A stretch of DNA of 64,000 bases from Acidobacteriota bacterium (GTDB taxonomy: Bacteria > Acidobacteriota > UBA6911 > RPQK01 > JAJDTT01): NCBI GenBank assembly GCA_965263035.1, contig OZ253580.1:2592001-2656000 (forward strand), in the 5' to 3' direction. Under the pieces are notes generated by a model that was given only the letters and a program-made list of their open reading frames with translations, was not told where the DNA came from and ran no database searches. How positions within the stretch are numbered: position 1 is the stretch's first letter; every line of letters begins with the position of its first letter. Below, piece by piece: positions 1 to 64,000 of this stretch. Both the position numbers and the translations under genes were made by a program.

Positions 1-290
1 GGATCCCCTCCCTGGAGACGGACCACCTCTTTCCCGGCGCGGGCCCGAGATACCATCAGCTCATGGATCTTCTCTTGGGAGAAACCGTAGTGCCCCCCCT
101 TCTTTCCCACCGGAATGGCCTCGGCGGAATCGGGAATCAGGTCCAGGACCCTGGAATCGACGAGCCGGTCGTAGATGACCACATCGGCACGGCTCAGGCA
201 ACGGACCGCCTTGACCGTCAGCAGTTCCGGGTCTCCTGGGCCGGCGCCCACCACGACGACACGTCCGGTGCGGGGCCGGAGGATCTTCAT
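1..290 (-). CDS. cobA: Uroporphyrinogen-III C-methyltransferase (SUMT), N-terminal part; runs off the window edge
   Basis: Not in the ORF track. Hand translation from ATG 290 gives MKILRPRTGRVVVVGAGPGDPELLTVKA...VIYDRLV...VVRLQGGD, the SUMT motifs. ATGA overlap with the upstream gene. Confidence 0.92.
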   Translation of the reverse strand, partial: MKILRPRTGRVVVVGAGPGDPELLTVKAVRCLSRADVVIYDRLVDSRVLDLIPDSAEAIPVGKKGGHYGFSQEKIHELMVSRARAGKEVVRLQGGD

Positions 291-862
291 TGCAAGCCTT
301 CCTCGAGCCGGGACCGGACCGCCGCCACACCGTGGCAACGGGCGGTTTCCAGAAGCTCCGGATCCCTCACCATCCGATTATAGTACTCACTCCGCTCCCG
401 AAAGGAGCTGAGGCGCTCTTTGACCAGTGGCCGAACCTCTCCCAGAGCCCGGACCAGATCTCCGTACTCGGGTCCGAACTGCGCTTCGAGCTGTTGCCGG
501 ATCTTGCGCGCCAGGGCCGGGCTCTTGCCGGAGGTCGAAATGGCCAGAACCAGATCTCCGCGCCGAGCGATGGCCGGAGCGATGAAACCGCAGTTGGGCG
601 TCTGGTCGACCACGTTCACCAGAATCCCCCTCCGGTCGGCGAACTCCTTGATCCGGCGGCCCAGACCGGGATCGTCGGTGACGGCCACGATCAGGAAGAC
701 ATTGCTCCGATCCGGATCGAAAGCGGGGTTCCGGAGGACCCGGGCGCCGGCCTGCTCCAGACCCCTCGCCTTCTCGTCGGCAAGTTCTCCCTCGCCGATC
801 ACCAGGCACGAACGGTCTCGAAGGTCCAGGAATACGGGGTAGTAGACGGGAGGGTTCGCCAT
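287..862 (-). CDS. Precorrin-2 dehydrogenase/sirohydrochlorin ferrochelatase (CysG N-terminal/SirC-Met8 type)
   Basis: YYPVFLDL, Rossmann-like LVIGEG, VNVVDQTPNCGFIAPA and AISTSGKSPALA motifs; adjacent to SUMT. Confidence 0.9.
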   Translation of the reverse strand: MANPPVYYPVFLDLRDRSCLVIGEGELADEKARGLEQAGARVLRNPAFDPDRSNVFLIVAVTDDPGLGRRIKEFADRRGILVNVVDQTPNCGFIAPAIARRGDLVLAISTSGKSPALARKIRQQLEAQFGPEYGDLVRALGEVRPLVKERLSSFRERSEYYNRMVRDPELLETARCHGVAAVRSRLEEGLQ

Positions 863-977
863 GGATTAATTCCGATCGGTTTAGTGCAAAATAGCCGAGC
901 TGGAGGCTTCCTGTAAAGCTGAGACGTCGCTTCCGTAGTAGACTGGAGGACAACCTGAGAACATTGGAGAAACAGGG

Positions 978-1340
978 ATGAAACGAAGAGCTTTTTTGGT
1001 TTCCTGGCTGCTGTTCCCGCTCGCTCCCGGCGCGGCGTTCGCGGCGGCGGGTGAGCCGCCCGCGACACCCACCGATCTCAAGGGCGTCAAGCGCTTCAAG
1101 GGCGCCATGGCCACCACCGAGCTGACCTGGAAAGACCGCTCCGACAATGAACTGGGGTTCGAGATTCTCCGCTCCAACGCCGGGGCCGAGTTCCGGGTCG
1201 TCGGGATCGTGGGCGCCAACTCGTCTCGCTACCGGGATGAGATCGGCAAGTACGTCACGGGGGCCTTTTCCTACAGGGTGCGAGGATTCAACCGGAACGG
1301 CAAGGGAAAGACTTCCAACACCGTCTCTCTGCTATTCTGA
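978..1340 (+). CDS. Small secreted fibronectin type III domain protein
   Basis: N-terminal signal peptide; PATPTDL...LTWKDRSDNELGFEILRS...YRD...YRVRGFN Fn3 pattern. Confidence 0.75.
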   Translation: MKRRAFLVSWLLFPLAPGAAFAAAGEPPATPTDLKGVKRFKGAMATTELTWKDRSDNELGFEILRSNAGAEFRVVGIVGANSSRYRDEIGKYVTGAFSYRVRGFNRNGKGKTSNTVSLLF

Positions 1341-1440
1341 ATCGGAGTTTACCCTCTTGCATGCAGGGGGAAACCGGAGGCCGGGTGACTGAAAGTCGCC
1401 CCTCCCAGTTCGCCCCCTGCCCGGAAGGGGGCGCCGAATC

Positions 1441-2397
1441 ATGGGCGGCCAGAATCATTCCAACCGATTCGTCTCCTTCAATCTGGAGCCGACCTTCCGC
1501 TGCAACCTGGAATGCGAAATATGCCCCCGATTCTCCAGCGAGGATCCCCATCTGGACATGTCCATGGAGACCTATCTCAGGATCCGGCAGGACATGATCC
1601 ACGCCCACACGGTGGATTTCACGGGCTGGGGAGAACCCATGCTGCACCGGAAGATCTATCGGATGGTGCGGATGGCAAAGGAACAGGGCTGCGTCACCAG
1701 CATGACCTCCAATGGGACCATCTTGAATCGGCGGAATTCGACGGCCCTGATCGAGGCGGGGATGGACCGGCTTACCATTTCTGTGGACGGCATGACGGAA
1801 GCGACCTACAACAGCATCCGTCTGGGAGCCTCGTTCGAGACGGTCACGAAGAAGGTGATGGAGTTCGCTCGACTGGTGAGGGAGACACGCAGCTCGTTGC
1901 TGCTGGGGATCGCGTTCACCCTCCAGGAGCAGAATGCTCACGAGCTGGATCTGGTGCTCCCCTGGATGGAGTCCTGTGGAGCCCGCGTACTTCATCTGAA
2001 GCAGTTGAACGTGGTCTCCAACTCATGGGACTGGGAACAGAGCTTTCTCAAGTACCGATTGGGACCGGGTCCCACCGGCGCCGCCCCTCTGGAAGAACTG
2101 GAGCGCCGCATCTCCCGGCTGCTGGATCAGGCTCGGCGAATGGGTATCGAGGTGGCGCTCCACTCCGAGTTCCCCATGAGTTCCCGGATGACTCCACGCC
2201 ATTGCCTGGCCACACCGCTGGAGTCGATCTACTTCTCGTACGAGGGCAGAATGGCCCCGTGTTGTCACTTCGGCCATCACGTGAGCCGGTATTTCGAGGG
2301 ACGGCTGGAGCCTCCCTCCTCCCTCTTCTACGGGGACATTCGCAAGCAGACTTTTAGAGTGAAGAGGAGCCGTTCGTCAGGGGGTCGGATATGGTGA
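1441..2397 (+). CDS. Radical SAM protein with partial SPASM/twitch C-terminal domain
   Basis: CNLECEIC (CxxxCxxC), GWGEPMLH, TSNG and ISVDG; C-terminal HC...APCC...YGDIRKQTF. Confidence 0.88.
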   Translation: MGGQNHSNRFVSFNLEPTFRCNLECEICPRFSSEDPHLDMSMETYLRIRQDMIHAHTVDFTGWGEPMLHRKIYRMVRMAKEQGCVTSMTSNGTILNRRNSTALIEAGMDRLTISVDGMTEATYNSIRLGASFETVTKKVMEFARLVRETRSSLLLGIAFTLQEQNAHELDLVLPWMESCGARVLHLKQLNVVSNSWDWEQSFLKYRLGPGPTGAAPLEELERRISRLLDQARRMGIEVALHSEFPMSSRMTPRHCLATPLESIYFSYEGRMAPCCHFGHHVSRYFEGRLEPPSSLFYGDIRKQTFRVKRSRSSGGRIW

Positions 2398-2513
2398 CGC
2401 ATCTCTTCGGATTCTCAGCGGAGCCGCGTCTCCAGTTTCTGCACTGATCTTCCCCAACACACGCCTGGGCACACCCTCCTCCGACGGCATTTCCGCCGGG
2501 GGAGCCCACGCCG

Positions 2514-5105
2514 TTACACCCGTCTCGACCTGCCGCCTCTCTTCACTCTTTTCTCTTTCCTCTTTCCTTTCCCTCTGGCCTGGTCTCGTTTCAGACGTCG
2601 ATTGAGAAGCTCCACGGCGAGGGGGACGTCCACGTCGGCCGGGTCCACGCCCTTCCCGATGGAGGCGTTGACCTTTCCGTGCTTGACGTACGGCCCGTAG
2701 CGCCCCTTGAAGATCTCGATGGGGACCCCGTCATCCGGATGCTTTCCGATCTCCCGGATTCTGGTCCTGGCGCCCCGCTTGGGGGCTGAGAGCAGTTCCA
2801 GCGCCCGTTCCAGTTCGATCGCGAACAGATTGTCCCCGGGGGCAAGGCTGCGAAAGTCCCGGTTGTGCACCACGTAAGGCCCGTAGCGTCCCAAGCCGGC
2901 TCTTACCGGCTCTCCCGTGTCCGGATGCTCTCCGACCAAGCGGGGCAGCGCCAGCAGGCGCAGGGCCAGATCCAACGTCACCTCTTCAGGAGCCGTGCCC
3001 GGCGTCAGTCCTTGGCGGGGCGGCTTTTTCCCCCGCTGCACTTCGCCTCGCTGAACGTAATGGCCAAAGCGGCCATCCACGAGGTAGATGGAATCTCCCG
3101 TCTCCGGATCCTTACCGAGCTCGGCCGGCCCCTGGTCGCGGCGGCGCAGGATCTCATCCGCCTGCTCGGCGGTGAGGTCGGCGGGGAGCATGCCCTCCGG
3201 GAGAGGAGCAGTCCGCCGGCTTTCGGGCCCGTCATCTTCCAGATAGGGACCGTACCGGCCGATCCGGACTCGCGGCGTGACGCCGGCGAGTTGGACGGTG
3301 GAAGCGACACGGGGGTCGATGTTGTCCTGTTGCGTCGTCAACCGCGCCTCGAATCCCTCCTCTCCCTTGTAGAAGCCTTTCAGATACTCTCGCCAGTCGA
3401 CTTCGCCCCGGGCGATATCGTCCAAAGACTCCTCCATTCTGGCTGTGAAGCCCATATCGACCAGGTCTGGAAAGTGGTTCTCCATCAAGAGAGTCACGGC
3501 AAAGGCAATGAAGGTCGGATGTAGATTCTTCTTCTTGAGCTCGGCATAGCCGCGGTTCTGGATGGTCGTTATGATCGCCGCGTAGGTGGACGGACGACCG
3601 ATCCCCTTCTCCTCCAACGCCTTCACCAACGCGGCTTCGGTGTAGCGGGCGGGCGGCTTGGTGCGGCGCTCGAAACTCTCCAGCTTCCTGAGATCCAACT
3701 CCTGCCCTTCGACCAGGTCCGGAAGGAGGATTTCCTTGTCTTCCAACACCGCGTCCGGGTCATCGGACCCTTCCACATAGGCCCGGAGAAATCCCGGAAA
3801 TTCGATGGTTTTGCCCCGGGCGCGAAATCCAGCCTCGGCCGCGCCGATGATGGCGGTCACGCGTCGCTGGCGCGAGGCGGCCATTTGCGTCGCCACCGCC
3901 CGGCGCCACACGAGTTCATACAGCGCCCGCTCCTTCCCGAAGAGATCGAGCTCGGCCGCCGTGTTCATCTTGGCCCCGGCCGGCCGAATCGCTTCGTGCG
4001 CCTCTTGGGCCGAACTCGAACGGGTCCGATAACTCCGCGGCCCGGGACTCAGGTATTCGCGCCCGTAGCGAGCCTTGACGGCGGAGCGGATCTGGGAGAC
4101 GGCATCGCCCGAGAGGTTGACCGAATCGGTGCGCATGTAGGTGATCAGCCCTCTCTCGTAGAGCCGCTGCGCCACTATCATGGTATCCCGCGCGCCCAGA
4201 TTCAGCTTGCGGTTGGCTTCCTGCTGAAGGGTGGCCGTGGTGAAAGGCGGGGCCGGATTGGTCTTGAAGAGCTTTTTCTCTACCGACCGGACTCGGAACG
4301 TCTCATCCGCCAGTCGCCTTTTGAGACTGTCCACCAGTTCGTTGTCGACCAGGAGGACCTTGCGTCTGGCCTTCAACCTGCCCGTGGCCTGATCGAAGTC
4401 GCGGCCCGTCGCCGTCCGCTGGCCGTCTACTTCCACGAGACTGGCGGCGAAAGGCACATTGTTACGGACACCCTGTTCGGGATGGGAAAGCCTGTCGTCC
4501 GCCGCCAAGTGAGCCTTGAGGTCCCAGTAGACTGCCGAGTGGAACGCCCGGCGCGCCCGCTCCCGTTTCACCAGAAGCCTCACGGCTACGGACTGGACGC
4601 GGCCCGCCGAGAGGCCGGGCTTGATCTTCTTCCAGAGCAGCGGCGAGAGCTTGTATCCGACGAGCCGGTCCAGCACTCGGCGGGCTTGCTGGGCGTCGAC
4701 CCGGTCCGTGTCGATTTCGCCGGGGTGTTCCATGGCCGCCCTGACGGCCCGCGGCGTAATCTCGTTGAAGGACACCCGTCGGAAGCGTCCGGCATTCGAC
4801 TGTTTTCCGGCGCCGAGCGCCTGGGCGATGTGGTAGGCGATGGCCTCTCCCTCGCGGTCCGGATCGGTCGCCAGGAGGATCCGGTCGGCTTGTTTGGCGG
4901 CCGCCCGCAGTTTCCGGAGCACGGGTCCCTTGCCTTCGATGGTCACGTACTCCGGCTCGAATCCGGCCTCGACGTCCACTCCCAGACCCTTCTTGGGCAG
5001 GTCGCGCACGTGGCCGACCGACGCCTCGACTCTGTATCCGTCGTCGAGGTATCTCCCCAACGTCCTCGCCTTGGCGGGCGACTCCACGATCACCAGATCA
5101 GTCAC
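2514..5105 (-). CDS. topA: DNA topoisomerase I with Topo_C repeats (no Zn ribbons)
   Basis: IVESPAKA, ATDPDREGEAIA, SAGRVQS, ITYMRTDS and GIGRPSTYA; C-terminal GRYGPY repeats and basic tail. Confidence 0.97.
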   Translation of the reverse strand: MTDLVIVESPAKARTLGRYLDDGYRVEASVGHVRDLPKKGLGVDVEAGFEPEYVTIEGKGPVLRKLRAAAKQADRILLATDPDREGEAIAYHIAQALGAGKQSNAGRFRRVSFNEITPRAVRAAMEHPGEIDTDRVDAQQARRVLDRLVGYKLSPLLWKKIKPGLSAGRVQSVAVRLLVKRERARRAFHSAVYWDLKAHLAADDRLSHPEQGVRNNVPFAASLVEVDGQRTATGRDFDQATGRLKARRKVLLVDNELVDSLKRRLADETFRVRSVEKKLFKTNPAPPFTTATLQQEANRKLNLGARDTMIVAQRLYERGLITYMRTDSVNLSGDAVSQIRSAVKARYGREYLSPGPRSYRTRSSSAQEAHEAIRPAGAKMNTAAELDLFGKERALYELVWRRAVATQMAASRQRRVTAIIGAAEAGFRARGKTIEFPGFLRAYVEGSDDPDAVLEDKEILLPDLVEGQELDLRKLESFERRTKPPARYTEAALVKALEEKGIGRPSTYAAIITTIQNRGYAELKKKNLHPTFIAFAVTLLMENHFPDLVDMGFTARMEESLDDIARGEVDWREYLKGFYKGEEGFEARLTTQQDNIDPRVASTVQLAGVTPRVRIGRYGPYLEDDGPESRRTAPLPEGMLPADLTAEQADEILRRRDQGPAELGKDPETGDSIYLVDGRFGHYVQRGEVQRGKKPPRQGLTPGTAPEEVTLDLALRLLALPRLVGEHPDTGEPVRAGLGRYGPYVVHNRDFRSLAPGDNLFAIELERALELLSAPKRGARTRIREIGKHPDDGVPIEIFKGRYGPYVKHGKVNASIGKGVDPADVDVPLAVELLNRRLKRDQARGKGKRKEKRVKRGGRSRRV

Positions 5106-5215
5106 GGTCAAGCTGTCCTTTCCTTCTCAAGTCTGCGGCCGACGGCGCAACGGCGACCGTCCAAGCCGTCCCTTCTATAGCACAAGCGTCTCCGTCGAGA
5201 GCAAAAAAGATCGGA

Positions 5216-6319
5216 TCAGGACAGGCGCCGGCTGTATTGGCGGCCTGGACTCTGCCGGATCAGACCCTTGAGCTCCAGACTCAGAAGGATGTCGCTGAGC
5301 CGGGAAAGGTGCAGACCCGATTGGGCCAGGATGGCGTCGATGTGAAGCGTCGAATCGACGGCCAACAGGGTCAGCACTTCCTTTTCTCCAGCGGTGGTCT
5401 GAGGCGCCGGAGAGGGCTCGGCGTCCTTGGTCCCGAGCCGTTCCAAGACAGAGCGTGGGAGCTCTTCCAGCACGTCCTGGACCGACAGGACCGGTTTGGC
5501 CCCTTGTTGGATCAACCAGTTGGGACCCCAGCTCAGGGGCAGAGTGATAGCTCCTGGAACCGCCCAGACGTCCCGCCCCTGCTCCAGGGCGAGGTTCGCG
5601 GTGATGATTGATCCGGACCCCTTGGCCGCTTGCGTGACGACGGTCCCGTGTGCGAGTCCACTGATGATCCGGTTGCGGGCCGGGAAGTGGTGGCGCGCCG
5701 GGGGACTGCCGCGAGGAAACTCGCTGACCAGGCAACCCTGTTCCCGCACGCGGCGAAACAACTCCCCGTTTTCCGGGGGGTAGACCACGTCGATGCCGCA
5801 GCCCAGGACCCCGATCGTCCGACCTTCCTCCTGGAGAGCTCCCCAATGGGCCTCCGAATCGACGCCGCGGGCCAGTCCACTCACCACGCAGAGTCCCAGG
5901 GCCGAGAGTTCCCGGGCCAGCTTGCGGCTGACCTCCTTCCCGTAGACGGTGGGACGGCGAGAGCCCACCAACGCCACCGAGGGTTCGGACAGGGTCTCGA
6001 CCCTTCCGGCACAATAGAGGGCCGGAGGGGGATCGTGAATCTGCCGGAGGATGTGAGGGTAAAGGGGACTGTCCAGGGTGACCAACTGAAGGCCCAGACG
6101 TGCAAGCCGCCCCAGTTCCCGTTCGGCCGCCCGGATCGCGGACCCGCCGGCGATGGCGCCGATGGACTTTTCCGGCAGGCGGAGGCTTTGGAGAGATTTC
6201 CTGGACAGGCGGAAAAAGGATGACAACGGCCGCTCCTCCTTGATCAGGGACCGGATGACACGGCGAGGCAGTCCGGGGACGCGGGACAGAGCCAGCCAGA
6301 GCAGGGATTCCTGGTTCAT
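5216..6319 (-). CDS. dprA: DNA-processing protein DprA
   Basis: ALVGSRRPT, VVSGLARGVD, FPARNRIISGL and SGSIITA; usual dprA-topA order. Confidence 0.96.
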   Translation of the reverse strand: MNQESLLWLALSRVPGLPRRVIRSLIKEERPLSSFFRLSRKSLQSLRLPEKSIGAIAGGSAIRAAERELGRLARLGLQLVTLDSPLYPHILRQIHDPPPALYCAGRVETLSEPSVALVGSRRPTVYGKEVSRKLARELSALGLCVVSGLARGVDSEAHWGALQEEGRTIGVLGCGIDVVYPPENGELFRRVREQGCLVSEFPRGSPPARHHFPARNRIISGLAHGTVVTQAAKGSGSIITANLALEQGRDVWAVPGAITLPLSWGPNWLIQQGAKPVLSVQDVLEELPRSVLERLGTKDAEPSPAPQTTAGEKEVLTLLAVDSTLHIDAILAQSGLHLSRLSDILLSLELKGLIRQSPGRQYSRRLS

Positions 6320-6425
6320 TTCTTATTGATAACGCTGGCGGTGCAATATCCGTGGAGAAGAGGGGCTGTAGAGGGGACTTTGGAGGGGGGAGGAGTGTAA
6401 AGGGGGGACTGCTGTTATCCTTGAT

Positions 6426-6474
6426 CGGCGGTAAGAAAACCGCCGCTCCATGGCGACAGGAAAGTCGCCGCTCC
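6426..6474. repeat. Tandem pair of REP-like hairpins (GGCGRY-loop-RYCGCCGCTCC)
   Basis: ggcggt-aagaaa-accgccgctcc and ggcgac-aggaaa-gtcgccgctcc; same motif family as 18076 and 38923; a related copy lies at about 1383-1405. Confidence 0.6.
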
Positions 6475-6549
6475 TTGGCGGCTTTCACACCGGACTGCTA
6501 ACCTCTATTCCGCTTTTCGGAGTCGACTTTGCCGGGGGGGAAAGACAGC

Positions 6550-7374
6550 TTGCCGTTGCGGGTTTCGTTCATCGAGTTCCTCAACGCGGTGCCGCTGGGA
6601 TGGGGATTCATGGAGGGGCAGCACTCCGGGATCCTGAGTGTCGCTTTCGACGTTCCTTCCGAGTGTGCCCGCCGGCTGGCCGCCGGCGAGGCGGACGTGG
6701 GGCTGATTCCGGTCATCGAGTGCGGCCGCATCCCCGGGCTGAGAGTCCTTCCCGATATCTGCATCGCTTCCAGGCAGGAGGTCAAGAGCGTCCTGTTCGT
6801 GAGCAAGGTGCCGATATCCCAGGTCTCCCGTCTGGCCGTGGACCGGTCCAGCCGCACTTCCGTCGCGCTCCTGAGGATCATTCTGGAGAGGTTCCACGGC
6901 CGGGACTCCATCGAGTACGTGGTGGAGGATCCGGATCCTGAGAGAATGTTGGAGCGTTACGACGGGGCGCTGGTCATCGGAAACGCCGCCATGCAGGTTT
7001 CGGGCGGTTCCCTCAGTGTCTACGACCTGGCCGCCGAATGGTTTCGGTTCACCGGTCTTCCCTTCGTCTTCGCCGTCTGGGCGGTGCGTCCCGAGGTGAC
7101 TCTGGGGGAGCGGCTCCGCCTCTTCTACGAGTCCCGGGAGAGGGGTCTGCGGTCCATCGAAACCATCTCCCGGCTCTATGCCGGCAGGCTGGGACTGGAG
7201 CTGGCAGAGGTGCGAGAATATCTACTCAATCTCAACTACGTCCTGGACGACAGCAGCCGTCGAGGTCTGACGACCTTTCTCGACCTGGCCTGGGAAATGG
7301 GCCTGATTCCGTCGGCTCCGGAGCTGGAATACTATCCCCTTCCGGCCCCGCTCCGGACCGCAAGCAAAGGTTGA
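6550..7374 (+). CDS. mqnA: Chorismate dehydratase MqnA (futalosine menaquinone pathway)
   Basis: FLNAVPL, VKSV, SRTSVALL, LVIGNAA and YDLAAEW..TGLPFVFAVW motifs; start uncertain (6529 or 6550). Confidence 0.9.
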   Translation: MPLRVSFIEFLNAVPLGWGFMEGQHSGILSVAFDVPSECARRLAAGEADVGLIPVIECGRIPGLRVLPDICIASRQEVKSVLFVSKVPISQVSRLAVDRSSRTSVALLRIILERFHGRDSIEYVVEDPDPERMLERYDGALVIGNAAMQVSGGSLSVYDLAAEWFRFTGLPFVFAVWAVRPEVTLGERLRLFYESRERGLRSIETISRLYAGRLGLELAEVREYLLNLNYVLDDSSRRGLTTFLDLAWEMGLIPSAPELEYYPLPAPLRTASKG

Positions 7375-8543
7375 TGCGGGTTCGAACGGGCCTTGACCTC
7401 TTTCTGGACCAGCGGCTGGACCTGGTGGCCGGCAAGCGGGTCACCGTCATCGCCCACTCCGCCTCGGTGGACTCCCGCATCCGCAACATCGTCGACCTCT
7501 TTCGGCATCATCCCGAGATCGAACTGGTTTCGGTCATGGGCCCGCAGCACGGCATTTACGGAGAGACCCAGGACAACATGGTGGAGTGGGAGGGTTACCG
7601 GGACCCGGACTCGAAGCTCCCGTTTCACAGCCTGTACGGAGAGACACGGCGGCCCACCCGATCCATGTTGTCGGAAACCGACGTCCTGGTGTTCGACCTG
7701 CAGGACGTCGGTGCCCGTTACTACACCTTCATCCACACCCTGGCCCTGGTCCTGGAGGCCGCGGGCGAGTCGGGGAAGGAGGTCGTGGTCCTGGACCGTC
7801 CCAATCCCATCGGCGGCGTCCAGTTGGAGGGTCCGGTGCTGGATCCGGCCTTCCGGTCCTTCGTGGGGTTGTATCCCCTGCCGATCCGGCACGGGATGAC
7901 CATGGGAGAGATCGCCGGCTACCTGAACTCGGAGTTCGCGTTGGGATGCTCGCTCCAGGTGGTCCCGATGCAGGGTTGGAAACGGGAGATGTACTTCGAG
8001 AATACGGGCCTGCCCTGGGTCATGCCCTCTCCCAACATGCCCTCGGTGGAGACGGCCCTGGCCTATCCGGGACTCTGCCTGCTGGAAGGGACCAACGTCT
8101 CGGAGGGGAGGGGGACCACGAGACCCTTCGAACTCTCGGGAGCCCCCTGGATTTCGGCTCCGGCTCTCGTTGCCGAACTGGAATGCGCCCGGCTTCCGGG
8201 AGTCCACTTTCGGCCCCTTTACTTCATTCCCACCTTTCACAAATGGGCCGGCGAGCGGGTGGGGGGAATCCAGATCCACGTCACCGACAGAGCCCGGTTC
8301 AAACCCTTTCTGACCGGGCTGGTCCTGGTGCGCCTGTATCGCGAGTTGAGCGACGGAAGGTTCGAATGGAAGCCGCCGCCCTACGAATACGAGATGGAGA
8401 AGCTCCCCTTCGATATTCTCTGCGGCACGGATCGCCTCCGGCTCCAATTGGAAGACGGGACGGCGCCTCAGGATGCGGCCCGGCAATGGCAGCCCCAACT
8501 TAAGGCCTTCGAAGAGGTGCGGCAGCGGTATCTGCTCTACTGA
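7374..8543 (+). CDS. namZ: Exo-beta-N-acetylmuramidase NamZ (DUF1343/YbbC)
   Basis: GPQHG, FDLQDVGARYYTF, LDRPNPIGG, RHGMTMGE, PSPNMP and SEGRGTTRPFE; TGATG overlap with mqnA. Confidence 0.92.
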   Translation: MRVRTGLDLFLDQRLDLVAGKRVTVIAHSASVDSRIRNIVDLFRHHPEIELVSVMGPQHGIYGETQDNMVEWEGYRDPDSKLPFHSLYGETRRPTRSMLSETDVLVFDLQDVGARYYTFIHTLALVLEAAGESGKEVVVLDRPNPIGGVQLEGPVLDPAFRSFVGLYPLPIRHGMTMGEIAGYLNSEFALGCSLQVVPMQGWKREMYFENTGLPWVMPSPNMPSVETALAYPGLCLLEGTNVSEGRGTTRPFELSGAPWISAPALVAELECARLPGVHFRPLYFIPTFHKWAGERVGGIQIHVTDRARFKPFLTGLVLVRLYRELSDGRFEWKPPPYEYEMEKLPFDILCGTDRLRLQLEDGTAPQDAARQWQPQLKAFEEVRQRYLLY

Positions 8544-8743
8544 TGTCGTGGCAGACGAGGGAAAACGAATGGGGCTTATATATCTAACTTGATGGATCGT
8601 CATGAAGATGTACTGTGAGGGTTCACACAACATTTCAGTGCCGAGCCAAGATGTCCAAGGGAGGGCTTCGGCGTCTGGATTGGATCAGATCGGTTTTGAA
8701 CCGCCTCTACAATTCCGCCCTGGAGGAGCGTAAGGACACCTGG

Positions 8744-8902
8744 GAGCCTGCGCCGCAGAAATTGATCTACTGCGAAAGCGGTAGAATCGGTCCATATTTC
8801 CCCGATTTCTCGACGAATAGAACAACTATGCACCTCCAGATCGAGAAAATCCGGCCTCGATTCCCCACTTTCTCGCTACGATCATTTCTACCGCGCAGAC
8901 TC
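8744..8902. mobile_element. 159-bp MITE nested in tnpB
   Basis: Imperfect TIRs of about 38 bp (GAGCCTGCGCCGCAGAAATTGATC... vs reverse complement GAGTCTGCGCGGTAGAAATGATC...); 4-bp TSD CTGG at 8740-8743 and 8903-8906. Confidence 0.88.
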
Positions 8903-9850
8903 CTGGGAGAAGGATGAGAAATCCGTGACTCTGTATGACCGGTTGCGGAGTTTGACGCAGCAGCGGAGAAACGATCCGGACGGGCTCGGGGCCATTGCCG
9001 TCAAGGCCGAAAGGGGGATGTTGTTTCGCTTGGAGCGAGCCTTCCAGGCCTGCTTCCGGCGCTGCAAGGCGGGAGAGGATCCTGGGTATCCCCGGTTCCG
9101 ACCGATCTCCAGGATGGAGACCATTGATATCGTCGATCCCAGGACGACGATGGTGAAGAAGCGGGCCCGAGGATACGCCATCCGTCCCCAGGGCTTTCCG
9201 ACGATTCGGTTGTTCCCGGCCCGGCCCTTGCCCGATGCTGAACTCAAGGCGTTGCGGATCGTCCGCAAGCCGAATCGAGTGTACGTGGATCTGACCTATG
9301 AAGTCGAGAAGCAGCCGATGCCGGGGTGTGCATCGGCGGTCGGAATCGACCTGGGTGTCCGCAAGCGGGCGGTTTTGTCCACCGGTGAACGAATCGAACG
9401 CAACACCCGGGACCGGGCGGAGATCAGGCGGCAACAGAGAAAGATTGCTCGGTGCCGGCGGCGGTCGAACCGGAGGAAGAAGAGAGTCCGCCGGTTGGCG
9501 GGAATGCGTTTCCGGGAGGGTGTACGCAACCGGAATGCCTGTCACCGGCAGACCACTGAGATCATCCGCAAGAACGGACTGATTGCGGTGGAGAAGTTGG
9601 ACATCAAGGGGATGACGACGAAGGGCTTGAATCGGGAGATGCTCTCACAGCAATGGGGGCTGCTGCGGAATCAACTCCAGTACAAGGCAGAGTGGGCCGG
9701 TCGGGAGTTCGTGGAAGTCAACCCACAATACACGTCGCAGGACTGTCACCGTTGTGGTGCCCGGAATCGACCGGGAAGGAGCGAGACGTATCGCTGCTCA
9801 GCCTATGATCTCAGAATGGACAGGGACCATAATGCAGCCCTGAACATTCT

Positions 9851-9931
9851 CAGGGCGGGGGTTCTTGCCCTGGGTGCCGAAACCTGGGCCAGCGGGCCGA
9901 GCGTGGCGCCGGAACTGTGTGCTGACGTCAA
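9851..9931 (+). ncRNA. Putative TnpB omega/reRNA scaffold core overlapping the 3' end of tnpB
   Basis: Hairpin CAGGGC/GCCCTG (9851-9872). Stem GGTGCC/GGCGCC (9873-9910) enclosing GGCC-AGCG-GGCC. Position is typical for omega RNA; boundaries are inferred. Confidence 0.5.
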
Positions 9932-9955
9932 GTCAGATATATAAGCCCCAAACGA

Positions 9956-10525
9956 ATGTCAGAGGAGAGGCGGCAACCGCCGATGGAGATCGAGGCCAAG
10001 GTCCCTCTCGAAGTGGAGGAACTGGGTACCTTGCGCTCCAGGCTGCGGGAGATCGGGGCCCGCCTCAGCCGGCCCCGCCTCCGGGAGGAGAACACCCTCT
10101 TCGACTTCCCCGACGGAAGATTGGAGCAGGCCGATTCCGCCCTCCGGGTCCGGTCCTTCGGTCAGGAGTGCCTGCTGACCTACAAGGGGAGGAGCCGGGA
10201 GCACTCCTTTCTGAAGTTGAGGGAAGAGATCGAGACCCGGGTGGAGGACGCGGCCGCACTGGTCGAGCTGTTCGAAGCTCTGGGGCTTCGAAAGGCCTTT
10301 CACTACTGGAAGTATCGCGAGATCTACGACCTGGAAGTGCACCCCGGAGCCGTCACCATCGCGCTGGACGAGACGCCGATCGGCTTCTTCGCCGAGGTCG
10401 AAGGCCCGGAGGAATCGATTCAGGTGGTGGTCGATCTCATGAGTTGGGACCCGGCGTCGTTCATTCGGGAAAGCTACCCCAAGTTGTATCGGGAGCACGG
10501 CCTCGGGTCCCCGGGAGTGGAATGA
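9956..10525 (+). CDS. CYTH-domain protein (class IV adenylate cyclase-like/triphosphatase)
   Basis: EIEAK, LRVR, LTYKG, REEIE, KYRE and LDETPIGFFAEVEG. Confidence 0.9.
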   Translation: MSEERRQPPMEIEAKVPLEVEELGTLRSRLREIGARLSRPRLREENTLFDFPDGRLEQADSALRVRSFGQECLLTYKGRSREHSFLKLREEIETRVEDAAALVELFEALGLRKAFHYWKYREIYDLEVHPGAVTIALDETPIGFFAEVEGPEESIQVVVDLMSWDPASFIRESYPKLYREHGLGSPGVE

Positions 10526-11538
10526 AGGGAATGATTCTGGCGGCCGGGCTGGGCAGCCGCCTGCGACCCCTGACCTGGATCCGGGCCAAGCCGGCCGTAC
10601 CCCTCCTGAATCGTCCCCTGATCCGCTACGCCTTCGACCTGCTGGATTCTCTGCGGATCGGGGAGGTGGTGGTGAACCTGCATCACTTGCGCGGGTCGGT
10701 GACCCGGGCTCTGGAAGGGGTGACGCCCACGGTGCGTTTCTCGCCGGAACTGGAGATCCTGGGCACGGCCGGTGCCGTGGGGCGGGTCCGGGACTTCTGG
10801 GGGCCGGAACCGTTCGTGGTCTGCAACGGAAAGATCTATTTCGAACAGGATCTGGGTCCAGTGCTGGACGTCCACCAGGAGAGCCGGGCACTGGCGACAC
10901 TGGTTCTGGTGCCGCGGAAACCGGATGATCCCTTCCGGCCGGTCTTCCTGGCCGGGGACGGGCGGATTCGAGCCTTCGGCCAGGATCTGCCCGGACGGCC
11001 GACCGGGCCCGGATACGTGTTCACCGGCGTCCAGATCCTCTCTCCGGGTGTCCTGGACCTGATTCCGGAGGGTCCGTCGGACCTGGTCAAGCACATCTAC
11101 GAGCCGCTGGTGGCCCGGCGCGGCCCGGTCATGGGATTCGTCAGCCGAGCCCACTGGTTCGAGTGCAGCACCCCCGATCGCTACCTGGAAAAGTCGATGG
11201 GGCTGCTTGCTCGAAGGGGTCTCAACGCTCTGCCGGGAGGTTCCGGTGGGAGGAATTGCCACAAGGTGGTTCTGGGCCGGGGAGTCCGGGTCCCGGCGGG
11301 GGCCTCGCTCGAGCGCTGCGTGGTCTGGGACGGCGCCCGCCTGGGCTCCCGTTGCCGGCTGCGAGACTCGATCGTGGCCGGTGAAGTGGATATTCCGGCC
11401 GGGTCCCGGCTCTCGCGAGTCGTGGTCACCCACCCCTTCCCGGAGCCGCTCCGGCCCACCGGAGAAACGCACCCCGGTTACTGGACCTGGCCCCTGGAAG
11501 GACGCCGGCCGGGAAGGGTAAGCACCCCGCTACGCTAG
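10522..11538 (+). CDS. Sugar-1-phosphate nucleotidyltransferase, MurU-like (MurNAc-alpha-1-P uridylyltransferase candidate)
   Basis: MKGMILAAGLGSRLRPLT...KP, VNLHHL, LGTAG and FTGVQIL; left-handed beta-helix tail; adjacent to the amgK-like gene. Confidence 0.82.
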   Translation: MKGMILAAGLGSRLRPLTWIRAKPAVPLLNRPLIRYAFDLLDSLRIGEVVVNLHHLRGSVTRALEGVTPTVRFSPELEILGTAGAVGRVRDFWGPEPFVVCNGKIYFEQDLGPVLDVHQESRALATLVLVPRKPDDPFRPVFLAGDGRIRAFGQDLPGRPTGPGYVFTGVQILSPGVLDLIPEGPSDLVKHIYEPLVARRGPVMGFVSRAHWFECSTPDRYLEKSMGLLARRGLNALPGGSGGRNCHKVVLGRGVRVPAGASLERCVVWDGARLGSRCRLRDSIVAGEVDIPAGSRLSRVVVTHPFPEPLRPTGETHPGYWTWPLEGRRPGRVSTPLR

Positions 11539-11552
11539 AGTGGGCGTGAGCC

Positions 11553-12551
11553 ATGCATTTCGACGAACGGATCCATCGGTTTCTGGAGCAGGAGTTTCCC
11601 GGCACCGGCGCCGTGGGAATCAGGAAGCTGAAAGGAGACGCTTCCACCCGCGAGTACTTCAGATGCGGGGTCTCGGAATCGGAGACTGCGATCCTGACCC
11701 TGTACCCGGACCCTTTCGATCCGGCCGAATCGACTTATGTTCAGGTTTATCAACTGCTCGACCGAATCGGCTTGCCGATTCCTCGGATCTATGCCGTCGA
11801 CGGGGATCTGGGTGTGGTGCTGCAGGAAGACCTGGGGGACGTGACCCTGGAACGGCGCCTGCGCGGAGCGGGCCGCCGGGAGCGGAAACGGCTGCTGAGT
11901 CAGGCCGCCGAGCACTTGATCGTCCTCCAGCGAGAAGGACCCCAGGCGGCGGAGCAAGGCTGGCCGGTGCTACAATTGGCCTTCGATCAGGAGAAATTGA
12001 CCTGGGAGCTCCAGTTCTTCCGGCGTCACTATCTGGAAGGTTACTCCTCCCTCCACGTGGAACAAGAGAGGCTCGCGTCCGAGTTCCGGGCACTCTGCAG
12101 GGAACTCGCCGAGGCCGAGCGATTCGTCTGCCACCGGGACTACCAGGTCCGGAACCTGATGCTGAAGGAGGGACGGGTCTACATGATCGATTTTCAGGAC
12201 GCCCGGCTCGGACCCCAGGCGTACGATCTGGTGTCGCTCCTGATGGATTCCATCGATCTGGCTCCCGATGAGGTCGAGGAGCTCGCGGACTTCTACCTGC
12301 AACGGGGCGCGCCGGCGGTGGACGCCCGCCGGTTTTGGCGCCAGTTCCAGCTCACGACTATTCAGAGACTCCTGAAGGCGTTGGGCACCTTCGGGTACCA
12401 GGCTGGAGCACTGGGGAGAGAGTCGTACCGGGCCTACATTCCGGGCACCCTGGAGCGGGTCGCCGCCGCCTTGAAGACGATTCCCGAGTTCCCCTATATT
12501 CGTGGTCTGGTCGAGGCACAGGTGGCTGCAGCAGGGCGGTTTTCATGCTGA
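11553..12551 (+). CDS. AmgK-like anomeric MurNAc/GlcNAc kinase (APH family)
   Basis: [44 protein letters not shown] and [10 protein letters not shown]. Confidence 0.85.
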
Positions 12552-13840
12552 CCCAGGTCTATATTCGAGACGTCCCGGCCCACGTGGGGCGCGAGATCGG
12601 CATCAGGGGTTGGCTCTACAACAAGACCCACAAGGGACGGCTGTGGTTCCTCCTGGTCCGGGACGGGACCGGCATGATTCAGTCGGTCCTGTTCAAGGGG
12701 AACGTCGCCCCGGAGGCCTTCGAGGCCGCCGCGGCTCTGACTCAGGAATCCTCCCTGCAGATTACCGGGACGGTCCGGCGGGACAAGCGGGCTCCCGGCG
12801 GGTACGAGTTGGACGCCACCGCAATGGAGGTGGTGCAGATCGCGCAAAGCTACCCCATCACTCCCAAGGAGCACGGAACCTCCTTCCTCATGGATCACCG
12901 GCATCTCTGGCTGAGGTCCTCGCGGCAACACGCGATCCTGCGGATTCGGCATCAGCTGATCAAGGCCGCTCGCGACTTCTTCGACGGGCGGGGATTCGTG
13001 CTGGTGGACACGCCGATCCTGACTCCGGTCGCGTGCGAAGGGACGACGAATCTCTTCCCGGTGAAATACTTCGACACCCCGGCCTATCTGAGCCAGAGCG
13101 GACAGCTGTACAGCGAGGCCTCCTGCATGGCCTTCGGCAAGGTCTACTGCTTCGGCCCCACCTTTCGCGCCGAGAAATCCAAGACCCGCCGGCACCTGAT
13201 GGAGTTCTGGATGGTGGAGCCGGAAGTGGCCTACGCGGATCTGGACGACATCATGGTTCTGGCCGAGGAGTTCGTCTCCTACCTGGTGGCCCAGGCCTTG
13301 CAGGAAGGAGCGGAGGAACTGTCGGCCCTGGGTCGGGACACCGGACCGCTGGAGAAGGTGACACGTCCGTTTCCCAGGCTCACCTATGCCGAAGCCTTCG
13401 ATCTGCTGAAGCAGGAGGGCAGCGAGACGCCTCGGGGAGCGGACCTGGGAGGAACCGACGAGACCATCATCTCCTCCCAGTTCGACCGGCCGGTGATCGT
13501 TCACCGCTATCCCGCCGCCGTCAAGGGCTTCTACATGGAACCGGATCCGGAGAACCGGGACCTGGCACTCTGCATGGACATGCTGGCGCCGGAGGGATAT
13601 GGAGAAATCATCGGTGGAAGCCAGCGGATCCACGACTACGATCTACTGATGGAACGGGTGCGGGAGCACAACCTTCCCGCCGAGCCCCTCTCCTGGTATC
13701 TGGACCTGCGGCGGTACGGCAGCGTGCCCCATTCCGGTTTCGGCCTGGGAATCGAACGGGTCCTCTCCTGGATCTGCGGGATCCCCCACGTCCGGGAGAC
13801 CATCCCCTTTCCCAGGATGCTCCACCGGCTGTTCCCTTGA
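12545..13840 (+). CDS. asnS: Asparagine--tRNA ligase
   Basis: OB fold; [40 protein letters not shown] and [11 protein letters not shown]. Confidence 0.96.
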
Positions 13841-13881
13841 CGAGCCGCGGCGAATGGAGACCCGGGCCCTGCTATTGTGAA

Positions 13882-14041
13882 CCGCCCGTGGCAAAAGTCG
13901 TCACTGCATTCGACCGGGCCTGCATCGTGCGCGGACTGCGTTGCGACTCGGTCACATACTCCCGGTATGCTCCCTCATCGCGCCTTGTCCGGCGGGCGCA
14001 GGACCGGTCTCGGTGCGACGCGCGACTCTTGCCACGGACTG
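13882..14041 (+). mobile_element. MITE family A, copy 1 (160 bp, degenerate left end, no clear TSD)
   Basis: ccgcccgtggcaaaagtc...gactcttgccacggactg; near-identical to copies at 17912, 34027 and 48685. Confidence 0.82.
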
Positions 14042-14067
14042 TTATGATCCATCCTCAGAGGGAGCCC

Positions 14068-15006
14068 ATGGAGACCCGGTTGCTGGACGGCAAGAAGGTC
14101 GCTGCCCAGATCAAGAGTGAATTGTCGCAAGAGATCCGGACGCTGACGGCGGGAGACGTGATTCCGGGTCTGGCCACGGTCCTGGTGGGAGGCAACCCGG
14201 CCTCCCGCTCCTACGTAGCCAGCAAGATCCGGGCCTGCCGCGAGTTGGGAATGCATTCCGAAGCGGTGGAGCTTCCGGAGGAGACCAGCACCGAGGAACT
14301 GCTGGCGGTGGTCAACAGGCTAAACGAATCGGACCGGATCGACGCCATCCTGGTTCAGATGCCCCTGCCTTCCCACATCGACACCCAGCGGACGCTGCTG
14401 GCGGTCCGGCCCGACAAGGACGTGGATGGGTTCCATCCGGTGAACACGGGGAGACTCTGCTCCGGAAATCCGGGCCTGGTGCCCTGTACGCCGCAGGGAA
14501 TCATGGAACTGCTGTTCCGCGAGGGGATTCCGCTCCGGGGGGCGGAGGCGGTGGTGGTGGGAAGAAGCAACATCGTGGGCAAGCCCATGTTTTTTCTGCT
14601 GCTTCAGGAGCACGCCACGGTGACCGTCTGTCACTCCCGGACCCGGGACCTGCCCCGGGTCTGCCGCCGCGCCGACATCCTGATCGCCGCGGTGGGCCGG
14701 CCGGCTCTGCTCACGCGGAACTACATCAAGAAGGGCGCCGTCGTCGTCGACGTGGGGGTCAATCTGCTCCGGGACCGGAAAGAAGTGCTGCGTCTGTTCG
14801 GCGACGGTTCGTGCAAGTTGGCGGCGTTCGACAAGAGGGGTTCGGTGCTGGTGGGTGACGTCCATCCCCAGGCCTCGCCGCGATGGGCGGCGGCGGTGAC
14901 GCCGGTGCCGGGCGGAGTCGGCCCCTTGACCATCGCGCTCCTGATGAAAAATACGCTTCGAGCCTGCCGGGAACGACGGGGGACAGTCGGCACGGTCTCG
15001 CAATAG
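14068..15006 (+). CDS. folD: Methylenetetrahydrofolate dehydrogenase/cyclohydrolase
   Basis: LLDGKKVA, YVASK, KDVDGFHP, PCTP, GRSNIVGKP and TPVPGGVGPLT; SD-like GAGGGAG before ATG 14068. Confidence 0.96.
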   Translation: METRLLDGKKVAAQIKSELSQEIRTLTAGDVIPGLATVLVGGNPASRSYVASKIRACRELGMHSEAVELPEETSTEELLAVVNRLNESDRIDAILVQMPLPSHIDTQRTLLAVRPDKDVDGFHPVNTGRLCSGNPGLVPCTPQGIMELLFREGIPLRGAEAVVVGRSNIVGKPMFFLLLQEHATVTVCHSRTRDLPRVCRRADILIAAVGRPALLTRNYIKKGAVVVDVGVNLLRDRKEVLRLFGDGSCKLAAFDKRGSVLVGDVHPQASPRWAAAVTPVPGGVGPLTIALLMKNTLRACRERRGTVGTVSQ

Positions 15007-15021
15007 ATCGCGGGGGGGATC

Positions 15022-15993
15022 ATGAACGAGATCAGGAAGACCATCAGACTTTGGGTCATCGCCGGTTGTCTGCCGCTGCTGGCGGCTTCGTCGGTTCAGT
15101 TCAACCAGGTCAAGAAGATCAAAGTAGGCAAGGCGCCCAACTTCTCAACCCTGGGGCCGGACGGGCGCTACCTGTTCGTGACCAACTTCGCCTCGGACGA
15201 GGTTTCGATCGTGAACTGCGCCACCCAGGAGACGGAAAAGAGCTTCTACGCCGGCTTCAAGCCGCTGGGAATCGCGATTTCGCCCAGCGGAGACCGGATC
15301 TACGTGACCAACTTCCAATCGGGTCTGGTCAAGGTGGTGGACGGAAGGACCTACCGGATCATCGACGACGTCAAGGTGGGCGGAATGCCCACCGACGTGG
15401 TGGTGTCTCCCCGAGGGCACACCATCTACGTGGCCAATTACGGCCGGGGCCGCGTCGGACGCGTCGATTTCATCGATACTGCGTCCCACCGGGTCACCAA
15501 GTCGGTGGACGTGGGCGTGCGCCCGCTGGTGGCCGCCATCTCCGTCCTGGGCGAGCAGTTGTACGTTCCGTGCGCCGGCTCCAACGACCTCTATGTAATC
15601 GACGTCAACGACGGACGGGTGATCAAGGAGATCCCGGTCGGGATCGGTCCCAACGGTATCGCCTTGACGCCCGACGGCGAACGGTTGCTGGTCTCCAACA
15701 GCGGGACCAACGACCTCTCGGTGGTGGACCTGCTCGACATCGAGGAGACGCGCCGGGTTCGGGTGGGAGAGCAACCCTTCTCCCTGAGCGTAAACGCCCA
15801 GGGGTACGTCTTCGTGGTGGAGAGTGGGAGCCGAACGGTATCCATTCTGAGTCCCGAGCTGGACAAGATCCGGACCGTCAAAGTCGGGAAGAAGCCCATC
15901 GACATTCAGGTTTCGCCCGACGGCCGCTTCGTCTACGTGACGGACGAAAAAGAAAATCGGGTCATGATTCTGCAGATCTCGGGTCTGAGCTGA
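15022..15993 (+). CDS. Secreted YVTN-repeat beta-propeller protein (YncE-like)
   Basis: Signal peptide; repeated PxGIAxSPDGxxxYVTN units. Confidence 0.88.
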   Translation: MNEIRKTIRLWVIAGCLPLLAASSVQFNQVKKIKVGKAPNFSTLGPDGRYLFVTNFASDEVSIVNCATQETEKSFYAGFKPLGIAISPSGDRIYVTNFQSGLVKVVDGRTYRIIDDVKVGGMPTDVVVSPRGHTIYVANYGRGRVGRVDFIDTASHRVTKSVDVGVRPLVAAISVLGEQLYVPCAGSNDLYVIDVNDGRVIKEIPVGIGPNGIALTPDGERLLVSNSGTNDLSVVDLLDIEETRRVRVGEQPFSLSVNAQGYVFVVESGSRTVSILSPELDKIRTVKVGKKPIDIQVSPDGRFVYVTDEKENRVMILQISGLS

Positions 15994-16101
15994 CGGCATT
16001 CGAGCAGTTGTTCCAATTCGTCTCGACTGACCTCCGCGCCTAGGAGCCTGCGCCTTCACCCGATCTGAAGATTCTGAATTTGACGGATACGGGAGGGTGC
16101 C

Positions 16102-17334
16102 ATGGGAGACGGAAAGCCTCGTAGGCGCTCCGGTGAAGCGACTCGGCGAAAATTCCTGGGTCTGGGCGCGGCGGTCGGCGGCGCCCTGATGGCCTGTTCG
16201 GACTCGGCGGACACGCCCGCCGGCGGTGGGGTGAAACGCACCGGCAAACCGCCGGATCAATACGGTGAGCGTTCGCCGTTCGAAAAGTCGGTCCGAAAGG
16301 GATCGGTCTCGAAATACCCCGAAGCGGGCTCCACGCGGACTCCGCTCCAAGACTCGCACGGTATCATCACACCTTCGTCGCTTCACTTCGAGCGCCACCA
16401 TGCGGGGGTTCCCATCATCGATCCCGCCGAGCACCGGCTGTTGTTGCACGGTCTGGTGGACCGTCCGCTGATCCTCACCATGGAGGAATTGAAGACGCTC
16501 CCCTCGGTGTCGCGGATCCACTTCATCGAGTGTTCCGGCAACAGCCGGGGCGAATGGAAATCGAAGAAAGGCGCCACCGCACAGATCAGCCATGGGATGG
16601 CGAGCTGCAGCGAATGGACGGGAGTTCTGCTGTCCGTCCTGCTGGATGAGGTCGGCGTGAAGCCCGACGCCACATGGCTCGTCGCGGAGGGAGCGGACGC
16701 CTGCAAAATGCACCGGAGCCTGCCGCTCGAAAAGTGCCGCGACGACGTGATCGTCGCCTACGGGCAGAACGGAGAGGCGATCCGTCCGGAGCAGGGGTAC
16801 CCCCTGCGTCTGGTGGCGCCCGGTCACGAGGGGAACCTCAACGTCAAATGGGTCCGGCGCCTGATGTTGGCGGACCAGCCCGCAATGGGCCGGGAAGAAA
16901 CGTCAAAGTACACGGACGTGCTGGCCAACGGCAAGGCCCGGCAATTCAGCCTCGCCATGGAGGCCAAATCGGTGATCACGCGCCCCTCCGGGGGCCAGAA
17001 GGTGGAGGGACCGGGATTCGTCGAGATCACGGGGCTGGCCTGGTCGGGCCTGGGATTGATCGAGCGGGTGGAGGTTTCCACCGACAACGGAGCGACGTGG
17101 ACCGACGCCGCCCTGCAGGAGCCTCGGCACCGGATCGCGTTCACCCGTTTTCGGTTGCCTTGGACCTGGGACGGCACACCAGCGGTGATCCTTTCCCGGG
17201 CCACGGACGAGACGGGTTACGTCCAGCCGACCGTGGGAGCTTTAGTGGAGGCGCGAGGCCAGAATTCCAACTACCACAACAACTGCATCAAGTCCTGGAA
17301 GATCGCCGCCGACGGGAGTGTGACCAATGTCTGA
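16102..17334 (+). CDS. soxC: Sulfite-oxidase-family molybdoenzyme, SoxC-like, Tat-exported
   Basis: TRRKFL Tat motif; GIITPSSLHFERHHAG, FIECSGN, QNGEAIRPEQGYPLRL and SKYTD. Confidence 0.88.
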   Translation: MGDGKPRRRSGEATRRKFLGLGAAVGGALMACSDSADTPAGGGVKRTGKPPDQYGERSPFEKSVRKGSVSKYPEAGSTRTPLQDSHGIITPSSLHFERHHAGVPIIDPAEHRLLLHGLVDRPLILTMEELKTLPSVSRIHFIECSGNSRGEWKSKKGATAQISHGMASCSEWTGVLLSVLLDEVGVKPDATWLVAEGADACKMHRSLPLEKCRDDVIVAYGQNGEAIRPEQGYPLRLVAPGHEGNLNVKWVRRLMLADQPAMGREETSKYTDVLANGKARQFSLAMEAKSVITRPSGGQKVEGPGFVEITGLAWSGLGLIERVEVSTDNGATWTDAALQEPRHRIAFTRFRLPWTWDGTPAVILSRATDETGYVQPTVGALVEARGQNSNYHNNCIKSWKIAADGSVTNV

Positions 17335-17875
17335 ACGAACAGGGGGACTCTGGCCCGTGTTCGCCGTGGCTGGTCTGCTCGTGGGCGCCGGTGTCGCCCA
17401 GTCTTCGAAGTACAAGGTCGGCCGCGCGCCGACGGCGGACGAGGTCAAGGCCTGGAGCATTACGATTTTTCCGGACGGAACGGGACTCCCTGAAGGGAGC
17501 GGAACCGCCGCCGAGGGCAAGGAAATCTATGCCCGCCGTTGCTCGGAATGCCACGGCACCACGGGCCAGGGTGGGGAATCGGCGGCACTGGTGGGCGGCC
17601 AAGGAAGCCTCACCAGCGCCAAGCCCCTGAAGACGGTCGGCAGCTACTGGCCCTACGCCACGACGCTCTGGGACTACGTGAACCGCACCATGCCCTTCCA
17701 CAATCCGGGCATCCTGACCGACGACCAGGTCTATTCGGTCGTGGCGTACGTTCTACATTTGAATCAGATCGTGGTCGAGAACGAAGAGATGAACGGGGAG
17801 ACGCTGCCCAAGGTCCGGATGCCCAACCGCGACGGGTTCGTGAAGGACGATCGCCCCGACGTGGGCCCGAAGTAG
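17327..17875 (+). CDS. soxD: Monoheme cytochrome c, SoxD-like
   Basis: GTGLPEGSG, CSECH, KTVGSYWPYATT.WDY...MP and MPNRDGF. Confidence 0.82.
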   Translation: MSERTGGLWPVFAVAGLLVGAGVAQSSKYKVGRAPTADEVKAWSITIFPDGTGLPEGSGTAAEGKEIYARRCSECHGTTGQGGESAALVGGQGSLTSAKPLKTVGSYWPYATTLWDYVNRTMPFHNPGILTDDQVYSVVAYVLHLNQIVVENEEMNGETLPKVRMPNRDGFVKDDRPDVGPK

Positions 17876-17897
17876 GGGCTCCTCTTGTGGGCTCCCT
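17872..17897 (+). repeat. GTAG-type REP
   Basis: GTAGGGGCTCCTCTTGTGGGCTCCCT; related inverted copies at 21931-21957 and 63361-63387. Confidence 0.7.
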
Positions 17898-17911
17898 CTT
17901 TTGTCCCATAA

Positions 17912-18071
17912 CAGCCCGTGGCAAAAGTCGTCACGGCATTCGACCGTCCCTGCATCGTGCGCGGACTGCGTTGCGCCTCGGTCACATAGGGTCGAATATG
18001 CTCCCTCACCGCGCCTGGTCCGGCGGGCGCAGGAACGGTCTCGGTGCTCGCGGGACTTTCACCACGGACTG
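17912..18071 (+). mobile_element. MITE family A, copy 2 (160 bp)
   Basis: TIR CAGCCCGTGGCAAAAGTC / GACTTTCACCACGGACTG; TSD ATAA at 17908-17911 and 18072-18075. Confidence 0.88.
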
Positions 18072-18075
18072 ATAA

Positions 18076-18172
18076 GGAGGGGCAACTTCCAGTCGCTCGT
18101 TCCGCCGTTCCCCGTGCGCTCATTCCCCATGCTTCGTCCGGAGTTCGGCGGTTGGAAACCGCCGTTCCCTCC
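18076..18172. repeat. GGAG-type REP doublet (BIME-like)
   Basis: ggaggggcaacttccagtcgc...cggcggttggaaaccgccgttccctcc; similar copy at 38923-39020; both lie between convergent genes. Confidence 0.78.
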
Positions 18173-18178
18173 GAGAGT

Positions 18179-19170
18179 TCAATTTTTCCGCGCAATGACG
18201 GTCGCCCCCAAGTCCGTTTCCTCCTGCTTGCGAATCGAGTAGTAGACGATTCCCGGAAGGGACGACAACATCATCACCACGAAACCGAGCAGGGACAGAG
18301 TCACGGACATCTCGGCCGGAACACCGGCCTGGGAGAAGAGCAGGTAGTAGGCGCTCTCCCGGAGACCGATCCCGTTGATGGTGAGTGGCACCATGATGGT
18401 CAGGTTGATCAAGGGAACGAAGACCATGAAGAGAGAGAAGGGCGCTTCGATGCCGATGCCCTGGGCCGTCACCCAGACCACGGCCACCGCTCCCGCCTGG
18501 ATGGGAAGCGACACCACGGCTACGAAGGCCATCTTGCCCGGATTCTGCTTCAGGGTGTCCAGGCCCTGGTAGACGAGCTCCATTTTCCGGGTCAGGGAAT
18601 GGAATCCGAATCTCTGCATCATGGAGGTCATCCGGGCGTGGGTCCAGGAGTGGAAGAGCATCACGTTGGCAACTGCGTACCCGGCGCACGCGGCGAGGAA
18701 TAGGTGGACGGACGAAAGCCCGGCGATCTTCTGGGGGACGACGAGGGAGGCGGCGAGACCGATGAGCAACAGGCCGCAGAGGCCTCCGCTGCGTTCCAGC
18801 ATGCTGGTGGTGAGGGTCGTGGACATGCCCCGGCCCGTACCCTTGGACAGGTAGTAGGCGCGGAAGACGTCTCCGCCGATGGCCGACGGCAGGAACAGGT
18901 TGAAGAAGGCGCCGATGAAGACGAGCTTGGTGAGCGGATACCAACGCTGGTGGATACTGAAGTTTTCGAGAACGATCCTCCAGCGGAACGCCGAGAGCAG
19001 CAGCGTGAGGATCTGAATCGAAACCGCCAGCAGGAGGAATTCGGGCCGGGCGCCGGCCGCGACGCGGAGCAACTGGGACAGGTCCAGCCGGCTCAGGACC
19101 AGAATCAGAAAGGAGAGACTCAGGATCAGCTTCAGGACGAGCTTGACCCGAGCCCGCGGCAACCCGGAGG

Positions 19171-19174
<4 letters not shown>
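18179..19174 (-). CDS. Lysylphosphatidylglycerol synthase TM-domain (UPF0104, flippase-like) membrane protein
   Basis: [24 protein letters not shown] and [11 protein letters not shown]; GTGA overlap with the secA stop. Confidence 0.88.
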
Positions 19175-21854
<2,680 letters not shown>

Positions 21855-21930
21855 ACTGCCTCGTAGTTTATCACGCGGACATCAGCGGACGAGATTCCGC
21901 CACCGGCCATTGCACGCCATCTCCCAGGGA

Positions 21931-21957
21931 GAGGGCGTCCACAAGGGTCGCGCCTAC
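21931..21957 (-). repeat. GTAG-type REP
   Basis: Reverse complement GTAGGCGCGACCCTTGTGGACGCCCTC. Confidence 0.7.
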
Positions 21958-22031
21958 GACGCGAAGAACCGTGTGCCCACCGGCGAAGGAGTTCCACTCT
22001 TGCCGCTTTTCCGGTTTCTCCTCTTTCCTCC

Positions 22032-24686
22032 TCATAGCGATTTCGCTCCGAAGCCCTCCAGGGTCCAACCCACGACCCAGCGGGAATGGTTGTCGTGCCC
22101 CGAGGCCGCGTTGCCGGCATCGATGGGAGCCACCGACTCGAGATTGGACTCCCGGAGAAACTCCTCCAACCGCGAACGATGTCCGTACATGGCCACCAGG
22201 AAACGAATGGGGTCGACCTGCGCCAGAAGTTCGGTCTCATAGGCGTCGATGGCGTCGGCGCCCCCCATGATCAATCCTAACGCCCGCTTCAGCCCAGGCA
22301 CGAGATTGGTCAGACCGGCGCCGCCCCGGGGGACCATGAGGCGGCCGTCCCGCTCGGTGACGTGGGTCCAGGAGTGGGTCCCGCCGGCGCCGATGTAGGC
22401 CGAGGCGCCCATCCCGGCGACGATGGGAATCCCATAGAGCCGTCCCAGATCCAGATAGGGACGGATGTCCTGATCAGCCTGCCCCCCGAGGTCCTGCAGC
22501 GGGTCCAGCTGGAGCTGGTCGATGAGCTTCTCCCGGAACCAGCGCTCCACGTCCAGCCCCTGCGCCAGATTGTGGAACAACCCTGCCGCAGGGATTCGGA
22601 CGGCCACGGGGACGGCCCGTTCGAGGGCGGCGAGTCCGGCTCTCAGGTCGCGTAGAACCTGAGTGAAGAAGTCCGCCCGCCAGCGAACCCAGTCGCGGTA
22701 GGGGCGGCCGGCGGAGACGTCGATTCTTCCGGGGTCCACGCCGGTCGCTTTTCGATAGGCCTCGACCATCTCGGGGTGGTACAGAAGCATGGGAACTTGG
22801 CGGTCACATCCCACCAACAGGCCGTCCGCCCCCCGCTCGGCCACCTCCAACAGAATGTCGACTCGTTCCTTCCTGACCTCGGGGAAGTAGTAGCTCAGAC
22901 CCCTGGAGTCCGATCCGTCCTTGGCGATCCGCCACCACTCCGGATGGCGCTTGTAGAAATCGCTGGAGAAGATTCCGCCGTAGCGGTTGGCGCCGTAGTG
23001 CCGCTGCATCGCCAGCCAGGGCCAGACCTGTGCCCGGCATCCCTCCCGGGTTCGGTTGACCTGTTCCAGGGCGTCGTACTCGTTGATCATGTGGATGCGT
23101 CTGCCGTAGTCGTGGGGGGAATAGTCGCGGCTCTGCTGCGCCTTCTCATAGGAGGCACAGGGGAAACGGGTGGTCTGGGGCAGACGGCTGTGGTACTCGA
23201 CCCAGGATCGGCCGACCGACCAGCCGATGGTTCCGAATCCCAGTTCAGTCTGGCCGCAGACGATGCTGCGGAACTGGTCCGGCAGCAGGCGGGCCCAGAT
23301 GACGTCGAAGTAGCAGGCCCAGTCGTTCACCGCCAGCAAAGGTGTTGGTGGCGAAGACATCCGGATTCTGAGATTCCGGACCGATTCGGGCGTGACCGGA
23401 ACCAGCCGCAGAAGAGTGGCCATGCCTCGCTGCTCGCCGGCCTTCTTCCAGTCCAGCCACCTCCTGGGGTCGCCGCCGGAGTAGAAACGAATGACTTCTC
23501 CGGTCAGGTCGGCGGCGGTGACGAAAGTCTCGTCTCCCAATTGGGTGGGAGGAGCGTCTCGGATCAACCCCTCGTTGCCCACCTGAACGTGCAGACCTGA
23601 GCCTCCGGTCCCCAGGAAGACGGCATAGGTCCCCCGGGCGGGCGGACGATAGGTGACGGCAGGAGCGGTATAATCTCCTCTGCCGACCAGTGCGACGCCA
23701 TCCTTCGAAAGCCGCTTCCACTCCCAGGACTCGACGTCGATGGGATCGTCTCCCCAACGGCCATGGGCCCTCTGGAAGTTGCGGATCCGGATCTCGGGAC
23801 GCCCCGGGTCGATCCGCAGGCGCCACGAGGCCAACGGGGTCAGCGGGAGACTGTCCGGCCGCTCGGTTCTCCGCCGGTAGTCCAAGACGGGACCGTCCGG
23901 CCAGAGCTGTTCGGCCACCTTGGGCAGGAACTGCACCCGGTAGGCCCCGTCGGGCCGACCCTCGACCGGGACGGAAAATCTCAGCAATCCTTTCGGGCGG
24001 CTGAGCGTGACGTTTCGGGTCCAGAGGGAATCCCCCGAGGCGGCCAGCAACCTCAATTCGCCTTCCATGCGATCGGGACCGACTCCCGGACGGACCTCCG
24101 CCAAAAGCGTCAGACGATCCTGGTCGAGGAGAACCTCCGGGTCCATCCGGAGCGAGATCAGATCGGCGGATCCAAACTTGGGATCGAATACGACTCGATC
24201 GGGTCCGCTTTCCAGGAATCGCAGGGCCTTGACCGGAAGCACGCCTTCCCCCATCCCCAGCCGTTCGGTGGTGACGTCCTGGCTGAGTTGTTGGCGGAAG
24301 GTCCAGGTCTTTTCCGTGTCCGGACCCTTCACCTCGAGCTTGAGCTGGTAGCCGAGAAAGTAGACTGCGCCCGCTTCGTATTCGTAGCGGCCGGGAGCGG
24401 TCAGAGGGCCAATATCGAAGCTGATTCGATCTCGGAACGACCGGGTTTCGGTGATGGTCCTGCCGGCCGGCAGACGCCGGGTCACCCGCGCCTGGAACTC
24501 CCGGTCTCCGGGTTCGAGCACGGTGAAGCCCAGACGATGGTTGGCGCCCGGAACCAGCCGCAGCTCGCGGCCGGACGAATCGAGGTCGACTCCATCGAAA
24601 GCAAGCTTCACCCCATCGGAGGCCCTGGCGAATGTCGGCAAGGTGAGCAGAAAGTAGAGGACCAGAGAATGGTTCCAGGTCATCAT
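22032..24686 (-). CDS. Large secreted protein with C-terminal glycoside-hydrolase-like (GHL10/DUF187-like) barrel
   Basis: Signal peptide; SDFYKRHPEW...LSYYFPEVR...ILLEVAERGADG...WVRWRA...GLDVERW pattern. Confidence 0.6.
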   Translation of the reverse strand: MMTWNHSLVLYFLLTLPTFARASDGVKLAFDGVDLDSSGRELRLVPGANHRLGFTVLEPGDREFQARVTRRLPAGRTITETRSFRDRISFDIGPLTAPGRYEYEAGAVYFLGYQLKLEVKGPDTEKTWTFRQQLSQDVTTERLGMGEGVLPVKALRFLESGPDRVVFDPKFGSADLISLRMDPEVLLDQDRLTLLAEVRPGVGPDRMEGELRLLAASGDSLWTRNVTLSRPKGLLRFSVPVEGRPDGAYRVQFLPKVAEQLWPDGPVLDYRRRTERPDSLPLTPLASWRLRIDPGRPEIRIRNFQRAHGRWGDDPIDVESWEWKRLSKDGVALVGRGDYTAPAVTYRPPARGTYAVFLGTGGSGLHVQVGNEGLIRDAPPTQLGDETFVTAADLTGEVIRFYSGGDPRRWLDWKKAGEQRGMATLLRLVPVTPESVRNLRIRMSSPPTPLLAVNDWACYFDVIWARLLPDQFRSIVCGQTELGFGTIGWSVGRSWVEYHSRLPQTTRFPCASYEKAQQSRDYSPHDYGRRIHMINEYDALEQVNRTREGCRAQVWPWLAMQRHYGANRYGGIFSSDFYKRHPEWWRIAKDGSDSRGLSYYFPEVRKERVDILLEVAERGADGLLVGCDRQVPMLLYHPEMVEAYRKATGVDPGRIDVSAGRPYRDWVRWRADFFTQVLRDLRAGLAALERAVPVAVRIPAAGLFHNLAQGLDVERWFREKLIDQLQLDPLQDLGGQADQDIRPYLDLGRLYGIPIVAGMGASAYIGAGGTHSWTHVTERDGRLMVPRGGAGLTNLVPGLKRALGLIMGGADAIDAYETELLAQVDPIRFLVAMYGHRSRLEEFLRESNLESVAPIDAGNAASGHDNHSRWVVGWTLEGFGAKSL

Positions 24687-24875
24687 CGGTCAGACTCCCA
24701 GGCAGAATGGAAGGTCGGCCACGGTTCCGGAGGTTTCGATCCTGACAGCCGCCGAGGACTTTTTCCACAGGCCGTCCACACCCTTTCCTCGGTTTTTTTC
24801 GGGACGACCATGGATATGATGAGCGCCGCGAGGAAGGCGACTCGACGGTATTTGACCGAAACGTAACGGGGCCCG

Positions 24876-25922
24876 GTGGTGAGATATTCCAACGGCTTCA
24901 AACTGACCGGGACCTGTCTCTCGGGACTCGGCCTGATCCTGTTGGCCTCGAATTTCTGCGGACCAATTTCTCAAACGGTTCCCCCCGACGAGTTCGGCCG
25001 CGTCTATCCGGTGACGCTGCGCCTGAAGGACGGCTCGCCACTTCTCAAGATCGAATTCAGTTCCCGCGGTATCCAGAAGCTGACGACCGGCGAGGAGCCG
25101 GAACTGGACTGGATCTACCAGGGCGCCTATAGCGCCTGGGACTACACGGAGTGGCACTGGTGGAAGGGTCATCCCTTCGACTTTCAGGCTCGCAGACATG
25201 AAAATCCTGCCTACTGGGACTCTTTTCGTCCCCGTTTCCAGGGAAACCCGCGAGTGGATGCAGGGAAGATCGGCGAGGGCTACCTGGAGATCGATTTCGG
25301 AACCGACGGCTTCGAGTTCCAGCAAGCCTATCTCCTTCCCGATGCGGCCACTCCCGGCCGGGGCTATTGGGACATGTTCTTTACCGCCGTCAACGCTACC
25401 GGAAGACAGATCGAGGAGTACGGGCATTTCTTTGCCTGTTACACCTCGATCAACGGCTCGCGCTCCTTCTGGTACTGGGCCGCCGGAGGAGAGTTGGCGC
25501 TCTGGTCGGAGCGAGGGGTCGGCCACCTGGACGGTTATGTGAGCAGTCCGGCAGCCTACTTCGCCGGGGACGGCAGAATTCCCCATTGCCCCCGCGGAAA
25601 CGGCCGCCTGATGGGCACTTGGCGCCATCCGGTGCTCGTTTCCCACGCCTCACCCGCCGGCTGGCGCTCGGTGATCCTGCTGGACCCGGAGACGACGGCC
25701 GCCGTCACCAGCGGCATGGAGGGAACCGCCATGGATTTCATCTTCTACCCCGGCCACAAGAAGCGTGTCTTTCCGTCCGGTGGCCGTTTCCGTTCCCATC
25801 TGCGGCACCTCATGATCAAGAGTCCCGGGCTCCCAACCCGGGAGCAGTTGGAAGACTGGTGGATGGAGTTTCGGCAGGCAGGGTCCGAACTCGAAAGACG
25901 GCTGGGCGAATTTCGGAATTGA
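24876..25922 (+). CDS. Hypothetical exported protein
   Basis: 348-aa ORF with hydrophobic N-terminus, aromatic-rich, fills the gap between flanking genes; no recognised family. Confidence 0.65.
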   Translation: MVRYSNGFKLTGTCLSGLGLILLASNFCGPISQTVPPDEFGRVYPVTLRLKDGSPLLKIEFSSRGIQKLTTGEEPELDWIYQGAYSAWDYTEWHWWKGHPFDFQARRHENPAYWDSFRPRFQGNPRVDAGKIGEGYLEIDFGTDGFEFQQAYLLPDAATPGRGYWDMFFTAVNATGRQIEEYGHFFACYTSINGSRSFWYWAAGGELALWSERGVGHLDGYVSSPAAYFAGDGRIPHCPRGNGRLMGTWRHPVLVSHASPAGWRSVILLDPETTAAVTSGMEGTAMDFIFYPGHKKRVFPSGGRFRSHLRHLMIKSPGLPTREQLEDWWMEFRQAGSELERRLGEFRN

Positions 25923-25948
25923 TCGGACCTTCAACGCCTCCCAGCGTC

Positions 25949-27439
25949 TCAGTTTCCGGCGACGTCGTGCAGAAGCCGGAGCAACGTTCTGCGGACCTTG
26001 GCTTCGGCCTCCACCGCCAGGTAGCTGGACCTCGCCCGCCAGGTCTCGTAGCCACCCAATTCGTGTTGCCGGGAGGTGGGCAGGTAACCGTTGTAGCCGT
26101 TGGCCAACTCGATCACGAAGGTCGGCCGCAGCGGGCTCTCCTGCTTGATGGCCAGGCCCGTTTCGACGAAGGTCTCGCAGGGACTGCTGACGATTCCCAG
26201 AGCGCCGATGCGGATCGCCTGCAGCCGGACCTGAACCTGAGCCGGATACTCGGCCAGCAGCACCGTCTCACGGGCGTAGATGGCTCTTCGTTCCCTGTAG
26301 GGTCCGGGTCCGGCGGCCTGCAGGATCTTCCGCGCCCGCTCCAGGTCGTCCCGGCTCGGCAGTCGAACTCCCAGCTCGATCTCCGATTGGCTGGAATCCA
26401 GAGGCACCCAGTCGTGATACTCGATCCGCCGGTAGGCCTGGACCGCCGAATCGGCCACGTCGGAGGCCACCCGCCGGATCTGCTCGAAGGGCTTGCGGCG
26501 GACGCCCGGCTCGAAGAAGTTGACGTTGTTGATGTCGGCGCTGGTTCCGTTGGACATGACGCCCACGAACGGCGGCTCGACCTCCCCGGCTCCCAACCGT
26601 TGCGTGATCTGCTTGGCGAATTCGCCGAAATAGTCCGCCGAGAGACCGCCGGGCCCGACGCCGCCCACGTAGTGCAGCGAGTAGTTGGCCAGCAGGGCCA
26701 GGGGCCGCCCGTCCCGGGCCTGAACGGAAAGGACCGGAACCTCAGGGTCGATGGGGCCGGCCGGCGCCAGCAACTTGTTGCTGCCCTGAGGCGGATTCAT
26801 CCTCACCCGATCGGTCCCGGCGTCGAACGGATCCGTGTACTGGAAACCGGGACGCATGAACCAGCGCCGATTGAAGACTTGGCGGGCGTTGTTGCCGACG
26901 GCCCAGCCGACTCTGGCCGGTTCGAGCCGCGAGTCGGCCTCGATGACGGCCTGAGCCATCCGTTCCTTCAGAAACTCCCGGTAGGCGTCTTCAGGCTCGC
27001 TCTGGAAGACTCCTCCGACGGTAACGGCAGTATGAGTGTGGGTGGCCGACATCAGCATGTTCTCGGCTGGAATCCCGGTCGAGCGCGACGCCTTCTTGCG
27101 GGCGCTGTCGATGATGTCCCTCGGAATCATGCAGCTGTCGACGACCACGATGGCGATCCGGACCGATCCGTTGTCCAGCACCAGTCCGCGCGCGTTGAGA
27201 GGATCGTGCGCCCTCCCTACTGAGCGGTCGCTCATGCCTCCGTTGGAGGAGACGGGAAAGTTCCGGGGAATGATATCCACCACCGAGGCGCCGGCACGCA
27301 GTACCTTTCGCCCGCCCTGGGCAGCGGATCGTGGAGCCGTTCCAGCCGGGACCAACGCCAGCAGAACGAACATCAGGAGCCAACGTTTCGACATCGAAGT
27401 CAATGGCATCGCGGGTCGATCCTGGAAGAGGGATTTCAA
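25949..27439 (-). CDS. Neutral/alkaline ceramidase-superfamily hydrolase, secreted
   Basis: AHDPLNARGLVL, SATHTHT, GPIDPEV, NYSLHY, SADYFG and ELANGYNGYLPT...GGYET. Confidence 0.8.
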   Translation of the reverse strand: MKSLFQDRPAMPLTSMSKRWLLMFVLLALVPAGTAPRSAAQGGRKVLRAGASVVDIIPRNFPVSSNGGMSDRSVGRAHDPLNARGLVLDNGSVRIAIVVVDSCMIPRDIIDSARKKASRSTGIPAENMLMSATHTHTAVTVGGVFQSEPEDAYREFLKERMAQAVIEADSRLEPARVGWAVGNNARQVFNRRWFMRPGFQYTDPFDAGTDRVRMNPPQGSNKLLAPAGPIDPEVPVLSVQARDGRPLALLANYSLHYVGGVGPGGLSADYFGEFAKQITQRLGAGEVEPPFVGVMSNGTSADINNVNFFEPGVRRKPFEQIRRVASDVADSAVQAYRRIEYHDWVPLDSSQSEIELGVRLPSRDDLERARKILQAAGPGPYRERRAIYARETVLLAEYPAQVQVRLQAIRIGALGIVSSPCETFVETGLAIKQESPLRPTFVIELANGYNGYLPTSRQHELGGYETWRARSSYLAVEAEAKVRRTLLRLLHDVAGN

Positions 27440-28929
27440 TGAGACTGTATCATTTGCGGCCGAGGTTCCTCTACAACTCCGGGACGGCGTTGGTTCGAAC
27501 CCGGCCGTCCCCGGTCGCCGAGGTCGACCCGCGCCTGCTCCGCCAGCACCATCAGACGTTCGACGATTTCGGGATGTTCGGGGGCGACGTTGCGTGACGA
27601 ACCAACATCACCGACGAGATTGAAGAGGAGGGGTTCCACCGGCCGTTCGTCCCCAAAGTGAGGATGACGGCGGAACGAGTGCAGCGGCACGAAGAGTTTC
27701 CAGGGACCCTGCCGCACCGCATGGAGTTGATCCCGGTCGTAGTAGTAGAAGGCCTCATAGGGCGAAACGGCGGACGGCTCCGCGAACAAGAGGGGACGAA
27801 TATCGTGCCCGTCCAGGATTCGGTCCCGCGGAGGCTCGCCGCCGGCCAGGCGAGTCAAAGTGGGCAGCAGATCCATGGTCGTGGCCAGCTCCCGGCAAAC
27901 GGTTCCGGGGGCGATCCGGTCCGGCCACCAGGCGATGGCAGGCACGCGAAAGGCGCCTTCCCCCGTGGTGTAGCCCCGGCCGAAAAGAGGAGCGTTGCTT
28001 CCGCGCTCCGGACCATCCCCGTCACTGGACAGGGGAGCGCCGTTGTCCGAAGTCCAGATGACCAGAGTGTGTCGATCCAGCTCGAGCTCGACCAGTTTGT
28101 CCAGAATCCGGCCGGTGGACCAGTCCAATTCCTCGACGGAGTCTCCCCAGGGACCGTTTCGGCTCGTGCCCTTGAAGCGCTCGCTGGCGAACGGATTCCG
28201 GGTGCTTCCCGGCATCGCGTGAGGCAGATAGAGAAAAAATGGCCGGGCCCGGTTCTGCTCCATGAACTCCAGAGCCCTCTGCGTGTAGCGCCGGGTCAAC
28301 AGGTTCCGGTCGACCGGGGCCTCGATGACCGTTTCGTTCTCCAACAACGGCAGCGGGGGCCAACGAACTCCGTCCATCCGGTCTCCGATCCGCCGGCCGG
28401 CAGCCTGCGCCATGTCGTCGCTGTAGGGAATGCCGAAAAAGGAATCGAACCCCTGCCGGGTGGGAAGAAACTCCGGCTGGTCTCCCAGATGCCATTTGCC
28501 GATGATGGCGGTGGCGTAGCCGAGAGGCTTCAACGACTCCGCGATGGTGATCTCATCCGGATGCAGCCCATAGGGCGAGATCGGCCGCAAGACCTGGCCG
28601 TCGCGAGGGTTCGTGTGCATACCGACCCTCTGCGCGTAGGCGCCGGTCAGGAGACTGGCGCGTGACGGGGTGCAGACCCCGGCACTGGCGTAGAAGTGTG
28701 TGAGTTTGAGGCCTTCCCGGGCCATGCGATTCAAATGGGGGGTTCGGTGGAGCCGGGAACCGAAGGGCTCGACGTCCCCGTAGCCCAGATTGTCGCAGAG
28801 GATGACGATGAAATTCGGCTGCCGAGTGTCCTCGGCGGAGCAACCCGCCAGGAGCTGAACGGCGAGGGTCAGGGCAGCAAAAAAAATGCGGCGGGATCCT
28901 CTTGACGCAGGCTGGTTCGCGGAAGCCAC
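27436..28929 (-). CDS. Arylsulfatase-family sulfatase, probable lipoprotein
   Basis: PNFIVILCDNLGYGD, CTPSRASLLTG, GKWHLG and TSDNG; LAGC lipobox; start uncertain. Confidence 0.9.
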   Translation of the reverse strand: MASANQPASRGSRRIFFAALTLAVQLLAGCSAEDTRQPNFIVILCDNLGYGDVEPFGSRLHRTPHLNRMAREGLKLTHFYASAGVCTPSRASLLTGAYAQRVGMHTNPRDGQVLRPISPYGLHPDEITIAESLKPLGYATAIIGKWHLGDQPEFLPTRQGFDSFFGIPYSDDMAQAAGRRIGDRMDGVRWPPLPLLENETVIEAPVDRNLLTRRYTQRALEFMEQNRARPFFLYLPHAMPGSTRNPFASERFKGTSRNGPWGDSVEELDWSTGRILDKLVELELDRHTLVIWTSDNGAPLSSDGDGPERGSNAPLFGRGYTTGEGAFRVPAIAWWPDRIAPGTVCRELATTMDLLPTLTRLAGGEPPRDRILDGHDIRPLLFAEPSAVSPYEAFYYYDRDQLHAVRQGPWKLFVPLHSFRRHPHFGDERPVEPLLFNLVGDVGSSRNVAPEHPEIVERLMVLAEQARVDLGDRGRPGSNQRRPGVVEEPRPQMIQSH

Positions 28930-29027
28930 GAAATACAAATACCAGATTGCCGAGAGCAGCGCGCCGCCTGTCCTGCTTGGAGCGGCCGCTCTCGACAGGT
29001 AGTCTTGACAGCGCGCTGGGGGGTTGA

Positions 29028-30143
29028 ATGAAGAGAGCGATTTCCGGAAGCGGATCCGGCAGAAGAAGTGACCGGGGCCGTTTGGGTGCAGTCCTGCTGG
29101 CGGTGGGGTGGCTGGCCGGTTGTGCCCGGACTCCGGAGCCGACGTCAACGGACAGCGGCTTCAGCGTCACGCACACCGAGGAAGAGATCGTCATCTCGGG
29201 GCCGGTCCTGGAGGCCAGGATCCGGAAGCAGGGCTACGTCAGCGGCGTCGCCGGAGGATCGTTCCTGGACCGCAAGACTGGATTTCGCGATGCAGGCCAC
29301 GGACTCCACATCGCCGACTTCCTGCTGGAGCCGGGCAGCGCCGAATCCCATGGAGATCAGCTCCCCCGGGAGTTGCACTACCTGGATGATCCGCTCATCC
29401 ACGGAATGCGCCCCAAGCGGATCGTCGAAGGCCCCCAGATCTGTACCCGGGCGCGCCGCCTCTCGCCCCGGCTCGTGGAGGGCCCGGACTTCGTGGCGCT
29501 GACCATGGACTTCAACTACACGCTGGCGGCGCCCGGGAAGAAGCCGGGATCGAAGTGGACACAGACCATCGTGTTCCCGGCGGGCGAGCGCTACTTCGTG
29601 TCCAGCGACCGGATCGATTCGGTCAACGACAGCGATTCCCTGTTTCTCCGCATCGACATGCCGGGCCACATCAAGCACCGGAAGGGAGATCTCTTCAGCG
29701 AGGTCTACCTCAGCTACTTCGGCAAGATCCCGGCAGAGGCGTTCCTCGCCGATTTCGGCCCCGACGGACGCTTCAACTACCGAGCGGACCGGAATGAACT
29801 CCCTTCGAGGTTCATCCGGGCCTACCGGCTGCGGAACCCGGAGACGGGGCGGAAGGGGCCGTGGCTCGCCGGCATGACCCTTGATCCGGACACCGTGCAC
29901 GAGGCCTGGTGCCACCAGCGGGGCTACGTCTGCATGATCCAGGAGCTGGGCGGAAAGCCGATCCGGTCCGGAGAGTCCTTCGGCGCCGCCTACGTCGTCG
30001 GTTACTTCGACTCCGTCGAGGAGATGAACCGGATCTACGACCGCTACGCCGGTCACCGCGGTCTCCGGGTGGACCGGAATCGGTGGCGGCTGACAAAACG
30101 GGTTCCGGGAAGGGAAAGAGGAGGAGTGAGGAACGGGAAATGA
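29028..30143 (+). CDS. Hypothetical lipoprotein
   Basis: LAGC lipobox; 371 aa with host-like codon usage; HEAWCHQRGYVC motif; family not recognised. Confidence 0.72.
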   Translation: MKRAISGSGSGRRSDRGRLGAVLLAVGWLAGCARTPEPTSTDSGFSVTHTEEEIVISGPVLEARIRKQGYVSGVAGGSFLDRKTGFRDAGHGLHIADFLLEPGSAESHGDQLPRELHYLDDPLIHGMRPKRIVEGPQICTRARRLSPRLVEGPDFVALTMDFNYTLAAPGKKPGSKWTQTIVFPAGERYFVSSDRIDSVNDSDSLFLRIDMPGHIKHRKGDLFSEVYLSYFGKIPAEAFLADFGPDGRFNYRADRNELPSRFIRAYRLRNPETGRKGPWLAGMTLDPDTVHEAWCHQRGYVCMIQELGGKPIRSGESFGAAYVVGYFDSVEEMNRIYDRYAGHRGLRVDRNRWRLTKRVPGRERGGVRNGK

Positions 30144-30171
30144 GACGGGAGCCGGGGAAGGGGGTTGGAGG

Positions 30172-32502
30172 GTGATCAGAGGGGTTTCCGCGGTCCTGGC
30201 CGCCGCATCGCTGGCCGTGAGCCTGGCCGCGGGTACTGGAAGCAGACTGGCCGGAACCCGTCCCCTGCGGATGAAAGGGGACCTGTCTCTTCGGTTGGTA
30301 GAGGCGACCGACCGATTCCTGCTGCGGCGGATCGCCGAGTCGCCGAAGTCAAGAGAAAAATTCTGGAGCTGGGACTACTCCTCCCCGCGGTCGTACCTGG
30401 AATCGATCGAGTCGAACCGGGATCGATTTCGGCGCCGCATCGGCGCGGTGGACGACAGACTTCCGGTGGGGGACCTGGAACTGGTGGCCACCCTCACCGG
30501 TCCGTCCCTGGTTGCCGAGAACGGGCGACTCCGTGTGTTCGCCGTTCGCTGGCCGGTCCTGGACGGCGTGGACGCGGAAGGGTTGCTGGTAGAACCTGGC
30601 GGGAAAGCCCGAGCCCAGGTCGTGATTATCCCCGACGCAGACTGGACACCCGAGATGTTGGCGGGCCTGGACCCGCAGACCCCGCCCCGGCTTCAGGCCG
30701 CCCGGATCCTGGGGGAGGCGGGATGCCGGGTTCTGGTGCCGGCGCTGATCGACCGCAAGAACACCTGGTCGGGAAACCCCAGGGTCCGGATGAGCAACCA
30801 GACACACCGGGAGTTCATCTACCGGCAGGCCTACTTCATGGGGCGCCACTTGCTCGGCTACGAGGTGCAGAAGATCCTGGCGGCGCTCGACTACTTTTCC
30901 CGCAACCAGTCCGGCCCCGCCGGCCCGGATACGCCCCTTGGCGTCGCGGGACACGGAGAGGGCGGTTTGGTCGCCCTCTACACCGCCGCACTGGATTCGC
31001 GGGTGCGGGCGACGCTGGTCAGCGGTTACTTCGAACAGCGGGAGCGCGTCTGGCAGGAGCCCGTTTACCGCAACGTCTGGGGCCTCCTCGAGGAATTCGG
31101 GGACGCCGAGATCGCGAGTCTGATCGCGCCCCGCGCACTGCTCGTGGAGGCCTGCCGGGGTCCGGAGGTTCCCGGCCCTCCGCCGCCTCGAAACGGCCGT
31201 ATGGACGCGGCCTCAGGCAGGCTGGAGACTCCGCCCCTGGCCAGCGTCCGGGCCGAATTCCGGAGGGCTCGTAAGCACTTCGAACGGTTGGGAATTCCGG
31301 ACCGGCTCCGCCTGGTCGTCAGTGGCTCCGGAGAGGGTCCCCCGTTCTCTGACCGGGCGCTGGGGGCGCTGCTCTCGGCGCTGGATGACGGACTCACTCT
31401 TTCCGGTGAAAGCAGGCGAGAAGAACCGCTGCGGGATCGGCGTGCCGGGGTCGATCCCGCGATGCGGATGAAGCGCCAGTATCGGCAGTTGGTGGAACAT
31501 TGCCAGAAGCTGATGAGGCTCAGTTCCTTTCGGCGGGAACGATTCTGGTCGCAGGCAGACCCCTCATCCCCGGAACGATGGGTCCGGACGACCCGCGCCT
31601 ATCGGGATCATCTGTGGCGCGAGATCATCGGGTGGCTCCCGCCGGCCAGCGTTGAGCCTGATCCAAGGACACGCCAGATCTACGAAACGGACCGCTGGAG
31701 GGGTTACGAGGTCGTGCTCGGCACTTGGCCCGAGGTCTTCAGCTACGGCGTGATCCTGGTACCCAGGAATCTGAAGCCGGGAGAAAGACGCCCGGTCGTG
31801 GTCGCCCAGCATGGCCGGGCCGGCAGACCCCAGGACGTCTGCGACCCTGCACGAGACCAAGGCCCCTACCATGCCTTCGGCGCCAAATTGGCCGACCGCG
31901 GCTTCGTCGTCTACGCCCCTCAGAATCTCTACATCGGCGAGGAGAAGTACCGCGCGTTGCAGCGGAAGGCGAACCCGCTCAAGCTGACCTTCTTCGCCCC
32001 CATGGTGCGCCAGCACCAGCAGGTCTTGGAGTGGCTCGCTACGCTTCCCTTCGTCGACGCCGGCCGGATCGGCTTCTACGGGCTTTCCTACGGTGGAAAA
32101 TCGGCCATGCTGATCCCGGCGGTGCTGGAGAAATATGCGCTTTCGATCTGTTCCGGCGACTTCAATGAGGAGGTCTGGAAGCATGTGAGCATCGACGTCC
32201 CCTACAGCTTCATGTTGACCAGGGAGCACGAGCACAGCGAGTTCGACTTCGGCGAGAAGTTCAATTACGCCGAGATCGCCGGCTTGATCGCACCCCGGCC
32301 CTTCATGGTCGAGCGGGGACATCGAGACGGCGTCGGGGAGGACGAATGGGTGGCCTTCGAGTACGCCAAGGTGCGGCGCCTCTACGTGGGTCTGGGAATC
32401 GGGGACCGGACGCGAATCGAGTACTTCGACGGAGCCCACGAGATCCACGGCAAGGGCACCTTCGAGTTCCTCCACCAGCATCTGGACTGGCCACGGCGTT
32501 GA
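30172..32502 (+). CDS. Secreted tandem alpha/beta hydrolase (dienelactone hydrolase/acetyl-xylan-esterase-like)
   Basis: Two hydrolase repeats, each with LIAPR; the first elbow GHGEGG has no Ser, the second is GLSYGG. Confidence 0.8.
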   Translation: MIRGVSAVLAAASLAVSLAAGTGSRLAGTRPLRMKGDLSLRLVEATDRFLLRRIAESPKSREKFWSWDYSSPRSYLESIESNRDRFRRRIGAVDDRLPVGDLELVATLTGPSLVAENGRLRVFAVRWPVLDGVDAEGLLVEPGGKARAQVVIIPDADWTPEMLAGLDPQTPPRLQAARILGEAGCRVLVPALIDRKNTWSGNPRVRMSNQTHREFIYRQAYFMGRHLLGYEVQKILAALDYFSRNQSGPAGPDTPLGVAGHGEGGLVALYTAALDSRVRATLVSGYFEQRERVWQEPVYRNVWGLLEEFGDAEIASLIAPRALLVEACRGPEVPGPPPPRNGRMDAASGRLETPPLASVRAEFRRARKHFERLGIPDRLRLVVSGSGEGPPFSDRALGALLSALDDGLTLSGESRREEPLRDRRAGVDPAMRMKRQYRQLVEHCQKLMRLSSFRRERFWSQADPSSPERWVRTTRAYRDHLWREIIGWLPPASVEPDPRTRQIYETDRWRGYEVVLGTWPEVFSYGVILVPRNLKPGERRPVVVAQHGRAGRPQDVCDPARDQGPYHAFGAKLADRGFVVYAPQNLYIGEEKYRALQRKANPLKLTFFAPMVRQHQQVLEWLATLPFVDAGRIGFYGLSYGGKSAMLIPAVLEKYALSICSGDFNEEVWKHVSIDVPYSFMLTREHEHSEFDFGEKFNYAEIAGLIAPRPFMVERGHRDGVGEDEWVAFEYAKVRRLYVGLGIGDRTRIEYFDGAHEIHGKGTFEFLHQHLDWPRR

Positions 32503-32558
32503 TTTCCGGTAACCGCTTCCCGCCGTGGCAATTTCCCGACATAATGCCTTCAAGTTCC

Positions 32559-33044
32559 ATGCTGCCTCGACCTTCGCCGCAATTGCTCGTCATCCTGGGC
32601 TGCCTCCTGATTCCGGCATCGTGCGGGACGTCGCCCCAAGCGCCGAGGTCCGACGGCGGCGAGACGATGCCGGAACCGTCGATAGCGGCGGGAACGATGT
32701 TTCGGGCCTTCCATCACATCGGGCTACCCACCGAAGATCCCCAGGCGGACGAGGCCTATGTGGAAGAGACCAAGGTGTGGGTGACCGACCCGGCCGATCA
32801 TCCCTGCCGCGTCGAGTTTCTGCGTTACGAGGAGGACTCTCCCGTCACCGGCCCCTTGCGCGAGAAGCCTCACGTCGCCTATCGGGTCGAGGAGCTCAAG
32901 ACGGCGCTGGAGGGCAAGGAACTGCTTCTGGAGCCCTTCATCCCCATGCCCGGCCTCAGCGTCGCCTTCTTCGAGGAGGACGGCGTGGTGATCGAGTACA
33001 TGCAGTTCGAAGGGGGCGCGACGGAGTTCGACGACCTGAAATGA
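32559..33044 (+). CDS. VOC/glyoxalase-like protein, possible lipoprotein
   Basis: FHHIGLP...VEFLRY...PHVAYRV...AFFEEDGVVIEY; start uncertain. Confidence 0.7.
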   Translation: MLPRPSPQLLVILGCLLIPASCGTSPQAPRSDGGETMPEPSIAAGTMFRAFHHIGLPTEDPQADEAYVEETKVWVTDPADHPCRVEFLRYEEDSPVTGPLREKPHVAYRVEELKTALEGKELLLEPFIPMPGLSVAFFEEDGVVIEYMQFEGGATEFDDLK

Positions 33045-33056
33045 GGTCCGGCCAAA

Positions 33057-33992
33057 TCAGGAGAACAGGCTCTCCAGCGTGACCTCCCGCTGTTCGGCAA
33101 GCGAGCGCCTGCCCGCCTCCAGCGCCGCGATGACTTCGACTTCCTCTTCGATGGGGACCGATTCCTCACCCGTCCGGACGTAGTCCAGGACCGCTTTCAG
33201 CAGGTACCAGTAGAGGTCGCTCAGATCGGGCCTCAACGTCCGCCAATCCTGCTTGCCGAAGAGGCTGATCTGATACCCGGAACGCATCCACTCCCGTTCC
33301 CCCACCATCAACACCACGTCGCGATGATCCGCGAACCGGATCCGAACCACGTTGAGGCCGGGCTGGCCCACGTTGACGGCCGAGACGGCGCCGCCTCCGA
33401 GCACGGCATAGACCATGGAAAGGGCGTGGATACCGTAGTAGATCAGCTCGTTTCCGCAGACGGCTTGGGCCAGGTAGACGGGGCCCAATTCGGGTAGCTG
33501 TGTCCTCAACCGCAGGATATCCGGAACGAACCTCAGCGAACTGGCCGACATGAACGGGGTCCCGGTCTCAAGGGCCAGGTCCGCCACCGCCTTGGCCCCG
33601 CAGGCGGTCATCGCCAGCGGCTTGTCGCAAAACGTGGGGACCCCGGTTCTCAAGGGATGGATCGCGTACTTGGAATGCTCGCCCGATCCGTCGTCGACGA
33701 GGATCGCCAAATCGACCCCTTCGGAGCATTCTTCCGGTGTCCGGCAGACGGTGGGAATGCCGCAGGCGGCGGCCAGACGCCGGGCCCACACCGGCTCCTG
33801 GTCCCACACCTTGACGACCCGGGCGCCCCCGATCCGTTTTTGGGCCCGGACGAAGGTCCAGTCGTATTTCCGCACTTCCGATTCATCGAAGCCGTTGAAG
33901 GTGGACGCGAAGGCGGTCCCGTGATGCGAACCGGGCCGCCGGGGTTCCTTCCGGTAGCGGTAGGTGGCCGCCGAGATGAGACCGATGCGCAC
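33057..33992 (-). CDS. Gfo/Idh/MocA-family oxidoreductase
   Basis: FCDKPLA, SASSLRF and YYGIHAL; GTG start after AAGGGAG; the longer ORF-track start lies inside a MITE. Confidence 0.82.
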   Translation of the reverse strand: MRIGLISAATYRYRKEPRRPGSHHGTAFASTFNGFDESEVRKYDWTFVRAQKRIGGARVVKVWDQEPVWARRLAAACGIPTVCRTPEECSEGVDLAILVDDGSGEHSKYAIHPLRTGVPTFCDKPLAMTACGAKAVADLALETGTPFMSASSLRFVPDILRLRTQLPELGPVYLAQAVCGNELIYYGIHALSMVYAVLGGGAVSAVNVGQPGLNVVRIRFADHRDVVLMVGEREWMRSGYQISLFGKQDWRTLRPDLSDLYWYLLKAVLDYVRTGEESVPIEEEVEVIAALEAGRRSLAEQREVTLESLFS

Positions 33993-34026
33993 GTTTCGCT
34001 CCCTTCGTGCCGAGGGGCCGGCTTGA

Positions 34027-34185
34027 CAGCCCGTGGTAAAAGTCGTCACGGCATTCAACCGTCCCTGCATCGTGCGCGGACTGCGTTGCTCCCCGGTCAC
34101 ATACTCCCGGTATGCTCCCTCAGAGCGCCTGGTCCGGCGGGCGCAGGAACGGTCTCGGTGCTCGCGGGACTTTCACCACGGACTG
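34027..34185 (+). mobile_element. MITE family A, copy 3 (159 bp)
   Basis: Same TIRs as the other copies; TSD TTGA at 34023-34026 and 34186-34189. Confidence 0.88.
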
Positions 34186-34295
34186 TTGACGCGCCGTGAC
34201 CCGGCAAACTAACCTGCCACAACACTATAGACACGGAGATCCGAAGAATCTCCCCCGCCAGCCGGAACTCGGCGCATCCTTCCGGGAGCAGGAAA

Positions 34296-35333
34296 ATGGA
34301 CAAGACGAGATACGGAGTCATCGGGCTGGGCTGGTTCGGAGAGAAGCACCTGGAAGCGCTCGCCGGCAACCCGGGAGTCGAAATCCACGCCCTGTGCACC
34401 CGGACCCCGGAACGACTGGCCCAGGTCGCCGAACGTTTCCAGGTCCGGAAGACCTACACCGACTATCGGGAAATGCTGGAGGATCCGGGGCTGGACAGCG
34501 TCAGCATCACCACCATGTGGGACCAGCACCGCGACCCCACTCTGGCGGCGCTCGAGGCCGGGAAGCACGTCTTTCTGGAGAAGCCCATGGCTTCCACCGT
34601 CGAAGACTGCCAGGCCATCGTGGATGCGGCGGCGGTTTCGTCCGCCAAGTTCATGGTGGGTCACATCTGCCGCTTCAACCCCCGCTACGCCGCGGCCAAA
34701 CAGGCGGTGGACGAAGGCAGGCTGGGCCGGATCGTGGCGCTCTACGCCCGCCGCAACCTCCCGGCCCGGGTCGGATCCCAGGTGCTGGACAAGATCGGCC
34801 CCATCATTGGGGACGGGGTCCACGACACCGACCTCATGCTCTGGTTCACCGGCTCCAGGATCATCAGCGCCTACGGCCAGACGGTCGCGGTCCACGGGCA
34901 CAGGTACCCCGACGCGGGCCACGCCATGTACCGGTTCGACAATGGAGCCACCGGGGTGATCGAAGACATCTGGTGCCTGCCGGAGAAGACCCCCTTCCAG
35001 ATCGACGAGCGCATGGAGATCATCGGCACCGAGGGTTCGATTCAGGTCCACGACACGCATCCGAATCTGACCATTGTCGACCGGGAGGGAGTCCGCTGTC
35101 CCGACACGACCTACTGGCCGAATATCCACGGGGCCTGTACGGGAGCGCTCCGGGAAGAGTTGAACTATTTCGTGCGCAGCGTTGTCGACGACACCCCCAT
35201 CGACGTGATCACGCCCCGAGAGTCGCTGGAGGCGGTCCGCGCCTGTCTGGCGGCGGAGGAGTCCGCCAGGACCGGACAGGTCGTCCACCTGGACCAGCCT
35301 GAAATTTCATCGTGCGGCGACTTCGACTTCTGA
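34296..35333 (+). CDS. Gfo/Idh/MocA-family oxidoreductase
   Basis: GVIGLGWFG, GKHVFLEKPMA, VGHICRFNP and GVHDTD. Confidence 0.92.
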   Translation: MDKTRYGVIGLGWFGEKHLEALAGNPGVEIHALCTRTPERLAQVAERFQVRKTYTDYREMLEDPGLDSVSITTMWDQHRDPTLAALEAGKHVFLEKPMASTVEDCQAIVDAAAVSSAKFMVGHICRFNPRYAAAKQAVDEGRLGRIVALYARRNLPARVGSQVLDKIGPIIGDGVHDTDLMLWFTGSRIISAYGQTVAVHGHRYPDAGHAMYRFDNGATGVIEDIWCLPEKTPFQIDERMEIIGTEGSIQVHDTHPNLTIVDREGVRCPDTTYWPNIHGACTGALREELNYFVRSVVDDTPIDVITPRESLEAVRACLAAEESARTGQVVHLDQPEISSCGDFDF

Positions 35334-35352
35334 ACCCGGGGGACTGGACATC

Positions 35353-38300
35353 ATGACGAAATCCCGCATCGGATGGATCGCCGTCCTGTTTTCCTGCCTG
35401 TGTCAGACCAGCGCCGTGGACTGGGTGAAGGTGCCGGTGCCGGGCCGGCACGACTTCACGGGCCATGGCTGGTATCGAACCTGGTTCAAACCGCCCCAAC
35501 GATTCTTTGCCAAACACGAAAGGGACCTGTGGGGCGAATCGGTGATCTTCAATATCCAGGGTCTGGCCGGCGCCCATGAAGTCTACGTCAACGGGAAACG
35601 GATTGGCGGCGGCGGAACCTTTCCACCCGACTTCGAGGACGGACGGAAGGGCAATCACCAACACAAGGTTCCGTCCGGCAGCCTGGTGCCCGAGGCCTGG
35701 AACCAGCTCGCGGTCCGAGTCTACGCCCCCGACGGCCGAGGCGGCTTTCTGGGCGAGGCTCCCTTCCTCATGAACTACTTTCTGGAGTGCGTGTTCGACG
35801 GTCCATGGGACTTCCGTCCGGGGGACGTTCCCGTCTCCTTCGACGGCATACTCGACCGGCGGCCTTCACGCTCGGCCTTCGACCAATTTCGCGAGTCCAA
35901 CCGCGTGCTGGCGGAGGCGGAACGGTTCGTGCACGGCCACAAGCTGCCGCCCCTGGATTCTTTTCGGAAGATGAAGGCGGCGGACGATCTCGTGGTGGAA
36001 CTGATGCTGGCGGAACCGCTGGTGGCGCAGCCGACCCACTTCAGCTTCGATTCCCGCGGCCGCCTCTGGGTCTCTCAATTCCGGCAGTATCCGTTTCCCG
36101 CCGGACTGAAGATGATCAGCCGGGACCGCTACTACCGCTCGCATTACGACGAGGTGCCGGCGGCGCCCCCGCATCACGACCGCGGACGCGATCTGATCTC
36201 CATCCACGAGGACACCACGGGCGACGGCAGGTACGACCGCCACAAGGTCTTTCAGGACGGCTTGAACATGGCCAACGCGGCCCTGCGCGGCCGCGGCGGG
36301 GTGTGGGTGATGCACACCCCGTACCTGCTCTTCTATCCCGACCGGGACTTCGACGACGTCCCGGACGGGCCGCCGGCGGTCCACCTCCAGGGATTCGGCC
36401 TGGAGGACTCCCACGCCATCGCCAACGGACTGGCCTGGGGAATGGACGGTTGGCTCTATGGGACCCAAGGCAGCACCACGGCCTGCCACGTGACCCGTCC
36501 CGGAATCGATCCGCCGGATGCTCCCGCGGTCTACTACCAGGGCTGCATGGTCTGGCGCTATCACCCCGAGACCCGGCGCTTCGAACTCTTCTCCCAGGGC
36601 GGAGGCAACAATTTCGGCCTGGAGGTGGACGGTGCCGGCCGGCTCTTCACCGGGCACAACGGCGGCCAGACCCGCGGCTGGCACTTCCTGCAGGGCAGCA
36701 TGCACCTGATGCAGGGCACGACGCCCAACAAGTTCGGTCCGCCCCGGAATCCCTTCAGCTTCGGGGACCTGCCCAAAATGGTCAGCGAGCAGGACATCCG
36801 GCGGTTCACCCACTTCGGCGCCGTGGTGGAGGCCACGGCCATTCCCGGGAGGTATCAGGACTCGTTCTTCAGCGTGGACCCGCTTCACAACTTCGTCATC
36901 GCCAGCAGGCGAATCCGCGCGGGCGCCACCTTCAGGACCAGCGATCTGGGCAAGGTGCTGACCTCCGGCGACTTCGCCTTCCGCCCCGTGTTCATCGGCA
37001 ACGCCCCCGACGGCTCGGTCCTGATCGGCGACTTCTACAACCACTACATCGCCCACGGTCAGCACTACCAGAGCCAGATCGATCCCGGAACGGGGCGTAT
37101 CTTCCGGCTGCGGGGCAAGCAGGAGCCGCTGGAGCGGGACTTGGACCTGCGTGCCAAGTCCACCGGTCGACTGGTGGATCTGCTGAATCATCCCAACCGC
37201 TGGCACCGGCACACCGCCGTCCGCGTGCTGGGCGAGCGCAAGGACCCCGGTTCGGCCGACCGGTTGCGGCAACTGGTGGGAAGCGGCTCGGACCTCCAGT
37301 CGCTGTCTGCGCTCTGGGCCCTGTATCAGGCCTTCGGGTTGGATCAGGCGACGGCCCTGACCGCCCTGCGCCACCGTTACCCCATGGTCCGCTACTGGGC
37401 CGTCCGGCTGATCTGTGACGATGTCGGCTTCGCCAACCGCCGCTCCACACTGGGACTCGCCGACAGCCTGGGAGAACTGAAGGGCGGGACCACGCGGGTT
37501 CCCGATCGGCTCTTTCGAGCCATCCTGGAAAGCGCGGCCGGCGAGCGGGACGCCGAGGCCCGGTCTCAAATCGCCGCATCGGCCAGGCGACTGCCCGTCG
37601 ATCAGGCCCTCCCTCTGGTGACCGCTCTGCTGCGGCATGACGAGGACGTCGACGATCCGTATCTGCCGCTGCTCTCGTGGTGGGTTCTGGAAACCAATCT
37701 CGATCCCGAGCGGGACGCCGTCATGGAGCTGTTCGAAGATAAGGAGTTCCGGCTCCAACCGATGGTGAGACGGCACATTCTGGAACGGGTGATGCGAGCC
37801 CTGGCCCTGAAGGGCAAGAGCGGTGATCTGGAAGACTGTACGCGACTGCTGGAACTCGCCGTTGATGGAGAGGAGGAAGACTCGTTGCTCAAAGGGTTCG
37901 AGCTGGCTTATGCCGGCCGGCGGATCAGTAGTTTGCCGGATCGCCTGGTGCGGGGTCTGGTCGAGAGCGGCCGTTCCTCCCTGGAGCTGCGGGTGCGGTT
38001 GGGGGACGCCGACGCGTCCCGGGCCGCCGTCGAGCTGCTCCTGAGCCCTGAAGGCTCCCTCGAGGAACGGATCGCGGTGGCACGGACGCTGGGCGAGGTG
38101 AGGTCCGAAGACAGTGTCGAGCCGTTGACCCGGGTCTCGAACGCACCGGAGCCGCCGCTACAGCGGGCGGCCCTCGCGGCCCTCTCCTCCTTCAGCGACC
38201 CCGGCATCGGCCAGCAGGCTCTGGCGCGGTTTTCGGACTATTCGGATCAGGTCAGACCGGCCTTCTTCGACCTGATGCTGAGCCGGCCGGTCTGGACGCG

Positions 38301-38916
38301 GCAGTTGATTCAGGCCGTCTCCACGGGCGGGTTGGCGCCGGAGCTGGTTCCGGACGACGTCGCCGAGCGGCTGAGAGGGGATCAGGACCGGGAGATCGCC
38401 GGTCTGGCCAGGGAACACCTGGGCGGCGGAGAGGACCTGGACCGGGAAGGCGTCCAGCGCCGGATCGCGAGACTCAAGTCGATTCTGGCGGACGGGTCCG
38501 GCAATCCCTACGCCGGCGAGGCCGCCTACACCCGGCGATGCGGCTCCTGCCACAAGCTGTTTCACAAGGGAGGCGGCAGTGGACCCGACCTGACCGCGTA
38601 CCAGCGGGGCGACCTGGGGACGCTGCTCATCAGCATCGTCGATCCCGACGCGGAGATCCGCGAGGGCTTCGAGTACGTCACGCTGGTCACGGGGGAGGGA
38701 CGGACCCTGAGCGGCTTCCTCGCGGATCAGGACCCGCAGGTCGTCGTGTTGCGGGGAATGGCGGGAGAGGACATTCGCGTCGAGCGCCGGCTGGTCGAGT
38801 CGATCGAGCCAATGGGACGCAGCCTCATGCCCGCCAGGCTGCTGGAAGGACTGAACGATCAGGAGCTGCGAGACTTTTTCGCCTATCTGAGAATCTCCCA
38901 ACCCATCAGCCGCTGA
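35353..38916 (+). CDS. PVC-type heme-binding protein (sugar-binding-like N-domain, sorbosone-dehydrogenase-like propeller, HEAT repeats, cytochrome c)
   Basis: AEPLVAQP..FDSRGRLWV, NGLAWGMDGWLYG, FRPV...PDGS, CGSCH...GPDLT and SLMP. Confidence 0.85.
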   Translation: MTKSRIGWIAVLFSCLCQTSAVDWVKVPVPGRHDFTGHGWYRTWFKPPQRFFAKHERDLWGESVIFNIQGLAGAHEVYVNGKRIGGGGTFPPDFEDGRKGNHQHKVPSGSLVPEAWNQLAVRVYAPDGRGGFLGEAPFLMNYFLECVFDGPWDFRPGDVPVSFDGILDRRPSRSAFDQFRESNRVLAEAERFVHGHKLPPLDSFRKMKAADDLVVELMLAEPLVAQPTHFSFDSRGRLWVSQFRQYPFPAGLKMISRDRYYRSHYDEVPAAPPHHDRGRDLISIHEDTTGDGRYDRHKVFQDGLNMANAALRGRGGVWVMHTPYLLFYPDRDFDDVPDGPPAVHLQGFGLEDSHAIANGLAWGMDGWLYGTQGSTTACHVTRPGIDPPDAPAVYYQGCMVWRYHPETRRFELFSQGGGNNFGLEVDGAGRLFTGHNGGQTRGWHFLQGSMHLMQGTTPNKFGPPRNPFSFGDLPKMVSEQDIRRFTHFGAVVEATAIPGRYQDSFFSVDPLHNFVIASRRIRAGATFRTSDLGKVLTSGDFAFRPVFIGNAPDGSVLIGDFYNHYIAHGQHYQSQIDPGTGRIFRLRGKQEPLERDLDLRAKSTGRLVDLLNHPNRWHRHTAVRVLGERKDPGSADRLRQLVGSGSDLQSLSALWALYQAFGLDQATALTALRHRYPMVRYWAVRLICDDVGFANRRSTLGLADSLGELKGGTTRVPDRLFRAILESAAGERDAEARSQIAASARRLPVDQALPLVTALLRHDEDVDDPYLPLLSWWVLETNLDPERDAVMELFEDKEFRLQPMVRRHILERVMRALALKGKSGDLEDCTRLLELAVDGEEEDSLLKGFELAYAGRRISSLPDRLVRGLVESGRSSLELRVRLGDADASRAAVELLLSPEGSLEERIAVARTLGEVRSEDSVEPLTRVSNAPEPPLQRAALAALSSFSDPGIGQQALARFSDYSDQVRPAFFDLMLSRPVWTRQLIQAVSTGGLAPELVPDDVAERLRGDQDREIAGLAREHLGGGEDLDREGVQRRIARLKSILADGSGNPYAGEAAYTRRCGSCHKLFHKGGGSGPDLTAYQRGDLGTLLISIVDPDAEIREGFEYVTLVTGEGRTLSGFLADQDPQVVVLRGMAGEDIRVERRLVESIEPMGRSLMPARLLEGLNDQELRDFFAYLRISQPISR

Positions 38917-38922
38917 CGGTCA

Positions 38923-39020
38923 GGAGGGGCAACTTCCAGTCGCCCATTCCTCCGTTTCCCGTGCGTTTACTTCCCCCTGCTCCGTCGGGAGTTCGGCGGT
39001 TGGAAACCGCCGCTCCCTCC
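38923..39020. repeat. GGAG-type REP doublet (BIME-like)
   Basis: Similar to 18076-18172; contains palindrome CGGCGGTTGGAAACCGCCG. Confidence 0.78.
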
Positions 39021-40346
39021 CTAAACCTTCTCGGGAATCACCCACGGCTTCCGGTAGCTGCGCTTGAGAAAGGCGTCGGCTTCGGGACAGCCGGTGAAGG
39101 TTTCGGTCTTGGGATCCAGTGCCAGCCGCTGGTTGCCGACCCGGTAGGAGATGTTGGCCAGATGGCACAGCATCACTGACTGATGCCCGGTCTCCGCGGC
39201 GGCGGCGGGCTTGCGGCGGGTCCGGATGCACTCCACGAAATCGTCCTGGTGCTCCCGGTTCCCCTGGCGTCCGTATTCGGACCGCACCAGTTCGCCGTCG
39301 GCGTCGTAGGCCTGCCAGCCGCCGCCGTGGCGGCCGAAAGACATGTATCCGTCGGTGCCCAGGACCTCCACCTTGGTGCTGCTGAAGGGCCAGTCGGGGA
39401 AGCCGTCGGAGTTTCGGACGATCCCGGGCGTCTTCTTCATGTAGGGCGTCCACAGCGTCGCCTGCACGGTCATGGTGAGTCCATCGTATTCGAAGAGGGC
39501 CATCTGGGTATCGGGAGTGTCTCGTCCGTCCCGTAGGGAGTAGATGCCTCCCTGGTGGGAGGTCGTCCCGGGTGCGGGTGGATCGCCGATCAGATAACGG
39601 GCCAGATCCAGCTGGTGGACGAGGTCTCCGGCGATGGGACCGCAGCTGTACTCCCAGTAATTCAACCAGTACAGACCCGGGTTGTACGGCCGCTTGGCCG
39701 CGGGACCACACCAGAGATCCCAATCCAGACCATCGGGCGCCGGCTGGTCGGGCACCGGTTCCCGTTTGGGATGCTGCATCATGTTGTACACCCGGACCAG
39801 ATGCACGTCTCCCAGGTTGCCGGCGCGAATGTATTCCCGGGCCCGATGGACGTAGGGCGCGCTACGCGACTGCATGCCGACCTGGACGACGCGGCCGTAC
39901 TTGCTCTCCGCCTCCACCATCTTCCTCCCCTCCCAGATGGAATGGGCCATGGGCTTTTCCACGAAGACGTCCTTCCCCGCCTGGCAGGCCAGGATGGTGC
40001 CCAGGGCATGCCAGTGATCCGGCGTGGCGTTGACCAGGGCATCCACACGGCCGTCGTCCAGGATCTTCCGGAAGTCCTGCACCAATTTGGGGCGGGAGCG
40101 TTGGGCGGCTTCCACCGCTTTTTTCGCACGGTCGAACCGGCGGGTGTCGACGTCGCAGAGATAGGCGACCTCCACGTCCGAACGTTGGGCGAAGTCTCGG
40201 GCCAGGGAGGTGCCCCTGCCGCCCAGTCCCATGATGCCCACCACGACCCGTTCGTTGGCCCCCCGGACCGAGCCGCGGGACACCATGGCCACGGAGGCGG
40301 CCCCAAGCGAGCCGGTCATGAATTTTCTACGGTCTAGCGAACGCAT
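39021..40346 (-). CDS. Tat-exported Gfo/Idh/MocA-family oxidoreductase
   Basis: DRRKFM Tat motif; GLGGRG, ATPDHWH, GKDVFVEKP and LDWDLWCGPA. Confidence 0.92.
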   Translation of the reverse strand: MRSLDRRKFMTGSLGAASVAMVSRGSVRGANERVVVGIMGLGGRGTSLARDFAQRSDVEVAYLCDVDTRRFDRAKKAVEAAQRSRPKLVQDFRKILDDGRVDALVNATPDHWHALGTILACQAGKDVFVEKPMAHSIWEGRKMVEAESKYGRVVQVGMQSRSAPYVHRAREYIRAGNLGDVHLVRVYNMMQHPKREPVPDQPAPDGLDWDLWCGPAAKRPYNPGLYWLNYWEYSCGPIAGDLVHQLDLARYLIGDPPAPGTTSHQGGIYSLRDGRDTPDTQMALFEYDGLTMTVQATLWTPYMKKTPGIVRNSDGFPDWPFSSTKVEVLGTDGYMSFGRHGGGWQAYDADGELVRSEYGRQGNREHQDDFVECIRTRRKPAAAAETGHQSVMLCHLANISYRVGNQRLALDPKTETFTGCPEADAFLKRSYRKPWVIPEKV

Positions 40347-40428
40347 AGGATTCCTCCAATCTTTGCAATGAGCGTGCCGCCGGTCGGGGCGGCCGCCCTC
40401 ACGGACAAAACTTCCGCTCATGGACCCG

Positions 40429-43400
40429 TCACATCGGTCCCGGTGTCCTCAAACGCTGAAGATATTCCAACAGATCGGCCATGGCGGCGGGGCTGATCTC
40501 TTCCTCCAGACCCTCTGGCATGGTGGAGACGCTGGAGACCCGCAACGTCGCGATGCTGCTCCGGAGCAGGGTCTCCTCCTCCCCTTCCTCGCGCCGGAGG
40601 GTGACGGAGGTGGAACTCTCCCGGGCGATGACCCCGCTCACCGTGGCGCCGCTACGAGTTTCTACGACATAGGTTTCGTAGCCCGGCGTCAGGTTGAGAT
40701 TCGGGTCCAGTATCTTGGTGAGGAAGAACTTCCTGGGCCGTCGCCGGACCACGTCCGTGAGATCCGGACCGACTTCGCTTCCCATGCCGTCCAGAAGGTG
40801 ACACCGGCTGCAATTTTCGCGAAAGATCTCTCTTCCCCTGCGAACCTCCCCCTTGGCCGAGAGGGCGGACCGGTACCGTTCGACCAGGCCCTCGCGGCCC
40901 TCGGACAGATCGCCGAACAGTCCCTCGGCGCGTCGCCGAACCTCCTCATCCGGCGATTCGAGGAGCTGATTGATCCGGGCCCGGCCCAGGGTCCAGACCT
41001 GGACTCCCTTTTCCTGGACGCCGTCCAAGAGTGCACTCACGAATTCCTTCCGGGCCAGCAAACCTTCCCACGCCGCCTTGCGGACCGGTTCGGTGGCACT
41101 CCCCCATTCTCGGAGCAGGAACGGCACGACTTTCGGGCTCCCGGACCTGAGGAGCGACCTGACCGCCGCTAACTGGACTTCCGGAGCCTCCTGCGGCGTC
41201 ACCAGCCGCTGCAGAGCGCGCGTGGCCGCGTCGGCCGGACCCAGACCCAGGATCCGGATCGCGTTCACGCGGGCGGCTTCGTCCGTCCGGCTTTTGGAAT
41301 CCTCGAGCGCCGTGGCAACCAACCGCCGCAACCGGGGGGAATCGGAGAGCACGAGACGGTCGGCCAGATCCAGAGCGGCCGCCGCCACGGCCGGCGCCGG
41401 CGAGCGCATCAACCGGAACAGAAGGCGCTCGTTGCTTCGACCCAGGCGAATCCGGGCTTCGGCGCCCTGGCGCAGACCCTGGCCCAATCCCGCCAGCAGG
41501 GCGCTTCGCCACCACTTGCCGCCAGCTTCCACGCCACTGGCCGTCGGCTGGAGCACTTCCGTGATCCCGGCTTCCTGCTGACGAGCACCCAGGATCGCCG
41601 CGAGCCTCACCAGGAATTCCTCTTTGCCCTCGGTTCCGGAAGCGAGGAAGGCGTCGTTCCGGGTCACGGTCCGGAGCCAGCGGCCGGCGTTTTCGGACGC
41701 CGAAGTCAGGACGGCGGTCTGCAGCCAGCGGTCCTCCGGATGGCGCGCCAGGAGCCGGCTCAGAGGACCGAAGGACTGCGATTCCGGGAGCCGGCCCAGG
41801 GTGCAGGCAAGCTGGAACTGAACGCGCCGGTCGGGATCATCGACCAGCTTCAACAGCCGCTTCACCAGCCGCGGGGAATCGAACTGCTCGGAGAGCCGAA
41901 TCGCATGTTCCCGAACCCTCGCGTCGCCGTCGCCGAGCGCCCGCGCGGTCAGGCCGGCTTCGAGACCTCCCAACCCGTCAAGCGTCCAGAGCGTATGAAT
42001 TCGGGACTCCGGTCCGTCGGCGGAAACCGCCAGTTCCCGAAGGACGGGAACGACCGACTGGTCCTGCCGCTCGACCAGCAGACGCTGGGCGGTGATCCGC
42101 CACCACATGTTGGAATGGGACAGCGCCTCCACCAGGCGCCCGGAACCGGAGTCTTGCAGGTTCGGCGTCCCGTCCGCCTCGCCCGTCTCAGGGACCACCC
42201 GATAGATGCGTCCCCGGCCGGCGCCGGCTCGCAGGTCGAATCGGCCTTCCAGATCTTCCGGGACGTAGTCCGGATGCTCGACGTACTTGCGGTAGTAGTC
42301 GACCACGTAGAGCGCTCCGTCCGGCCCCACGGTCGTGAACACCGGCTTGAACCAGGCGTCGGTGGAAGCCAGGAACTCCCGTTCCTCGAAGGCCCGGCGG
42401 GCGGAGAAGGTCGCCCCCGAGGGGGAGAGCAGGTCGCAGTGCACCAGGTTGTGCAACGGGTCGCACACGAAATAGGCGCCTCTCAGCCTCTCCGGAAACC
42501 GGGCGGCGTTGTAGACGGAGTTCCCGCAACTGGAGGTGAATATTCCGACCTGCGATTCGTGGACGTAGACGGGATTTCGCGAGATGGGATAGACGGTGGA
42601 CTGATTTTCGTGATCGGAAGGAAACTCCATGGCGGAGGAGACCGGCAGGTATGGATTCCGCGACAGGTAACGGTACGCGATGACGGGATGGCGGATGTGG
42701 TTGTTGTTCCACAGACCGAAGCGGTTACCGGCGGCGTCGAAGGCGTTTCCGTATTGGGAGTTCCCGGCCACCGGCTCCAGCTGCAACCGGTCCGGCCGGA
42801 ACCGGAAATCGGTGCCCAGCGCCGCGACGTCGACGGCCGCGGCTTCCGGACGGCCGGGAAAATGGAGGGGTTCGCCCGTCAGTCCGAACTGTTCAGGATT
42901 GCGCCGCGACGGTCCGACCTTGGGGTAGACCCCGTAGATCCAGTTGTCGATGCCGTACAGGAGCCCGTTGACCCGAAGCTGGGGATTGTAGCGGTTGAAT
43001 CCGGTGAGAATCACCCGCCGTTCGTCGGCCCGCAGGTCGCCGTCCAAGTCGGGAAGATAGAGGATGTGCGGGGCGGCGGCCACCAGGACACCCTCCTTCC
43101 ACGGCATCAGTCCGGTCGGAAAGGCCAGCTCTTCGGCATAGACGTGACTACGGTCGAACTTTCCGCCGCCGGAGTCCTCCAAGACCACGACCCGGCCCTG
43201 AGGTTCCGATTGCATGGGATAGTCGCCCATCTCCAGGACGAAGAGGCGTCCCCGGCCGTCGAAGGCGATTGCCACCGGATCCGCCACCAGCGGCTCGGCC
43301 GCCACCAGCTCGATCTTGAACCCCGGCGGCAACTGGAACGTTTTCAGGGCTTCCTGGGGCGGAAACGGCGGCGTGTTCCCGCGTCCACAGCTCGCCAGGA

Positions 43401-43473
43401 GGGCGCAACAAACGGCGCCCAAAAGCGATCGGCTCACGCTGCCAGGAGCCATTGAGGCGCGGGGTCGGATCAT
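40429..43473 (-). CDS. PVC-type heme-binding protein (propeller dehydrogenase, HEAT repeats, cytochrome c), probable lipoprotein
   Basis: LASC lipobox; ELVAAEPLVADPVAIAFD, GPDGALYVVD, CSRCH...VGPDLT and STMPEGLE. Confidence 0.87.
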   Translation of the reverse strand: MIRPRASMAPGSVSRSLLGAVCCALLASCGRGNTPPFPPQEALKTFQLPPGFKIELVAAEPLVADPVAIAFDGRGRLFVLEMGDYPMQSEPQGRVVVLEDSGGGKFDRSHVYAEELAFPTGLMPWKEGVLVAAAPHILYLPDLDGDLRADERRVILTGFNRYNPQLRVNGLLYGIDNWIYGVYPKVGPSRRNPEQFGLTGEPLHFPGRPEAAAVDVAALGTDFRFRPDRLQLEPVAGNSQYGNAFDAAGNRFGLWNNNHIRHPVIAYRYLSRNPYLPVSSAMEFPSDHENQSTVYPISRNPVYVHESQVGIFTSSCGNSVYNAARFPERLRGAYFVCDPLHNLVHCDLLSPSGATFSARRAFEEREFLASTDAWFKPVFTTVGPDGALYVVDYYRKYVEHPDYVPEDLEGRFDLRAGAGRGRIYRVVPETGEADGTPNLQDSGSGRLVEALSHSNMWWRITAQRLLVERQDQSVVPVLRELAVSADGPESRIHTLWTLDGLGGLEAGLTARALGDGDARVREHAIRLSEQFDSPRLVKRLLKLVDDPDRRVQFQLACTLGRLPESQSFGPLSRLLARHPEDRWLQTAVLTSASENAGRWLRTVTRNDAFLASGTEGKEEFLVRLAAILGARQQEAGITEVLQPTASGVEAGGKWWRSALLAGLGQGLRQGAEARIRLGRSNERLLFRLMRSPAPAVAAAALDLADRLVLSDSPRLRRLVATALEDSKSRTDEAARVNAIRILGLGPADAATRALQRLVTPQEAPEVQLAAVRSLLRSGSPKVVPFLLREWGSATEPVRKAAWEGLLARKEFVSALLDGVQEKGVQVWTLGRARINQLLESPDEEVRRRAEGLFGDLSEGREGLVERYRSALSAKGEVRRGREIFRENCSRCHLLDGMGSEVGPDLTDVVRRRPRKFFLTKILDPNLNLTPGYETYVVETRSGATVSGVIARESSTSVTLRREEGEEETLLRSSIATLRVSSVSTMPEGLEEEISPAAMADLLEYLQRLRTPGPM

Positions 43474-43628
43474 TCGTTGGAAAAATACTCTTTGCGGCGG
43501 CCTCCGACCCGCCGCCGGGTCCCAAGTCTGACTGGAAGTATAGTCCGCTGCGGCGGCCGAGGCCACGTCCCCGCGGTTCCAAGAGGACGGCAGCGTAGGA
43601 TCCGCCTTGCCTCCGGCGGCACCGCGAA

Positions 43629-44714
43629 CTATCCGGGAATCCGGGTCCGTTCCACGGTCGCGCCGTCGAAATGGTGTCCTCCGGCGGCGCGAGGCAGGGG
43701 TAGCTCCACGGCGGCGCCGGTCCGATTGGAGAGATGGGTGGCCTCGATCATCTCTATTGCGGCACGGCCGTCCTCGCCCGAAACAGCGGGAGGACGCCCG
43801 TGGCGCAGGCAGTCCACGAAGTCCTGGGTCTGAACGAAAAAGGCCTCCAGGCGCTTGGGCTCGAACGGTTTGTTGAGGAAGTCGATCCCCGGCATCTCCC
43901 AGACGTCTCGCCACTCTCCTCCTGTCGCCAGTCGAAGCTTTCCGAAGTGTTCGGCTTCGAGCATTCCCTTCTCACCCCAGACCCGGACGAAATCCATCAT
44001 GCGCGGGAATCCGGGCTCGGGGAGTTCGTGGCTCATCCACACCTGGGCGCTGGCGCCACGAGAGAAATGGACCTGCGCCATGGCGTTCCGGGCCTGCCAG
44101 TTCGGGGCCGAATGAGCGTTCACCGTGCCGAAGAGCCGGACCGGCTCGTCGTCGATCAGAAAGCGGAGCATATCGAAGCTGTGGGAACAGCGATCCAGGA
44201 TGTCGCCTCCGTTGTCGAAGTCCAAGAGCCAGGGTTTCCCAGGCTCGCGCAGCGGCCACAAGGTGTTCATCTGCACCATCCGCACTTCCCCGATCCGCCC
44301 CGCTTGGATCAGCTTTCGGGCGCGGGCGAAGACGCCACGATACCGCAGGGTGTGGATCACGCTGAGCGTGACTCCGGCCTCGCGGCAGGCGGCGATCATG
44401 GCGTCGCAATCGGCCACGTTGGTCATCATCGGTTTCTCGACCAGGACGTGTTTGCCGTGTCTGGCGGCGGCGATGGTCTGCTCGGCGTGCAGCTTGTGGA
44501 TCGTTGCCAAGAGCACGGCATCGACGTGCTCGCTGCGTAGCATGTCCTCGTAGCCGGGGAAATTCTTGACGCCGAAATCGGCCGCCAACCGGGGCGCTCG
44601 ACTTCCCTGAGTGACCCCCGCGAGCTCGACCCCCTCATTGTGGTCTCTCACGCAATGGGCATAGGTCCGGCCCATATACCCCGATCCCACGATGCCCAAC
44701 CGTACGACGTCCAT
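43629..44714 (-). CDS. Gfo/Idh/MocA-family oxidoreductase
   Basis: GIVGSGYMG, GKHVLVEKPM and GGDILDRCSHSFD. Confidence 0.92.
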   Translation of the reverse strand: MDVVRLGIVGSGYMGRTYAHCVRDHNEGVELAGVTQGSRAPRLAADFGVKNFPGYEDMLRSEHVDAVLLATIHKLHAEQTIAAARHGKHVLVEKPMMTNVADCDAMIAACREAGVTLSVIHTLRYRGVFARARKLIQAGRIGEVRMVQMNTLWPLREPGKPWLLDFDNGGDILDRCSHSFDMLRFLIDDEPVRLFGTVNAHSAPNWQARNAMAQVHFSRGASAQVWMSHELPEPGFPRMMDFVRVWGEKGMLEAEHFGKLRLATGGEWRDVWEMPGIDFLNKPFEPKRLEAFFVQTQDFVDCLRHGRPPAVSGEDGRAAIEMIEATHLSNRTGAAVELPLPRAAGGHHFDGATVERTRIPG

Positions 44715-44906
44715 GGCATGCTCCCCTGTTGCTGTCCGGTACCCGAAATCGAGAAGATTCTACACCGGCGCCGTCCCGCTGGAAGAGCGGCTCCCCGGCC
44801 AAGGCTACCCGGAAAATCCATAGTGGCGTTCAGGACCGCCGGCTGGTAGCTTCAGGCGGGGTCCGGAACGGAGCCGGCAGCGCGGGCGCCGGGAAAGGAG
44901 TCGGGT

Positions 44907-46025
44907 ATGGCCACGATCGAGATTCTTGACCACCACATCGTCTACGAGAACCCGCAACCCCATAATCGATCCCGTCATGGATACTTCCCCGGCCTGGTAA
45001 AACTGCCCTCGGGTGAACTGCTGGGACTCTTCGTCTTGGGGGAGGCCTTCGAAGCGACCAACGTGACGACGTTCGTGACCCGTTCCCAGGATCAGGGACG
45101 CACATGGAATCTACCGGGTCCGCTACACCGCAAGGAAGAGGCGTACCGCCACAACTCCGACTATCTGAAGCCGACCCTCCTGGATGACGGCAGGCTGATG
45201 GCTCTAGGCTATCGATTCCATCGCACCGATCCGGATCAGACCATCGCCAACCCCGACCCTGCCGTCGACGGCATTCGAGGGGGAGACAACCTGGTTTCAT
45301 TCTCCCATGACGACGGAGTCACCTGGTCCCATCCCAGGATCGTACCGCGGACCCGGCCGGAGTTGATCGAACAGTCCGGCCCGGCCATTCAGCTCCGCAA
45401 CAGGGTGATTCTGGGCGCCGGCTCGCTGTTCCCCAGGTGGGACGGAAGCAATCCCGGTGGCTGCGTCGGAGCCCTTCTGCGAAGCGAGGACGGAGGCGAT
45501 ACCTGGGATGACCGAACCAATTTCTTCCAGGACCCGTCCGGCCGCTATGCGCCGTCGGAACCGCGGTTGTGTGAAATGCAAGTGAACCGCATCGTCTCCT
45601 TGAACTGGATGATGGACCATGTCCAGGGGACCAACACCACCAATCACGTCACCGTGTCCCACGATGGCGGCGCGACCTGGTCGAGCCCCATCGACACCGG
45701 CGTCTGGGGGCAGGCTTCGAACCTGATGCACTGGGCCGGCGACATCCTGCTGACGGCCCACTGCCATCGCGAAGGAGAGGACATCGGCGTGTTCGTGAGG
45801 ATCGTCGATTTCTCGCGCGACCGCTGGCGGACGGTCGAAACGGCCAAGGTCTGGGGCAACGCCCCCTCCAAGCGGATCGCCGTCTATTCCAACATGGGCC
45901 GGAACCTCCGATTCGGCCAAGCCTCGTTGCTGCGCTTGGACGACGGCGATGTGCTCGTAACCCACTGGGCCATCGAAGAGGGCCAGGGGCGAATCCGCAC
46001 GCACCGGATTCGGGTTCGAATGTAG
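44907..46025 (+). CDS. Sialidase-like BNR/Asp-box propeller protein
   Basis: FP motif plus four Asp boxes ([32 protein letters not shown]). Confidence 0.85.
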
Positions 46026-46137
46026 ATTTCTCCTCAGGCGCTGCTCGTCCACTTTACCTCCCGCGCACTCCTCTTTTCTCTTTTCTCACTTCTCTCCTCC
46101 GTTGACCGTCCCCGGACCGATCTCATATTATTCTTCG

Positions 46138-47598
<1,461 letters not shown>

Positions 47599-47636
47599 CC
47601 GCTTCCAGCCGTCCGTTGCCAGCCCGCTATCGGAAC

Positions 47637-48665
47637 CTATACCAACGTCGGCTCGGCAATATTCTTGCCCACGGCCTGGGCGATCCGGCGCATGTCGTCC
47701 ATGAGGCTGCCGAACTGGCTCATGTACAACGACTGGGCTCCGTCGCACAGCGCGTTCTCCGGATCCTGGTGCACCTCGATGAGGAGGCCGTCCGCACCCA
47801 CCGCCACGGCGGCCCGGGCCAGCGGAGCCACCCGGTTCCGGATTCCCACCGCATGGCTCGGGTCCACCACGATGGGAAGATGGCTGATCTGCTTGACCAC
47901 CGGAACGGCGGAGAGATCCAGGGTGTTCCGGGTCAGGTTCTCGAAGGTCCGGATCCCTCTCTCGCAGAGGAGGACGTTGTGGTTCCCCTCGGCCATGATG
48001 TATTCGGCCGCCAGGAGCAGATCGGTGATGGTGGCGCTCATGCCGCGCTTCAGAAGCGCCGGAATGCCGCTCTTTCCAATGTCCCGCAACAGATTGTAGT
48101 TCTGCATGTTCCGGGTTCCGATCTGAATGATATCGATGTAGTCGTGGGCCAAAGGAATCTGGGCCGATTCCATGACTTCCGAGATCACCAGCAGGCCGTG
48201 CCGGTCCGCTGCCTTGCGGATGATCTGGAGTCCCTTTTCTCCGTGGCCCTGAAAGGAATAGGGGGAAGTTCTGGGCTTGAAGGCGCCACCGCGCATGACT
48301 CTGGCCCCGGCTTCCTTGACCGCAGCCGCGACCTCTTCACACTGATCCACGGATTCGATGGTGCACGGCCCGGCCATGATCACCACCTCCTCCCCGCCGA
48401 ACTCGATGTCGCCGACCCGCACCCGGCTGCCCTCGGCGTGGAACGCCCGCGAGGCCAGCTTGTAGGGTTCGCTGATGCGGTGGACCCCCCGGACACCGCT
48501 CATGGCCTCGTAGTCCCGAGTGTTCACGATCTTGGCTCCAACGGCTCCCAGCACCGTATAGTCCACACCCGTCGACCGATGCACGTCGAAACCGTTAGCG
48601 ACGAGCTTGTCGACCACGTGTTCCACCTGTTCCGAAGTTGCGTTGTGTTCCATGACGACGACCAT
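47637..48665 (-). CDS. aroF: DAHP synthase type I-beta with N-terminal regulatory domain
   Basis: AGPCTIES, GAFKPRTSPYSFQG, CERGIRTFE, VDPSH and ALCDG. Confidence 0.95.
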   Translation of the reverse strand: MVVVMEHNATSEQVEHVVDKLVANGFDVHRSTGVDYTVLGAVGAKIVNTRDYEAMSGVRGVHRISEPYKLASRAFHAEGSRVRVGDIEFGGEEVVIMAGPCTIESVDQCEEVAAAVKEAGARVMRGGAFKPRTSPYSFQGHGEKGLQIIRKAADRHGLLVISEVMESAQIPLAHDYIDIIQIGTRNMQNYNLLRDIGKSGIPALLKRGMSATITDLLLAAEYIMAEGNHNVLLCERGIRTFENLTRNTLDLSAVPVVKQISHLPIVVDPSHAVGIRNRVAPLARAAVAVGADGLLIEVHQDPENALCDGAQSLYMSQFGSLMDDMRRIAQAVGKNIAEPTLV

Positions 48666-48684
48666 GATGGGTTCCTTTCTCTAG

Positions 48685-48843
48685 CAGTCCGTGGTGAAAG
48701 TCCCGCGAGCCCCGAGACCGGTCCTGCGCCCGCCGGACAAGACGCGGTGAGGGAGCATACCGGGAGTATGTGAGCCGATAGCAACGCAGTCCGCGCACGA
48801 TGCAGGGACGGTCGAATGCCGTGACGACTTTTGCCACGGGCTG
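48685..48843 (-). mobile_element. MITE family A, copy 4 (159 bp, inverted)
   Basis: Same sequence in reverse; flanks CTAG / CTCG (TSD with 1 mismatch). Confidence 0.85.
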
Positions 48844-48872
48844 CTCGCTGCCGATACACGTTCATCCCGGAC

Positions 48873-49148
48873 CTAACCGCTTTTGCGGTACTCCCGCTCC
48901 ACTCGTCGAGACTCGTCGATGATCCTCTCGAACAGGCGCTTGATGGCGGCTTTGGACAAGGGGCCGCGCGTGGCCTCTTGAACCAGCCTGATCACCTCAT
49001 CCTCGCGCTTCGGATCATAGATGCCCAAGTTCAGCTTCTGTTTGAGCTTGACGATTTCGATCGCACACCGGCTGCGGCGATTGAGAAGTTCCACCAATTG
49101 GAGATTCATCTGGTCGATTTCGCTGCGCCAGTGGTCGATGTCAGTCAC
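48873..49148 (-). CDS. Chorismate mutase type II (AroQ)
   Basis: WRSEIDQMN..LVELLNRR...K...YDPKRE...FERIIDESR. Confidence 0.93.
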   Translation of the reverse strand: MTDIDHWRSEIDQMNLQLVELLNRRSRCAIEIVKLKQKLNLGIYDPKREDEVIRLVQEATRGPLSKAAIKRLFERIIDESRRVEREYRKSG

Positions 49149-49178
49149 TCTGGATGCCCCTTTTCGGAATCAGTGGGC

Positions 49179-49213
49179 AAAAAAAAACCGTGGGCTTTTG
49201 GGGTTGCCCACGG
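49179..49213 (-). terminator. Attenuator terminator upstream of chorismate mutase
   Basis: Minus strand reads CCGTGGGC-AACCCCAAAA-GCCCACGG-T9. Confidence 0.88.
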
Positions 49214-49245
49214 CCTCAGGATCGCTTGCGATGGCAGGCCGACCC

Positions 49246-49317
49246 TCAGCCGTTTCTAAAAAAATAATAGAAGCCCCGTAGACCCACCATCATCGCCCTT
49301 TGAACGTAGAGATTCAC
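49246..49317 (-). CDS. Phe/Tyr attenuator leader peptide MNLYVQRAMMVGLRGFYYFFRNG
   Basis: GGAG SD, GTG start, five consecutive F/Y codons, followed by alternative hairpins and a terminator. Confidence 0.85.
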   Translation of the reverse strand: MNLYVQRAMMVGLRGFYYFFRNG

Positions 49318-50089
49318 AGTACTCCAGAATTATCCTGGGATCAAGTGCTCTCGGGCGAAACGGCCGACTTGCCTGGGCAGATCGGCATCATGCCGGTGCT
49401 CGTCGACGAACCGGACCAGGGCGGTTCCGATCACCGCGGCATCGGCATACCGCCAAACCCGACGGACGTCCTGGGCCGAGGTGATCCCGAATCCCACGGC
49501 GATGGGAAGGGAGGAGTATTTCCGCAACCGGCGGATCGTCGCCGGCACCTGCGACTCGACGTCGGACCTTTTTCCGGTGACTCCGGTTCGAGCCACCAGA
49601 TAGACGAAGCCGCCGCTGGCCCGGCTCACCCTCCCGAGTCTCTCGTCCGACGAGGTCGGCGCCGCCAGGAAGATGACGTCGAGTCCCGTTACGCAGTTCC
49701 TGGGGTCGCCCTGCTCCCGGAATCGGGTGTGCTCCTCGGGGGTCAGATCCGAGATGATGATGCCGTCCAGCCCGGCCGCGACGGCTTCACCTGCCAACCG
49801 TCCCGGTCCGTAGCTCCAGACCGGGTTCATATAGGTCATGAATACGAGGCCGGCGTCGACCCTGTTCCGCAGTCTCCGAACCAGTTCGATGTAGTCCGGA
49901 ATGCCGTAGCCGTGACGGAGCGCCCGATAGGAGGAAGTCTGGATCACCGGCCCGTCCGCGATGGGGTCGGAGAACGGGACTCCGATCTCCACGATATGAG
50001 ATCCGGCCTCTACCAGCTCCAGAACGATCCGCTCAGTCGCTTCCAGGTCCGGATGCCCGGCCGTCACGAAGGGGACGAAACACTTCGGG

Positions 50090-51285
<1,196 letters not shown>

Positions 51286-51289
<4 letters not shown>

Positions 51290-51873
51290 TTGTCGTCGTC
51301 TCCAAATCTGGCGGCGTGCTCTTGAGCCACCTTCAGAAAGGCCCTCAACTTGGCCCGATCCTTGATTCCGGGAGCACTCTCCACTCCGGAACAGACGTCC
51401 ACACCCATGGGATCGAGCCGCTCCAAAGCTTCACTCAGATTCCGAGGCGTCAGCCCGCCGGAGAGGAGAAACGGGCGGTTCAATGACTCCAGAGCGGTCC
51501 AGTCAGCGAGAGTTCCGGTGCCCCAGGAAGTGTCGATGATGACTTCATGCTCGGGAAATCGCGCGGCGCCGGAGGGGCTGGTGGCGATCCAGACCCGCTT
51601 GTCCGTACTCGGGATCTGGGAGGGGTCCTCGATCCCGTGCAACTGGATGGCGTCGAAGGGAAGCCGCATCCACAAGTCCTCGCCGGGCCGCGCCACCGCA
51701 ATAGCCACCGGAAGAATGTCAGGCGGAAGCTCGCCGGCCAGGGCTTGAGCCCGTTCCGGCTCCAGGTAGCGGGGGCTGGGGGGATAGAAGTTGAAGCCGA
51801 GGGCATTGGCGCCGTACCGGACCGAGTCCAAAGCGTCCCGGCGGCGGGTGATTCCACACACCTTGATGATCAT
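51286..51873 (-). CDS. trpF: Phosphoribosylanthranilate isomerase
   Basis: IKVCGIT, SPRY, QLHG, LSGGLTP.N and GVDVCSGVE. Confidence 0.94.
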
Positions 51874-52694
51874 CTCCGGAGGCTCCGGCTCAGTTCTTTC
51901 TCCCGGTTTTCGGAAGCATCGGATTGCAACAGTTCTCTCAATCCGGCTCCCGGGTCGGAGGAGTCCATCAGCAGAGAGCCCACCAGGAAGGCGTCGAAGC
52001 CGGCGTCGCCCAACTCGACCAGTTGGACATGTTCGCGGATTCCCGACTCCGACACCAGGACGAACCCTGTCTCCCCCTCCAGCAGCCTGGCCAGCTTGAA
52101 GGATGTGCCCAGGTCCACCTGAAAGGTTTTCAGGTCCCGGTTGTTGACGCCTATGATGCGGGCCCCGCTTTCCACGGCCGTCTCCAGTTCGAAGGCATCG
52201 TGGACTTCCACCAGAGCGTCGAGCTGAAAGTCCTGCCCGCCCCGAATCAGCTCCTTGAGCCGGCCCGGAGAGAGGCAGGCGACGATCAGGAGGAAGGCGG
52301 ACGCGCCGTGCGCCCGGGCTTCCGCCAGCTGATACGCATCGAAGATGAAATCCTTCCGCAACAGGGGCAGCCCCGTCTCCTGCTCCCAGACGGCGCGGAT
52401 GAACTCGAGGTCGCCGTGGAAGAAATGCTCTTCGGTCAGGACCGAGATGGCCGCCGCCCCATGCTCCAGATAGAGCCGGCCGATCTCCTGAGGAGGCAGC
52501 CGGCAGGAGAAGGCGCCGCGGCTGGGGCTACGGTACTTGATCTCGGAGATGACATTGATCTGCGGACGAGTCAGCGCCGCCTCGAAGGAGGGGACCGGCC
52601 GGCCGAGGTCGACCCCCAACAGTTCCTCCAGGGGAACCCTGCCCTTGGACTCCGCCAGATCCTCTTTCTTCCTGGCCAGGATCTTATCCAGCAT
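51870..52694 (-). CDS. trpC: Indole-3-glycerol phosphate synthase
   Basis: SEIKYRSPSRG, SVLTE, LLRKDF, GVNNRDL and SESGI. Confidence 0.97.
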   Translation of the reverse strand: MLDKILARKKEDLAESKGRVPLEELLGVDLGRPVPSFEAALTRPQINVISEIKYRSPSRGAFSCRLPPQEIGRLYLEHGAAAISVLTEEHFFHGDLEFIRAVWEQETGLPLLRKDFIFDAYQLAEARAHGASAFLLIVACLSPGRLKELIRGGQDFQLDALVEVHDAFELETAVESGARIIGVNNRDLKTFQVDLGTSFKLARLLEGETGFVLVSESGIREHVQLVELGDAGFDAFLVGSLLMDSSDPGAGLRELLQSDASENREKELSRSLRR

Positions 52695-53691
52695 ACGCTT
52701 CGATCAGCCGATCCAGCTTCCTCACCGCGCTCCCCGAATCGATGGATTCGGCCGCTCGATCCAAGGCCACCTGAAATTCCGACTCTCCCGCCAGGTGAAG
52801 GGCCGCCGCCGCGTTCAAGACCACCAGATCCCGTGGGGAGCCGTGCTGTCTCCCTTCCAGAATTGCCCGGGCCAGCCGGGCGTTGTCTTCCGGGCTGCCT
52901 CCGGAGACGGCCTCCGGGTCCCAAGAAGCGAACGCATGGGGGGCCGGGTCGAACTCGAAGCTGCGGTGCCGGTCCTCCCGGACTTCGGTCACCCAACTGG
53001 GAGCCGCCGTCGAGAGCTCGTCCAGCCCGTCGCGGCTGTGGACCACCCAGGCCCGTCGGCAGCCCAGAGCGGCCAGGGCCTGTCCCAATTTCCAGGTCAA
53101 TTCCCGCGAGTAGACGCCGATGATCTGGTACGGAGCACCCGCGGGATTCGTGAGGGGGCCCAAAAGGTTGAAGATGGTGCGATGCGGCAACTGACGCCGG
53201 ATCTGAACGACTCTCTTCATGGCCGGATGGAACAGGGGAGCGAAGAGAAAGGCGATCCCCAACTCGTCCAGACTCTTCCGGGCGACTTCGGCGGACCGGC
53301 CCACCTGAACTCCCAGAGCCTGGAGGACGTCTGCGCTGCCGCTCCGGGAAGTGGCGGCCCGGTTGCCGTGCTTGGCCACCGGCAGCCCGGCGCCGGCGAT
53401 GACGAAGGCCGCTGCGGTGGAGACGTTGAAAGTGTCCGCTCCTCCTCCCGTTCCGGCCGTGTCGATGAATCTGCGGTGACGGCACCGCAGGCTCACGGCG
53501 TGACGCCTCATGATCCGCGCGAAGCCGGCAATCTCCGAGGGAGTTTCTCCCTTGGAATACAACGCACTCAGAAACGCCATGATCTCCCGGTCCGGCGTTC
53601 CCTCCGCCAGGATCAGCTCCAGGGCCCGGGCGGCCGACTCCTGCGGGAGGTCTCGGGACGCCTCCAACTCTCTGGTCAGCTCCTGCAACAT
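52684..53691 (-). CDS. trpD: Anthranilate phosphoribosyltransferase
   Basis: DTAGTGG, FNVST, KHGNR, SGSADVL, RTIFNLLGPL and DGLDE. Confidence 0.97.
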   Translation of the reverse strand: MLQELTRELEASRDLPQESAARALELILAEGTPDREIMAFLSALYSKGETPSEIAGFARIMRRHAVSLRCRHRRFIDTAGTGGGADTFNVSTAAAFVIAGAGLPVAKHGNRAATSRSGSADVLQALGVQVGRSAEVARKSLDELGIAFLFAPLFHPAMKRVVQIRRQLPHRTIFNLLGPLTNPAGAPYQIIGVYSRELTWKLGQALAALGCRRAWVVHSRDGLDELSTAAPSWVTEVREDRHRSFEFDPAPHAFASWDPEAVSGGSPEDNARLARAILEGRQHGSPRDLVVLNAAAALHLAGESEFQVALDRAAESIDSGSAVRKLDRLIEAYAG

Positions 53692-54248
53692 AGGAAGTTC
53701 TCCAGGATGGCCTTGCCCGGGTCGGTCAGCACCGATTCGGGATGGAATTGAACGCCGAAGATATCATGGTCCCGATGTCTCAATCCCATGATGAGCCCGT
53801 TGTCGGTCCAGGCGTTCACCACCAGGCATTCGGGAAGGTGGTCTTTGCTGACCACCAGGGAATGATAGCGAGTGGCTTCGAAGGGATTGGGTATCCCCGA
53901 GAGGATGGAGTCCCCCTGATGATGGATTCTGGAGGTCTTCCCATGCCTCAGCTCCGGCGCCCGGATCACCAGGCCTCCATAGGCCGATGCGATGGCCTGA
54001 TGGCCGAGGCAGACTCCCAGAACCGGCACCCGGCCCGCCAGCCGGCGGATCGCCTCGATGGAGATTCCGGCGTCCTCAGGCGTTCCCGGGCCCGGTGAGA
54101 TCACCAGCCTCTGGGGCGCCCGGTCCAGAATCTCGTCCGTCGTAATCCGGTCGTTGCGGTAGACCTCGAGATCGCACCCCAACTCCCCCAGGTACTGGAC
54201 CAGGTTGTAGGTAAAGCTGTCGTAATTGTCGATCATGATGACGTTCAT
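53676..54248 (-). CDS. trpG: Anthranilate synthase component II
   Basis: IDNYDSFTYNL, SPGPG, GVCLGHQ and GVQFHPES; ATGA overlap with trpE. Confidence 0.96.
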   Translation of the reverse strand: MNVIMIDNYDSFTYNLVQYLGELGCDLEVYRNDRITTDEILDRAPQRLVISPGPGTPEDAGISIEAIRRLAGRVPVLGVCLGHQAIASAYGGLVIRAPELRHGKTSRIHHQGDSILSGIPNPFEATRYHSLVVSKDHLPECLVVNAWTDNGLIMGLRHRDHDIFGVQFHPESVLTDPGKAILENFLCCRS

Positions 54249-55621
54249 GATTGGACACCTGGAGAGTGGGCGGACTGCCGCGGTTCCAGAGCCGAGGCCA
54301 GTTCCAGGGCCTGAAACAGGGCCCGCGCCTTGTTGCGGCATTCCTTGTGCTCGAGTTCCGGGACCGAATCGGCGACGATGCCCGCGCCCGCCTGAAGATA
54401 TGCCTTTCCGTTCTTGATGGCGATGGTTCTGATGCCGATGCAGGAGTCCAGATTGCCCGAGAAGTCCAGATAGCCGACGGCTCCGGCGTAGACGCCTCGC
54501 CGGCACGGCTCAAGCTCCTCGATGATCTCCATGGCCCTGACTTTGGGCGCTCCGGTCACGGTACCCGCGGGAAAGCAGGCGGCCAGAGCGTCGAAGCGGT
54601 CCAACTCGGGGCGCAGCCGGCCCCGGAGCGAACTGGTGATGTGCATCACGTGCGAATACTTCTCCAGGAACATCAGATCGGAGACGTGGACGGATCCGTA
54701 AGTGCTGACCCGCCCCAGGTCGTTCCGGCCCAGATCCACCAGCATCAGGTGCTCCGCCCGTTCCTTCTCGTCCCCCAGCAACTCGTCTTCGAAGAACTTC
54801 TCCTCCTCGGGATTCCGGCCTCGGCGCCGGGTTCCGGCAATGGGACGGTACTCCAGATCTCTTCCCTGAACCCGGATCAGCATCTCGGGGGAGGACCCGG
54901 CCAGATGCAGGTCTCCCATCCTGAGGTAGAACAGGTAGGGCGACGGGTTGACGTAGCGAAGGGCCCGGTAGACGTTGAAGGGATCCCCCGGATAGTCCGC
55001 CTCGAAGCGCTGCGACAGGACCACCTGGAAGATGTCTCCGGCTCGAATGTATTCCTTGGAGGTCTCCACCGCGGCGCAGAAATCCTTCTTCCGGAAGCTG
55101 GAGCCGACGCAGCTCAGGGCAGGAAGCGCTTGGCCGGGATCGATGAGAGCAGGGGCCTGAGGAGCACTTCGAAGCCGGTGCTCCATCTCCCGGACCCGGT
55201 CCTGGCTCTCGTGGGACATAATGATGATCTGGTGTTTGACGTGGTCGAAAGCCACGACCGTGGCGTAGAAATCCATGAGCACCGTGGTGGCCGGATCGAG
55301 GTGCCCATCCTGCCGGATCAGGTTGGGAAGACGCTCCAGCTCCCGGACCATCTCATAGGCAAAGATCCCGATGGCGCCGCCGGTGAAGGGAGGCAGGTCC
55401 GGGTCGGCCGGCTCCTTCAGCGGAGGAAACTGGCGGCGGAAACCCTCGAACTGTCCTTCGAAGACCTGGTAGGGGTCCACGCCCAGGAAGGAGTACCGCC
55501 CGATGTTTTCCCCTCCCTCGACCGACTCCAGGAGGAAACCTCTCCGGGCAGAGGAACCCAAGCTGAGAAACGCGGTGACCGGGTTCAGCAGGTCGGCCAA
55601 AAAGGCCTTGGTGTGAAGCAT
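54245..55621 (-). CDS. trpE: Anthranilate synthase component I
   Basis: LLESVEGG..GRYS, NPSPY, SSPE, PIAGT, AEHLMLVDLGRND and GAPK. Confidence 0.96.
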   Translation of the reverse strand: MLHTKAFLADLLNPVTAFLSLGSSARRGFLLESVEGGENIGRYSFLGVDPYQVFEGQFEGFRRQFPPLKEPADPDLPPFTGGAIGIFAYEMVRELERLPNLIRQDGHLDPATTVLMDFYATVVAFDHVKHQIIIMSHESQDRVREMEHRLRSAPQAPALIDPGQALPALSCVGSSFRKKDFCAAVETSKEYIRAGDIFQVVLSQRFEADYPGDPFNVYRALRYVNPSPYLFYLRMGDLHLAGSSPEMLIRVQGRDLEYRPIAGTRRRGRNPEEEKFFEDELLGDEKERAEHLMLVDLGRNDLGRVSTYGSVHVSDLMFLEKYSHVMHITSSLRGRLRPELDRFDALAACFPAGTVTGAPKVRAMEIIEELEPCRRGVYAGAVGYLDFSGNLDSCIGIRTIAIKNGKAYLQAGAGIVADSVPELEHKECRNKARALFQALELASALEPRQSAHSPGVQS

Positions 55622-55638
55622 GGTTCAGAACATTCGTC

Positions 55639-55684
55639 AAAAAAAAGAAAGGCCGTGGAGGAAGTCCCCCACGGCCTTTCTTTT
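55639..55684 (-). terminator. trp attenuator terminator
   Basis: Minus strand reads AAAAGAAAGGCCGTGG-loop-CCACGGCCTTTC-T8, ending 17 nt before the trpE ATG. Confidence 0.85.
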
Positions 55685-55736
55685 GATCTCTATCTTGGCC
55701 CTTTGACGATGGACAGTCCTCCGATAACGATCTGTG

Positions 55737-55778
55737 CTAGACGCGCCAACCGTATCGGAAGAAACTGAAAACCGCCAT
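55737..55778 (-). CDS. trp leader peptide [13 protein letters not shown]
   Basis: 13-aa ORF with one Trp, three Phe and one Tyr codon upstream of the terminator; its coding segment pairs with 55720-55726. Confidence 0.72.
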
Positions 55779-55915
55779 GTCCAAATTGCCTTTTTCGAAG
55801 ATACAGAGTCGGTGACTGGGAGTCAACCGGAATTTGGAGACCGCAGATTCCGAGTTGAAGACCGAAGCGTGGCGACGGTCCGGACGATGCTGAGGAAAGA
55901 GCAAAGAGGGCGCCC

Positions 55916-57211
55916 CTATCCCCCCGACATGGAGTGGAGGAAGCTGGCGTTGTCTCGGGCCTTGCTCAGCTTGTCCAGCAGGAGCTCCATGGACTCGGTG
56001 ACGGAGAGGGGATTCAGGACCTTGCGCAAGATCCAGATTCGATTCAGATCGTCCCGCTTGAGCAGGAGCTCTTCCTTGCGGGTGCCGGAACGGTTGATGT
56101 CTATGGACGGGAAGATCCGTTTGTCGACCAGGCGCCGATCCAATCCCAGCTCCATGTTACCGGTTCCCTTGAACTCCTCGAAGATGACATCGTCCATTCG
56201 GCTGCCGGTGTCGATCAAGGCGGTGGCGATGATGGTGAGGCTCCCGCCTTCCTCAATGTTCCTGGCTGCCCCGAAGAAACGCTTGGGCCGCTGCAGGGCG
56301 TTGGAATCCACGCCACCTGACAGGACCTTCCCGGAGGGTGGGACTACGGAATTGTAGGCCCGGGCGAGACGGGTGATGGAATCCAGAAGGATCACCACAT
56401 CCTTGCCATGCTCCACCAGCCGTTTGGCTTTTTCCAGGACCATTTCGGCCACCTGGATGTGACGAGAGGCCGGCTCGTCGAAGGTGGAGCTGATCACCTC
56501 GCCTCGAACCGAGCGCTGCATGTCGGTCACTTCTTCCGGACGCTCGTCGATGAGAAGGACGATCAGAATGATCTCATGGTGGTTCTGGGCAATGGAGTGG
56601 GCGATGCTCTGCAGGATCATGGTCTTTCCCGCCCTGGGCGGAGAAACGATCAGTCCCCGCTGGCCCTTGCCGATGGGCGTGAGCAGGTCCATGACCCGAC
56701 CCGTCAGGTTGTTCTGGGTCGTCTCTTGATTGACGCGCTCGTCAGGATAAATGGGGGTCAGGTTCTCGAAAAAGGTGCGATCGCGAGCTACGTCCGGATG
56801 CTCGAAATTGATGGCTTCCACCTTGATCAGGGCGAAGTAGCGTTCTCCCTCCTTCGGGGGGCGGACCTGCCCGGAAACGGTATCACCGGTGCGAAGATCG
56901 AACCGGCGGATCTGGGAGGGGGAGACGTAGATGTCGTCGGGACCGGGCAGATAGTTGTACTCGGGGGCTCGTAGGAAGCCGAACCCGTCGGGAAGCGTTT
57001 CCAGAACTCCCTCCGAGAATATAAGCCCGCTACGCTCCGTCTGTGCCTTCAGGATCTGGAAGATCAACTCCTGCTTCCGCATTCCCGCGGCTCCGGAAAT
57101 GTCCAGCCGTTTGGCGATCAGATTCAACGCGTTGATGTTCAGCTCCTTCAGTTCCTGAATATTGAGGGGCTTGCCGGTTTCCCTGAAGGTGGACGTGCTT
57201 GCTTCAGACAT
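55916..57211 (-). CDS. rho: Transcription termination factor Rho
   Basis: [45 protein letters not shown] and FKGTGNME. Confidence 0.98.
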
Positions 57212-57371
57212 TTATCAATGGCCTTTCAAATAGGTCGCCACGGAAACTTTCACACCAGCCGTCTGTGGCGGGATGGCCGGGAGTCTCGGAAGGTGATCAC
57301 ACTCCAGAGACTTGAATCACCAAACCTGATGGTTGTCTTCCGGATGGGTTCGATGGAACAAGAACGGCCAG

Positions 57372-59804
<2,433 letters not shown>

Positions 59805-59939
59805 ACTCGTGTTCTGTCGTAAGCTAAAAGGTACGAGCGCTTCTCACTGTAAGATGCAGCACACCAGGATTCGTTTCAACGACCATTCCGACGCCGGCCG
59901 GTCCGGCAGGGACGGCGGAAGGAATCCCCTTCAGAACCA

Positions 59940-61181
59940 TCATCCCGCCTTCTCGAGAACCTGAAACACCATTTCGCCGTTCTCCACCATTTCCTTGGTC
60001 ACCACCAACTCCTCCATCGTCTTGTTGGAGGGGAGTTCGTACATGAGATCCAACATAAGATCCTCTACTACCAACCGCAAGCCGCGCGCTCCGATCTTAC
60101 TCTTCAACGCCAGATCCGCAATTGCCAGCAGGGAGCCCTCGGTGAAGCTCAAAGAGACGCCCTCGAACTCGAACATCCTCTGGTATTGCTTGACCAGGGC
60201 GTTGCTGGGCCGGGTCAGGATCTCGACCAATGCGTCGCGGTCCAGATCGTGCAAGGTGCAGACGATGGGGAGGCGTCCCACGAACTCGGGAATCAGGCCG
60301 AATTTGATCAGGTCCTCAGGCAGAGTCTGGCCCAGGACTTCAGAAGTGCTTTCCTTCTTCCATCGACTGTCGCCGAGCGAGGATCGGAACCCCATGCCAC
60401 TCCGGCCCAGACGGTTTCGAATCAACTTCTCGAGACCGACGAAGGCCCCTCCACACAGGAACAGAATGTTCGTGGTGTCCACCTGAACGAATTCCTGGTG
60501 AGGATGTTTACGGCCTCCCTGAGGGGGGACGTTGGCCACGGTCCCTTCCAATATCTTGAGCAGCGCCTGTTGAACTCCCTCACCCGACACGTCCCGCGTA
60601 ATGGACGGATTTTCATCCTTACGGGAGATCTTGTCGATCTCGTCGATGTAGATGATCCCCTGCATACACCGTTCCCGGTCTCCCCCGGCGGACTGCAGCA
60701 ATCGAAGCAGGATGTTCTCCACGTCCTCCCCCACGTATCCGGCCTCGGTCAGGGTCGTGGCGTCGACGATGGCAAAGGGGACCGAGAGCATGCGGGCGAG
60801 CGTCTGCGCCAGGAGCGTCTTGCCGGTGCCGGTGGGGCCGATGAGCAGAACGTTGCTTTTGGAGAGCTCGACGTTCTGGCGGCGCCGTCTGGCCAACTTG
60901 ATCCTCTTGTAGTGATTGTAGACGGCCACGGCCAACTTCTTCTTGGGGATCTCCTGGCCCACGACATACTGGTCCAGGAACTCCTTGATCTCCACCGGCT
61001 TGGGCAGTGTCTCCTTGATCGATGCCGCCTCTGCCGTCAGTTCATCGGCGATGATTTCGTTGCAGATGTCGACACACTCGTCGCAAATGAAGACTGACGG
61101 ACCTGCGATCAGCTTCTTGACGTGTTTTTGGCTCTTGTTGCAGAAAGAGCACTGGAAAACGTCTTCGGCATTCTTCTTCAC
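59940..61181 (-). CDS. clpX: Clp protease ATP-binding subunit ClpX
   Basis: CSFC...ICDEC zinc finger, [17 protein letters not shown] and [10 protein letters not shown]. Confidence 0.98.
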
Positions 61182-61278
61182 TTGAACTCCCCTGTTGACC
61201 GCGAGCACCCCGGAGTGTCGACCAGAGGGGTGGGATCCGGCGATCGATTGTCGAGGCTGTCTGGGATGACCGAGTCCG

Positions 61279-61866
61279 TCAAGTGTGCTTCTCGATGGTC
61301 ATGTCGATAATACCATACTCCTTGGCTTCCGGAGTCGCCATGATGAAGTCCCGCTCCACGTCCTTGGCGATCCGCCGCACGGTCTGCTTGGTGTGCTTGG
61401 CCAGGATCCGGTTGGTCGTATCCCGCATTCTCAGGATCTCTCGGGCATGGATATCAATGTCGGTCGCCTGACCCGAGAGTCCCGTCATGGTGGGCTGGTG
61501 GATGAGGATCCGACTGTGGGGCAGAGCGAACCGTTTTCCCGGGGCGCCGGCGGTCAGCAACAACGCCGCCATGGACGCAGCCTGCCCGAGGCAGATGGTG
61601 GTCACATCGTTCTTGACGAACTGCATGGTGTCGTAAATGGCCAGACCTGCGGTAATGGAGCCTCCCGGGGAATTGATGTAAAGGGAAATGTCCTTGTCCG
61701 GTCCCTCGGCTTCCAGGAAGAGTAGTTGGGCGGTGACCAGATTGGCCACATTGTCATCGATGGGCGTACCGACGAAGATGATGTTGTCCTTCAAGAGACG
61801 GGAATAGATGTCGTAGGCGCGCTCGCCACGATTGCTCTGCTCGACCACCATGGGGATCAAAACCAT
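61279..61866 (-). CDS. clpP: Clp protease proteolytic subunit
   Basis: [20 protein letters not shown] and IHQP. Confidence 0.98.
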
Positions 61867-61989
61867 CCTGGATCTCCTCTTGTCGCTGTCCGTTGTCCGG
61901 GCCAGTCACGTCACCTCGTGAGAAAAGCCGTCAAGACATTCGTCCGAATCCGCCCCGTGGGGAAGCCCCCATTGCTCGCTCTGCACTCC

Positions 61990-63279
61990 TCATTCTTCCG
62001 TGACCACCGAGTGCTCAACCAGCAGTTCCAGTGCCTTACGGCGGAGGATTCGAGTCTCCACACTCGCTCTCGACTCCTGGTCGTGAAATCTCTGCCGAAT
62101 CTTCTCCAGCGGCTGATTCAGAGCATCCGCCGTTTGACGAAGTTCCGCCTCCAGTTCCGCCGGCTTGACCTCCAAATTCTCATTCTCCGCGATCTCTGAA
62201 AGGATCAATGCTGCCCGGGTCTCCTGCTCGGCATCGTGGCGAAGGTCATCCCGGATGCGATTCCAGTCCAGGTTCGCCTTGGTGGGATCCACTCCCTGAC
62301 GAGCCAAATTGTAGGCGACGTCACGGATTTTGTTGTCGATCCGATCTTCCACCAGGATTTCCGGCACCTGAAAGCGGCTGGCCTCGGAAAGCCTCTGAAC
62401 CAGTTGGCGCCTGATGCTGGAATCTCGGGCCTGCTGCCATTGGCTTGAGAGCCCTTGCCGAATCTGCTCCTTGAGTTGATCCAGATCGTCGAAATCTCCC
62501 AGATCCTTGGCAAACTCATCGTTCAGTTCCGGAAGGTCCTTGACCTTGATGTCGTTCAGTTGCAGGTTGAAGCGGACGCGGCGGCCAGCCAGCTTCTCCT
62601 CCGGATAGTCTTGGGGATAGTCCACGACGAAGGTCTTCTCTCCGCCGACTTCCATGCCCAGCAGGGCCTGATTGAAATCTCGCTGGGTGCGCTCGTCTCC
62701 CACGCGGATGGTCGTATTTTCCTGCCGGATCGCCTCGTCTCCGTCGGGAACGTACTTGCCGACCAGGTCCACCACGGCGTAGTCCCCATCGCGGGCTTCT
62801 TCCCGATCCGGAATCGAAATCAGGGGCGCATGGCGACCCCGAAGCCGCTCCAACTCCTGGGTCACCGATTCCTCGTCCGGAGACTTCTTCTCCAAACGGA
62901 CTTCCAGCCCCTTGTATTCCGGAATCTCGAACTCGGGCAGGGTCTCCACCACGGCCTCGTACACCAGAGGCTCCCCTTCATTGAAGGCCACTTGTTCCAG
63001 TTGCAACTGGCCGAGGGGGCGGATTTTCCTTTCGCGGATGGACTGATCGTACGACTCGGGGATCAACTTTTGCATGACCTCCTGGCGGATGTCCTTTCGA
63101 TACCGCCGTTTGACCAGCGCCACCGGGGCCTTACCGGGACGGAACCCGGCAATCCTCGAGTGCCTTCTATAGGTCGCGGCAACCCGGTTGAACTCGGCGA
63201 GCACCGTCTCGACCGGCACTACGACCCGCAACTTCTTCTTAACCGGGCTGATCTCTTCCAGTTCCGTCCGGACGTTCAT
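61990..63279 (-). CDS. tig: Trigger factor
   Basis: GFRPGKAP motif, FKBP-like domain, tig-clpP-clpX-lon order. Confidence 0.96.
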   Translation of the reverse strand: MNVRTELEEISPVKKKLRVVVPVETVLAEFNRVAATYRRHSRIAGFRPGKAPVALVKRRYRKDIRQEVMQKLIPESYDQSIRERKIRPLGQLQLEQVAFNEGEPLVYEAVVETLPEFEIPEYKGLEVRLEKKSPDEESVTQELERLRGRHAPLISIPDREEARDGDYAVVDLVGKYVPDGDEAIRQENTTIRVGDERTQRDFNQALLGMEVGGEKTFVVDYPQDYPEEKLAGRRVRFNLQLNDIKVKDLPELNDEFAKDLGDFDDLDQLKEQIRQGLSSQWQQARDSSIRRQLVQRLSEASRFQVPEILVEDRIDNKIRDVAYNLARQGVDPTKANLDWNRIRDDLRHDAEQETRAALILSEIAENENLEVKPAELEAELRQTADALNQPLEKIRQRFHDQESRASVETRILRRKALELLVEHSVVTEE

Positions 63280-63360
63280 GGTCCCGATCCGATACCCCTT
63301 TCAAAGCGGCACACATTCTAACAGCCCTCGGCAATCGCCGCGCCGATGGCGGTATAAGGA

Positions 63361-63387
63361 GAGGTTGCCCACAAGGGGAGCCCCTAC
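63361..63387 (-). repeat. GTAG-type REP
   Basis: Reverse complement GTAGGGGCTCCCCTTGTGGGCAACCTC. Confidence 0.7.
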
Positions 63388-63401
63388 GCTATAGTCTCTC
63401 C

Positions 63402-63581
63402 GTGACCGCCGATCATGAGAAAGAGGTCCTGGAACGGAAGGCCCAGGCGCTGGATCGAATCCTGAAACTGTACCTGGAACTGCAGCACTCGGCCTTCTAC
63501 AGCCGCAACTGGGTCGAGCTGGCCGAGTTGCTGGAAGAGGAAGTCGCTCGGCTCCCCCAATCCGTAGAGGACGAAGATTGA
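63402..63581 (+). CDS. Small 59-aa acidic helical protein (not in ORF track)
   Basis: GTG...TGA gives MTADHEKEVLERKAQALDRILKLYLELQHSAFYSRNWVELAELLEEEVARLPQSVEDED; GC3-rich codons; TATAGT 6 nt upstream. Confidence 0.62.
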   Translation: MTADHEKEVLERKAQALDRILKLYLELQHSAFYSRNWVELAELLEEEVARLPQSVEDED

Positions 63582-63645
63582 TCCGAGGTCCGGGCCGGTT
63601 GCCGGCCAAATGCACACTCGGCCGGATTCTTCTCGAAGACGGGAC

Positions 63646-63705
63646 TGGGTGTGCCGCCCCGGAATCGGACCCGGAACCTACTGCTTGAGAATCAGTTGCC
63701 CTGCC
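63646..63705 (-). pseudogene. Decayed 3' portion of a tRNA (most like tRNA-Lys CTT)
   Basis: Reverse complement GGCAGGGCA-ACTGA-TTCTCAA-GCAGT-AGGTT-CCGGG-TCCGATT-CCGGG-GCGGCAC-ACCCA; 5' acceptor strand absent. Confidence 0.62.
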
Positions 63706-63753
63706 TGGCGGAAAGAACGTGACAGTTCCCTTCTCCTCTCCGGACCCGGGCCG

Positions 63754-64000
63754 TTAGGCGCCGATGATCTCGCTGATGTCGATCAGATGCAACTGCCGGC
63801 CTTCGCCGGTGTGAGGCGAATCGATGACAACGTTGCGGCCGTCGGGGCTGAAACGTGGATGCGTGTCCACTCGCCCCTCGCCGGTGTACTCCGGCGGCGA
63901 GAAGAACCGTCCCAGCGGGACCCGCCTGCCCGTGGCCACATGGTACAGATACACATGTTGTTTCCTGTGCTCGTCCGGATACGTGTCGTTCAGGATCCAC
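63754..64000 (-). CDS. C-terminus of a TolB/oligogalacturonate-lyase-like propeller protein (partial)
   Basis: WILNDTYPD...RVDTHPRFSPDGRNVVIDS...RQLHLID. Confidence 0.78.
   Translation of the reverse strand, partial: WILNDTYPDEHRKQHVYLYHVATGRRVPLGRFFSPPEYTGEGRVDTHPRFSPDGRNVVIDSPHTGEGRQLHLIDISEIIGA

Follow-up and report, generated by a model that had tools for sequence, protein, structure and literature searches.

The window, a stretch of 64,000 nucleotides from the genome of an Acidobacteriota bacterium (here G000), carries an element of 1379 bp at positions 8571–9949, in the spacer between namZ and a downstream CYTH gene. Its ends are inverted repeats of 22 bp that agree at 21 of 22 bases. 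The left terminal inverted repeat (TIR), GGGGCTTATATATCTAACTTGA, occupies 8571–8592 on the plus strand, and the right one, with the reverse complement GGGGCTTATATATCTGACTTGA, occupies 9928–9949 on the minus strand. Both arms are directly flanked by the 8-bp duplication (TSD) AAACGAAT, the left copy of which lies at 8563–8570, while the right copy, at 9950–9957, overlaps the ATG (9956) of the CYTH gene. A degenerate 22-mer of the TIR has exactly two occurrences in the window versus 0.00 expected from 100 shuffles. With up to three mismatches allowed, the left-TIR pattern is matched nine times in the genome, and the reversed-pattern control is not matched at all. The coordinates and the shuffle test bear out the initial annotation, which had described 22-bp TIRs (21/22) abutting an 8-bp TSD. 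Both TIRs start with 5'-GG (GGGGCTTATATA...), which is a criterion of the IS1595 family. Inside the element, tnpB is the sole ORF that matches a known family, and its stop codon, TAA at 9942–9944, falls within the right TIR; the ORF and domain search thus agrees with the earlier description of tnpB as the only cargo, with its stop in the repeat. No DDE_Tnp_IS1595 transposase ORF was found between the TIRs of the window cassette by ORF and family search, which marks it as a derivative or hitch-hiker of the IS1595 family and not as an autonomous member; the latter encode such a transposase, in most groups with a Zn ribbon at the N-terminus.

The product of the window's tnpB matches PF07282 (1.2e-23) and PF01385 (8.4e-14) and scores 194.2 bits against the NCBIfam model NF040570, guided_TnpB (cut-off 100). 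The gene lies on the plus strand in two parts. The 5' part, at 8615–8738, has a GTG start and encodes the N-terminal ~41 codons, which are out of frame with the remainder according to the translations and the alignment with the sibling copies A, B and C. The 3' part, at 8902–9944 (listed ORF 8925–9944), encodes the RuvC and zinc-finger region, as assigned from domains and the sibling alignment. Between them lies an insertion of 163 bp at about 8739–8901, the boundary of which is ambiguous by eight bases (CCTGGGAG) and which is missing from siblings A, B and C. It is a MITE, present in G000 in 163 copies of at least 150 nt with a median identity of 96.4%, and its insertion is the cause of the frameshift in the window copy. 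In addition, codon 9804–9806 reads TAT (Tyr) in the window copy, as opposed to TGT or TGC in the siblings, where it encodes a Cys of the second CxxC. Judged from its sequence, the window copy is a dead fossil, with tnpB split by the MITE and a zinc-finger cysteine lost. The intact sibling copy B encodes a TnpB of 388 aa, the same length as the repaired protein given by the initial annotation. An alignment of P0001, an intact sibling protein, with the ISDra2 TnpB structures 8bf8 and 8exa covers residues 31–368 (E 1e-27), and the intact copy retains the aligned RuvC motifs GIDLG, VEKL and DRDHNAA as well as both CxxC pairs.

The site without the element is found in related genomes. Each of the eight congeners searched gives matches to the namZ and the CYTH flank that lie side by side or nearly so, and nothing between these two pieces matches the cassette. 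The junction was read in seven of these, and the TIR is absent from all seven. AAACGAAT occurs once in two of the junctions (G007 and G001), and a variant 8-mer is found in the other five. The empty namZ–CYTH site, which the initial annotation had suggested looking for in relatives, therefore exists, and the element has inserted in this spacer with duplication of 8 bp.

About 25 cassettes flanked by duplications, the window copy among them, are spread over six genomes that belong to a single Acidobacteriota genus; each has as its cargo just tnpB and a stretch of structured RNA at its 3' end. G000 harbours four copies with the same ends, three of which carry distinct perfect 8-bp TSDs (TTGGGTTT, CTTCTTTT and AAACGAAT), so that the sibling copies with other duplications expected at the outset are present. 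Among 28 cassettes examined in the six genomes, the TSD is perfect in 20 and matches at 7/8 in another 3, and five (L039, L041, L048, L053 and copy C) are without a clean TSD; copies A and F have perfect TSDs too. Copies of one subfamily are 93–99.8% identical, which implies recent activity of the cassettes, and TnpB identity across subfamilies is 62–80%, which implies that the association of tnpB with the TIRs is old and maintained. The layout recurs as well. Across five or more TIR subfamilies, 27 of the 28 cassettes have 44–75 nt between the left end and the start of the tnpB match, which stops 8–38 nt short of the right end, with the stop codon within or shortly before the TIR. Both the D type, to which the window copy belongs, and the E type have the stop codon within the TIR.

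Of the 28 cassettes examined, with homologues of at least 62% identity, 27 are bounded by TIRs, the exception being L041, which gave none, and 42 of 44 homologues of 44% identity or less are without a TIR of at least 17 matched bases. The phylogenetic neighbours are thus TIR-bounded as well, a point that the initial annotation had wanted checked. In a tree of 52 TnpBs, the nine rows with both TIR and TSD form a single clade (SH-aLRT 99); a Y1 TnpA adjoins tnpB in one distant relative. A scan of JGI metagenomes gave no close relative of the TnpB, the best match being partial and 46% identical (L143). This match represents the same SAR202 locus as L061. As far as the ends can be read, the TnpB clade as a whole is TIR-bounded, and its TIRs fall into five or more subfamilies; an established lineage replaces the one-off "packaging" of tnpB assumed initially.

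A possible source of transposase is present in the same chromosomes. G000 has 17 DDE_Tnp_IS1595 (PF12762) matches, and at least one IS1595 match occurs in each of the six cassette-bearing genomes. Twelve transposase-bearing elements have resolvable TIRs and 8-bp TSDs, with TIRs that start GGGGATTATATA or, in one element, GGCGATTAT. Eleven of them agree with the cassette at 11 of the first 12 TIR bases, and four IS1595 element types of G000 share 11/12 terminal bases with it. The 335-aa transposase of a 1762-bp element matches PF12762 at 5e-38 and reaches 178.7 bits, with a cut-off of 75, against the NCBIfam model NF033547 ("IS1595 family transposase"). The D-type TIR of the window agrees with this element at 11/12 of the first bases and at 14/22 overall, the ends of the sister subfamily E agree with it at 22/26 bases, and over its first 12 bases the right end of the E type is identical to the D-type ends. 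Beyond the TIRs, the 1762-bp element and the cassettes have nothing in common. Among the elements with resolvable ends in nine genomes, no transposase-bearing IS1595 element has the D-type inner TIR (positions 13–22, TCTAACTTGA). The agreement with the ends of a transposase-bearing IS1595 element, for which the initial annotation had proposed to look, is thus partial, covering the terminal bases (11/12) and the E-type ends (22/26) but not the D-type inner repeat.

The distribution of the two kinds of element differs between genomes. G005 has four to five young cassettes, but its sole IS1595 match carries a stop codon, and G002 has 12 IS1595 matches and no cassette. Among the loci examined, no composite of transposase and tnpB within one TIR pair was found. 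A 733-aa frame with an IS1595 domain in G002 was considered as a fusion and rejected, as it represents an upstream gene reading through into an inserted IS. The cassette is probably moved in trans by an IS1595 transposase, and the earlier proposal of a TnpB in a non-autonomous IS1595-like cassette gains support from the siblings, the shared termini and the empty sites.

Other origins and roles of the cassette can be considered. The mover may be a DDE transposase outside IS1595 that likewise generates 8-bp duplications (e.g., ISL3, IS6 or IS256), with the shared GGGG.TTATATA termini being coincidental. Such a mover would agree with the D-type TIR, whose inner 10 bases match no IS1595 element found here, and 8-bp TSDs and GG ends occur in several IS families. 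However, coincidence has to account for 11/12 terminal bases common to four IS1595 element types of one genome, for the 22/26 agreement of the E subfamily with the 1762-bp element and for the identity of the D-type ends and the E-type right end over the first 12 bases, which makes this mover improbable. Chance nesting, in which an ordinary tnpB element of the IS1341 type inserted into a MITE derived from IS1595 and both have since moved together as a composite, is a possible origin of such a lineage, and there are indeed distant relatives without TIRs, one of them with a Y1 TnpA. As an account of the present cassettes it is barely credible, since the spacing between the ends and tnpB stays within the above ranges in 27/28 cassettes of at least five TIR subfamilies, the cassette has no space for separate IS605 ends, and the 62–80% identity of TnpB between subfamilies speaks for an old, maintained association. 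The recurrence of this spacing and of the stop-in-TIR layout favours integration of tnpB into the element over a chance nested insertion, as the initial annotation had argued. Exapted TnpBs exist, and the TnpB of this clade might be a nuclease-dead, TldR-like regulator that is no longer a nuclease for element maintenance. No evidence favouring such a regulator was found; the conserved RuvC motifs and CxxC pairs of the intact copy, together with a tnpB gene that is multicopy, mobile and TSD-flanked, render it very unlikely.

The 3' end of the cassette, at 9737–9949 on the plus strand, forms a putative omega-RNA-like structured region that overlaps the 3' end of tnpB and enters the right TIR. 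In an alignment of 15 cassettes, 46 pairs are predicted, 11 of them with compensatory changes; 97.4% of the cells at predicted pairs do pair, versus 36–49% with slid partners, and the best-supported helices lie at ~9851–9910. The covariation supports a conserved, omega-RNA-like structure that extends from the 3' end of tnpB to the right end of the element. A search of Rfam families over 8400–10100 (E up to 1) gave none for a guide RNA and only a sub-threshold rpsB sRNA (E 0.41). The runs X1 and X2 (one study), X13 and X16 were covered as assembled contigs, which give no ends, strand or level. In the two RNA libraries, the summed contig depth in the bin 9863–9943 is 22931 and 7875, versus 92–137 over the tnpB body. 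The runs of unrecorded kind have no comparable excess in the same bin (3.2 versus 4.5 in X13, 1018 versus 168–566 in X16), and the high-depth contig bears the letters of a sister subfamily. Contig depth at the 3' end of the cassette is a weak hint at RNA. Contigs omitting exactly the 163 bases of the MITE are present in all four runs; among the assembled contigs of these runs, none spans the whole element.

When the cassettes are oriented with tnpB on the plus strand and the base before the TSD is counted as -1, their insertion sites share a G|A motif. Position -1 is G in 22/23 cassettes and TSD base 1 is A in 23/23; with copies A and F added, the counts become 24/25 and 25/25. The background in AT-rich 8-mers of G000 is 0.42 for G and 0.37 for A (p = 9e-8 and 1e-10). 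Transposase-bearing IS1595 copies, in contrast, have G at -1 in 7/18 and A at base 1 in 9/18 cases (Fisher p = 1e-4 each), and G|A is present on either side in 8/18. The sole exception to G at -1 is the window copy, and G precedes all three indel-unambiguous empty sites (before AAACGAAT in G007 and G001 and before the variant ACACGAAT in G003). TIR position 5 (left/right) varies by subfamily, being C/C, A/C or A/A. Since G|A holds across subfamilies with differently differing ends, no common end asymmetry explains the orientation. The gene context of the sites is mixed: at about half of them a forward gene starts no more than 60 nt away, and others lie at divergent or convergent genes. Several sites resemble a Shine–Dalgarno sequence followed by a spacer and a start codon, among them the window site (GAGGGA|AAACGA-ATG), L052, L057 and L059; such a context fits some sites as the cause of G|A, yet it was rejected in view of the mixed gene context. 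One orthologous intergenic site has been struck independently by two subfamilies, in the same orientation. The literature yielded no account of an oriented motif in the flank, nor of a difference from the autonomous partner in this respect, and this orientation rule at the insertion site appears to be new.

The element at 8571–9949 is quite likely a non-autonomous IS1595-family derivative with tnpB and omega-RNA-like cargo, a reading that includes the following steps of trans-mobilisation and retention. The cassette would be moved by IS1595 DDE transposases that are supplied in trans, bind the termini common to both kinds of element and cut AT-rich targets with an 8-bp stagger. The last ~210 nt of tnpB together with the right TIR would encode the structured omega-RNA-like scaffold, and the RNA of TnpB would be transcribed out through the right end into the flank. 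TnpB and this RNA would cut the homologous empty site, so that the cassette is copied back and preserved. This empty-site cutting would have left its footprint in the strictly oriented G|A(W) of the left junction, which would act as the TAM or part thereof.

The oriented G|A may accordingly be described as a TAM-like constraint; in OMEGA systems (TnpB with omega RNA), a TAM adjoins the site that the guide from the flank matches. It is suggested tentatively that (G)G|A(W) is the TAM of this TnpB, placed across the flank/TSD junction, and that TnpB with its RNA serves a TSD-making DDE cassette as a device for retention or drive. The right end reads ...CCCC|A, so that the occupied site would be no target, and the empty site, ...GG|A..., would be one. 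Conceivably, only insertions in the TAM-compatible orientation become established, although a TAM filter that yields 24/25 in 99% identical copies would need to operate upon insertion or shortly afterwards, which counts against it. A bias imposed by the TnpB RNP on DDE insertion itself is most unlikely. Alternatively, and with similar reserve, the orientation might reflect target choice by the transposase, or the AT-rich 8-mer context combined with orientation selection, TnpB being a mere passenger. Several sites do resemble a Shine–Dalgarno sequence with spacer and start, the use of one site by two subfamilies in the same orientation fits a strong intrinsic site preference, and the youth of the copies favours a bias at insertion over later slow loss. 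The passenger role is nevertheless at odds with the presence of G|A on either side in just 8/18 transposase-bearing copies, with the constancy of the motif across TIR subfamilies that have unlike ends and no shared asymmetry, and with the mixed gene context.

TnpB is thought to be suited to transposons that excise without a scar, such as IS605 and IS607. Its rarity in DDE elements is a question discussed in section 6.2 of a 2026 review (PMC13565253), and the genus is a compact natural system for this question. It offers ~25 young tnpB-only cassettes, at least five end subfamilies, likely IS1595 helpers in the same chromosomes, empty orthologous sites, a covariation-supported scaffold entering the TIR, and an insertion-site orientation rule that is absent from the helper elements. 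This rule leads to a concrete, cheaply testable TAM prediction and opens a route to asking how an RNA-guided nuclease copes with a variable 8-bp TSD. If the motif is indeed a TAM, the system would parallel Fanzor1 in prokaryotes, and natural data would show its cost, as the autonomous partner inserts either way round and the hitch-hiker one way only.

DDE-linked TnpB with inverted ends is an already published kind of system, of which the window case is a further example at the family level. Altae-Tran et al., 2023 (PMC10691335) describe DDE-associated TnpB branches with inverted terminal repeats, which they judged mobile, and solo TnpBs between the same ends that are moved in trans. As in the cassette, TnpB is located between inverted terminal repeats, with the 3' end of tnpB no more than 250 bp from the transposon end. 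Unlike the present case, the main text names only IS630, and the term "IS1595" has no occurrence in this main text. The 2026 review gives ISL2, IS630 and IS1031 as DDE families with TnpB. Literature pairing "TnpB" with "IS1595" contained nothing on such cassettes, as judged by title and abstract. With the IS1595 family (PMC8101967), the cassette shares GG-initiated TIRs, 8-bp TSDs and AT-rich targets, and its termini are common to elements whose transposase matches DDE_Tnp_IS1595, Zn_ribbon_IS1595 and NF033547. It differs from this family in that it carries tnpB and a structured RNA without a transposase gene, and in that its insertion is oriented to G|A, whereas that of the transposase-bearing copies is not. 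IS200/IS605 elements, unlike the cassette with its TIRs and 8-bp TSDs, have no TIRs, no TSD, subterminal hairpins and a Y1 HUH transposase (PMC13565253). Their IS1341 group nevertheless resembles the cassette in the protein family (PF07282, PF01385, NF040570), in the structured RNA over the 3' end of tnpB and the right end, and in a tnpB-only organisation with the transposase in trans. The group is further characterised by asymmetric hairpin ends and by insertion 3' of a motif of 4–5 nt that is fixed.

In eukaryotes, Fanzor is said to reside in cut-and-paste transposons with TIRs and TSDs, reportedly described by Bao and Jurka in 2013. Fanzor1/Fanzor2* resemble the cassette as TnpB-family nucleases in non-autonomous TIR/TSD elements (Yoon et al., 2023, PMC10711439), and their guide RNA likewise passes through the TIR. 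For Fanzor elements, the TAM is taken to include the 5' TSD (PMC13565253), and the interpretation of G|A(W) as a TAM spanning the flank/TSD junction follows this model. Unlike Fanzor, the window cassette is prokaryotic, is tied to the DDE family IS1595 and has a TSD of 8 bp that is mostly variable, which implies that past its first two or three bases the TSD is no fixed part of the scaffold or TAM.

The tnpB cassette of the window (copy D, 8571-9949, 1379 bp) lies between namZ (PF07075 and PF20732) and a gene encoding a CYTH-domain protein. Its terminal inverted repeats (TIRs; left arm 8571-8592, right arm 9928-9949) have 21 of 22 bases in common, and each adjoins a copy of the target-site duplication (TSD) AAACGAAT, at 8563-8570 and 9950-9957. 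A degenerate 22-mer of the TIR occurs in the window at these two arms only, against 0.00 occurrences expected from 100 shuffles. The sole family-matched ORF between the arms is tnpB (Cas12f1-like_TNB, 1.2e-23; OrfB_IS605, 8.4e-14), and its stop codon TAA (9942-9944) lies inside the right arm. The initial annotation, which described tnpB as packaged alone in this way with its stop codon in the right TIR, is borne out on both points.

The cassette is a genuine insertion. In all eight congeneric genomes the two flanks are adjacent or nearly so, with no sequence match to the cassette between them, and none of the seven congeners whose junction was read has a TIR there. AAACGAAT is present as a single copy at the orthologous site in G007 and G001, and the other five of these congeners have a variant 8-mer. 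The insertion point is the 24-nt spacer from the namZ stop to the CYTH start, and the duplicated 8-mer overlaps the CYTH ATG, so that a purine-rich stretch once located before the ATG now lies beyond the far end of the element. The CYTH ATG (9956; region 9950-9958) is parted from the GAGGG that precedes it in the empty-site relatives, and now follows ...TATATAAGCCCCAAACGA.

In the source genome, G000, the window spans C1:2592001-2656000. The TIR 22-mer has nine matches in the whole genome at three or fewer mismatches, compared with none for a reversed control. They form four inward-facing pairs, copies A to D, and the sibling copies with other TSDs that the initial annotation had proposed to look for are among them. 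Copy A (G000:C1:1410204-1410852, 649 bp, TSD TTGGGTTT) carries an internal deletion, copy B (1228 bp, TSD CTTCTTTT) is intact, copy C (1243 bp) has no clean TSD, and the window copy is broken. When the four are aligned, only the window copy carries an extra 163 nt (8739-8901) within the N-terminal portion of tnpB, and it has a TAT codon in place of a zinc-finger Cys of the others. The insertion is a MITE, a small non-autonomous element with 163 copies of at least 150 nt in the genome (median identity 96.4%). The TnpB protein of copy B (P0001) is uninterrupted and 388 aa long, as predicted for the repaired window protein. It scores 194 bits with NF040570 (guided_TnpB), and its residues 31-368 align with ISDra2 TnpB structures, the RuvC and CxxC motifs being preserved. 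Copies B and D are 97.9% identical. Given the MITE insertion and the lost cysteine in copy D, the intact copy B and the close identity of the two, the window copy is, as judged from sequence, a defunct element from a family that was active recently.

The MITE itself is approximately 164 bp long, with inverted ends of about 20 bp (GGAGCCTGCGCCGCAGAAAT...) and flanks of CT(A/G) on one side and T(A/G)G on the other. It is abundant in congeners too, and its contig depth was very high in all four runs compared.

Further tnpB-only cassettes are present in the source genome. E1 and E2 (G000:C1:1310799-1312042 and 1946003-1947246; 1244 bp each; TSDs ATATTCAT and TATTTTAT) are 99.8% identical to each other. 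Copy F (G000:C1:6144028-6145129, 1102 bp, TSD ATAAGAAG) is degraded, and copy H (around G000:C1:3840395-3841580) matches at 7 of 8 TSD positions; all four belong to other end subfamilies. A solo TIR resembling a right end, with three mismatches, is located at G000:C1:2001919-2001940, and two 5'-truncated cassettes (G000:C1:570600-571379 and 2396874-2397608) retain their 3' RNA region and right TIR. The first flanking base past the right end is A in all three.

The tnpB cassettes are a lineage rather than an accident. P0001 has matches in six of 41 related genomes, all six of the same genus, and in none of the 32 genomes outside it. Among 185,579 species representatives, homologues of at least 62% identity occur in five Acidobacteriota MAGs only, followed by a SAR202 MAG at 44% and others at 36% or less; a scan of JGI metagenomes gave no further close relative. 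GG-type TIRs bound 27 of the 28 cassettes examined (the exception is locus L041), with a perfect 8-bp TSD in 20 and 7 of 8 bases in three. At least five end subfamilies can be distinguished: D-type, E-type, GGGGATTATAAAGAGTGTTTGACAC, GGGAATTATAAAG... and GGGGCTTATATACTTGGCTAGC. The distance from the left end to where the tnpB match starts is 44-75 nt, and that from the end of the match to the right end is 8-38 nt.

Among homologues of 44% identity or less, a TIR of at least 17 matched bases was found at only two of 44 loci (L061 and L068), and among metagenome loci at two of 32 (L141 and L149). L061, the SAR202 locus (the same as L143), is a 1382-bp element with a TIR of 17/17 bases (GAGACGATTTCACAAAT) unrelated to those of the cassettes and a 7-bp TSD, TGTGTAT; its TnpB is 44% identical. 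L068, L141 and L149 are elements about 1.3 kb long that contain tnpB only; their TIRs are of a third type, (G)GTAG.G..TCAGTTTGAA, with 21/22 (as in L068) and 23/23 matching bases, and they have no recognisable TSD; the TnpB match of L141 is identical to that of L068. One distant TnpB relative has a Y1 TnpA upstream (PF01797, 1.2e-40). In a rapidly built maximum-likelihood tree with 52 rows, from which four rows with internal stops were left out, the nine rows with TIR and TSD form one clade (SH-aLRT 99). The neighbours of this clade are L149 and L068/L141, which are TIR-bounded as well; L061 branches as sister to the Acidobacteriota clade. The different TIR type of L149 and L068/L141 suggests a wider DDE-linked TnpB clade whose partner ends have been exchanged.

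The source genome has 17 matches to DDE_Tnp_IS1595, and for 12 of them TIRs and a perfect 8-bp TSD were resolved. The commonest element is 1762 bp long, with TIRs of 26/26 bases (GGGGATTATATACGAAAGTGCCGAAA); three other types start with GGGGATTATATA or GGGGATTATATC, and one with GGCGATTATTC. The 1762-bp element's 335-aa protein matches NF033547, "IS1595 family transposase", at 178.7 bits (cut-off 75), and PF12762 at 5e-38, with PF12760 slightly below threshold. In general, 8-bp TSDs usually flank IS1595 members, which have a zinc finger and a DDE_Tnp_IS1595 domain (PMC8101967). The window cassette agrees with the ends of these G000 elements at 11 of the first 12 bases and at 14 of all 22. In the ends of E1 and E2, 22 of 26 bases agree with the 1762-bp element, and by blastn the TIRs are the sole sequence the two cassettes have in common with it. 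The E right end starts with GGGGCTTATATA, identical to the start of both D-type ends. The 1762-bp element (L012, G000:C1:1740263-1742024, with at least six near-identical further copies) has a passenger region of about 700 bp beyond the transposase gene. A 733-aa frame with an IS1595 transposase at L232 (G002:C1:510500-516500) is not a fusion protein, as an upstream gene reads through into an inserted IS copy.

The end similarity and the copy family support the earlier proposal of a non-autonomous IS1595-like cassette, which IS1595 transposases would mobilise in trans. Each of the six cassette-bearing genomes has at least one IS1595 match; in G005 the sole match is broken, and G002 has 12 matches and no cassette.

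The 3' region of the cassettes has a conserved predicted RNA structure. Fifteen cassettes were aligned over their last 220 nt and 20 nt of flank, and RNAalifold predicted 46 pairs, 11 of them with compensatory changes. Pairing is retained in 97.4% of cells, compared with 36-49% after shifting partners by 1-3 columns, and double changes occur in 35 cells, compared with 2-7 after such a shift. The contrast is inflated because the structure and the pairing counts come from one alignment; the compensated pairs are independent of this effect. Three helices, with three compensated pairs each, lie within the coding region at approximately 9851-9910. A short hairpin with the inner right TIR as its 3' arm (CTGAC-GTCAA-GTCAG in a D-type example) was also seen by eye in every subfamily, without a counterpart at the left end. 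The region has no Rfam match.

When the TSD-flanked cassettes are turned so that tnpB is on the plus strand, their insertion sites follow an oriented motif, G/A, where the slash marks the start of the TSD. G precedes the TSD in 22 of 23 (and stands one base further out in 15), and TSD base 1 is A in all 23, base 2 A or T in 23 and base 3 A or T in 22. With copies A and F, which lie outside this set and are both G/A, the counts become 24/25 and 25/25. The mirror side lacks the complement (base 8 is T in 8/23, the following base C in 10/23). Against AT-rich 8-mers of G000 alone (A first 0.37, G before 0.42), binomial p is 1e-10 and 9e-8. Gene-oriented transposase-bearing IS1595 copies, by contrast, have A in 9/18 and G in 7/18 (Fisher p 1e-4 each), and G/A on either side in only 8/18; the register of one of them (L224) was set by eye with a one-base shift. 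By eye, TSD base 7 is T in 17/23 cassettes and in 5/18 autonomous copies. The sole exception for G is the window copy (GAGGGA/AAACGAAT), and G occupies that position in all three empty sites aligned without indel ambiguity. In G007 and G001 it is followed by AAACGAAT, in G003 by the variant ACACGAAT. Copy A and L040, a cassette of G004, are inserted at one and the same orthologous intergenic position and point the same way. Their TSDs differ (AAACCCAA and AAACGAAA), as do their subfamilies, and for these reasons they look like independent insertions at one repeatedly used site.

An asymmetry of the ends is an unlikely cause of this orientation, since the way in which the two ends differ varies between subfamilies and the motif is kept throughout. 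Some sites fit a Shine-Dalgarno-spacer context, which does not account for the mixed gene contexts overall. Tentatively, TnpB with a guide derived from the flank might cut the empty allele, a proposal that we regard as possible rather than probable. The right end of the cassette reads ...CCCC/A and the empty site ...GG/A, so a TAM (the motif next to the TnpB guide target) spanning the flank/TSD junction would tell empty and occupied sites apart.

In line with the initial annotation, the IS200/IS605 and IS607 hosts of tnpB lack both TIRs and TSDs (PMC13565253). Altae-Tran et al. (2023; PMC10691335) tied TnpB branches to DDE transposases, with the tnpB 3' end at most 250 bp from the element end, and reported solo TnpB copies whose bounding ends hardly differ from those of elements with a transposase, "mobilized by transposases in trans". 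IS630 is the family named in the main text of that paper, and a 2026 review lists ISL2, IS630 and IS1031 (PMC13565253). "IS1595" is absent from the same main text, the six branches being specified in the supplements, and titles and abstracts on TnpB with IS1595, Fanzor with Merlin, or non-autonomous TnpB moved in trans yielded no description of a tnpB-only cassette with IS1595-type ends. The IS1595-type cassette extends a kind that is already in print by one more family. It provides a well-populated natural data set and a rule of insertion-site orientation worth testing. The TAM proposed here would resemble that of Fanzors, in which the 5' TSD is part of the TAM (PMC13565253, PMC10711439).
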